Part shown: one piece after another, positions 1 to 64,000 of the stretch | Layout of the letters: each line of letters begins with the position of its first letter | Position numbering within the stretch: position 1 is the stretch's first letter | NCBI RefSeq assembly: GCF_002113885.1 | Contig: NW_018405113.1 | Location: 573,356 to 637,355, forward strand | Source of the DNA: Mizuhopecten yessoensis | Lineage: Eukaryota | Direction of reading: 5' to 3' | Length of the DNA: 64,000 nt | Made by a program: the position numbers and the translations under genes | The notes under the pieces: generated by a model | What the model saw: only the letters and a program-made list of their open reading frames with translations | What the model was told of the DNA's origin: nothing | Database searches by the model: none

Positions 1-872
1 TAGTTTAATACAACAGTGTTTATCTATTCTGTCCCTATATATGTGGTGATATATACATTGATATCCTATTTTACACTTTTTATATGTGATGAAACCATTT
101 TCGTTAAATCTCTTCCATTTAGGAGGAATGTGGTGACAATGTTGATGATGCTGATTGTGGCTTTATTAAATAAAGAAATAATTGTACAAATTATTTGACT
201 TAGTACAATGGAAGTCGACTGCGAATTTAAATAATTAACATTTTTCTATTATCAGGTGGCATTTGATATAGCTAGAGTAAGCCACCCTAAGTTGCTATTC
301 GCTTTAGAAGGCATATAAACAAGTCATAAAATAAGTAATTCAATGAAAATTTCGTATGAGTTGCCTTATCAGACGTTAAACGATCGTCCTAACCCGCCTG
401 GCTAAATATCAAGGGGGCGCGTTATGTACTCTGTGTTTTGGTGGGACCGTGCTTCCAACGCCCCCCCCCCCCCCCCCCCCCNCACATTACTGTTAAAGTA
501 CAGACACTGAAACACCCACTCTAGACCATTATGTGCTCAACTTTGTTAATGGAGTTTTCTGGACAGGAGAGAAAAGACTCCGCTGAAAATCTATGCTACG
601 ATGATATCGGGAATAGAACGTCGGCTGTCTCTGTGGAAGGTTGGAATTGTTGACTATTTGGCCCTAACCTGTCAATAAATAATTCATCAATAGGTGTTTA
701 TGATAATTGTAAGCACTAACATGAAGTCCTGATTTAAAAAACAAAGACCCCTGGTCCCCAAACAGTTTCTCTACATATAATACGTAGCGGTTGTTTCATG
801 AATGAAAATATCACATTAAGTAATTAACAATGAAAAAAGCCCACAAACAGGAGGGTTATAGTGGTATTTAAT

Positions 873-917
873 GAGTTTTGATTGGCTATTTTTTAAAATA
901 ATAACCAATCAAAACTC
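873..917. repeat. Short palindrome, probably part of a non-autonomous element
   Basis: GAGTTTTGATTGGCTATT ... AATAACCAATCAAAACTC: near-perfect 18-bp inverted arms around a T/A spacer. Confidence 0.55.
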
Positions 918-1389
918 GCATAAATTTTATACCGCAATTGTGTTAGATAAGTATGCGAATATAACCTGTAAGCTTCTACGAATAGATAAGCTGTATATGT
1001 AAAAATAATCTCAAGGATATAAGATGTGATTCATAGTCAATCAGCACGAATAGAATATTGTTGTTCTCATATAATCCATAAATATATGTTTTGACGTCAT
1101 TCATCTAAGTGTTTGAAAGCGAGGTGTGTGGAATAATTAAAAACCTCCAATGCTTTTCCCTTTGATTAACGTTTTATAGTTAAATCAGATGGATTTGGGT
1201 AACAGATTAAGCTTCAGAGAACCCGTTCTTAAATGATAAGTAAAGATATTATGTAACGTTAAAAAGCATCGTGAGAAATATTTGATTGTGTGTTACATAA
1301 TTTGATTGACGTTGTATCTGTACATAATAACGCTTCCCTGATTGTTGTATCTGTACTGCACCTTTTACCCCGAGTGTTTTATCACATAG

Positions 1390-4300
1390 GATGCTCTGAA
1401 GATGGCCATGCAATGTAAGGATCGTCCAGTCCAGGCAAAGTGTCTATTTACATTCGCTGAGATTCACAGAACGCGGAAGGATACGGAGGTAAAAAAAACA
1501 GTAATCATCACAGGCGGAGTAATCTAAACAATTTATATTTAAAGTAGTCACGAACATGAAGGTGAGGTCAACTGGGGTAATCTTAAGCTATTTAAACACG
1601 TAGTTTGTTTATAACCGTACATATACTTCAAATTTAAACAATTCTATTTATATCCAGCACATCCACGGAGCCACTTTACGTAAAATAAATAGACCTTAAT
1701 AGATTTAGCCAAGAGAAATAACTTGCATATAGCACGTCCATAGCCTGTGTGTTCAGCATCGAAGTATCCTCAGTATCAACATCCTATACAAACTATACTG
1801 GGCGGGAGACGGCTTATCAGAATCTTAATGAAAGAAGGGTTTTATGATCCAGGCTATCATTAATTGCGCCAGGGACCGGTTTGGATATTAAAAAGCCAAT
1901 ATAACGTGTGAAACAAAACGGTGAGAAAATTATTCTATCTAGAAAGGGAGGTTGTTACTTTTGATGTCTTTTAAGAATAACAAACTGCAAAACTATCACA
2001 TATACTATCCTCCTTCTTCCAATTTACAAGGAATGTTTAGTAATTACTTCTGGAATCTCGAACCTGCCCCTAGATTGGTCATCTAACGCTTCATTTCCTC
2101 CATCGTTTGGTAAAAAGAAATACCATTTATATGATATGGAGGAACTGCTATAAAACAAACTTAAACGAATTCGGCCAAAAGCATTCTTAGCCAAAATCAT
2201 AGTTAAGTGGAAATATAACAAAAGTGTTTTTGAGCCTAATAGCAAACAACGTATTTACAGTTCACTGGGGTCACCATTTGTTTAAGCTTCCAGGGAAATC
2301 AATAACTCGTCGGTCATCTCAGTACAAGGTTTGAAAATATTTTCATGATTTTGTCCCCTTGACACATTGTAAATATAAGAGGCTTTTTATTGAAAATACA
2401 AATTGTTGAACCTCATTACGGTCATTGAAGACTTTAAAAACGGAGTGTTCAAAATGTTATTTAACGGTCCTTTTTATTAAAATATTAGAGTAATCGGAAG
2501 ATTTGAACTTGTTTCAGAGTACAGTGAAATAAACTTGCCAAATATACTTCGAATATCATGTGTCAATTAAATGAACAAAGTTCTTGATAAGAAACCATCT
2601 ACATGTATGTTTCTGTTTTTCCCCAGCGAGCCAATCCCCGGTACGAGTCGGCTTACTCCATCTACACTGAGATTGGTGACAGGTACGGTCAGATGGAGTC
2701 CTTGAGAGGGATGGCCAAGTCGACCACCTTATCAGGAGATACTCAGCAGGTCAGTATCATGTTTATCAGGTCGGCCATGTTAACGTCAAACAAGGTCAAG
2801 GACACAAATTACATCATTATTACAATCTGCAAATCTGGTCCTTAAAACTAAAAGTCCTTAAAAACTGAAAGTCCTTAAAAACTAAACGTCCTTAAAAACT
2901 AAAAGTCCTTAAAAACTGAAAGTGGCTATTTATACACGTACTTGCTTTTCGAAACGCAGTTGTTCTGAATAACCGTAATGTTGGCATGATGATCAGACAA
3001 TAATTATAATGTATACTGTTATAGTAATTCAAACCAAGTTAAAGGTAAAACAAGTTTAGTGTTTTGAAAGGACAAGGATGTGTCAAGTCTGAGTATATAG
3101 GGTCAAGGTCACAAGAATACACAATGAAAGTGTCATAAAGTTCAAGAACACGTCTCATTGAGATTTCTAGACTCATATGAATACTTATGGGAAAGATAAC
3201 AAAAGTCATGTTCATGATAGTTTAATGTATCAAACGTATACTAATAGGGTAACATTTTCATGTTAGTGTCATATTGAGGTGTAAATAGTTATGGTCAAGG
3301 TCATATGAAAAATAATGAAAGTGACTGGGTGGCTTGGCACATCATATATTATGAAATATTAGCTTCGTGAAGTCGATAACACGCACATATACAATGTAAA
3401 CCAGTGCCATGTTTGAGGTATTCAAAAGAAAACAAATTGAATCCCAATTATTTATGTTTTGTGAAAGCAGGAAAGTCGTCGACGGATGCAATCGTAACCT
3501 TCTATACACACTCAGTCTTTTTATAAACCAGGTAGGCACCGAATACGTCATTGGCCTGGCACAGCTGGTGACGTTTCACTGTCAATTAAACATGCAATAA
3601 TAAAAGAGCTACATTAACGGTGACGTTAACAATCCATTTTACGTGGTAAGGATATTTCTGGCAACAGTTTAAACACGTCGTCATCTCGACAACTTTAGTG
3701 TTTTGAAAGGATAAGGATGTGTCAAGTCTGAGTATATAGGGTCAAGGTCACATGAATACACAATGAAAAAGTGTCATAAAGTTCAAGAACACGTCTCATT
3801 GAGATTTCTAGACTCATTATGAAACTTATGCGAAAGAGAACGAAAGTCATGTTCAGGATAGTGTAATGCATGTATCAAACGTATACTAATAGGGTTACAA
3901 TTTTCATTTTCATGTCATATCGAGGTGTAAATAGTTATGGTCAAGGTCATATGAAAATTAATGAAAGTGACGGACAAGTCTAACTGTATCCAGGATGGAT
4001 TGACACATAATAGATTATGAAATAGTAGCTTAGTGAGGTCGATAACACGCACATAGACAATGTAAACCAGTGCCACGTTTGAGGTATTCAAAAGAAAACA
4101 AATTGAATCCCAATTATGTAGTCTTTTGTGAAAGCAGGAAAGTCGTCGACGGATGTAATCGTAACCTTCTATACACACTCAGTCTTTTTATAAACCAGGT
4201 AGGCACCGAATACGTCATTGGCCTGGCACAGCTGATGACATTTCACTGTCAATTAAATATGCAATAATAAAAGAGCTACATTAACGGTGACGTTAACAAT

Positions 4301-7300
4301 CAATTTTACGTGGTAAGGATATTTCTGGCAACAGTTTAAACATGTCGTCATCTCAACAGTGTTAACGCAAGTGTTTCATTGCCATACATCGATGACAAGG
4401 CAAAGTAATCTACCTCTTCCTGACTCCATATCTTATCAGATCCCCATTGACGTATACGTATGGTACAGTTACATTAGTGCAATGTTAGTGTAACCTCATT
4501 TGAAGCAAGCCTTATTAGCTTAGTGGTAGTGAAAAATGAAATCTGAATTACTGATATTTTCAAAATTATTAAAATCTGAACTAACCTATGAAAATGTTAA
4601 TGTTCAAATTGATCATCATCTTAATAAACAGCACAAAAACATAAGAAAAATATCGGTAAAACTCACTTTAAAAAGACTGACTTAATAACCATTTAAACGA
4701 TTAAGCTTGTTTATTACGTTCGTTCCGGAACTTGGCGTCTAACTCCTGTACCATGGTCAACAGGTGCGCGTCATATCATCAGTTTGTATTGATTGATTGT
4801 AGTTACGTCGATGGCATTTGAATGTTAATAAAATGAATTGAGTTTTATCTGACCAGGCTTTGGAACTGTACCAGCGAGCCTTAGACCTATCAGAATCTAT
4901 TGGGAACAAGGTAAGAACACTAAGCACCGGAGATTAGTACTAATTGAAAATCAATTTAACAGGTGACCTCAGGTATAGAAATATTATTCACACTTTCTCC
5001 TCTACTACGATAACGTAGCTGTGAATGTTGGTATTTAGATTTCTCTAAGATTGACTTATATTTCATCTGGCATTCACATTTACCTGACATTATCCACAGA
5101 TTAAATAATGTTTCATCTCATTTGTCAAACGGTATCCTAAATTCAATGTGTTGATTGTGATTAGTTGATACGCAAATATCAAAACTTTTCTGAAAACCAC
5201 ACTGATCAGATGTGGATTAAATATATTTCTACCCATACTCCTACACAGTAACTTTCTACTAATGCAACATAAATACGTTTGGGTGTTCACAGGTTAAACA
5301 TATGTTATCAGTGTGAACTCATTTTATGCTTAACACGAACAATGAATTTATTTGAAACGAATTCTTTTACCATAACGTAATAACGAGGAGTCTGTCTACA
5401 TCATGTATATATATTCCTTTTAGGGGCGTACCTATGAAGGTTCTCCGTCAAAATTGGTAGTCAAACAAAACGAAACTTAAAAAATGAAAAAATAGACAAA
5501 AAGAATAGATACGATGAGGCATTGTTAAAAATGTCTCATGGATCATAAGCCGAGACACTTTTCCTTCAATACTCAATCATGTGAAGTAACTTAAGAATAC
5601 GAAATTCGGACACTCCTTGGAAATTTCTTAGTCTACCTCTTGCCCTCAACAAGAATCCTAATAATTGTTATAGTGTACACAACACAACATCATATTTCAA
5701 ACTATGTCACAGCTACGTCTGCTTTAGGTTCGGGGAGGTTACAAAAGATTTGTCGGCTGTATCCCTTGGGTGATCGTAAGAGTCGATAAGATGTTTTCTT
5801 CTGTGACCTTCTTTTGACTTTGAAGTAACGCTGGAGAATCTTTTCTGTTCTGTCATGATAATGTCTACACCAGTGATTCTAGGTTTTACCGTAATTATAG
5901 ACGTGTTCACACTGTATCATATCTATGGTGAGTAAATCTTTTCCTGGATAAGAGTAACGACGGCACAGCGAGTGTTATATGTGATGCAGGAAGCGATCAG
6001 CCATGCGGAGCACCAGGTGTCGTCTCTAGTTCTTTTGGGGCAGTTTAAGATATTTATTTTGTGTCTTTTAAGTAACCACCATTGTACATGCGTTGAGTTC
6101 ATAGTGTGTGCTTGTGTACTGATGATGTGGTGCATATGTTTTTTTATCTTCATTCCTCACGTACATCCATTTCTAAGGTTAAAAGACTGCAGGTTTTGCG
6201 AAGACGCATAACAATGAGCAAACAAATGGTTTTGACGCGGCGTAGGGTTAGATGAAGTTTTACTCTTTACAGGAACATTGAAAATGGATTGCAGCACACG
6301 TCATCTGTGCAATTTATCTCTGACATACCATCAACACTCTTTAAAGCTGTATTGGTTCATTATCCGTCTTCTTTGCGTCATAAAACCTTAATGACGAATA
6401 CTTAGTTGTTCAAAATTATCACTTATGTATAATTCCAACATTTTCTTTGAAGTCAATGTCTTTAAATTGTTCAATCGCAGTGACGAACATGGTCGTTAGC
6501 TATAATATCGGCGTCAAGAGGGTATTACGGTATGTGGGTATGGTATGTGTAGATGTATGTCTCCTGTAATAGAATCCTGTTTAGTGACCAGTTATCCATG
6601 ATTGTCACAGGTTAACACTAACCTACCAACCCTACACTACAACAATGCAACTTTCTCGATTATCTCCGCAGGCCAATACAGTGCCAGCTTTTGTAAACAC
6701 AATTCAGGTAATCTGTTACACTGACTATATACTATTGATAAATCTTTTTCTACAGTCATTAGATTATAACGTGCTTAAGTTTTGCGAATTTGAATCAAGC
6801 GCGAAATACGCAAAAATATCCCGATTTACGGTAGTTTTGTAAAAATCTTAGAGATGTGATCTAGAATACCTTGGTTTTAAACTGTTCTAGGTTATAATGA
6901 GTACAGTCTAGGCAAATGTCAATTTGTTATATTTTGTGTTGTAGTTTGGGACCATGCAGTGTAGCGTAGCGCTAGCCGATCTCTACAACGAAGATGGCAA
7001 TAGCGCTATGGGCGACACCTACAAAAGCGCCGTACGGACCCTAGCGGAACATATGGAATTATTCTGTGGTGTATGTGGCGAAACAATGGGCCAACTTCCA
7101 GAAGAGTTATATCCCTTGCCATGCGGCCATTTAATACATAACAGGTTAGTTGTTGATTTTCACATCAAACATGAATTAAATACAGCTTAATATGCATTGT
7201 CAGATACGTTCTCACATGAAAACTTGAAATGGAATAACGTCTTGAATTTAAATTATGGGAAATCATCTTTCTTAATTTCGTTTTTGTATCTGCAGGTGTG

Positions 7301-7401
7301 GACCCCACCTGGCTCGATACACCTGGGGAAGGAAAGGTACACGACGACCCTGTCCGTCGTGTCGCGTCAAGTCATCAGGAAATCCTATACTTGAGCTTTA
7401 G
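1390..7401 (+). CDS. RAPSN: Rapsyn-like protein (43 kDa receptor-associated protein of the synapse), 3' part; 5' exons lie upstream of the window
   Basis: Five AG/GT-bounded exons splice in frame: 1390-1488 (DALKMAMQCKDRPVQAKCLFTFAEIHRTRKDTE), 2627-2749 (RANPRYESAYSIYTEIGDRYGQMESLRGMAK...), 4857-4910 (ALELYQRALDLSESIGNK), 6945-7144 (...MELFCGVCGETMGQLPEELYPLPCGHLIHN) and 7296-7401 (R-CGPHLARYTWGRKGTRRPCPSCRVKSSGNPILEL*). The TPR-like helices match rapsyn motifs recalled from memory (DRPLQALCL, PRYDSA..I.TEIG, EVGNK). The C-terminal RING-H2 is intact: CxxC...CxHxxHxxC...CxxC. Confidence 0.9.
2838..2923. repeat. 17-bp tandem repeat, ~5 copies (rapsyn intron)
   Basis: Unit GTCCTTAAAAACT(A/G)AAA is repeated directly. 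Confidence 0.9.
3055..4358. repeat. Tandem duplication of a ~640-665 bp unit (rapsyn intron)
   Basis: Copies 3055-3693 and 3694-4358 both start TTTAGTGTTTTGAAAGGA and end GTCGTCATCTC. Long stretches are identical, with small indels. Each carries GGTCAAGGTCA motifs typical of bivalve interspersed repeats. Confidence 0.92.
5710..6240 (+). mobile_element. Degraded 3' end of a retroelement-like dispersed repeat
   Basis: GTGATGCAGGAAGCG...ATGCGGAGCACC (~5980-6015) resembles a common bivalve repeat tail recalled from memory. The upstream frame KRFVG...VDK weakly resembles the C-terminus of such elements. There is no intact ORF. Confidence 0.35.
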
Positions 7402-7560
7402 AATGGCATCTTAAAACATTTCTGGTATTGTAACAAAACTTGTTAAACACCACCCACATACAAATACTGGAACTATTAACTCTTCAGCTTTGTAACCTAA
7501 TCGGAAATTTATTAATCCTATGTATTAAGGATTTCTGTCCCACTGTCTATGGCCACTATT

Positions 7561-7791
7561 GGGGCCACGGTGGCCAAGTGATTAAGGCGTCTGACATTCT
7601 GCTATATGTATCACTAATCCTCCACCACTAGGTCGCAGGTTCGAGACCTACACTTGCACGTGGGCAGTCGCCAGGTACTGGCCGTAGGCAAGTGGGTTTT
7701 CTCACGGAACTCCGTCTTTCCTCCATCACCAAAACCTACCACGTCCTTAAATGGCCAAAGCTATTAACAGGACGTAAAACACAAACAAAAC
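7561..7791 (+). mobile_element. tRNA-derived SINE downstream of the rapsyn stop codon
   Basis: tRNA-like head GGGGCCACGGTGGCCAAGTG (A box) and GGTTCGAGAC (B box). Central GGGTTTTCTCACGGAACTCCGTCTTTCCTCC resembles the V/Meta-type SINE core. Tail ...GGACGTAAAACACAAACAAAAC. Confidence 0.8.
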
Positions 7792-8589
7792 ATACTGCAG
7801 ACAGAACGCTGGGGAATTTCAGTGTGAGTTTTCGTATAAGCAGCAACCTTCCCTTACAACTGTTTTGGATATATCTGGTGTATTTGGGCCAGGGTACTGC
7901 CTTTGATTACGTACCTATATTGGTTATTATAACAAATCTGAGGTGAGGTTCAGGTTTGAATCCTGGCCTGGTACCACACATTTTTACACCCAGAATACTG
8001 TTGCTGATTGTGTTTTGTTTAATTCAACTTTCAAATATAAAAGTCTAGCAAGATAAGTTTTCTTTTTTTAAATGTTTTATCAAAGCTATAGTTGTGAAGA
8101 AAAAGTTCCCAGGTTTGGGCAGGGGTACGGGGATCCTAAATGAATAACTATTGATAACTATAACTTATCGTTAATGTGTGTATGTAGAAGAATAGCTTGC
8201 TATAAGTAAATGGATTGTTTACAAACAGACTGACGACTAACTTAATCAATAAAGACAGTATTAGAAATATGTATTGTGAGGTAGCAAGAAACCTTACCAA
8301 AGAGCTCGTTTTAACTATCATGGTGGAACTAATACTCAGAATGTTAGCACTTTACTCATATAATACTATTCAGACGGTACAACGTCTCTTAGCATCTTGT
8401 GACGCTATTAGCATATCATAATTAAGAAAGATATTGATAGAAACATAAGCAGTTTTGATTACAGTATGCTATCAGTTGTACGAGGATATATATATATATG
8501 TGGAGAGGTGATGTATGTGTGTATAAGTGTATTGTTATCATTGTTTATATCAAACACATGTGAGTACGTATATGTAGATAGAGGTACTA

Positions 8590-8895
8590 ATAATGGGACC
8601 ACCAAACATTAACAAGTGTGTATACAAATATTCCTTCAGGGCAAAGGGGTGGGGCCAAATACAGGATAAAGAGGTAAAACTTCAAAATTCTTCTTCTGCT
8701 GTACCAATGGAGGGATTTTAACCAACTTTGTCCCATAGCATTTTTAGTCACCCCTTTGAGGCAGAGGGGCAGGGCCCAATAGGAGAAATAAAGGTAAATC
8801 TTTAACATCCTTCTCCTTCTGTACTAGTAGAGAGATTAAAACAAATTTGTCCTAAGGCAGCTTTGGGAAAAGGGGTTTCAATTTTGTTTGAATGT
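8590..8895. repeat. Dispersed repeat with two ~120-bp subunits (possibly a Helitron/Helentron-associated satellite-like unit)
   Basis: GGCA(A/G)AGGGG..GGGCC.AATA...AGGTAAA...TCTTCT...CTGTAC...GATT..AAC...TTGTCC occurs twice (~8640 and ~8760). The family assignment is inference. Confidence 0.55.
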
Positions 8896-10118
8896 ATTAG
8901 GAATGGGTAATCTGTTTATGGAAAAGAATTACGTTTGTTCAATATTCTGTAAATGACCAAGACGCTACACATGTTTGAGATTATATTTATCCTATATTAT
9001 TGTTAAATAAGTTTTGTTTTGTGTTAAAATTCAGTAAAAAATATATCCACAAAAAAACACCCTGATTTTCATTTTTCACCGACATTTATAACGTCATTTT
9101 AGTGTAAAATGTAAAATTACGACTGCCGTTGTAACATAATGTATGTTACATAATGACAATTTATAAAGTGATGTTATTACACTCAAATACGTGTGACTGG
9201 AGTACGTTTAGCTTATAAAATTTGAAACGTAGGCAGTGTAACTATATCACAAACTAGTGTGCGTCAAGCAAGTTATATGAAAAGATTTAATTATATGGAA
9301 AAAAAATCTTTATATATATGTGTATTTAATGTCTATTTCAACCTGAAGGACCAAAACATGTTATCACACGTGCATCCCTTTTGAATACCTTAGTCATTTT
9401 GTATGTATGGGAAGGAACAGTCAAAAATGGGAATAGTTACTTTTAAATGACAAAAACATGTAACGCTAACAAACAGACAAGTGGTTTAGTTTGTTAAAAA
9501 CGTTATATATGATATAAATGTCTTCTTTTTGTGATATTTTCTTGATCATAATATCGAGATAAAGTTGTATATTAATAGTTTGCTGTCATTTCCATGAACA
9601 AGTTATATATAAACAAGAAATGTAGGGGAAAGTGAAAATAAATTAACGCAAAAAAGGTCTGAAATCAACGATATATTATAGATGAACTATGTCTAGATAT
9701 TTGTTAAACATTCCATACTGAGAATCTCAGTCTTCCCATACTTGATGTTGTCCTGTGTTCCCAAGTTTTTTTTCGTGAAAACTAAATATTGTGTCTTGAA
9801 TTACATAGTTTCATGTAATATTGATAAAAAAGAGATAAAATCTGATATTACAGTGTATATTTTATGTAAAATGATATAATAAAAAAACATTATTTTTAAA
9901 ATGTATGTGTTGTTTTCAGTAGTATGATACAATTATCAGCATTGTTAAAATTTGGGTCATATACTCATCACATTCCGTTGACCTATCCTGTATTCGGGAT
10001 CGAAGGTTGTCGATACAAATCAATACTCTGATTGATGGCATTTGCTTCATCCAGTCATAACGGAATCAACATATACATAACATTATCCAGTATATCAAGC
10101 TGTTGCAGTTAACGTTAA

Positions 10119-10201
10119 CGCATTCATCCCTCAGGTCACATTTAAACCTTACCTAATCAAAGACTGAGCTAGTCTAGTTTAAACATGTAGGGGTGAATGA
10201 G
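10119..10201. mobile_element. 83-bp MITE with TTAA flanks (piggyBac-like), copy 1
   Basis: TTAA|CGCATTCATCCCT...AGGGGTGAATGAG|TTAA. Same length and termini as the copy at 33812-33894. Confidence 0.75.
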
Positions 10202-10842
10202 TTAATGGAACAACAAAAGCGAGATGCATTAGCATAGACGATTGTGTGTTCTTTTCGGACAATACATGTACGTTTATAAAACAGTGATACCCATAGCTGC
10301 AACTAGTCATAACTTTAAAAATAAAAAAGTCCGATAAAGAATTTAGTGCGCAAAAATGTATTTGGGGTCTCACAACAGCTAATCGACCATATTGTAAAAT
10401 AGCTGTCATCAAAATAAGAAACACCAGTTGTAGAAAGTAAAGGATTAAACTTAATATAAAACGAAAACGTTTTCTCCCTCTTTGAAAAGTACGTTAACTT
10501 CTTCATTGTATAAACTTCTGTGTTATTGTTAGGGTCTTTAAAAAAATGCAAAACAAGATATTCGAAATATACCAATGATTTAATGATTCTACACGGACAG
10601 CCCATCGTCAATCATGAAAAATAAGATATAACTATACAGAAGAATTGTTCCGCCAATGGACATGGTTGAATACAAATAAAAACAATATTCACATAATATA
10701 TGACGGAGATAGCCTCTAAAGTGACGTAAACAATTTGCGAAACAAGATTACAGAAAGATGAGATTTATTGCGTTTGAGCACACTCTTTATGGCAATTGTG
10801 GCAAAAGTTTTCTATAGAACATTACAAAGACACTCAGCACCA

Positions 10843-11829
10843 TTACGAATCGCTAATGAAGGTCTTCACTTTATTGTTTATCCTGTCCCTTCTATCCTCG
10901 TTTATACCCAGCTTAATGTCCATCACCTGTTTCCTTTGATCGGCAATCGTCATGGGATTCCTTGAGTGAGAAAGGTGGGATTTCCATTCATTCGCCGATA
11001 GAGTTGGCCGTTGTTGATTAAGAATATCCATAATACCAGCATTTTTGTTTATTGCAGTACTAGCGAAGGTAGGTAACATTTTGTCATTAGGATCCCTTGA
11101 CGGTGGTTTACGCGCAGAATACATTTTGCGAGCCATTGCTTTCTTATCGAACACGTTTTGACTGTTAAATTTACCCATTTCACGTTGACGTACGCTATCT
11201 CTCCTGGCCATGGGATGCCGTTCTGCATTTAAATTTGCACGAAGCAACTTTTTAGTAATATCAGATGTATCCGTCATCCACGTGCGATTTGACCTCGAGC
11301 TTGATGCACGACTACATGACGTCATGGACTCAATGTCGTCACTATGATTACTGGTAACGTCATCAATGTCACCATCTCCTCTTAACGACGTTATAAACGT
11401 ACGTGACTTGGCGGGACTACTTTGCGGACGTGTAGAAGATGACACTTCGCTTGACTTTTCACTAAGATCAGACAGATCCAAAGGTTTTACGCGTGACCGT
11501 TCTGCTGCTGATTGTGGACGTTGAAATCGTCGTCTCTTGCGACTAACAATTCTTTCGCCGTACAAAAAGCATGGTCCTCCTTCAGGTTTTTCGTATTCTT
11601 CTTCTGTCTCCGGACCTAGGCCTTCTGGACTTTGTCCACTACATGAGTTTATATAGTCCAAAGTAACCGATATAAGCCGGATGTCTTGATTTGTAACTTG
11701 AATCTGGCGCTTTTTTTCTTTATCCAGAATATTCAAACGACCGTACAATTTTGTATTTTCTATGTTGTTGATTCTGTAAGCTCTCTGAACTCTCGAAGAG
11801 TTGTAGCTTGGCTGCCCAAGAGTGGGCAT
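10843..11829 (-). CDS. Uncharacterised 328-aa protein, single coding exon (N-terminal predicted helix, Ser/Arg-rich low-complexity middle)
   Basis: 987-nt ORF, far longer than background. The ORF-track start at 11850 is TTG; the first ATG is at 11829, with an in-frame TGA just upstream. A polypyrimidine/CAG acceptor at 11918-11930 indicates a spliced 5' UTR. AATAAA lies on the - strand at 10764-10769. Confidence 0.85.
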   Translation of the reverse strand: MPTLGQPSYNSSRVQRAYRINNIENTKLYGRLNILDKEKKRQIQVTNQDIRLISVTLDYINSCSGQSPEGLGPETEEEYEKPEGGPCFLYGERIVSRKRRRFQRPQSAAERSRVKPLDLSDLSEKSSEVSSSTRPQSSPAKSRTFITSLRGDGDIDDVTSNHSDDIESMTSCSRASSSRSNRTWMTDTSDITKKLLRANLNAERHPMARRDSVRQREMGKFNSQNVFDKKAMARKMYSARKPPSRDPNDKMLPTFASTAINKNAGIMDILNQQRPTLSANEWKSHLSHSRNPMTIADQRKQVMDIKLGINEDRRDRINNKVKTFISDS

Positions 11830-14800
11830 GCTGAATTTAGATTTTCCCAAAAATCAATAGAAATCACTGGCACGAAGAAAACACCGATCCAGAAATGTTA
11901 TCATGACAATCAGCGATCTGCAATAAAAAACAATGAAGATAATATAATATTTACAGATACAGTTTATTTTATGTAAGTAATTTAACAATAAACACAAATC
12001 TTACTGTATCAGTAATTACTAACTGGTGAATCACAAAACAGCAACAAATTCAAACAATGGATATGGGTATATTGAGAACAAAAAGACCAAGTCTTTTAAA
12101 CGCAATCACAAAGAAACAATCGTATAAAGTAAATGCTTTATAATAAGATAAATGTATTATGATGTATAAAATGGTTTATAAGAAAAGCTGTGATTTAATT
12201 ATTTAAGTATGAAAAAGTAAATGATTTATAATATAAAATATAATTATTGATTTAATTATATAAAGTAAGTGATTTATTAAATATAAAAGAATGGACATAT
12301 ATATATAAGATACAAATGGTCATGGCCGTACCACATGAAGTATGCGTAGTCATCATGATAAATAATATAAATATGTGATGTCCTTCAATCGAGCTGACAT
12401 GATGGACAAACTACAAGCAGCAGCAACGTTTTAATCTCACCTGAATATAATCTCAATTTAGTTAATAACCTCATGATCTTATACATCCCAATCGATGTTT
12501 AAAACATCATATAAGATTAAATCAATACAAACGCTTATTTTTTGTTTTACTGATATGTCACTAAGCTAACATAACTCTGAAACACACGAGGTAATGTGCA
12601 GCAGGACTAAGCAAATAGCTCGGTAAGGACGAACAAACACACACAAAGTACAATACACAGTTACGTAAGGTATAGGTATTGACTCGCCATCATATTGACA
12701 AGTCTTCGTTGAATTTCAAACACTCACGGTTCTCTCTGCACAAACAGGAGCCATAGACCGGGTATAGTTATCTATCATTAATCAATTCAACCGGAAAATG
12801 CGGCTCAACAGACCAAAGAAAACCTCGATAGGAATACAGTTGATTAGGGAAGGTTTTTGTATCAAATATAAAAAAGATGAGATTTCAAACGATTGTTTTA
12901 TCGATTCAAACCCATGGAAAAAATCGTTATTACTTGACACACATTTGAATGGCGTAGCAGTAGCGGACGAAGCAATATTTACCTTACTTACAAGACAACC
13001 TCGCTGATTTTAAAGGATTTATCGGAAATGTGGAAAATCGACTATATTACTTGCATCGAAAGTTATTTAAATAGTATATCAACTAGTGCTTTCTTTTATA
13101 TCAATCAAATGCCTGAACACAATTCAATAGATAGACTGAACATGCCCAGGACCTGTGCCTCTGAATATGAATATTTATATTCCAGATTTGATGACAACAT
13201 TTTCGACAGGGATATAGGAGTTTTATGATAAATGGATCAGTTTAGACATCATAAAACTTGACAAGAATATGATGATACAATTCCCTTGCCTCACCGTCAT
13301 TCTCTGTTGGATTTAAATGGATCGAACCCCTCTGTTACCTGATGAATGTCTACTTTAAAACCCCCATTAAAGACTACACGAGCACATTGATATCCGTGAT
13401 GGATAGGATATCATACCTGGGATAAAGATTACAGGCTACATTAGCTCGCATAGATAGACACAGATAAAACCACCGTTGTTAATCTCTTTTTCACCGTGAA
13501 CACGTGTACTGAAGACTACATTCACACAAACGATACACTTTACCTTACAGCTGCGAATTCGAACAGTTTCGCTTAGGAATTGATTCTGAAATCGAGTGAA
13601 TTCCTCTCAACACACTTTCGTTTCTTGATGGCCGTTCGGCTCAAATTATGTCATGACTTGATGTCAAGAATAAATGTTGTCTTTCAAGTCAACGGTGTTT
13701 TAAATCATTAATCTTTTGCGGTGTTCGGTTCAAACCGCAAAAGGACTAGGTAGCGAATCAAAGTGGTACGACAAATATACATACCTGAAAGAAACGATAA
13801 ATGCCTACCGCTGTTAATTGTTGTATGTCCTCGCTTATCAGTTTAAAAAATAATTAAACTCGATTATAAAAAACGATTCTTCACAATTATTTAAGCTAAA
13901 GAGTGTCATCAGATAAAAAATATCATTACCATCGGCACTGTTGTGTATTGTTTGAGTCAATTGCTACAATTTTTACAGAATAACAGATGTCCGATATTTG
14001 AGAATTGTGAAACAACTAAAACATAGATATTGGTTTAGCACGAGGGACCTATTCACTGTTTTACACCTCAGCAATATTGCTATCCAGAAATTGTAAATTA
14101 ACTATATAAAAATGAAAATGGATACATCACAAAAAAATGAAAAGATGTTAAGCAAGAATATCTACTTCTATAATATAAGGGAGAAAACTCGAAGTCAAAA
14201 AATCAGGTGTGAAGTTGAATTTGAACTTGAAACATGAATATACACAGAAATGATTTAGGCAAGCAAGTTTAAATACATGACAAAGACTAATGAAACTTTT
14301 AATATGTAGTTCTTTCTTTATTCCTGATCTTTTCTCAATACAATATTCTATTCATGAAACGCCTAAAGATTACTACAATTTTTTTTTATTAAACGTAATA
14401 TGTTTCAGATATTAGTTCTCAATAACGGCATGATTGGCAGGCTTTATGGGTGTTATGCATACGTCTATAACTCCTCAGTACACGGAAAAGGCGTGAATAA
14501 TATAATTGGCATCTCAAAACATGTTGCTCACGATTATGTGATAAACTTTATCGTGATTGATCGTATAAGTTCATGTGGCCTATATCAATAACATTATATT
14601 GATCGAAGAAATAATTTAATAATGTAGCGGTATTGCATTGTATTATACCATATCTAACCATGCTACCAGATTACGAAAGTAACATAGCAACCAGTGATAA
14701 ATGATGCTAAGTAAACGGAAAAGACATTTTGATAACATTTTGAAATATTTGCTTTTCTAACAGGTACAAAATCAAGACAACTATTTAACTCAGTTTCAAT

Positions 14801-16943
14801 CTACTAACAAGCATAGCTTTGTCCAGGTAGATGAATTACACATGTCAGCTATATGTGAAGGATATTGATCAATACGTTTGAATTTCATATTGACATTCAC
14901 AAAAAATTACAAGCGAAATTGAACAAACATCAGATATCTTTTTGTAGCAAAGATGAGGAAACACGTCTAAAACAGAAAATCGACATCTTAACAAAGATAA
15001 ATCAATGCTACCTGGGCGTACTAATTGACTTTACCTGCTGTATGTATTAAATACACTTAAAGCACTTAATCTCTTACCTGAGTTTGCTTTATACAATTCA
15101 TATCTAGCCATCTATATGTGGTGTAATGACGTACATGTGGACTTAGCGAAATCGATGAAACTCCCTACCTATTTTATTTGTATAGTATTTATTTTGTTCT
15201 TGGTGTTGATACGTTTTAGCTAACTGCTGATTTATACTACGAAACCTCGCCTAGCATTGATTCATTAGCAAAATATCTAATTAAAACGGGTAGCGGTAAT
15301 TCACTGGCTATCATCATTACGATTGAAAGCATTTTAATATAAACAAACGTAAAAAATCGAATGAATTGATTAAATTTCAGCACTCTCAAAAAAAGCACTT
15401 AAGTTCCCAATTAATCAATATATTCATGCATTCAGTTGATTTTTTTTTTACATTTAAGATTCAAATCGAAAAAGTAATAAATTCCATATTAATTGAAATG
15501 TGTAACCACTCTCCCATTGTCACTGCTACACCTAGCGTTTTAATGAGGAACTGTCGGTCCAATATAGTTATGTACATAGTAAGATTTTAATATAACAGTT
15601 TTCTATTTTTACGTGATCTCTTTAAATCTGAGGAAGATCAAAATATGGTTTAAGGCACATGTACATACGTGTTATAAACGTTCTAACATTTGTGCCCAAC
15701 AGTTAAACAGTTTATAGAATACAATAATCAAGGTACTAGGTAATCAAGAAGTGTGTGTTCATTCGTTCTCTCAGTAATTAATTTGACTACTGCAACATTG
15801 GTAGCATACACATACACAAATATAGAAACAACTGATGATATTAAAAAAACTAAGACTGAAAATACATCAACAATGCACATTTACAGCAATTGCTTGATTT
15901 TACTACACGGAAGGATGAAAAGCATATAGAGAGATGTATAAATACCCAAATCCATAATGATTGGAATAAACTTCATCTTGCTTCATATTCTCCAATAGTA
16001 TATAACAATAAGACCTATTATACTGTGTATAAATCTTACCTTGCATTTATAAACGTCCCAGGAATTCGATAAGATGCCGACAAAAATACAATGAACATTT
16101 ATATCATTATATTGGCACCAGAATTAAGACAGCCAGTAAGCATGTAAAGATACAACACCTTCACTACACTGTGGCTTGCCCACCAGTTACCATAGTGTAT
16201 ACCTGTACGACTATCTCCACATACACAAACACACCTGTATATATCACCTATATATCACCTGTATCCGTATAGGTAGACGCAACCAGTCACCACACGAGCC
16301 GACTACGGCCAAGTGTCGTACTGGGTGATAAGGCAGGCATGCAGGACCATAGTGGCCAGGGGTACGAGGCGACCACTTCACATGTGTTAGGTTACTATAA
16401 ACTATTAAATATGAATAACTTATCATCCACTTGTCTGAGTTTGTCCGGCTTTACCTTTGGTACACTGGGCAGTGTTTGCAAGTGCGCGAGTAAACGTAAA
16501 ATGGACTTTTATCGAACACGAACTTGCTCTTGTGACATAATAAATTTCAACTTAATGTCATACAAAACGGTACTTAAATTCTAATCTCTTCTGAAAATAA
16601 ATTTCTCGGTCATATATTTTCTACTGGAAGCATTTTGCATCAATAAATTGTTCAAAGAAGTGTACCGATATCCTTGTTGCTTTGTGTGATATACAGGCTA
16701 TAGAGTCTCTTTCTATTCAACGCTTCACGACACTGGAGTGTAACTAAGATATGCGGAGCATTTTAGCTTACTCGGAGACAAATAATGGGGTATAAGGCAT
16801 TACTTGTGCTTATACGTGGCGAATCAGCTACAAGTGTACATATAGCTTAAAAATGGGCTTTTGTCTTTAGAATAAAACCATTTTTAGGAGTGACTTATAT
16901 AAATGTGATTCTATATAGTAATGAAACTCACCAATAAGCACCT

Positions 16944-17075
16944 ATTCCGTCTTTTCTTATTGCAGAGTTATCTGCTCTTGTGAGCAGGTATTGATTGTTA
17001 CGTCATTAGTTTGTGTGAGAAAATTACGTCGAAAATTACACGAGCAGATAACTCTGCAATACGAAAAGACAGAAT
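16944..17075. mobile_element. 132-bp MITE-like inverted repeat
   Basis: ~38-bp arms ATTCCGTCTTTTCTTATTGCAGAGTTATCTGCTCTTGT and ACACGAGCAGATAACTCTGCAATACGAAAAGACAGAAT, about 3 mismatches. Confidence 0.75.
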
Positions 17076-20000
17076 TAATAGATTAAATTCATGAAACAAC
17101 CATAAAACAAACTACATTTTAAAAAAAAATGATAAAAATGACTTCGCTTTAAAAAAAATCATAGTGATTTAACAAGCAATGCACGGAACGCCCTCACAGC
17201 CTTCACAGGTCAGAGAACCACGTGTCAGTTTATTTCGCCTCTAGAACTGATGAAAAATCGATTGGTTTTAAAGCAAGGGTTATTGAAAAAGACATTTAAT
17301 TTATATGGAATGTTATCTTATGTAGATCTACTTAATATAAAAGGACGCTTTCGTTTGCCCAATAACCACACAATCACTAGATGGGGGCCAAATGTAGAAA
17401 GTGTCCTAGCTTTGGTAGTAATTTATCTTAATGTTTCCACAATTCTTAAAACTAAAAAGTGGTTCGTATACATCTTCAAAATGTTTATCAAAATGCAATA
17501 CATTCAATAATAATGAGTGTTTGCTAACACCTTTTCAAAAATTGAAAATTGAAAGTTTGACTTATATGTTAACAGCTTATGATACTTAATACAATCTGGT
17601 CCACATGATAAATGACGACCATGGTCAGTGATGGTCAGTTATCACACGTCTGTGGTACTATAGAAACATACTATTGATCAAAACAGCATTGTCAGTCGTA
17701 CATATATATCTATATATATCTCTACCATTGTTGCCTTTGCACACGCATGTTTATACTCACACAGTAATGAGTTTCAACAACAGCTTACTTAGCATCTTCT
17801 AAATGGAAGCTTACAGAAGCTCCACTATCGAATTTTCATTATAAAACAAAGATTTCTTTTCACGTCAACGTTACAATAAAAGCAACAAACCATTATACAG
17901 ATAAGCTAAGCAGGCAATTATTTGTCAGTATTGTACGCTGTACTTGGAACAGAGAAAGTATGTTTGATATCCTTTATAACCCTTCAGCAGTGTCAACTGT
18001 AAATAGAGAAAACGACCAATACACAACGATCAACAGGCTTTACAAAGCTGGCTGCCCAAATTGGATAAATGCAAACATTCAATCGTTTACCATTTATGTT
18101 TGTCAAGAAATCTGATTTTTGTTTACCTGATCAATATCTGATTATAATGTATCTGCTTAATCAATAAAATGCATTCTTGTGTCAGTAATACAAGAATTAA
18201 ATGGTTTAAAGCCGGACTGTTATTTTTTATTCATTTATTTATAATAAAGATGTGGGCTTGTTTTCTGAATGAATTCAATCTACATTAGTACAATATCTTC
18301 ACAGTTCCTTTCTCCACACGTACACACTTGTTACGCTTCACACGGGTGGTCATTTAAATGTTATTCCATGGTTTCTTAACTGAATTATTTACAATTCAAC
18401 AAGACCAACATCTCATACATGTTTAAAAGAAGTCCAAATGATTTTCCTTGATTGTCATTTATAGTATTCTTTGATCAATTCTTTGATCAATGAAAGAGTA
18501 ACCGATATTTTGTCAGGAAAAATCGACCAAAACACGTTTGAAAACTCCAAACAATGAGATTTTTGTTGTTATCTATTTCATTCAATGTTTTGCAATATAG
18601 GATTTATGGATATGCGACAATAAACGTTTTAAAACCCGCAATAGTTGTACAACGGAGAATGGGAGAAAGAGATAATGTTTTATGACAAATACTCCTATGC
18701 CCTTACGTTATTGACAAACTGCGATATCTCCAGTACTTATCATGTCTTGTTTCATTTACACACGCAGTACAATACCTGTCCTATTTGGATTTGAACGAGT
18801 TATTCTGCGATACGTGGCCTTATTGTAATTTATGAGCAGCACGGCGAATCGTACCACACGCTGAAATACAGCCCTGATAACCTGGTTTCCTACTCATATA
18901 CTGTACATCAGGTAAATCCATATCAATATCCTAGTATATAAAAGTGTGAAGTCTCTGTTTAAGTACTGTGTTAAAAGAATATATGGGAAACATTCACAAA
19001 CACCCTTCTGGATAAAATTTAAAGGGATCAAAACACATTGAACTTAGGGTAGATGAATTCCTTATAATAACGATTGTTTTATCGTAAAATGCAATTTAAA
19101 CTTATATGAACCTTTAATCTAAATACAATGAGTGAATCATAAATATGATTCTGTTTAATCTGTCTTAATTCTGACACATATATACACACACGTCGATAAG
19201 TAAAAGCTTTCTAAACTTCCTAATCTTCAAGGTATATAACAAATCGTACAACCAACTCTACGACTAGAGTTCAGGCACTGACTCATGATCCACGTACCAC
19301 CTTATAAGGGCTTATATTGTTGTAGTTCTACAGAGGATTGTAACATGTATATCCTCACAAGTTGAAATATGCCCAAGCTGTGATTATGAAAAACGTCTCG
19401 ATACTTGATCGGTAAACTGGTGTGCATTATCACGTTTGTGCACGTACGACCTAGATGTTTGTATTTATTTTTCTTGGCAGTTGTGTGCTGTTGTAGGTAT
19501 GTTGTCTTTCAAAATAAGTATTTAATCGAAACAATCGAAGGTCATTACCATCCAGTAAAAGGTATGTAAGAGTGGGAAAGTGCCCAAAGTCTGATTATTA
19601 AAATACTTCAGTGTCGTTAACCGGGTATGTCCTCAATTTAGCTAATACATCTTTACAAATCATAACAAAAGTAAGGGAAATATTGGCAATCAGTTAAGAG
19701 AACAATATCCGGTTAATAATTTCATGTTTTGTTTATTTTTTGAATCGGCTTCGTAAACATATTTACTATCAAAACAAGGTCACTCTCTTGGGTGTTATTA
19801 GTGGTCCTATCGGCTAAAATAAATGGATTAAATGAAATATCATTTTCCACAATAATAAAAACTGAAAAAAGCATAATTTAATCAAATTTTAAAATTGTAT
19901 GAAAATAAATAGAAATATTATCCCTTGCAACGGAAATGAAAATCGTATTCAGCTGTATTAAAAAATAGTTTGATTGATAATGAATTAATGTTAAATTTTA

Positions 20001-22439
20001 ATCTAGGATATGATAATGAATGTATATGTTAATGGTTGGAACACAATTGTCCACATTGCATGACAATGGTGATATAGCTTATTATTTTACAATTTGAAAG
20101 GGAAAAACAAAAGAAATTTAAAAGCATTTTATAAGTAAGTTTGAGTTCGATACATCTGGCCCCTGATACTGTTTGTGTTGTCTTAAGATTATCAATCCCA
20201 GAACATCACATTTCTTTTTCGATTCTAGTAATTATGAAAATGTCACTGATATCTCCATCAATTTTATGATTTAATGAGTCATTCAGTTAATGTATATTGA
20301 AAAAAAGAAAGAAAAAAAGAAGAGATCAACCGATGTATCAACACACATGAAACAAACTCAATTGAAACGACAATAACAGACGCGACGAAAATGCGTTCGG
20401 GATCCCCGCTGTTCAAAGATGTATGATCAATAAATCTTTCGATGAATTATTTTTAAGTTATCTTTTTCAAAAAGTTTTTAATAAAAGTATGAATAATATG
20501 ACCTCATTATCTTAGAAAGTTAAGGTTAGCCACGGAAAATTCAGTTTGATTTGGTGAATTTAGAAAATGTTGAAAACAGTATTTGATTGTTCAAGGATAA
20601 CCATTCTTCGAACTGGCAGTGGGTGTAGTGTTCTATACAAATACAGAGACAAGATGCCATCATAAGAGACGACTGAAGCTTGTCCCCCATAGAATCGGGA
20701 TTTGTGGACGTTTCTAGTGCAAGAAGGTACAATTTGTATATCATTTTCATCGCCTTGCGTGACCTTTCAGTTCACTCATTTTCCACCTCACGACCGGTAT
20801 GTTTTGATTGTGTCTAATTTCCGTCAAACAAACAGAGATAGAAACAATGAAAACAAGTATCTGAAAATAAATTTCACCTTTGTGTCATATGGTCATTGGG
20901 GAGAGGAATTTCCTTAACTGTCAGATTGATTTACATTGTCAATTTAATCTATTTCATATATAGGTATCAGATCTGACAATAACGTGGAATCTCAGTATCG
21001 TAATATCTAAATGCCACAGGATGATCGAGGTTCTGATCTCACCATTACACCGTAATATCATAAACAAAAGTTTTTTTTATCATTAGTGACATAGTGTACA
21101 TAGACACACATATTGAAAGATGTTGTTTGATTTTCTCGTACAACGTAGCTTAATCAATTGATGTACATCTGTGTTAATTAGATATAAAATAACGTACCTG
21201 ATTATGGCAGCAACATGTTTCCGCTCTGCCACAGCCCCTTCTTCACTTCCGACTACCTCTCGATAAGTTATAGTCTGGTTGTCAAAAGAACGCACTTCAA
21301 TATATAAATATGTGCCAAAATCAAGTGTCTGAGTCGGTACTGCCCTCTGCATACTAATCGATCCAATCCTAAAAGTTAAACCGGATTTGTGGCGGAACAA
21401 GTAGGCTGAAAGATTCTGTGTAATACACTTAGGTCTCATATATATACATATACAACTATAATTCTACATTTGTCATAATGTTAACTCTAACAGCGCATTA
21501 GGCCTACGTATGTTAAATACATCCTTCCCCGCTGATCTTTACCTATACCCAACAGTCTAAGGACATTTTATTGGGTGATGAACTGTCTGCGTCTCTTTTG
21601 TTAAACATTTTGATTAAGGTTCGGACAACTTACGCTATACGGATATTGCAAATGTAAAACAAAGCGGAGCACTACGATTCGAGCAGATATTGAACGCTTT
21701 ATGTCTTTACAAAGTAAATAAAACCAGGCATTTTATTTGATCAGACATGCAAACATTGAAGTGCTTTTGTATCGTCTCCGTGAATTTATTGTGAAACAGA
21801 TTTGAACTAACCCGTGTGCTACTAAGGTTGACATTATAACAGTAGGGGTATTTTATCAAACGGGTGAAACTTAAACTGTTAAATGTCGCTTAAACCTGCC
21901 TCGTCGCCAGACTACAGATGAATGATTACGTGATGGGCAAACACTCAATGCACTTTCTTGTCGCTTGTGTGGAGTTTTTCTTATGTAAATTTATATCAAA
22001 ACGATATCAATCATTTCTGATTTCCAATATATGTGCAGTCACTGCCTGCCTTAGACTCAGCTTGATTTGTAAAGTACGTGCGGGGTGTAGAACGAGTCCC
22101 ATACAAACACGTGCTATAATTAACAGCTCGTCTGTCACTGTGTGACCTGTTGTCGTATGGTTCTACAGTGCTATCCAATATACCTTGACAACTTCATTAC
22201 TTTTCTACAGAAGGAATGTAATTAGGATGCATAATGTCATAAAGTAGATACCAGTTACACAATAATTCTATTTAAAAATATGCATAAGTCAACTTTGTTA
22301 TTACGAACTTTGATATCACGAATTATTATTCATGTTGATGTCGGTTTATATAGATTTCGACTGGAATATTTGCTTTTACGTTTGGTTTAAAGTCGTTTAT
22401 GATCTTGTTTTTTTTGTGTAACATTTTACTTGTTTATTA

Positions 22440-23060
22440 TCAAAGATAAGTATTACACTTGTATTTACTATCACAGACAGATATTTCACTTGTATTTATT
22501 ATCATAGACAGATATATTTCACCTGTTTTTAGTATGACAGAGGGGTACCACACTTGTACCTAGTATCACAGACATATATTACACTCGTTTTCAGTATCAC
22601 AGACAGGTATTACACTTGTATTTACTATCACAGACATGTATTACATTTGTTTTTACTATCACAGACTGTGAGGCAGATATTACACTGGTATTTAGTATCA
22701 CAGACAGGTATTACACATGAGTTTACTATCTACACATGTATTCACCATCACAGACAGATATTACACTGGTATTTACTATCACAGACAGGTATAACACCTG
22801 AATTCACTATCACATACAGATATTACACTTGTTTTTTACTATCACAGACTGTGAGACAGATATTTCACTGGTATTTACTATCACAGACAGGTATTACACA
22901 TGAGTTTACTATCACGAGACAGGTACTACACATGTATTCACCATCACAGACAGATATTACACTGGTATTCACCATCACAGACAGATATTACACTGGTATT
23001 CACTATCACAGACAGATATTACACTGGTATTCACCATCACAGACAGATACTACACTTGTT
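22440..23060. repeat. ~30-bp minisatellite
   Basis: Unit ~ATCACAGACAGATATTACACTGGTATTCACC/T, about 20 variably degenerate copies with a higher-order variant pattern. Confidence 0.92.
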
Positions 23061-25029
23061 TGATTTTGTTTTGTTTTCTGTTCATAATTTTGCTAGTTGT
23101 CACCATCGGTACCACATTGCGGTAATGTCATATGGAGCATTAACAAATACCATTATAATAAGCTTATAATCTATGGTAAAGTGACTACCAACAAATCGAA
23201 ATAATAAGTCTATGACAAGAAGCTCCAAAGATACGTTTGAGAAATCTGTTTTCGAATATTGCATGGTAACGATAAAACTTTGAACTTACAGGTCAGATAG
23301 GTGATAGTCAGTAAAACAACACACGCATTTCACTGTGTGGATTGCGGAACGATATAGGAATTAGATTTGAACCAAACGGTTCGACAATCTTAATCAAATT
23401 ATGGTTCCACAAGTGGGTTTTTTCTTTCAAAATCGACACATTACCTTCAGTGAATAAATGTTGATTACCTGTTGTGAGATCGTTTCTGAATAACTGTTAA
23501 TATAATAATAGGATTACGTCATATTGAAGTGATAGGAATTACTGAATTAAACACAAGCAGTATTTTACAACGCGATAGTAAAACTATAAGCTATGGGGGA
23601 AACCATTGTTTGTAAGTTTGGTATCCAGGTAATGACATCTCAGAATATCATTATGTAACAAAAAATATGTTTTAATAAGATTGACGTTAAACTGTAAACC
23701 GACTGGACAAAGAGGGTAATATATATAACTAATTGACAATTATAGTTGTGCGTTCCCGAGGGAAATTTGTGGTTCTGTGCAATTCCTTGCGTTAAGCTTA
23801 CTGGAGTTATCTCCCTTCAAAATGTTATTCATAGGCACTTAAATGATATACCGAAAAGACCAAATGTGGTAGTTTAAAGAGATAGACATGAACAGTAATA
23901 CATTTGGTACGAGAAGCCCTTTGTCTTATACAGTATATATAGATAGATTAATCATGAAATATAACCCTGGATCGAGAGTTATTCTTACGACAGACTAATA
24001 TGAAAATATCACTGTGAGCAGATATAAAAAGATGTAACAATGGAAATAAGAATAACAGGGACGGATCCAGAATTTTTCAGGGTGGGGTGGGGGGNCCAGA
24101 TTTCCAGTTTATTTTGCGATCTATATCTACATCTTTCTTGATTTTGTTTTTCTTCTCTTGTTTATTAGTATGACTATAATCACGGAATTAGATTTTATCT
24201 AAGTCCATGATATAACTAATGTATTCATTTAATTTTGAATTGTCCTTCATGCAAACGTAACACATGTGCTAAGTGGCTACTACGGACCACCGACAATACA
24301 GGTAAAAAGTCTGTATCATGGTCCGCTGACCAATTTACTTGATGCTGGGCCCGGAGTGCACGTGGTGATATCAATTGGTGTCAACACCGAGTTTAAACCT
24401 GTTGGAGTGGGGTGGGAGGGTGTGGTGCTTGGACTGTGTGATACACAACTATTGAATCACCAGTCAGGAGTAAAAAAATCATTGAAGAAACAAATTAAGT
24501 CCAGGGCAGAGGGGTGTCATCTGCGCTGGTGAATAAGAATAAGAAACAAAATGCACATCAAAACTGAAATTAAAAAATATATTTACATGGTTAGAAACAT
24601 GCAGGAAATAACATGCTGATAAATATATCAGTTAAGTTATATTTTAAAGTTCCAGGCAAATACAAGGCTGAACACACTTACAATGTAACTATTATCAATG
24701 TAACAGGTAAAATAAAATAGTACACCAAGATTGTGAAATGTGATTTAGAGAAAATTTTAATTAGTTACACTTTCAAAACTCAAATAAATATAAAATTAAC
24801 TAAAGTAAAAAAATATTAAAGTAGAAAAATAAAGCACAGCACATTGGGACTGCCTATGAAATCAAAGGATATCGGACTGTTGACGGAAAAAGTGTCTTGA
24901 TGATAGATGTTTCGCGTTATTTTATTAAGAACTATTCAAATCGTTATTAACTCAATCATAATATCTAAGGAGGAACTACCGTAATAAGTTTTCCGGATAT
25001 TCTTTTCCTACAGTAGTGTTCACCTGTGG

Positions 25030-25170
25030 TGCGATTCGCGCGCCATCTTCAACTTCCGGCAAACGTCGTCCAACGTGCGTGCCCTGAAATTGTGCCGGTT
25101 CCTAGTCGTTTTACCGATTTGTACAAACAAAACCGCTGCATTCACATTCAAGACTAGGCTGTACATGAGG
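25030..25170 (+). promoter_or_regulatory. Putative TATA-less housekeeping promoter and non-coding first exon of the SNF gene
   Basis: CpG-rich patch with YY1-type CGCCATCTT (25041-25049) and ETS-type ACTTCCGG (25052-25059). Candidate donor GAG|GTTTGT at 25169/25170. The acceptor TTTTCAG ends at 25578, five nt before the ATG. Confidence 0.6.
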
Positions 25171-25583
25171 TTTGTTTTCCAATGTCGATGCGTCGTGACA
25201 GAAACGAATGATGTATGTCTGATATTTTTTTAGAAATGAGCAAGAATGAAGCGTAACTGCTGACAAAGCCCCCCCCCGCTTTTGTTTTGTCGTCGTATTT
25301 ATATTTCACTTGATGGTCTCAATTCAATCGTATCTATGGTCATTACTCGATATTGTTTAAAGCAGCAAACATAATTCGTTTCATAGTACCCTTTTCTGAG
25401 GTTTCTTTTCCTAGTTCGAGAATTTGACAGATCTATATCAATATATAATCTTCAATCCTTGCCATTCATTCCATCATAAGTGAATTGAATTTATGTAAAT
25501 CCGTTAAATGAGAATAAAAGTAGCCATAGCATGCAACTTATTGATCATTGCAATAATATTTTTATATTTGATTTTCAGAAAGA

Positions 25584-28500
25584 ATGGACATTCGGCCAAA
25601 TCAAACCATTTACATCAACAATCTGAATGAGAAAATCAAGAAAGATGGTAAGCATTACAAACAAGCCTCTTCAAGTGACAACAAGTGTCACCATAATAAA
25701 TCTTTAAAAATTCCAAATAAAGTAAGCGACATCAGAAGATATGTTGTTAATATGCCTCTATACCAAATTTCAATTGAATTTTTATGATCGGTGATGCGGC
25801 ACAGGATGTGCGTATTGACCTGTACAGTTAACAAAGCGTCACCAGACAAAATCTTTGAAAATACTTACTACAGTAAGTGACAACAAGTGATTGATAATAA
25901 AATGAAGTTGAATGCAGGATGTAAACCTATAGCTACGTAAGCAGCTGTTATGCAAAGATGATGTGGAAAATCAAAATCTAGCTAATTGCAACTACAAAGC
26001 TTATTCAACAACTATTAGTGGTTATTTATCATAAATTATATCAAGTCATTTGGATAAATTTGAAGATATTTTGATCTCATAAATAGTCATAATAATGTAA
26101 CACAAGGTTATTTCACACTTAAATTAGCTAAAAGATAGGGGGCTTGAATAATTTGAATTCAAAGATCAAACCTGTATCGGGTCAAAAACAGGCAGCAGCC
26201 CAAAATGTAAGTTCAGTTCTGATTTTGGCCTGTTCAAATTACCTATTTCTTATCGTTCTGATATATAATTTTACAAAAGTGTGTCAGTTAAAAAAGTCAT
26301 TTGGGCTGTTTGAATAGAAGTTACTGAAAAGCCTGCTACACACCCATAATATATTGTTATTTGAGAACTTTTTATGCTACAATGGTATCTGAACCTTGTT
26401 TTTTTAACTTTTTTTCAGACCTCAAGAAATCCCTCTATGCCATTTTCTCCCAGTTTGGACAGATTCTGGACATCGTAGCCATGAAGACACTGAAGATGCG
26501 AGGACAAGCGTTTGTTATATTTAAGGATATAAGCAGTGCGACAAATGCTATACGATCAATGCAGGGATTCCCTTTCTATGACAAACCAATGGTAAAATTT
26601 ATGATAATTAAATTGAACTGCCCGGTGCTTTGAGAGCTTGATGGTGTCGTTCAAACTGTTTGACACTTTAAACTCACTAGGTGGTATGACATGCATTGAT
26701 TGTTGTTGTTTTCATGCTCCAGATCGGTACTATGTTTGTGTCGTATGAGTTATCTGTAAGAAAACTTCTAGTCCCACAATCATGATTAAATGTGACTGAC
26801 ACACTGGTATTTAGCTTATCAAGCTTAAACATGGTTCGCACAGGTCTTGAAAACCCTTGAATTTGATGATTGTCTTGAAAAACCCTTGAATTTGATGATT
26901 GTCTTAAAAAAACCTTGAAAATGACTGTAAGCCTTGAAAACCCCTTGAAAATCAATGGGAGTCCTTGAAAAATCCTTGAAATTCAGAGAAGTTAGTTGGG
27001 TATACGTTTCTGTCATGTTAATTCAGTATTTTGTAAACATTCGTCACAAACAATAATTATTTTTAACACAGATTGATCGTCAAATTGCAGATCGTAAATT
27101 TTAATAATTCCGGAAAATATGTACCAATGAAGTTTCCGGTTTTACTTTTTCAATTTGTATCATTACTGCGTTTGAAATGAGTAAGTCTCATAGTTAAGCG
27201 CCAAAGTGACTGACGGTCATGCGCATTAAGAGTATTGTTAACATGAGGGTAACACGAACGCAAGTGTGTTTTAAACCGCAAATGGCTTCACGATCCCAGA
27301 TTGTTTTGGGTGATGGAGTTAAAGGGTGATAGGAGTCTGACTTCTGCTTTGTGCTCGCTGTGTAACAGAATTATCAATCTCGGCAAGATTGGGGAATGAC
27401 CTTACATCACATATAAAAGTCAAAAACACGTTAATTTTTTTCGGGGACCGCTTCCACTCGGCCTTTGACACTTTTTTAACAAACCTTCTACTTCAATGGT
27501 AAGTACATCGAGACCTACATCGACTGTTCCTAATCCAAATCCGAACACGGATGCCGATGACTTTCCGTCAATACCAGCCCCTCAAGGCCTTGTTGTTCAT
27601 TAAAATCGTTTGTTTATTTTTCAAAATTTGTCTTGAAAAAACCTTGAGAATTCCTTAAATTTTGAGGTCAAAAGTTTGTATGAACCATGTTAAACTTAGT
27701 ACATATATGGTTTGGGCCTTTTTTGGCCCCCAAATCCATCAAAATTAAAAATCTGCAAGAGAACTTTCAAACAAATGTTTCTTCAATTTTGAATACTTTC
27801 CCAGTGCTATTATGTTAACATTTATTTGTGTTTTCAGTTTTGGCTGCCAATGCTGCCATGGTAACCAGGTCATATTTGCATAAATTATTGAAATTTGATT
27901 ATTCAGTCAATTTTGACAGGTTTTCACCTAGTTTTTCTCTTAGCTACCATAGAGCGCACTCTTAAACAAACTTTATATTTCTCCTAAAGATGTATTACAG
28001 GTGCCTACACATTATCCTTTGATATTAATATAAGTTTGTTCAAACATGCGCTCTATAGTTTCTAGGAGGTAAACTATGCAAAATATCACAATATTCACTG
28101 AATATTTTTTCTCTCTATTTTATGCAAATTTAAACTTGTTATCATGGCAACAATAATTAGAAATATAAATAAATATTTTCATAATAGTATTTGGGAAGTA
28201 TTCAAAATTAAAGAAAGTAATTTCAAAGTTCATTTAAAAGTTTTTAATTTTGATGTATTTGGGGGCCAAAACAGGCCCAAACCATGCATAGTCCTTTGAT
28301 AAATAATTGCCACGTTTAAGAAACATGAATATGTCCCTTTTTAACAATAACATATAATTATTTAAATCAATACAATGGTTGTCTTAACATTTTTTAAGAA
28401 CTTGACATTTCTTATTCACTTGCTTTGTTTTCATTACAGAGAATACAATACTCCAAGAAAGACTCTGACATCATCGCTAAAATAAAGGGCACATTTGTTG

Positions 28501-30088
28501 AGCGACCAAAGAGAAAGAAGGAAGAAGAAGGTGAAGTAGCAAAGAAAACAAAGAAAAAGAGTGCTGCACAAAAGTAAGTTTTCACTAGAGATATATAGTT
28601 AAAACAAAATCTAAAATAGTCAGTTATTGAGTGACTTAACGCAATCAAATTTTGAGTGGTTAAATACATACTTCGAAGGGAGCCCCAAGGTCACAAGGCA
28701 GCACTGGAAATAAGAAATTAGTGCTACAAGAAGATACTGATCAACTTGTTAAGTTATGCAGTGATTTTCCAATGCTGTTGAGCATTCACATTCAGTTTTT
28801 GCAGTACTCCTTCACAGTTCACTGACATAAATTGTATTTGTTTGTGTTTTGACAGACAAGCAGCTGCTCCAGCTTTGCCTCAGGTACAACCTGTCCAACA
28901 GATGGCTCCACAAGTCCAGCCTGGTAGGTCTTAACTGAACTTTGTATAACGTGGAAAACGGGTCATAGTTTCAAGAAAATATTCATCTTATATGTAAATC
29001 TTCTCGGCTCGGAGATTAGATTATCAATTTAAAAAATCAAAGTTATTGTGAAACTACGGTTTAAATTAGAATTTTCCAAAGCAAAATTTTGTCTTCTATT
29101 TACAATCTCTGGAAACAGTTCAATCAAACTTAGTTTATTAGGAAATTTTGCTTCTATTAATCAGATTTTATTTTGGGATGGGCACTTCATGAAAATTAAA
29201 GTCATTATCAAGGAGAATTAGTAAAAAAAAATCGAGTCAGGGGAGACAAAAAGAAGTTAAGAAGAAGAGTTTAAGCTTTATTAACTACCTTTAACCACAA
29301 ACAGCTGTGTTTCCTTATAATGTGTGACAGTTTTTATGAATATATATTAATGTGATTTTAATTTTACAATTGAATGTAAATCTATCTTACATTTGTTTAC
29401 ATGTTAACTGATGTTCTTTGTGTCGACAGCCGCCGCTGCCCCACCAACAACTGCTGCCCCAACGTCAACGGCTATACCAGAACAACCACCCAACCAGATC
29501 CTGTTCTTGACCAACCTGCCAGAGGAAACCAACGAAATGATGTTGTCCATGTTGTTCAACCAGTAAGTTACCTATCAATAGTTGTTTGCTATGGACCATA
29601 CATCTTGACAATTTCTTTTCTGGAGTATGGTTTTCAAATTAAGACACTAACCTACATAAAATCTTTTAGAGTTAGAACAAATGTTCCCTGTACAAGTATT
29701 CAGTTCTACTGAGCTACACAATTCTGATACCACACAGGTAAACTATAATTCCTTTAATATGCATTGCTTTTTATACTTTTACTCTTATTGTCCCCTTAGA
29801 ACCTTTCAAAACGTTGTATTGAAATAGAAATGGCCATGTAGATAATTGTATTGCGTATGATATCATATGTAAGAACAAAATAAGTGTTACTAGTCCAATT
29901 GACTAATCCATTTTGATCATCCTTGTAGATTTCCAGGATTCAAGGAAGTGCGTTTAGTGCCAGGTCGACATGACATTGCATTTGTTGAATTTGAAAATGA
30001 GGTTCAATCTGCTGCGGCCAAGGATGCTCTACAGGGCTTCAAGATCACACCCAGCAACGCAATGAAGATTTCGTTTGCAAAGAAATAG
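25584..30088 (+). CDS. snf: U1A/U2B''/SNF family snRNP protein (two RRMs), 243 aa, complete
   Basis: Exons 25584-25647, 26419-26591, 28440-28573, 28856-28923, 29430-29562 and 29929-30088 total 732 nt, all GT-AG with consistent phases. RRM1: [56 protein letters not shown]...[17 protein letters not shown]2: [47 protein letters not shown]...[21 protein letters not shown] is the SNF-type signature rather than vertebrate U1A DILVSRSLKMRGQ. Confidence 0.97.
26830..27689 (+). mobile_element. Internally deleted hAT-like DNA transposon (hAT5-like, 5-bp TSD) in the SNF intron between coding exons 2 and 3
   Basis: TTAAA|CATGGTTCGCACA...TGTATGAACCATG|TTAAA, with subterminal CCTTGAAAA repeats at both ends. 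The internal remnant 27262-27429 translates as [17 protein letters not shown]...[27 protein letters not shown], a BED-like zinc finger interrupted by a stop and a frameshift. Confidence 0.8.
27707..28285. mobile_element. Foldback MITE (near whole-length inverted repeat) in the same SNF intron
   Basis: Ends ATGGTTTGGGCCTTTTTTGGCCCCCAAATCCATCAAAATTAAAAA and TTTTTAATTTTGATGTATTTGGGGGCCAAAACAGGCCCAAACCAT. Inner arms also pair, e.g. ATAGAGCGCA/TGCGCTCTAT and TTTGCATAAA/TTTATGCAAA. Confidence 0.85.
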
Positions 30089-30615
30089 AAAAAGAAAAAG
30101 GACAAATTGGTGCAAACAATTGTGTGTTAATGGTGTGTGCATGAATGTGTTAGACAGCGACGTGTGAATGCAGTGTTAGAAAATGAAATTAAGAATTCTG
30201 TTTATGGACGAATCTAGTTTAATAGCTTCTCAAATCAGGGATGTCTTCATTTGAAAACAAAATTTTCAACTCGAACATAACTTGTTTTAAAACTACTACA
30301 TTTGTGTCTTTGAATATTTGCAGATCAAATCTGCTTACTTCTACTTCAGACAGATTTGTTTTTCAGTATCAGGATAATATTTGTGCACTCTGCTTTACCC
30401 AGTACGGCTATTAAAAGGTATAATTCCTCCAACTGAAATGCAATTGTTTTGAGAACAAAAAGTGAATCAAATAGAAATTTTATGATACATATTTTGGTTT
30501 GAATTATGAATTTTTAAATGTCTTCCATTGCATTACAACAGATATAATCAGCAATCATCTTTTTTATACATATTTCAGATATCATTGTCCGTTTATTTCA
30601 TTTATTCTCTTCAAT

Positions 30616-30955
30616 CCAGCATTGCATTTTAGCTGGTTGTTTCCATTTTTGATTTTGGATACAATTTGTTTTTGTACAGTGAAACCTGTTTGTTTTGGAC
30701 ATGCCTAGTAATAATCATGTTTTAATACATGACTTTGTGAAAATCTTTGTACAGTTGTAGTACTAGGGCCATAGAACAGAGGATGTGAAACACTATTTCG
30801 TTAGTTAGCTGGCAAGTACCCTATTCTGATGTCTCCTCCTCCTCTCAGAAGAGCTATTGTCATCTAGATGTCGCGGCTAAACAGGTATCACTGTCATTAT
30901 ACAGCATTGCACACAGGCTGTTTCCTTGTTGACCTCCGGCATTGCACCAGGCCGG
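30616..30955 (+). promoter_or_regulatory. Three U1 stem-loop II-like hairpins (putative SNF/U1A binding sites) in the SNF 3' UTR
   Basis: CCAGC-ATTGCATTTTA-GCTGG (30616-30636), ACAGC-ATTGCACACAG-GCTGT (30901-30921) and CCGGC-ATTGCACCAG-GCCGG (30936-30955). Each has a perfect 5-bp stem, a C-G closing pair and AUUGCAY at the 5' side of a 10-11 nt loop. Confidence 0.75.
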
Positions 30956-31071
30956 TACTGTTGTTGTATTTGATGGCCGTGTTGTGCTGGACATTACCAG
31001 GTATCCCTAGCCTTGCACCCTAGTCGGGGGTGTCTAGTAATGTACAGACGACATTGGGTCACAAGACTACT

Positions 31072-31112
31072 AATAAATGTGAAACAAAAACATCACCTTT
31101 TTCGTGTTTTTC
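31072..31112 (+). terminator. Poly(A) signal of the SNF gene
   Basis: AATAAA at 31072-31077, upstream TGTA at 31041 and a downstream U/GU-rich tract (TTTTTCGTGTTTTT) at ~31098-31111. Confidence 0.65.
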
Positions 31113-31882
31113 CTCAATAGTCCATCAAGATGATACATGGTATTATGTGTCTGTCTATTCTTAAATAGTATTCTCATCCAGATCGTGGCATCTTATACAT
31201 GCATTATTGACATACTAGACAAAGAGTCAGGGTCACAAATTGTGGTCAGAGTTTGAGTCGCTTTGATTTTATAATGTCTTAACTAGAAATTTCATACCTT
31301 TATGCATTACTTCATTATAAGTAAAATTCTTAATGAATTTTTAGCATTGAGAAAAACAATGTACATTTGTGTGTCAATCTGCCAATAATAAGAATTGAAC
31401 ATTTTGACAATATTTATCAATATCAAACTATTTATATGGTTCATTTAGATAAAACAATAAATTTAGTATTAAGACTCAAAACTACACTATGAATATGCAG
31501 ATAGAAGGATGATTAAAAAAAGAGTTATTTCCCTTTGGCAATAAGCCTTTAAAATTGGGTACTGGCCATCAAAGGATGACTAAAAACGATCCTGTTAAGG
31601 TCAGGAAATTGTGTGAAAATTCATAACATTCTTTTCAATTAACTTTTGCAATAATATACTGAAAAAAATTTGCTTCAAGGCAGTTAAAACATCCTTTACA
31701 ACTTGGAAACTCTATCTGTAGAAAAAAAATGGATCTTACTGATTTTGTGCTTTCCCACATATTGAAAGATATTAAAAATACATTGTCATTATCATTATAA
31801 GTGGTTCATAGCCATCCTCGTTACTCCAGAGGTTTCACACACTTTTGCTCTCTGCACCCCTGGACTAGGTCATATCAAAATC

Positions 31883-31952
31883 GAAGACTGCGGCTGCCTT
31901 GTGGATGAGACGAGAAGACTGCGGCTGCCTTGTGGATAAGACGAGAAGACTG
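31883..31952. repeat. 31-bp direct repeat, ~2.3 copies
   Basis: GAAGACTGCGGCTGCCTTGTGGAT(G/A)AGACGA twice, followed by a partial GAAGACTG. Confidence 0.85.
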
Positions 31953-32723
31953 GGTTGATTTTTTGATGTATAACAAAAGATTCTCGCCCTCATGTAGCAG
32001 TAAAATTGATTGATTTTGAAGTCGGGTGTTTCTGTGGCTCCACTGTAATCTTCAAAGGACAGGTTGCTTTTAGAGATCCATATAGTCTAGATTAATGAGA
32101 TTCGGCTTGTTGTTTTCTTGGTTAAATGTCTATAAAGAATGTTCAAATGAATTTCCTTGATCCATTTTCAAGAGTGCAGAAGTCAAATTTCTTGTTTTAA
32201 ATACCTTTAGGGTGTGAGTAACAATATTTGTCCTATAGGTTGTTTAAGCAAAGGGCTATCAAGTATTCAAACGAATGACTTGGCATATTTTCAAGGTCAA
32301 ATGTATTAATACATAATTTTTTTTTAAATTCCTATAAAGATCTATGCGGTCTAGAGTAATAGTATTTGGCTATCAAGCTTAAGTGAGTGAATTTGGTCAC
32401 GGAAGTGGTGTTAAAAAGCATATTTTGAGCTATGCAGGAACATTGAGCCTCTTGTTTGGTGATGATTTGTGATAGTCATACATTTGAGTTACTGTTGGAA
32501 GTTTTGTGTTTATTCACATCCAGGTGGAATGAGGTGTGATGAGAATTTATCTGATGGACCTTTTCTCTAGATCACTCCTATTTGGCTTTATGGAAACATT
32601 TTCTAACAATGTACATTTTGTTGTTGCAATAATGCGAGTTTAACAGCATTTATTTATTGATTATTTTGTTTACGAGGTTATTGAAAATGAATGGGGAAAG
32701 GATGGTAAAAGATGATAAAAATT

Positions 32724-32795
32724 AGGGGACACCCGGGTTCGAACCAGGGACCTCTCGATCTGCAGTCGAATGCTCTACCACTGAGCTATATCCCC
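32724..32795 (-). tRNA. trnC-GCA: tRNA-Cys (anticodon GCA), intronless
   Basis: Reverse complement GGGGATATAGCTCAGTGGTAGAGCATTCGACTGCAGATCGAGAGGTCCCTGGTTCGAACCCGGGTGTCCCCT: a 72-nt cloverleaf with intact A and B boxes and U73. A T5 Pol III terminator follows at 32717-32721. Confidence 0.97.
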
Positions 32796-33811
32796 CTTGA
32801 TTGTTTCACGACAAATAAAATTATTTATAGACAGTTGAAATTACTGTTATTATTTTGCTTAACTACAAGCTACATTTAAGAAAATCCGTAATAAGTATGT
32901 CACCAGAAAGCAGATTATACTACTGAGAGAACTATTAACAAAGCCTACTGAATGCTGACGTGGCATCAATATATTAAGCCAAAGTGGGCGTGTCTCGAAG
33001 AAAACTACTCCACAACTACGAGTTATCCCCCTTACTCTGTGTGTTTAAAGCTTCGCCGTGAAGTCACCAAAATATTTTAAACGGGAAGAACTGTGTATTG
33101 TAACCTTTTGTGATGCATCTGTGCAGTCAGAGGCGACCTTCAAATATGTCTGACCTGTAGGCCCATGGCGATTCCCTGGTGCTAATTTCTTTTTGGTACA
33201 CATCTTTCCAAAAATATTTACTCTTTATTTAGAATGTATATCTTTAAGTGCATGTGATGTCATCTAGTGAACTGATAAAAGTGTTCAGCGTATTATTTTA
33301 TCATTTAACATTAATTACAACATCATTAAGAATTACATCAAGAAACAATCGCAATTTGGTTAACTCGAGTATCGTTCTATATATTCGCGTTCCATTTCAA
33401 AAACCTAAACAAGACATCATGCGGATTAAAATAAAACTACTTTTAATATTTAAATTGCCGATAATTTTACAATACTTAATTCATTTTAGGCATGTGGCGA
33501 TATTCATCCAGTTCATATTAAAACATGTTAAAATGGTTGAATAAAATGTAAATACATTATTTAATAAAAATAAAATCGGAATAAAGATAAACCTGTTATT
33601 GTGACATTCTATTTTTTGTTGTTTTGAGGAATGTTCGTGTCTTTTAAATACATAAAATGTCAATGCACTGCATATTAATTAAACTAAATGGGATATTCAT
33701 GTATCACAGATATGACAAGGCATTAAATCATTGATGCATGGCATTACCTAACAAAACATACCATTGTTAAAAGTTGCACTAGTTCAAGGGCAATGCAGAC
33801 ATGCTCATTAA

Positions 33812-33894
33812 CTCATTCACCCCTGAAGACACATTTGAACTCTTCCAATTCAAAGGCTGGAATAGTTAATTATGAAATTTCAGGGGTGAATCAG
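33812..33894. mobile_element. 83-bp MITE with TTAA-like flanks (piggyBac-like), copy 2
   Basis: TTAA|CTCATTCACCCCTGAA...TTCAGGGGTGAATCAG|CTAA. Homologous to 10119-10201. Confidence 0.78.
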
Positions 33895-36183
33895 CTAACA
33901 AAGCACGTGTAGCATTTATGTTTGTTTTGTATGAAGAACTTCAATCCACTTATAATGCTTTGATTTACAGTTTGTCCGCTATTACTGAACAATGTATCAG
34001 TCAAATGCTGAAGTTATACCTGTCGAGTCAATTCATTAAGGACGTGGAATGAAATATATATTGTACCTTATTCTAGTGCAGGTATGATTCCAATTCACAT
34101 AAACATTAATTAATACAATTAGCGAAATGATTAAAATATACACGGTCATTTAGTTACCATATGATTTATTACTGTAGCAATAACGTTTTACCGGTCACGC
34201 GTTGTATTAAATCACAGAAATAGATCGGGCCTCAATGTTCCCGAAGTTAACTGTAGTTCTTTTAATGTTTCCATAGGTGAGCATTATAAGAGTTAATACA
34301 AACTGTTGTCAGACTACGGCCAGGTGTATCACTGAACACTGTATGAAACTCTTTTTCGATTATCGTTATAATTAAAATCTTTCTTATATATATAGGACCG
34401 CTATTATAATGGTTACAGGTGATACAGAAAAAATGGCTGCTCTCGATGATTTTGTAAACATAGTCATACATAAACATACAAAGGAATACATGTTTAAATT
34501 CATTTATCAAAAGACTGCCATTTTCTACGAATGCTGCCATCCCAAACATTTTGAGATTTATGCCATTTTATAAAACCCTAGTGTGACTTGACGTCATGTG
34601 ACGTAGCAGTGATGACAAAAATCATACTCGTCAAAAATTGCGACGTCGAAGATTTCACGATGGTCCGAGAAAACGTTTCTTTTCGTAGATATCATTAACT
34701 CGAGGGAAAAGCGATAAAAACATATTGGATTTGTTTGAATTTCATACTGATATTTATGAATCTTGTTCAAAGTTTTGTTTTCTAGCCCAAGAGAGAGCGT
34801 TGCTGAAATGAAAACACCTGTATTTGTTTCGTAAATCTCCCATGGAACAGAAATTCATTTAAATTCCCGCAATATACATTTTACAACCAACATGCGACAT
34901 CACTTTTGATTGTTTTCACCGCTAATAGAATTCAAGTCATTATTCTAAATTGTACAGACGAAAAAAAAATGTTTACGTTGAAAAGTTCATGTTCCTTTTG
35001 TGTTTTATAAACATAATATCCCTACATAACATTTTATTTCATGCTTTATCTACATAATGACACCGTAATTAATTTAATAATTTAATACAACAATAACATG
35101 TTTTCCTAGTTATCGCGCGACGGTTAAACATATGTATTAAAATAATTAAAAATATTGCTACCACATCCTATAACATGTTTTGTCATTGGGTTGTAACATA
35201 TTTTTAAATGTGTAATTAAGTTAACGAATGTTGATACACATGCGTCTCATTAGTGTACAGCAGGTGGTCGTAGTTACGTTATATACGGACATGTCATTTT
35301 CTACCTGCCCCGTACTTCCTACCTGTACGTCAGCATGGACTGGGAGCGACAGCTAATTGTTTATCTAATAGGCCACGGAATTAGATTAGATTGCTATCCA
35401 AGTCCGTTGATAAACAAACGTCATACCATCACTTAACCAAAACAACGTTATTTTTTTTGTAGGCTGTTTATATCTTTATCAGCCGATGGTAAAGATAATT
35501 TATTAAGAGTGGTTGAAAATATTTAACTCATATATATCATTACATGTAATTGATGAACGGTATTTAAAGTTGTTATTGGCTGTTGTCTGTGTATTGATGG
35601 GGGCACAATACACCCATCAGATACATACACCTATATATCAATGTTCATATGTGTTACCGCATGTCAAGCCGGTTAAAGAAATTAGTGATACATGTATTGG
35701 ACGATAACTTTTTGTTTTCAAAAAGCAGATTAGTTTGTATTGAAAAAAATAAAGTAATAGGCTGAATAAATGACTTTGAACAAGGAAAGGAACCTAGAAT
35801 TTCGAAAAATAATATTTTTTTGGCCACAAAGGAAGAACTACTCTCCAGTGTGAATACAAGATGGTGTTAAAACTTGTTCTTATTTCTTCTGTTGTGCTAG
35901 CGACAGAAAGTTCAGTGTATTGCAGTACATGTACTTATCTATTGTCAGATATTTCTTCATAATACCGATTATTTTGACCTGTCTTACGTAAATAATCAAC
36001 CTTACACCGTATCCAAAATAAAACGACCGTATATAGTAGGTTGTATATCGTCGTTTCACTGAAAAGGATAAGTTCTAAGTCACATGTTGTATACACAAGG
36101 CGGAATAGGAGATCGAATTTCAAAATTCTAGATTTCCTTGTCCTCTGGTTCACTGTTCAGACATCACTACATACATGTAACAA

Positions 36184-36214
<31 letters not shown>

Positions 36215-36829
36215 TTTGAAAATTTGACATAAAGTTTAGATATTTTCATTGTTAAAAACGACGGATGTTCTTAAAAGTAACTTATTGGTGTCCAAGCAAT
36301 GAGGAAATATCTGTATGGCTACGGTAGAAATGTGACTACATAACCATGTTGTTTACCTGCGTAAACATGTACTTCTACGTCGTTAACTTAAGGACTGGGA
36401 CACAATGTAAACGTATAATGTAGCGCCGTTTGTTCTGGTATACAGTGAATATATTATATGTTCTCTTCTGGCATTAATGTCATGTGGTTAAAATACAAAG
36501 TGGTTTAAATTTATTGAGTATAAGACAAATAAAAACGACACAGCTTTTAGGATAACCCCGCAACATGATATTTTACTTAAAAAATCAATAAAATTTCAGA
36601 TTTCCCCCAGTTGGAAATAACCCTTGAATTTATAGGGAAACTCCTGGGTATTGAAACCATTCCGGATCAGTCATTGGTCTTTCTTCCATTAACGATATCC
36701 GGAACCACCAACACTATGAATAGTATAATCTTCAATAGCTCATAAAGATATTTTTTTATTTTGGAGTATTTATATTCTTGTGTGTATTATACCTATTACA
36801 GGTGCTTCCACGTGCACCCTATCCCAATA

Positions 36830-39800
36830 CCTCGCGCGTCACACGGAGATAGAGTTACCGACCCTGCCCTGTTCTCCTGTATGAATACGGTAATGCAACT
36901 TAAGTTTGTCGTGAAGAATGATTGTAAACACAGTGAAGTTATATTTGGCAATGATGACGATTAAAGGTTCTCCAGAAGCGTTTTAGAAATTTTCTCTCTC
37001 AAAATGTTTATTTGGTTGATATGCTGGTACGTCAACAGACATTTTCACTGCTTTTATTACAGTGGTTTTGAATAAGTAGAGGAAACGCTTGTACAGTTAT
37101 AATTAATGAAACGACAATAATTCTGCAATAAACATGTAAACATGTTTGTATGCCTTGCCTCTTAATTTGTCAATTGGGGATACACGAGGTATTTCCAACT
37201 TTGTCCATCAAGTTAATCGGAGTAATTTTAAAGGCAGTGCAAATAATATGATTTATTCACCAACTATGATAATGCTGTTAGCAGGTTTTTAAGCTGGTAC
37301 GACCATTACTTGCCATGCAGAGCCAACCATGCTCAACCAATGCATTCGGATTTGTGTTTAAGTGCCTAATAATTAACCAGTTCAGAGAGGGTGTTCATCT
37401 GAACCATTCCATTATACAAAACATGCACTTGTGTTAATTGGTTCTGTGGTTCTTTAAATTGAAAATGTAGAAGAACATTTCATACAATAAGCAGCCGTTC
37501 GTGCATTGTACCTGAATGTACTGCGACATACAATTGGTCATGAAAAAAATGTTAAATATGCTTCGGCAATATGTAAAGGAAAATGTACAGGAATCGTTTA
37601 GAAGTTAACATGTGTTGTGAAAAGAGCGGTGGTATTAGGCGGTATATTACTGTGCAGTTTTTATAGTAAACGTCACGGCAGGGTCAGGTTTCATCTCCAC
37701 TACTGGAGGTTCCCGACCAATATAGGGCGTCTATCTAACTCTGGTCGAATTTCAAAGTTGACTTCCTGAGTTTACTACCAATATTGATGAATTAACACCA
37801 GATTTAGATCCTAAAGATATTTTATATCAGCACCTTTTCACCTCAGTAACACCACTGAATTTGTTTTGTCCTGTAATGCTTTGTCTAGCGTGACTAGGGG
37901 GTAGATATACAGGTGGCCACGTGGCATTTTATAAACATCAGTCTTTTTCCAACGATAACTTTGTCATAGATATTTGTCCCTCATATCAGTAATATGACAC
38001 GGTGACACAGATAGATGTACAGTTCTTTAACATTACGTTGTTCACATTTGGTTCACTGACCAGTAAATAATCTTACTAAAAGTTTATAGATAACGAGACA
38101 TAAATTCATTTTTTTTCATTTTTAACTTTATATAAATATCAGTCGTCTCGACTGGACCTCAGCTTGACTCCCGTAACGTTTTATCCTGTGTTCATTTTCT
38201 TTATATTATCCGTGAAACGTTTATTAAAGACTTAAATAGTAGTAATTTAGTAGGCTAATCGTACCTGAGCTAAATGTTGGCACATGTTTACTAAGACAAT
38301 TTCATTTAGTCTATATACCAAATAAAGATATTTTTTAAAAGAAATTAAGCCAAGGATATGTATAATAATGCTATTATGCTAAACCGATTTGCAGTACTGA
38401 TGAACAGTATTGCATCGAACGTTTAAGCAATAAGCTGGATATGTAGATGTGGTTATCACACGCAAACTGAAATTAGCGCGCTAGCGCTGTATGTTATTAT
38501 TGTATTGGCATATATGAAGAAAAAACACCTACCACATAAGCTTAATTAGGATAAAAAGTTGTGTATAGTGGTCAGTGAAATGTATATGATGTGTAGGAAC
38601 TCAATCAATCAATTCATCACATTGCAATATTTTGTTTATATTGCCAATGATGTAAAAACCTAGTCTACTGATTCCCCCATTGTAACTGGTATGGATGAAA
38701 ATTATACAAATGTCTAACAAAGGTAAGGATACTACGTACTTTAACATTTTGTTGTCCTGACACATGTCTGTACTTGGATATGTTTCTAATTGAGGTTCAG
38801 AGATCGGCATATCAGGAAATCAAAAATAAAGTTAGCTTACGTTTAATTTAAACATCATAAATTCCTTTCTCGTTAAACATATCCGGAATCTGATATAAAT
38901 AAAATAACACTTGGAGATCGATAACGGTATTACCTATTTATATACTGAACTGTATTTATATAGATTATTGTCTGTGTGATATCTGTAACGTTTGTAACCG
39001 CCTGATCAAACCCTCGTACGTCAGACGGAGATAGAGTTACGTACCCTGCCCTGTCCAAGTACGGGGCCAATATAGGATTACAGGTATATATCTTCCTGAC
39101 CTTAGTGTAACAGATGGCAATCTTTTATACCGTTTTATACAGGTTTATTTTTGCCGTGAAAACATATAGAATATGTTTGTTTCAAATGCCATTTTTCTAA
39201 TTCAGTGATAGGATTTCGTTTCGTTCACTTTACTCAAAATAGTGTTATTGAATATATCTTTAAATAGTGTTGTTAATTATAATAAAAATGATTTTTTTGT
39301 CAAATGTCACAATATACTACATCTCTCTTATAATTACTTGCTCACCCATGTTATGATATGTGTAACTTGGTTGTTGTTGAAGTAATACATTTGAAAATGC
39401 TTTCATAAATTATTTCCAATCATATGAAGATGAATTATATATATGTTTTTGCTTTATCATTTGATTCTGTCTAAAGCTAGATGTTTTGTGAATTACTTTA
39501 GTAAACGTTACGACATGATCGTGTTACATCCGACATATTGACACTCTGCAGGAGACATTCGACCCACATACAGGTGTCCATCTATCTCTGGTCTTATGAT
39601 CGAATTTCAAAGTTGACGTTATGAGTAAACTACCAACATAGATCAATTAAAGTATCATAGTTAAATCTAATAGACGACAATATACTCGATCAACACCTTT
39701 TCACATCATTAACACCACTGAATTTGTTTTGTGTTGTTCCATCTGTGTAGCGAGACCAGGGGATATGTGTATAGGTGTATTACAAAGCATATAACGAATG

Positions 39801-41820
39801 TCAGTCCAATACTGTAATATTATCAGAGATATTTGTCCTTCATGTCAATACTGTCACAAATTAATAAAGATATATGTATAAAATGAGCCAGCACATTTAA
39901 AATTAGATTGATTGAATCGTATACACATGATCCTATTTAGGCAGACAGAGTCACCGGGTTCATATGACACTAATTAATATTTTTGATAAATGCTATGAAT
40001 ATTGCATTTGTTAATCCCAATTACACTATCTCTTTTTTGCACGGATAATATATATTCCTCATGTGTTTATTCTCTCAATTGTGTTTTCTAAACTACTTTA
40101 AACCAACTTACACATGTGTTAGACTGAGAAATATAATTGCAATGTTAGGAAATTTCTTGAAACGTTATAAAGACACAAAAAGATTAACTTATATCATTTG
40201 TTGTACAAAAATAATCGTGCATCTAAAATGTCAGACAATTTATAACTGCAGAAAGTTGCACAATGTTTTAAAATTTATTTTGAATAGGATATATATGATG
40301 ATTAGAGTAATTTAGACTGCGGGACTGAGAGGGAAAATATCGATTTATATAAAGATATGGAAACCAATTAAATTCATTCTGTTTTGGCATATAAGCATAC
40401 TGTATTATTATTTCAAATCATCTAAAAATGTAATGAAAAAAAAAGATCCACGGAAGCCAAAACAGCGTATCGCTTTGAAACATAATTCAATTAAACTATT
40501 AATTCCATAATTGTTAAACACATTTACATAATTAATAAGCGTAGCATTCTATTTATACAACTTAATGTCTTTAATTAAATCTCTGCCTGCAGGGATTCTT
40601 TTATATGTGCATCGTTCCGGTCCAAAATCCTCCGCTCGTCAGACGGCGATAGAGTTACCCTCCCTTCGTTGTTTATTAAGTATGGGGTCGGTGTAGATCC
40701 TTCCTGTCTGGGTATTATTACAGGGTAACAGATTGTGACCTATTGCTAGGTTATATAAAACCGATTAATCAAGACGTTAAATGCATTTACATTTAACACA
40801 ATTAATGCAATGTATTTTAAATGCCAATATTTGAGCCAATGGTATGGTTTTCCCTTGTTTGTCTTTTTTGTGTCTTTTTCTTTCGCACAGTATTTATAGA
40901 GCTTGCATAGCTACAATATGTCTTTTGTTTTTATCTTCATAAAAACTTACCTGGGAGTGAAGTGAAATAAATACATTGTTTTATATATTTCACAGTTTTA
41001 TATATTTCACAGTTTTATACATTTCACAGTTTTATATATTTCACAGTTTTATATATTTCACAGTTTTATACATTTCACAACAAAAAAGAAAGAACACTCT
41101 GTCCATGTTTAAAAAAAATTGGCAATGAATAAACATATACTCAACATATTAAACATATTGCTAAGTTGTTGATACAAATATACGGTTCATGCCATCATTA
41201 TTGTGTATCTAAACGCAATTGAAAACAATATAGGAAATAATTTTAAACATGTTATAAAACTACATGTACTAGTTTTCGCTTTTGATTTATTTGTAGTTCT
41301 ACATGCATTCTCGAGTACAATGTGAATTAGTCTAAGATATTGTGTAAAAGATATCCTGCGTATGTTGTGGTCAATGTCACAAAATTTAAGAATTAAATCC
41401 TAACATACCCTTTGTTTTATTGTAGAGGTTTCAATATAACGCATTGGTCGAATTTTAAAGTCGATTTTATTATTTAACAAGTAACAAAGAGACGTAAAAT
41501 CGATTTCAATCTCACAGATAACAACATATTTGATCAGCACCTGTTATCCTTGTTAACCCTACTAGATTAGTTTCGTTTTGTCTCACCTGTGTAGGGAAGA
41601 TTTATATATATTAATATACAGGTGTTTTACGTATCATATTACTAACGTTGGTTTTTATGACAAATGTATCAAAGGTATGTGTCCTTCATGTCAACAGCGT
41701 GAATAAATAATAAAGATGAATATAAATGTAAGAATGAGACAGCACATTTAAAATCAGATTGATAATATCATATACACTTGTCCATAATTTATTATCCAGA
41801 GTCACGAGACTTTTACTGCT
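36830..41820. repeat. Three diverged tandem copies of a ~1.6-2.2 kb non-coding module
   Basis: Collinear conserved blocks. X, CGTCA(C/G)ACGG(A/C)GATAGAGTTAC..CCCT: ~36830, 39012, 40629. Y, TCGAATTT(C/T)AAAGT(T/C)GA: 37745, 39600, 41447, followed by ATCA(G/A)CACCT...TAAC.C.ACT...GTTTTGT at ~37826, 39689, 41533. Z, TGTCC(C/T)TCAT(A/G)TCA: ~37970, 39830, 41677. Confidence 0.8.
40978..41079. repeat. 17-bp minisatellite, 6 copies
   Basis: Unit GTTTTATA(T/C)ATTTCACA. Confidence 0.92.
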
Positions 41821-42103
41821 AAGTTCTTATTTGATTAATTATAACTTATCATTGTAATCAATACCTGCTAATCCCGATTAAATTCACGTTCAGCCGTAAT
41901 GCTATGATATCTAATTTACTTCTAATGTACATGAAACTGTATCTAATGAGTTTAATATTAAAAAGTTAGTAAGCTAATCTTGGACAATACAGATTTGGCC
42001 TGGAAAACCATTTTACACCTGCACCTTTCAATGTAACACATGTTTCACATGTGAAACTATTACAAAAAGTTTAGATATTAAAAAGTTAGTAGGCTAATAT
42101 AGC

Positions 42104-42516
42104 TGTGACCCGGAAAATTACTTGGCATCTGTTAAAAACACGTGTTTGGTCAAAATTCGGTCATTGCTACAAAAACGACAAGACAATAATATAAGTTTAA
42201 CAATTGGCTTGAGGAATATAGCAACTGTCTTGTTCTCTTTGTTGAGGGGATATCAGAAACTTCCTTTATCACGAATTCCTACATTTAAGTTTTATCATGC
42301 CGGCTTAGAAGCCGAGATATTTTTATAAATCAATAATCCAACAATAATTTCCACAAAACTTCTGAGAGTCATATCTACTCTTTCGATATAATCTGCGCTT
42401 TCGTATCCAATCGATAAAAAATGAGAGGTATGGGGTAATACCAATTTCAAGGCCGATAGAGGACTGAGAAGTTAAGCCGTTGCAAAAGTAGAGCTCTAGT
42501 CAGTTTTACGGGTTAC
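42104..42516. mobile_element. Possible degenerate MITE
   Basis: Imperfect terminal inverted match GTGACCCGGAAAATT / AGTTTTACGGGTTAC. No TSD identified. Confidence 0.35.
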
Positions 42517-45431
42517 TTTTAAACAGAATTAAAAAAAATGTAGACTTAAATTAGATTTAAACGAATTTAGATATTTACATCGTGTAGGAATATATTGTTT
42601 TTCTATTAAAAAATACTTAAAAGATAGATAATTCTCATTTAATCTGGTAAAATGAAATTTCCAATATACCGTTCATATCAATAATTCACCTGATAACGTT
42701 CTAATAATTCAAAACAAAGATTCTCTACAGCGATAAAAAAGATTATATAAAGCTCGTACTTGGTGTTCGACACCATATGGCACATTTTCGTGCTAATCTA
42801 AAATAATTAATGATGTGAAAACTCCGGGTGGCATATTATTCTGCACTACGTCAAACACACACCGTCGGGGAAATAAATTATATGCCCTCTACATGGTAAA
42901 TCTATTCAAACATTCTCAAGAATGTTATTCCAAGTGTAAAAGACTGCATTATCGTTAAAACCTTTCTTCATTTAACGATAAAACCTTTCTTCATTTAATA
43001 GATAATTAAGTTCGTTGTTAAATATTTAAATCGCTTTACTTAGGACTAAATGTAGATTATAATAGAGTGAATGTATGGTGTAGCTTTGTGTTGTTCATTG
43101 TTTGTAACTTTGCCGGTGGTAAAGACGTTGGTGCATTAGTCATTTGTTATATTTACGGATTACAAATATGAGATTTAAATGTCTAAAATCTTTTGGTTAG
43201 TCTATTAAAGTGTCAAGAGCTATTGAATAGATTACCTGTCAGGAAAATTACAAAGGTGTACAAAGAAAATGGAATGCGTCACACTCAGAGTCGTACAATA
43301 AACCAGTTGTAGCCGTGTGTATTTTCACACGTATTTCTTCTTACTCAGAAAATATGTAATATACACAAAGGTTCTCTTTTCCTTTTGAAATATGAAACAA
43401 TTCCGTCTAATTTGATACGTGAAATGTCAATTTCTTAGCGTTATCAGGCCCGGCATCTGTGAAGGTCTCTAGCTTTAGTTAAAATGGTTGTATACATGCC
43501 CTTTTACATGTACCACACGAGTGAAATTATTTTATGATTTACAGAGAAACACACACAGAAAAACACGTTACTATGTAAGACATTGAATGATGTAATCCTA
43601 TGTATTTTAGATACGTACGCCTACGACGAAACGTTGACTCACACGTATACCTGGTCAGTGTGTTTAAAACTCTCCAGTCTGATTCACACAGTATGATTAA
43701 ACTCCGTCTGTGACTGGTCATTGTTTCAACAAACTGGACCAATATACCTGGGTAGTTAAGTATATTCTCACCGTTTTAGTATGTTGTATAATCGGTAATT
43801 ACATAAATACCACGCCACTAATGTATGTACGGTAGATTATCACTAAAGTAAAGACATTCTTTTTGGACTTAGATATAACAAGACTTGTCAGCTTAACAAA
43901 AAATCAACTCAGTTTTCAAAATTAACAATATCAATACTTTCGTGGGGTTTAATTGCTAATTTTGCCGCATTTCATTTGAAATATTATATTTACTTTTTGT
44001 TTTAATCTGTAAAGCTTATTGAGCTAGCACATCGTTCTGATCAGGTTCTAGCCTTTCATTCCTGATATGATTATGTCAAGCTGTAGGATATTTGTGACTA
44101 TGGAACTGTTGTCTTTGAAGATTTCATAAAGAACGTGGTTGTATGGACGACTCCTATGCCATTATAACTAAGTATCAAAATGGTTTGTGTTATAAAAATG
44201 TGGGCAAAGCACATTTAACCATATACAGCTGATATTCATTAGTAGTGTTTATCGATTTACTTTTTAAACAATTAGTATGTTATATACGTGCTCTTTATCT
44301 GCATCTTATCAATAGTTCAAATACGTCCATATTACATATGTGCTAAACTACAGAACACATAATTCTTATGAAACTGTCTGTGTACTTATCAAAATACCGA
44401 TCTATACGGGCTTCTGAAAGAAAACGATTCAATATCGTATATTTAAATATCTACACTAATATCTCTTGTATTCCTGATTAAAACAAGTGTTACAAATCAT
44501 AATAGAAGTTTATATTGATTATATTTTCCAGTAGTCCTATGTGCTACGAGGATATCCCGGAAACTGTTATTGCATCAAATAAGTACTGCATGTTATTATG
44601 TTTAAGAAACTATTGTTTTAGTACAAGATATTAATAAAGTGACTAAAACACTTTTCTTTTATTAGATATTTTATTATTCATGTAAATCAAATGCAAATTG
44701 CATTATGTCGTTTATTTTTTTTATACAGAGTCAACTTTCTTCCGCTTTTCTACACATCTATGCACATATATACATTTACACACTTTTTTATCGGCCACTA
44801 TTTGGTCGAAAGTCTACATAGTTTCTCATTCGTAAAAAATGGTAACATACAAGTACATGTGTCACATAACATACATATAAATGGCATAGTCATCGGCTGA
44901 CCATTCCTTGTCGTTAATAACAGAATACAGACACATTCAATTTCTCAATTATAAAATACACACATAAATACTATCATATTCATTCATTCAACCATAACAA
45001 ATGACAATACCAGTAGAACACATTAAATTAGGTAGATTGAGCAAAATGTCAATTAGTTCATGAAAGACAAATGTATTTGGTTATTAATGAATTTCTTGTT
45101 TTCACCATATTTAAGAACTAAGGTGTCTGTTGTCAATGTTTTGTCAATAGAATTGTTGACCAAATGATACGGTCATAGAGCACCATGAGTGAAATATCTT
45201 CCACGTTCGTCGCGAATTCGGATTCTTCAAAAAGTTGACTAAGGACGAGACAACTGTCTTACAGGATTCGAGGTTCTGATATGCCCATTTTTGCAAGAAC
45301 CGCATGAGACACATGTCCATTTCCTGACACTTTTATGGCTGAACACATGTATGTAAAAGTTCACAAAATCATCGAACTCTTTTGAATGTTTTTTAAGTTG
45401 TAAAATACATATTTATACGTATACGTATAGA

Positions 45432-46398
45432 TCAATGCTGTTGTGATCTTGCAAATTTCCACAGCTTGATATTTCTTCTCAGGATTTGCTCGTACGAGTA
45501 ATACTCCGTGTTGGAATCCTTAGTAACGTGGGCTGAGGCGTTCGCTACAGACCGTGATCTTGACGTAGCGGAAGAGAAAGAGTCACTGAGGTTTTGTTCG
45601 TACCCAAACAAGCTGTCATCGCTATCAGAATCAGCAGAACTAAGATCTTCCATAGAACCACATGTATCTGGAAGAAGATAATGAAACGTATTAAAAATAT
45701 GACTGATTAATATCATTTTAGTGTAATAAATTGTACAATTGTTAGGAAACGAAGTGCTCATTTTATTTCAAATTAAACATGGATACGTTCTTTGGTGCAT
45801 TTTAAGTGTACTGTACAATTGGCTTTGTGACTCAGTTCTTACATTTCCTTAAACTATTTATGGATACGTTTTAAATTATCTCAACTCTTATCCATTCAGG
45901 ATAATCTAGATGTATAGTTACCTTCAATGCTTGAGAGAGATCCACTTAGACTCCCATTCATACTACAGTAGTTGGGCACACTTTGCTGGCGGACAAGAGG
46001 AGTTTCTTCTGGAATAGATTCATTGTGATTTACAAAAACTCGACGACCGTTTAAAATGGCGAATTTCTTCTTAACTGGACCATGTAAACCTGGTCGCTGT
46101 TTGGAAAGTTTCTGGATGGTATCGTTGATGCTGATTAGCTGCTTCATCAAGTGGACATCTTGTTGTCTCAAATCCACCTGTAATTCAAAACAGAACGGTC
46201 TATCAATTACTATTTCAAAGAAATGAATTCTAATGAGAATTTTATTGAAAATCTTAACTATTTGTGCAATATGAAATTAATATTATCTTGAAAGATTTGC
46301 TCACGAAATATACTATAACTTACCATTTTTTTCTTTAGCGTTGCTAATGCGTCATTGATTCTGTCTGTAGAGGATGCTGATTTCATAATAGATGTCAT
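45432..46398 (-). CDS. LURAP (leucine-rich adaptor)-type domain protein, paralogue A, 188 aa
   Basis: Exons 46398-46324 (MTSIMKSASSTDRINDALATLKKKM), 46177-45922 (VDLRQQDVHLMKQLISINDTIQKLSKQR...SLSGSLSSIE) and 45667-45432 (DTCGSMEDLSSADSDSDDS...YEQILRRNIKLWKFARSQQH*). Junctions are GT-AG, phases 0 and 1. L..LK..M.DLRQQDV.L..QL..IN..I matches the LURAP1/LURAP1L zipper motif as recalled. Confidence 0.88.
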
Positions 46399-46496
46399 GG
46401 TAGTTTGCTGAAAGAAGACAAAATGTTCACCGAATAGTCGTAGTTAACAGGTCGCTGTCTCGATAAGAACTAATATAACTACTGTTTTCAATCCTA

Positions 46497-46590
46497 CTTA
46501 TACACATTAACTATGAATGGCTTCCTAACGTCTTTGTATGTGTATAGATTTTTCGGTCGAGTACACACTTCTTTACAGAACACCTGGTGT
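46497..46590 (-). promoter_or_regulatory. TATA box plus E-box promoter of paralogue A
   Basis: TATAAG at 46502-46497, ~100 nt upstream of the ATG. GAACACCTGG at 46578-46587 is shared exactly with paralogue B. Confidence 0.5.
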
Positions 46591-49500
46591 AGAAAATATG
46601 TACCATCGGATTGGGGTCTGTTACACCTGTGACAGGTAACGTTTGTGTCAGGTGATTGTACGGGAGGTGTGTTTTAACATTAAGATTACGTATGATACGG
46701 TTCCTCCGATCCAGTTGTGTTCCAGTGGTCCTCTCCTGCACAGCATAATCCCAGGTGGGTGTAAGAAATTCTACTACATCAGGAAATAAAAGGATACTTT
46801 TTAGTGGTGAAATAGATCTGCTGGTTTTCGTCCATATTCTCACATATCTGAAACAATCGTCAATGAAATATACTAAACGATTGTAAATACGATCGAACAT
46901 ATCCTCGGCCAATATATTCTAGGTGGTCGAGACTATCATTTTACACCATCTTGTTTTAGAAATATCTAAGCCAGTGGTAAAAATATAAAGCCGATTCATA
47001 CCATTTTTCCCCATAGGGGGGTCCTATTGTGTGTCACTCAAAAAGCTATCTGAGTATACTTGACATGAGGTTGAACTATTGATACCATTCGGCTTTTAAT
47101 CAAGGATAAATACCTAGCCACTTTATACGTTCAGAAATATATGTCAATTAACTTATCGCTTAAATCATCGGGAATAAGGCTACAGCAACCTCACAACGAA
47201 TCGACCTAACATTGGTTAAACTTGGCTTATGTAAATGGAAATTAAATGTACCTGTTGCATTAGAAACAAAATAATTGATACAAAATAAAAATGATAATAG
47301 AAACAAAATCGTGTGGGATATGAAGTAAAAGGAAATGATAAGCTTGCATTACAAAAGTAACACTGAGTGTCGAAACACGGTTATAGTTATCATACTAAGT
47401 ACCCTCCCAACCTTACCCTATGATATTCGGTTACATATAAGCAGGAAGGTATGAAACAAGATTATTATCGTTACTTGTGACGATCCAACAGTTAGTGCAA
47501 TAACCACGGAATTAAATCTGATTCCGTGTAGTAACTAATGAGTGTCGAGATAGTTCCTGTAAAAGCATATTTTCTTATAATTACGAGCGCTGAAATTTGA
47601 AATTCCGCTTTCGAATTCAGTTAACATTAGAATAATTATCATATTGAATAAATAGTAGCTTTAGTAAACAATGAACAAATTATTATTGATAAGAAGTATA
47701 TCGTGACGTTTTTTCCTTGTTTAATGATTTTTCCACGGAAAGATTATGTCTTTGTTTGAAAGGTTTTTACGTACTCGTTTCCCGTAAATAATGAAACAGG
47801 TATCGAATTGTTTACACCGATTGGTCTAATGTATGTAGGAAGAACAACGCTGGGTTGTTATGTAAACTTAACTAACTTGTACTTTTAATGTGGTAAATCC
47901 ATAGGTGAGGGAAACCAGAGAGAAACTACCTTAACATCTACGTGTATAATGTTGATGCATTCATATTTTGTCCAGTAACAAAACATTTTGTCGACGTATG
48001 CCATGGGAATTCCAGATCACAGTTTGCTTAACAACACCACTATCAACAAACCAGTTTTTGTGTTTTACGAAATATGTCCTTTTTTGGATTTATTTGTTAC
48101 CTAGCAGCTATGGTTTTTTTTTCGTTTTTTTTTTCTATTTTCACAATATGTCTATTTAAAAAGTATGGAAACAATTAGATAAAATACACAGTAAACAGTT
48201 CGGCATTGGCACTGTTTTCAATGCCATCTAACTATCAATTAATGACGTAGTGTTTGTTTTCCAAAATATATTGTTTTAATAGTGCATTTTATAGTTTTGC
48301 GGAATGTAATGCAAAATAAGAGTCAAAGTTTTTTGGGAGTGAAAATGGTACTTACAGGGGTCTTTTAAAAGTCCTGATTAGCATCTCAAATTGTATCCCT
48401 AATCTGGTGATGTTACTGTAGCTTCTTAAACTATGATGAAGTGACGAGTGTAGTTAATTTGGCCTGATTGCAACATTAACCGAACCTAATTTACTACAAA
48501 AAACGGTTATATTAATCCTGTGTTGACGAGGATCAGAATACTAAATTGGCGTCCAGCCGACCAACTGGTCGTATACTATTTCACTGAGTAATGATCCTCC
48601 GACAAACACATTACTAGAAGCCCCCTGGTTTATTTTAATGCTGTTTCATGTATGTGATAAGAAATTGATATATATACATGCGCTTAAAATAAGGAGAAAG
48701 AATATTTGCTGATATTTAAGAAACATACTTTTGATATTGAAAAAATGTAAATTTCAGCACATTTTTATTTTAAACATCAGCCCATGATTTTTATTTCACA
48801 TTGCATATTATCTGCATTGAAATAATAATAGCATTGTTAAAATATGTTAGAAAAAGCCTTTCAAATATCTTTTCAACAGCAGAAACTGTTTTTTAATCAA
48901 AGTATCTGAACTTTAGTTGATAACATTCGAAGCGTAATACATTTCATTGATAAAAGAAACTATTGTTATACTATTATATTATATTATTACTTTTAAAATT
49001 AATAACCTATTTTTTAAGATAAATATATCGTCTTATCAACTCAAGAATAAAATATCAATTAAGAATAGAACGAGAGGTATACGGGAGAGCTTAGGTTTCC
49101 TTTAAACATCTTACTTAACATTTGTTTACTAGGGATTTAAACCCCTCCACCCATTTTTAAAGTGCAGTCTTTAAACGACGAACTCCTATTTATTCTGCTG
49201 GGCCCTCCTTTCATCCTTTTTTAAAACTAGTATTTACAAGACTTACCGTTATTTCCATGTTAGGGCATATTGATATTTCCCGAACAGGTTGATAAAAAAT
49301 CCCATTTTTGCACCGGCTTGTATAATTTTAATTTGTAAATATAAGTATAGCATTATTAAACTATATGTCAAAAACTTACTTATAGCTTCAGTATAAATTA
49401 AGCTTAGCAGTTGCAGACAGTTATGTTAAGGTTCAAGCAATCAATTAGTAATCAATACTATGTTTAGAAAAAAACAATCACGTCATATGAAATACATATA

Positions 49501-52500
49501 AAATCAAACTTAAGAGTTATATTGAACTTGAAAAAATAAATAAAATTGCTTCAATTATTATCATCCTTAATTTGCAAATCAAAATGATTAAGAATGAATG
49601 ACGTATACTATTGGTTGGTTCGTTCAGATGTATCGTTTTGAAGGTTTTTTATGCACACGAAACATACCGAACTGACATCATTGTTTGCCCTTAGTGATAG
49701 GAATTCAATACTCACGAGTTATACGTAATACAATCGCAATGTAAGGTTAGACATGTATTATCTCACTGTTTGACCATCTAGGGGATATGTATTTTGTTCT
49801 ACTGGAATAGCTTCTCGGTGGGACGAACGTTCTGCTGGGGAATAGGTAAATATATGACATAGTACGGCTCCTCAAGCTCGTCCCCTAGACACTGTTATAT
49901 CGACTCTATATCGACTTTTTAAGTGTTTTAGAAATGATTCTGACATATACATCACGATTTCCATCTAATTTGTTTTTTGTATTTAAAATTGGAACAATAA
50001 ACTAATGTTGTTGACTTTGATCACAATGTTTTGTTTGAATATTACAGGATGAGCTATATTTGTGCAATTTCTTTCCTAGGGGTTGTCTAAATAATCTACT
50101 CTATCATCAAAGCTAATGGTTTTCCGAAATTATATCACCGTATATGGCTCTAAAACAGAATGTTTGCGTTTGTTAATAGTGTATCTATAAATAAACACCC
50201 ACTGAAGAATTGCACAAAAAAAGGAATTAAAGTAAAAGATTTTTTTGACTTTATCGAAAAAAGGAACAAATGTTCTTTATCTGTTAAGCTAACTTCAAGC
50301 ATTAACTGTCCTTACAATTCTTCTTTTAAAAAATAAAAAAAGAAGAAAAAAAGACATCTATTGGAACGTTCTACAGTTTCTATGGACTGCTTACAAAGTA
50401 TCAGTTTACTTATGAAAATCACCCCTATCTAAGTACAGACCAACTTCCTTTGGTTGATTCAATGGCTAATAAGCAAACATCTGGATTAGAATGTAAACTT
50501 CCGGTTGCCATCAGTTTGGTGTATTAATGTGTGTTGATGTTCCATTTCTGACCAGAGGGTTTGTAGATACGTGATGTGCTCCGTATCAACAGTGTATTAT
50601 CTTGGTGGGGTTTCCCTACACCTCAGGTGATGACCAGACGACGAAAAACATGGTCGGGTATGTGTCTGGTACAGATAGTAACGACATCGCGTGATCATAG
50701 ACTTGCTCAAGTTTATTAAAATTTCTAATAAACATCATATTCCTTTAGACCTAAAATGAATCACTAATTGCTAATTTTGGTAGGAGTATTAATTAATTAG
50801 AGATATTCAAGTCACCGGTTAGAAGAACATTGCTCGTAAACGCAAAATTTGAAATATGATATTTTAGCGTGCAAGTTCCCTTTTGATAATACTTAAAACG
50901 TTTGTTTTCATTTCAAGATATCTTTGTAGACATTAAAAATATTGAAATTTCTTACGAAGCTAGATAAAACGAGCGTTGAGTCAAATATAATGTTAACACA
51001 ATCAACTGAATGTAATTGAAGTAAATAAAATCCATAATTTGAAATAAATGAAAAAAAAAATGAAAAAATAGAAAAGAAAATTATTTAACCAAAGGCAAAC
51101 CCTTGATCTTGGCTATCTTTTGTGAAAATAAACACCCGTTTGCAAAAACGTGAATGTCAGATTTGATTAATGTTTCTAGATAAATATACTGGAAGTAGTC
51201 ATTTATATCTAGAAAGCAAACCAGTGATTGATCGTGTATGCAATTGTTATCTGCTGCATTTAAAAATTAAATGGGCATCAATTTTATAAAACTGATATAG
51301 CTGTCAACGTTGTTTGTGAAGTGGCTATCTAAAAAAGCTATTCAGTGTCAGACTTATATTGATGAGGCAAATATTTCAGAAAAAAATGGTATCTTTTAAG
51401 TACTAGATAACCTCCTCCGTCGTATATACTGTCTGGTCGCTGTTGTAATTATGACACCAACATTATTACCTTTCATTAGATATATAAACAACACACTTAA
51501 GGGTTCATCGGTGTATATACGTACTAGTGCATATAACACACGACAAAACCGCAAACCCGGACGTGGTATTATATACCTGGTGAGAAATGAAGAGCTTTCT
51601 TTCTATACAAAGACCTCTCAAGGCGAGAACACATCTAGTTATCTAATTGAAATGTAAATATGTAAAAGTGACAGGTGAGGTCATCTGCTGATACACTATA
51701 TACACATCAACCCGGGGCCAGGGCGATAGGTACTGGTTTAAAGTCAACATTATAATGTAAAAACTAAGATTATTATCAGACCTATAAGGTGAAGTCGGTG
51801 TGGACAGGCGCTACGGGCTAATAGCCGTATCAGTATGACGCTGTTCTAAAGACTGAAGGAACTGTCAGGGAGTGTACTATCTTCCCTTACGTTGCCATTA
51901 TGCTTTAACTTTTCTTTAAAACATGACAACAAAATTGAATGCGTCCAGACTAATATCTAGCTTTTTATATACAAAACATGAATTCAATTTTAAGATATAT
52001 TACCGTCGAGTAACATATCGACAATGCCATGAAATACTTTGTGTGCACATTAGCTTTTCCTGTATGCATTATTAAATATATCCTTTGATAATAACAATCG
52101 TTGGCGCCGGCCCTTCAAATCTGGACAAACTTTAATCAAAGTGACGTTATATTTTGTTTGGGTTGAAGATTTGTAGATTGACTGTTTAATACTCTCGAAT
52201 TTTCCTTACTTTGTTACAGAATTACCGCCAAATGAATGTACACTTTATTTTATCCTTACTTTGTAGTCTGATCTGAAACACACCTATCTAAAGAAAATCA
52301 AGAATTTTTTTTTTGCCTTTGTATTCTATTAAAAAACAAACAACACAGACTATATTGATATTTATCATATGTAACTGTATATAACATTTCGATGAATGAC
52401 ACCAACAAACCACACATTTCCTAGGGCACTGTCCATCCTCAAAACTAATCTAACGTGAACTCTGCGATTCGATGTAAGATGCAGCCATAGTGAATCACAT

Positions 52501-55500
52501 CTCATTTCGTTTGACGTACATCCTAATATTTAACTACGTCATCCCCTTAAGACAGTAGATATTCTAAAGGTGTTCGATCTCTGTATCGTAGCCGATGTAT
52601 ATTTATCTGAATATATAAAAAAAATATCTTAGGTAATATATTCAAATTCTGATTGACGTTGTTCCTATAACATGTAAGCATTTTATATCATTTGTTTACC
52701 TATACAATTCTTGTCTTGATATGATTGCACATATTGCAGCCATACGATTCATCCTAAAAATCCCATTGTTACAGTTGTAGTGGACTTCTGTTCGCTCATT
52801 ACTTACTCATCCATATAGTGTGTATCAATCAGAATATGTATTATATATATTCATATTAGGATCTCCTTTATTTCAAAAATTTAAGAAAACGTGATAACAT
52901 CCATTTTACCCGATTACCAATTGTCGTTATTGTTTTAGTTTAAACGTAGTTAATTGCTAATTTTGTTACGCAAGCTATTTGAATAGAAATATTGTTACAT
53001 AACAAAACTTTGCAGATTTCATCAGAAGGAAATGAGTAGTAGGACTTAGTGCATGAGCAGAGAAAGATATTGTAATATGTTTATCATATTCACCACATGT
53101 AGCCAAATTATGCACATCGTAGCTTTATAAGTAACCTTTAACAAATTACTAAAGTTATGAATTTCATACATTGATAAACAATGTCTCTGATAATGTTCAT
53201 AGTGAAACGATTAGTTGTGTTGATACGTTTATCTTACTTATCAACAATATGACCAGTTAAACCATGTTCCCTTGGGATGGAAATAAGCTTGTATAACAAA
53301 TGGTCCAAATTGCCTAATTAGGTTCACCACATCCATTTATATTTCACTCCATTTGACCAACATCCTGAACTGTATATAAACCTGCAGTAAGTACGTAGGT
53401 GTTGATTCAATTACATATCATTGTACATTCATAACTAGAACACATTAACATAATAAAGTGGAGTAAGACAAGTGCGGTTTAAAAATTAACATCAGCAGAA
53501 ATATAAACACTGTCACTCTTACTACGACACAAAACAATTATTTGTTTATCATAATAAATAATTGTATTTAATTATTGCCAAGTATGATGTCATCAACCTA
53601 TTCATGATCTTTCTTGTAGTACATTTTCAATTGACCTATGACGACGCTATAGAGGCTGTTTTATTTAGTTTTAAAGGTGTGTTTACCTGACAAAAATATC
53701 ATTTTAATTCATAACACGGAGATCACATCATTTTTAAAATACAGATAAGACAAAATAAAAGGGAAATGAACTATTTTGTCCTCAATAATTTTAACGTTAT
53801 ACATTTCACATAGTAAACAAGCATATAAGTATGTAAACTCAAAATGTTCTGACTGCATCCTATAAAGAACGAAGACAGGTAAATATTTGTATCAAACGAA
53901 AATTAAACGGGATTATTTTAAACATCCAGGGACTGCCTTGTCAGGTTATCGACGGGCAATGGTTTTTGGCAGACGTACGTAACTATGACAACGTGTTCAT
54001 TTCAACACAAACGGCGATGCCATCACTTGGTAGTCATCTTGTTCCAAATTCAACAGGAACCAAGATACCTGCTATGAACTGATAGCCTTGTATTTGCTTT
54101 GTTAAGAACGTAAATATATGGGTTGAAATGCACGTTCTTTATATTTAGGACGTCCTCATAACTAGTTGTTAACGTGTAGCAAGGAGTATATTTGTTAGCT
54201 ATTCGCTTGCATTATATCGTACATGTAAAGATCATGCTTTTAAACACTAAAATAACAATGCAGCGCTGCATTAATAAACGAACGGGTAACAAAAACTCCA
54301 TTGGCCACCTGGGCAAGTATTCATGAGCATTAATTACATTAAACAACATTTTCCTTTTTGAAACTACAATTAATCAAATATTTTGAGTGTCGATGCATTT
54401 TAGAGCAGGTGGTTTGATTCAAACTCATCCATCACGGTACCCTTTCATAAAAAAATTGCAATAATCATATGACTACATTTGTATATACAATTCGTGTCAA
54501 TATACACACTCCATTGTGTTATACAGATGAAAAGCGAATGACTGACGGCTTGCCGCAGCAGGGGAGAATTGTTTGCACCAAATACACTCTGCGGTTTCAC
54601 AATTTTAGGCCTTTCTTACACTGTCATGTTCAACTTTCGTTAGCGTGCTTATCAAAGTTATCTGGCACTGGATCATTGTTACTTAATAGATTCGATAAAG
54701 TTTGATGAAACTATTAACATGAAATATGAAATATGAGATTGTAATGCACCTAACATTGTGGCAGTGATTACATTTTTTTGTTCTTTTGAATGACACAACT
54801 GACAGGCGCCTGTACCTCTTGATGAATGCTCATGTATAATACACATTTTACTAGTTGTGATAGTTTAAGGTAGATCAGTTTTTGATAGGGAGCAATCATG
54901 AAAACATCTAAGGTACCCCAATTCTGTATTGTATGAAATGAACCAAGGAAAAACTCACTTAAAAGAAAAAGAAAAAAATAGAATGTTCTGATGCATTTGA
55001 AATTCGTTTGAAATCACAGATACATTGTAGGTAGGTACAAATTTAACAAGAATACTTTCAGTGTGATTATCATACCATAATACTACCTCTTCATTGATAT
55101 TTTTGATAAATATCATTCATCACAATGAACAACCTTTAAATCGATATAAAATTAGTAGACGATAAACTTGAGGCAGGCTAACGAATTATAATGTTTAATA
55201 ATTTGACATGGTTTGAAACTAAAGGCCAAATGCATCAGTCAGTTAATTTTTGTTAGTACGCTTTACCTATTTCCATGTTTCGGTTAACTTTAAAACATTC
55301 AATGCGTCTACTGTGTATATGTTGTGGTGACAGATGATTGATATTACACACTAAGTGTCACAGACGATAATGTCATCGATCTTTGTTCTGATATTGATGT
55401 AAGTCACGCCAAATGATCCCATATTGTTTCACCAAAACCTTTCATGATTGTCTTCAATAGTTAAGATCAATACAAAACACACATATTTTGTTGTAAGAAA

Positions 55501-57659
55501 TCATCGGTATGATCTGTACTCTTTGTGTTCAAAGTACATGTACATTTTGTACGGCTAGATGTGTGATTTCTTTCTCTCATAGTTCGATGCATTCACAGAA
55601 CTTGTTACTCTGATGGAACCGGGCTCTTTGTCGTCAGAAACTCCATTGATGACATGTACTGTACGTGATATCTTAAAGTTCATGTTTAAAATCCTTATTG
55701 TTTTAAAGTGCAGTTGACCTAAATAGTCTTTTTTTTGATAATATCGATGTACTTCTTATATATTACGAAATGTCTCTTAATGAAAACTTCTAAAACTATT
55801 TCTAAAATCTGAGTCCTGTTTGCCGCATGTTTCAAAAGGCAATGTACCTGCAGGATTGCCCTTTAACAGCAAAGTACCTTTTCTTCATATTTTCTCTCAC
55901 TATACTAAGCTATGGCTTATGTGTAACCTTTAGCAGCGCTCCAGGGACAAAACCATTGAGAGATTGAACAGAGATTGGGGGAAGAAAACAACACAGGGTA
56001 TGATAAAGCCGCTTGTTTTGTATACTTTAAACCTATTTGTTTTGACATTAACATTAAACAACAAAAGGTATTGTTTGCAAATAATGCATCTGTAATCAGA
56101 TCCATCAATAAATATATATAACCGAATTTTATGGTTAAATTAACGATAAGTGGTGTATTTTTCAAAATCAAGCTAAAGTACATTTCTGCTCGATTGTTAT
56201 AGCTTAGAAGGGGGAAGAGTTGGATGTCATTTTGTGTACCAATATTTTCTCTTTTATGAGATATTGGCCAAAGCTGCCAAAAATGACAAACCACTCTTTC
56301 AATTTTTGGATTTTTTAAAAGGTTATTGAGGTAAGTTTTATATATACTTAATCATTATCAAAATCTGTTGAGAAATCTGTGAATTCATAAAATGCTGCAG
56401 TTAAAATTCTTCTTATGCTCTTTTACTGTCATGCATGACATATGAGGTTAACATATTGCATTTAAAGTTTGATTTATTGATAACATAAAATGGAAGTTAT
56501 GCAGGTTAAGAACCACCCCATCAAGTTTTCTGAAATTCTTGATTGAGAGTACGCCTCATTGTCGTTAGAATTATAAAATGGTTAATGTCTTATTAAGGCA
56601 ATATATAAATTTAATAGGTATTATACTAATTGCAAGCATTAATCATGCTTGTAACTTAACGTTACTTTACCGAGTTAATCAATTACATTCAACGCATTTG
56701 ACAGCATACACTATATAATGACCGAGAACAATATATCAGTTATGCATAATTTCATGTATTTAAGCCAGAAACATCAAGATGAATATACCTTGTATAATTC
56801 ATCTTGACTAGTGAAGATTTGTATAACCTTTTTTTTCCTAAGCGAAAGAAAAATCACAGAAGAATTTTGTTCTGTTTCAGTCGTACAGATTGTATTCTTT
56901 TTTTTTAAAGTTTCTACAGAATAAAACAAAAAGAGGAAGCACATACATTTTGAGTTTCTTTTTATTATCTCAATAACAGTTTATAAAAATAACAAGTTTG
57001 TTCAGTCATGCAGACTGTTGTCGATAACAATAGTTATATAAAGTTATATAATATAAACACATTCACACACTTTGATATTGCCATGTGTATTTACGCACAT
57101 TTGTCTAGTTCGTTACTTTTGTATACATTCATACTCCAAGTAACATGTTCATAATCGATAGAGTTTAATTGATTGTAAAAATATAGAATGTCTTGTGTTG
57201 TTAATAACAGACAGGATCTCTTCGTTATTTCATATGAATGATATGTTAACTAACGCTAACTATTTCAGTCAAAATTGCGTCCAATTGGTTAATAAAGTTA
57301 CATAACCATCACTTCTTTTGAGAACACATTTAAACTCATACGTTCAGGGTGGGAACACAATTAGATTCTTTGGCAGAGTTCAGCAAATGTCTTTTAATAA
57401 ATGAGCTCTTTTTCTGCTTTTAAGAATTTTCAGTCATAGAGCATCTTGCTATCTAGCAGGATCAAAGTGAAAATGGTGCAATGGGAACACCAGATTGTAA
57501 TCCCAGGAAGTGTCACAGAAGTCAAAGCTGGTTGTGAACATCATGTATTCGTCGATAGAGAACGTTAAGAGTGGCTGTTTTACTTTTGCACATTGTTTCT
57601 GAATTTCTTGGAACTATACTCCTTGCAAGTTAGGATTCGAAACCCAATTCGAGTCCTTT

Positions 57660-58487
57660 TCAAAAGCTTAATGTTGTTCCACATATGCTGTCATCGCTGT
57701 CGGAGTCTGCCGAACTCAGGTCCTCAGCAGAATTGGAAGAGTCTGAAACGGTAGTAGAGTACAGTAACACATTAGAGCTTTGTCAAAGTATGCATTTGTT
57801 TAATAAGATTTATGCTTTACCGTTACTAAGTTTTGATAAAAAGACCATTGCTTGTAATGTTTCGTTATATTTCGTATTCTCCTAAAATAAGGTCTCATCA
57901 TAGATTTTAATTCAAACTTGAACATGTAGCATATTTACCTTCAATGCTAGCGAGGGACCCACTTAGGTGACCGGTTATGATACAATGGTTCTTTTTGTCG
58001 GTGATGGACTCGTCAATGTTGACAAAGTTCATTCGTCCGTTGACTAGAGCCAGTTTCTTCCTAAGTGGCGTACTAGAACTCCCTTTCCGTTTGGTCAGTT
58101 TCTGGATGTTTTCATTGATACACATGAGCTGCTTTAACAACTGGACATCTTGCTGTCTAAGGTCAATCTGTAATGATGAAAAGATAGGAATAATAGTCTT
58201 GGATATTGTTGATGTTATCTTTCTTCCTTAATGGTAGAAATGTTTTTAAAACATGAACAATTGAAATAATTCGTTTTTAAACGTTTTAATTAAAATTATA
58301 ATACAGTACCTTTTTATGATACAAAAAGAATCTAAATATGAAAAGTGTAATGATGAAATATGACAAAATCGTCTTTTAATATTTTATGTAAATCATAGAT
58401 ATTTACCATATCGCTTTTGAGTGTTGCCAGGGCACTGTTGATCCTGTCTGTAGCGGTAATGGTGGATGTTGACTGTGCAGACTCCAT
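57660..58487 (-). CDS. LURAP-type domain protein, paralogue B, 130 aa (C-terminally shortened)
   Basis: Exons 58487-58407 (MESAQSTSTITATDRINSALATLKSDM), 58167-57939 (IDLRQQDVQLLKQLMCINENIQKLTKR...HLSGSLASIE) and 57742-57660 (DSSNSAEDLSSADSDSDDSICGTTLSF*). Intron positions and phases are the same as in paralogue A. Confidence 0.85.
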
Positions 58488-58570
58488 GTTAATCTCCTCG
58501 CTATGGCAGAACTGATTGTAAAGTCTATTTGATGTATAGGCAAGAACTGATCAGACTGGCTTTGTCATAT

Positions 58571-58650
58571 CTTTATATACCAGCCCCTTGTCTCCATGGG
58601 GCTTTACAATCTTTACGGACGGCTGAATACCCAACCACTGAACACCTGGC
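58571..58650 (-). promoter_or_regulatory. TATA box plus E-box promoter of paralogue B
   Basis: TATATAAAG at 58579-58571, ~85 nt upstream of the ATG. GAACACCTGG at 58640-58649. Confidence 0.55.
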
Positions 58651-61600
58651 ATTCAAGCCACAAGCCACCAGAGAGATATCATTTACTATTATGGCGTGGT
58701 CATTATGTGTTATATTGATTTGAAATCAGGTCTCCTGCTAATATCTGTTTAATATATGGTGTTTGATATGATCATCATAATCCGTTGGTTCTACCACACA
58801 CAAATCTACCTAGGTAAGATTCGAAACAACTGTTAAGATGAAGGGATGCAATAGAACAATGCACGTCTTCTCTAAAATGCCCGACATGTGTCTCTCGGTA
58901 CAGAAAATGTAAACTATTCACTAGAAATACGAATTAAGGAATCAATATTTAAAATTCTTGTCAGAAGACACATAAACGCTAATTAAGTAAACTTTTGCAC
59001 TGCAAAATATGCCAATTTCGTTCATTGAGAAATTAACGTAGGCCCATAACCAGGTTTTCTTGAAGCAGAATGCAATATCAAAGTACATTTTCAGAAGATG
59101 ACTTACATTCATGTATGTGGTTCTATCCTTGGGTTTATGAATACCGTAGGCAGACCATTCAGGTTTTTGATCGATACATCAATGAGGAAATTAAAATTTA
59201 GGAATAAAATACATTTTTATGCACCGGAATAATCGGCAGTTCACTTTACTATGTTATGCACAAGTCAAGTTGAAATTGAATATGCACTATGTGGAACGAG
59301 TACTGATCTGATATCAAGCTTTATTTCTTTTAGAACAATTATGAAATAAATTTTTATTGATATTACTCACTTATTCTGATTACTGGAAAAATAAATGATA
59401 CATAGAAATAAAGTAACTTTGTATCCAATTCATACATATTTTGATCTATATTTTGTTCTCCTTCTTTTTCTACATTTGATTTAATCAACAGTGGCTTTAG
59501 AGAAGACTTTGCAACGATGCTAAACTTCAAAGAGACAGAGATAGTAATGCAATCATCTTATTATAATGTAATTCAAGTAGAATTTATTCATTGTTTCCAT
59601 GTTGAACCATATAATTGTCTCAATTGTCTGTCTGCTTTAGTTAAGGTAGTCACTCGGATTGTGATATGCATTGCATCGGTATTGAAACAACTTTCGCCTC
59701 AGAAACGGCTGAATTGTTTCGACGGCCCAATTACAGAAAGCACCCTTTAAAAAAGGCAATTTATTGCATGCAATAAAGGCGAGCTTGTGTGTTCTCGTAT
59801 GTACTCAAAGACGCTGTTTGTGTGTGTGTGGTTTATATAAGATCCGGCCCGCCTTTTACAAAATGTGCTGGTATGTACTCCTGATCCTAATTCTATTGTA
59901 AATCAAACTAAAATCGCAACAACAGTTCACACATATTCATCATCAAAATAGACCCGTATAGCACTCTAGTCAGATTGTATATATACTTGGTCTTACCTGT
60001 TGCCACACCTTAGCGTACTGTAACACTGTTCATCAAAAGACACAAAAATCTTTCAAAATCTTCCTTTATAATTGTTAAAGTACAATCTATCGTGTTTATT
60101 GTTTAACATATCCACGTGCATGTTTATACTGTTAACAATGTTCAAAGATGTCAAACAGACGAATCCCTTAGCAGAACATCATACATAATATACCGAAGAT
60201 TATCAGCAATAGACATGATAGTTTTTTCAAACAACACGTAAGATAAAGGGGCTGTAATGATTATCTGTAACAATAGTTTGAGATATAGTATATAATATAT
60301 ATTATGTATGTATTTTTTGTTTTAAAGTACACGATAAGTTTAATTGTAAGACAATACCTGTAACAAATATCGTTGTATCCTTACACGGTACTAATTCGAA
60401 ACGTACTTGTACGCTTCATCACCAAATAAACCACTGAAGAAATAGATGGCGACATGCTGTTCTTATTTAGCAATCATATAAACATCCAACTCAGAACCCA
60501 AATATTTGCTGAGAGCGCTGTGAAGAGATCGGGAACTGAAATGTTGGTTACATCTGTTTAATGAATGAAAATGACGTGTCTTGTTTATATAATCTGTTTA
60601 TTTGTTTGTTTTCTTTTGTGGCGAGAATGTAAAATTCTATGTGTAAAAGTTTGTTGATAAGTCCAGCATAAGATGGATAATTAATACACGCATAAAAATA
60701 TTATCACATTTTCTATTTTACTATGGCTTTTATATAAATATATATAAAGATAATCTTAATTTTAATAACTTTCAATACCTGACTCATTGACATTTTAGAA
60801 TATTTTTGGAATATTAACTTTCTAAAATAGTTTTAAATGTTTTAAATTTTACTAAAGTTTCTGAGCATTGTAATTAAAATATGAGCCATACATGTATATA
60901 ATACATTTCCTTACTTTTGATTTACCATGTTTCCTTAATAAAACATTAGTCATCAGTTTTATTATTTCTTCAATAGTTTATCCTATAAGGAGCAAATACT
61001 GCATATTTCAGATACTATCTATAGTTTGCCTAAACTAACAATGATTTTCTTCCTCAATTTATAATTTATGAATGGTTATAAAAGAGGAATATATCCATCA
61101 CGCATGTATATTTAATCAACAAATTCGTGACAGACTTTATTTCTTAATCAATAGTTGGAATAATTGATTTTTTTTCTTCACAGTTTGATTGACATCTAGC
61201 AGCTGTAAAAGGGGATCGTCTTTTAAAAATAATTGCAAATAGTATCATGATACATGTCACAACTATTCTACACATAAATATTTTCCAAGATAACATTGGC
61301 ATGCACATCAAATATTTTATTACAATGCTTTATTTCAATATAGATTGATCAAAATTGAATGTCTAATTGCTATTTTACGACAGGCTAATACAAGTTACTT
61401 TATGAATCACATAATAGGATTCCGAAGGCATAATGCATTGAAATGAACAACATATGTACATTCTTTGCATTCATCACGGATCGAGCAAAAGCTCTGTTCC
61501 CAGGTGATATGACATTGCACAATTCCGATATAAGTTTTTCAGGGTAATGGATCCAGTAAAAGTATCAAACTTTAAAATATAAAATGTTGACATACATGTT

Positions 61601-63305
61601 ACACCTATTTGAAAGTCCCTTATAATGACCTAATATATTCGATACAATCTAGCAATGAATTTGAAATAGATCGATCGATATAAGCAACTTGTATACTGAT
61701 CAGAATCCAAAAATAATTCAGTGAATAAACCTTTATTTTATAACGCATCAATGGTGATATGATTTCAAATACTATTCTAAAAAAATAAACTCATATACAA
61801 AACCACTAGTCCTCGTTATAGCAAATACCACTGTTCAAAAAAAACTTACATTAAAAAAGTATTCGGTTTGTAAAATATCTGGCGATTTGTGTGATTTTTA
61901 TGTTGTTACTTTTGCGAGAAATAGAACAAAATTTAACAGATTATTTGTATTTTATAACCGTTGTGTGCTTGATGTAAATATATGTGAGAGAAAATAAGTG
62001 GAAAACAAATCTATATGTTAATACTATTTTTTAAATGGTGGTTTTGTTTTTAAAAATCTGTCGAATTTGTACTTTAATGTGTTGAGAACCAAGTTTCGCA
62101 TAACAATCAATATTTCACACAAAGTGTTGGATCATAGGTTCTCATAAACATTATCTACTGAATACTGGAGACTTTGTCCCATTGTTTATCAAACCAAACT
62201 GATACGCATCATCCACGGGACCATGATGTTCAGCATCAGATCGTCATGGCCTGTAGTGAAGATCAATTATAGGATGAATGCTCGTGTGAACAAAGTACAG
62301 GTACACTTCAATGGGTGTATGGGTTCCAGATGGGTTAAACCGATGGTCTGTAGACGTTATTGTTAACACTAGCGATACTATGCACTTTATAGATTAACAT
62401 GGCCCCGGACGCACTTGTTTCAAATTCCGTTGGCGCAATTGGTTTAACGAGCAGGCACCTGTTTTAAAGTATTGCTAGATGTAGCGATTTTATCACTACA
62501 ACAAAGCTTCCTTTTTGTAGAAGTTTTACAAGTGTTTTATTTACATTTACCTGTTACTAGAGGTATTCAACATCGCTTCAATTTGTTGAAAACATAATAT
62601 CAAATTTTTGTTAACATATCTAGTTCATCAAGACAATATAAATATTTGCATGTGTTTTATGAAATTTGAAAGTGAAGAAAAGTGTTCACTGTTTAAACAT
62701 TATAGCTATCAGAAAGGATGCAAAAAAGAAATAAAATCTAACAATCTGCCTTGTTTACTTATAATCATTTATATAACGATTATAACGGCAATGCATCGTT
62801 TAATTGACTAGTTATTTTTCCTGTGATTCTAATAATATCTATTTTAAAAATAACATGTTTTGTTTAGGAATTTGAAAAGATGATCAATGCATTTCCTAAA
62901 ATTTGATTGGCTCTTCGTATTCGGGATGTTTGATGATCCCAGTTTGTATGAAGAATGAAAATAATAAAAAATGAAATGGGTTGTCTGTTAGCATTCGATA
63001 TCTGTCATATGAATCGTGATTTTCGGAGCAGGTCCGGAAATATCGAATGAAATGCACGTTTCCTCAATATTCCGGGGATGTGACTGTCAAGAAAAGGGCA
63101 TTTCAACATAGGAAATTTCAATCGTCACGCTTATCATTCAGCTGAATTGTAAGCTTTGTTTCTGTTGTCTTTTTGTAAGTAAAGTTCGAAATAATCGACT
63201 TGTGTTGAAATGTCTATAAATGGCCTGGTTTTAAGCTAAGGAGGCTACACACGATCGTTGTAGTCAATAACTTTCTTTTTATTTAAAGACATTGCATCAC
63301 AAATG

Positions 63306-63515
63306 TACTGTAAGCGTTCATAGTTTAGCGGTTCTCTAAATTCAACGCTCTTCGCCCTTTATAACTTACGCTAAATTCTAATTATGGTAATACAAGTTTC
63401 TGTTTATCATTTTCTCTGCATATTATATGAGTGCGCTAATTCCTCAACTCGTTGTCCATTAAAACTCGTTTATATGCTAAAATATGAGTCCGCTAAATTA
63501 AGTACTCGTACAGTA
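63306..63515. mobile_element. ~210-bp MITE with TACTGTA...TACAGTA ends
   Basis: Terminal TACTGTA/TACAGTA (TA TSD plus short TIR) with internal TTAGCG/CGCTAA(A) repeats in inverted orientation. Confidence 0.6.
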
Positions 63516-64000
63516 TCTGAAAGGAAATTGAACGACTTGGCAAGATAATTCCGGCTATAATGTTTGCTCATACAAACATTTAAATGCTCAATGCAATTAT
63601 TTTATGACAAAAATAGAAAAAACATATTTGAGGTTCATTTTTTATTACCCAAATAACAATTTGTAACAAATAACAATTTCATACCAGTCGTTAAGACCGT
63701 TGTCGATAACAACAATTATATATAAATATTCAAGATATAACACCTATTTAACACTTTCGCACACTTTCAAACTTACATGCGTATATGCGCACGTGTGTCA
63801 TGGTAGTTACAATCAAAATCACTCATACTGTCTATTAAACGTCCATAATCGATTGTGGTTAATCGATAGTCTGAATAAAATAAATGTTGTAAAGCTTATT
63901 GCAATTATAAATATTCTCGACAGGCACATACGGCTTGTGTTTTCTATGGGCAACATCCCTCGTTGGTTGGTTATAAATGGAATATAGAATACATAATATT

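Follow-up and report, generated by a model that had tools for sequence, protein, structure and literature searches.

Does the SNF gene of the scallop Mizuhopecten yessoensis sense its own protein through copies of a U1 snRNA hairpin carried in its mRNA? U1A autoregulation is a textbook case. The question was raised by a first-pass annotation of the 64-kb window analysed here (64,000 nucleotides of contig NW_018405113.1, to which all coordinates refer), which reported an array of three mimics of U1 snRNA stem-loop II (SLII) in the SNF 3' UTR and proposed that free SNF is sensed there through a fold different from the vertebrate polyadenylation inhibition element (PIE).

That the gene is SNF was borne out by searching its protein one exon at a time: RRM_1 domains were found (Pfam), the best PDB sequence matches were U1A/SNF (E 7e-30), and the closest named proteins among the matches listed were scallop SNFs (Mizuhopecten, then Pecten, Argopecten and Ylistrum), with one SNF-type protein per scallop species among those matches. 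All parts of the gene lie on the plus strand. Coding exon 1 (25584-25647) holds the ATG at 25584 and the start of RRM1; it was placed by sequence, by its letters in the loose RNA end before 26418 and by scallop SNF protein matches. Exon 2 (26419-26591; Pfam RRM_1, PDB matches and junction reads) encodes the RRM1 core, and exon 3 (28440-28573; junction reads and alignment with a bird U1A) the end of RRM1 and a basic stretch at the place of the vertebrate motif (ERDRKREKRKPK) that inhibits poly(A) polymerase (PAP). Exon 4 (28856-28923) encodes linker and exon 5 (29430-29562) linker and the start of RRM2, both supported by junction reads. The coding part of the last exon (29929-30088; domain search, RNA reads and scallop SNF matches) encodes RRM2 and ends in a TAG stop at 30086-30088. 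The exon lengths total 243 codons plus stop, the same as in Mizuhopecten and Pecten SNF. The beta2/loop-3 sequence in exon 2, VAMKT, is of the VALKT type and not LVSRS; VALKT is the pre-duplication type and LVSRS that of vertebrate U1A (PMC4114683). A short stretch about 450 nt upstream of the ATG (25043-25160) is conserved with Pecten and is probably a first non-coding exon or a promoter. High-copy repeats occupy 26800-28390 in intron 2 and 31770-32170 downstream of the gene (very high contig depth, with reads continuing into unlike sequence), and a tRNA gene lies on the minus strand at 32724-32795 (Rfam RF00005, 67.5 bits). In Lingula, Owenia and Ixodes a Vps26-family gene lies upstream of SNF in head-to-head orientation (L088, L089 and L091); tblastx of the 3-kb flanks gave no such match in the window.

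Transcript evidence came from three raw RNA-seq runs, whose libraries are apparently unstranded. Every SNF intron was backed by junction reads. RNA depth was unbroken from the last exon across all hairpins to about 31.1 kb, dropped in the 30977-31175 bin and was zero from 31176; one spliced contig ran from exon 3 to 31188, spanning 29929-31188. The 3' UTR is thus about 1.0 kb long (30089 to about 31100, the 3' end being approximate), and an AATAAA at 31072-31077, kept in Pecten and lying in the bin in which RNA depth ends, is the probable poly(A) signal. The hairpins therefore belong to the mRNA, and an mRNA end before 30616 was checked and ruled out. A short isoform ending at the ATTAAA at 30410 was likewise ruled out, RNA depth being no lower after it than before, and no junction within the 3' UTR was seen in the three runs. 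None of the variants listed from these runs fell within a hairpin. A 35-nt insertion allele is present at 30297 in two of the three runs, and further UTR variants (30262, 30272, 30604, 30716, 30791 and 31067) all lie outside the hairpins.

The three hairpins were confirmed at their positions; each stem has five Watson-Crick pairs with C-G next to the loop, and each loop begins with AUUGCAY: site 1 at 30616-30636 (11-nt loop 30621-30631, AUUGCAU), site 2 at 30901-30921 (11-nt loop 30906-30916, AUUGCAC) and site 3 at 30936-30955 (canonical 10-nt loop 30941-30950). The distal two are 14 nt apart, as annotated. Their supposed identity of architecture holds for stem, closing pair and AUUGCAY, but two loops have 11 nt and not the canonical 10, and site 1 has U at position 7. 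The count of three proved too low. A fourth site (31011-31023) had been missed, in which the top of a long imperfect stem (30991-31043 in the minimum free energy (MFE) fold) is closed by C31011-G31023 and carries an 11-nt CUUGCAC loop (31012-31022); the 3' end of this stem is 28 nt upstream of AATAAA. All four scallop sites, spread over 430 nt, thus have the C-G closing pair, with loops of 11, 11, 10 and 11 nt. AUUGCAC from loop position 1 is exact in sites 2 and 3, and sites 1 and 4 deviate by U7 and C1 respectively.

Under a strict descriptor, which demanded a C-G closing pair, a loop of 9-13 nt beginning with AUUGCAY and at least five Watson-Crick pairs, sites 1-3 were the only matches on both strands of the 64-kb window (128 kb). 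One strict hairpin appeared in 9 of 20,000 dinucleotide shuffles of the 1-kb UTR and in 13 of 300 shuffles of the whole window, and two appeared in none of either. The 7-mer by itself occurs often (41 in the window vs. 31 expected), so the non-random part is the architecture and the clustering. In most contexts the predicted stem probabilities of sites 1 and 2 were high; that for the top of site 4 was about 0.5, and the stem of site 3 depended on context, another fold competing with it, at a cost of 3-5 kcal/mol, when more flanking sequence is included. The three distal loops are predicted to be opened simultaneously at a cost of about 5 kcal/mol, which nanomolar binding could pay for. Global folding stability of the region was not exceptional (z -0.2 to -1.9).

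In Pecten maximus all four sites are retained with order and spacing unchanged, and identity is 83-87% over the hairpins vs. 39-45% in the UTR between them. Site 1 has a canonical 10-nt AUUGCAC loop in Pecten within an island of 87% identity, site 2 is identical, site 3 is retained with one G-C to G-U change, and site 4 is retained with a better paired upper stem. The stem differences had been read as compensatory. Across taxa the stems do covary (see below), but the three scallop stems are paralogous copies and the changes between scallop orthologues are one-sided and pairing-neutral (G-C to G-U), so the real evidence of covariation comes from other taxa. Just past the stop codon, the block 30104-30180 is 74% identical to Pecten and contains TTGGTGCAA and GTGTGTGCA, 8-nt complements of the loops of site 3 and site 2. 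As a general switch, such loop-complementary sequences were rejected: GTGCAA was 2-fold above a crude shuffle, but no excess was present in the antisense control (6 in 69 kb, equal to the background rate).

The comparison was then extended to 70 de-duplicated SNF 3' regions from metagenomes and named genomes (up to 1.6 kb each, 69 kb in total). Locus L061, which ends like a mammal/human-type U1A and is possibly human, took no part in the comparison, and two fish U1A loci were left out of the statistics; the controls (603 kb) were antisense, upstream and far downstream sequence and the rest of the window. On the sense strand AUUGCAC occurred 84 times in 69 kb (12 per 10 kb) vs. 56 times in the controls (0.9 per 10 kb), a 13-fold enrichment, and it was preceded by C in 81 of 84 cases vs. 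19 of 56 in the controls (Fisher p 2e-16). C-G-closed stems of at least 4 bp were formed at 55 sites vs. one in the controls, with loops mostly of 10 nt (37) or 11 nt (17). At the four positions below the closing pair, taken with no stem filter, 206 of 300 cells were Watson-Crick vs. 106 with arms shuffled between sites (reached in 0 of 5000 shuffles); with one site per locus the figures were 72 of 116 vs. 38 (0 of 5000). These enrichment and covariation p-values are optimistic because the loci are related to one another. All four pair types occur in the stems across taxa, and UTRs of different phyla shared no 14-mers beyond the de-duplication threshold. The covariation anticipated across invertebrate SNF 3' UTRs is therefore present. 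At least two sites were found in 22 of the 35 site-bearing regions; the other half of the 70 regions, many of them short contigs, had no site.

Among named taxa, the oyster Saccostrea has four sites (one with CUUGCAC), Octopus one, the brachiopod Lingula three, the annelid Owenia four to five, the hemichordate Ptychodera six and the sand fly Phlebotomus one. In the lamprey Lethenteron one perfect hairpin lies 1.48 kb past the stop, in a candidate UTR. Loci placed by best match had two to three sites (gastropod-like), three bulged sites (heterodont-clam-like), one or three (copepod-like) and three to five (others). A locus with a divergent SNF (L094), which we take to be probably cnidarian, has six AUUGCAC, five preceded by C and one with a U-G closing pair. 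The tick Ixodes had no site within 1.6 kb. Long stretches (up to 1.6 kb) in termite-like, wasp-like and several annelid-like loci were also without sites, pointing to losses or to sites farther away. Arrays often consist of lineage-specific repeated units, e.g. the duplicated units in L019 and L049, so that single hairpins come and go but the feature itself endures. Absence of the hairpins from orthologous UTRs was thus looked for, and they are present in Pecten and in other taxa. The system, which the annotation had framed for molluscs, is not mollusc-specific and is wider than the vertebrates, reaching oyster, brachiopod, annelid, hemichordate, insect and a probable cnidarian; sites in so many invertebrate phyla support the older or wider origin that had been suggested.

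Other arrangements of the box were also observed. Three Daphnia-type loci (L026, L064 and L065), with 90-98% identity to D. pulex, have two AUUGCAC boxes at a distance of 24-32 nt that are predicted to form head-to-tail bulges with a 5-bp helix between them. This PIE-like fold emerges when the boxes are constrained to stay open and lies 3-4 kcal/mol above the MFE; the element sits 59-105 nt past the stop and is missed by Rfam. Locus L006 has a similar two-box arrangement adjoining AATAAA. In clam-like and copepod-like loci (L001, L008, L015 and L023) C-AUUGCAC is followed by purine-rich GAGAC or GGGGAC with no contiguous stem, a third architecture. In sand-fly SNF (L093:3675-3720) an AATAAA 18 nt past the stop lies inside the 5' arm of a long stem bearing the single AUUGCAC loop; burying the signal in this predicted stem would be a direct way to block 3'-end processing. 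The Daphnia-type genes also gave a weak SNORD23-like box C/D snoRNA match (L064:594-700 and L065:1822-1928; E 0.06-0.13, below the gathering score), which, lying upstream of the last exon, is probably intronic.

The closest known system is the vertebrate PIE, whose Rfam family is presumably the one named U1A_PIE. As in vertebrate U1A, the scallop sites lie in the 3' UTR of the binding protein's own gene, mimic the U1 SLII site and present at least two AUUGCAC-type boxes after C upstream of the poly(A) signal. Unlike the PIE, which is one double internal loop of about 47-50 nt, they are separate hairpins, four over 430 nt; scallop-type sites stand at no evidently fixed distance from the poly(A) signal across taxa, their host is a dual-function, presumably unduplicated SNF (VAMKT), and their function is putative. 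Head-to-tail asymmetric internal loops in one compact structure are absent from scallop and approximately present in L026, L064 and L065. The window had no match to the Rfam PIE or U1 families at the gathering threshold. Among 16 loci from invertebrates and fish the PIE family gave none at E<=1, a search that had no positive control because sequence for the two fish loci runs out within 300 nt past the stop. The scallop element is therefore not a PIE member, given the missing double internal loop and the missing Rfam match, though it is PIE-like in logic. The claim of a fold other than PIE stands for the scallop, but not for invertebrates at large, in view of the PIE-like fold in Daphnia.

With U1 SLII itself the scallop sites share AUUGCAC from loop position 1, a loop of 10-11 nt, the C-G closing pair and a free stem sequence (PMC5992148, PMC4114683). 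They differ in lying in an mRNA, in being present in several copies, in the deviations of two of them (U7; C1) and in belonging to no snRNA gene. Other U1A-bound 3' UTR elements (the PIE-like element of SMN and SL2 reporters) are alike in that free U1A acts on 3' UTR sites (PMC9977717, PMC9136276); they are mammalian trans targets and not cases of invertebrate self-regulation. As to U1 itself, two 5'-splice-site-like CAGGTATC motifs (30882-30889 and 30998-31005) lie beside the scallop sites and are base-paired in predicted folds. A bipartite U1 site in the human U1A 3' UTR was reportedly described by Guan et al. in 2007 (cited in PMC5071671), and the scallop motifs recall it. A role of these motifs as U1 sites, or as donors of a 3' UTR intron leading to nonsense-mediated decay (NMD), was rejected, as they are not conserved in Pecten (one retains GT but changes, the other loses GT) and no junction reads were seen in the three RNA runs; an intron may exist that is spliced solely when SNF is in excess and whose product NMD then removes. 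Pecten retains a small hairpin of 4 bp (about 30881-30894) in which the first motif lies. In the pre-duplication lamprey gene (L085), within the stretch 1447-1495 nt past the stop, the perfect SLII-type hairpin lies 14-30 nt downstream of two 5'-splice-site-like motifs, one of them a perfect GGUAAGU. The arrangement could combine sites for U1 and U1A, or a UTR intron could begin there.

What would these sites do? We propose that SNF is normally consumed by U1 stem-loop II and, with U2A', by U2 stem-loop IV (SLIV), and that surplus SNF would bind through RRM1 to up to four SLII copies in its own 3' UTR; loading of several SNF molecules would lower the output of SNF mRNA or protein. SNF-type RRM1 recognises the C-G closing pair and C7 of SLII without need of U2A' (PMC5992148), and the reconstructed ancestral RRM1 (Urb) has an affinity of 1.2 nM for SLII and also retrieves an mRNA whose 3' UTR contains a single SLII (PMC5145212). 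Because of such published nanomolar binding, also inside an mRNA 3' UTR, it is very likely, and we would be surprised otherwise, that SNF in surplus binds the sites of its own mRNA in vivo. Sites 4 and 1 are probably weaker, since A1C weakens binding and a change at position 7 is tolerated by the pre-duplication protein (PMC4114683). Negative feedback on SNF through these sites is likely, by analogy with vertebrate U1A on the PIE. Counting against it are the several lineages with a single site or none in 1.6 kb, the competing fold of site 3 and the departure of sites 1 and 4 from the best loop sequence.

The likeliest route of such feedback would be interference with nuclear 3'-end formation. 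In vertebrates, two U1A molecules on the PIE inhibit PAP through residues 103-119 and the PAP C-terminus (PMC5071671, PMC6884704), and this inhibition requires two or more sites (PMC5071671). In the scallop, clustered basic linkers might likewise inhibit PAP, or a bound hairpin might block the poly(A) signal or cleavage site. This route is favoured by the prevalence of at least two sites per UTR, by a last site 46-61 nt upstream of AAUAAA in this scallop, Pecten, oyster and Owenia, by the buried AAUAAA of the sand fly, by the PIE geometry in Daphnia and by the basic patch of the scallop linker. That patch lies at the same place as U1A 103-119, with partial similarity only and more acidic residues. 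Proximity to AAUAAA over 23 loci gave a permutation p of 0.04-0.16 in three tests, and the distance to AAUAAA appears not to be fixed across taxa. The scallop's own PAP gene lies outside the window. The 20 C-terminal residues of PAP are reportedly conserved among vertebrates but not flies, and human HeLa and 293T cells expressed a reporter more strongly when its 3' UTR held a single U1 SL2 hairpin (PMC9136276). The seemingly unfixed distance, a PAP tail not conserved in flies and the raised reporter output speak against a simple PIE-like route, and we give the nuclear 3'-end or PAP route as a whole about an even chance.

The strongest competitor is a sub-case of the same explanation, with the same binding and negative feedback acting after 3'-end formation, through export, deadenylation, decay or translational repression. 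It would suit the wide spread of sites (0.4-1.5 kb of UTR for scallop, Owenia and Ptychodera) at no fixed poly(A) distance, a PAP tail that is not conserved in flies (PMC9136276) and the single-site lineages, which are unable to bring two U1A-type motifs together. U1A-family proteins, however, are mainly nuclear, the last site lies 46-61 nt from AAUAAA or overlaps it in several taxa, and the Daphnia fold mimics the geometry of the PIE; we regard a later step as a real but minority possibility, at roughly one chance in four. Less probable again is a positive or logistic effect, in which SNF would stabilise its own mRNA, promote its 3' processing, or store and hand over newly made SNF. The reporter hairpin that raised HeLa/293T expression has the same simple fold as the scallop sites, and knock-down lowers most U1A-dependent genes (PMC9136276). 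Against this, the only proven self-site in the U1A/SNF family represses, arrays of three to six sites suggest a threshold sensor, and positive feedback would be expected to destabilise the level of a spliceosome subunit needed in stoichiometric amounts; we consider such a role unlikely.

It is more unlikely still that the readers of the sites are SNF acting with U2A', or SNF associated with snRNPs, and that the sites balance U1 and U2 snRNP components rather than the level of SNF alone. SNF does serve both snRNPs, and the 11-nt loops (17 of 61) are close to the size of the SLIV loop (PMC4114683), but the C-G closing pair and C7 are SLII features bound by SNF without U2A' (PMC5992148), and no SLIV-type AUUGCAG..UACC loops were seen in scallop. 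Chance, or relics of a repeat or of U1 snRNA fragments, could be suspected from a core that is merely a 7-mer on a short stem and from arrays made of duplicated units (L019, L049), but this reading is refuted by the shuffles, the 70-region enrichment (55 vs. 1, strand-specific) and the covariation test, with the Pecten identity islands (83-87% in a UTR otherwise 39-45% identical), the different stems of each phylum and the missing Rfam U1 match also against it, and has next to no probability left.

Negative feedback by surplus SNF through SLII mimics is thus the preferred reading, and the sites indicate that the RNA half of the U1A circuit is present, on a presumably unduplicated SNF gene, in most sampled invertebrate phyla, and so predates or parallels the U1A/U2B'' split. 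The reviews consulted describe autoregulation for vertebrate U1A only, and full-text literature searches, whose coverage stopped short of several primary papers, yielded no description of such elements in invertebrates; an earlier mention is improbable, though by no means negligibly so. SNF is the single ancestral protein and has been independently duplicated at least 22 times (PMC9887622). Arabidopsis U1A does not bind its own UTR, autoregulation being reportedly absent there (PMC5829640). Given similar hairpins in the SNF gene of many invertebrate phyla, the feedback loop, whose descriptions are confined to vertebrates, probably dates back much further. The element would either predate the jawed-vertebrate U1A/U2B'' duplication or have arisen repeatedly under the same pressure, and the vertebrate PIE would be its compact two-site version. 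More tentatively, and at somewhat less than even odds, SNF self-regulation through SLII mimics may be an ancestral animal trait (bilaterians and a probable cnidarian), undescribed outside jawed vertebrates, that is carried by hairpin arrays, by single poly(A)-occluding hairpins or by a convergent PIE-like fold, and that works without the vertebrate PAP tail and hence by a new mechanism.

The finding yields a simple motif, missed by Rfam, for which genomes can be searched, and recasts the PIE as one solution among several. The animals sampled here offer a natural series (one to six hairpins, bulged variants, a PIE-like fold and apparent losses) for testing how the dosage of one protein feeding two snRNPs is set, whether cooperativity needs the geometry of the PIE and whether PAP inhibition is ancient.
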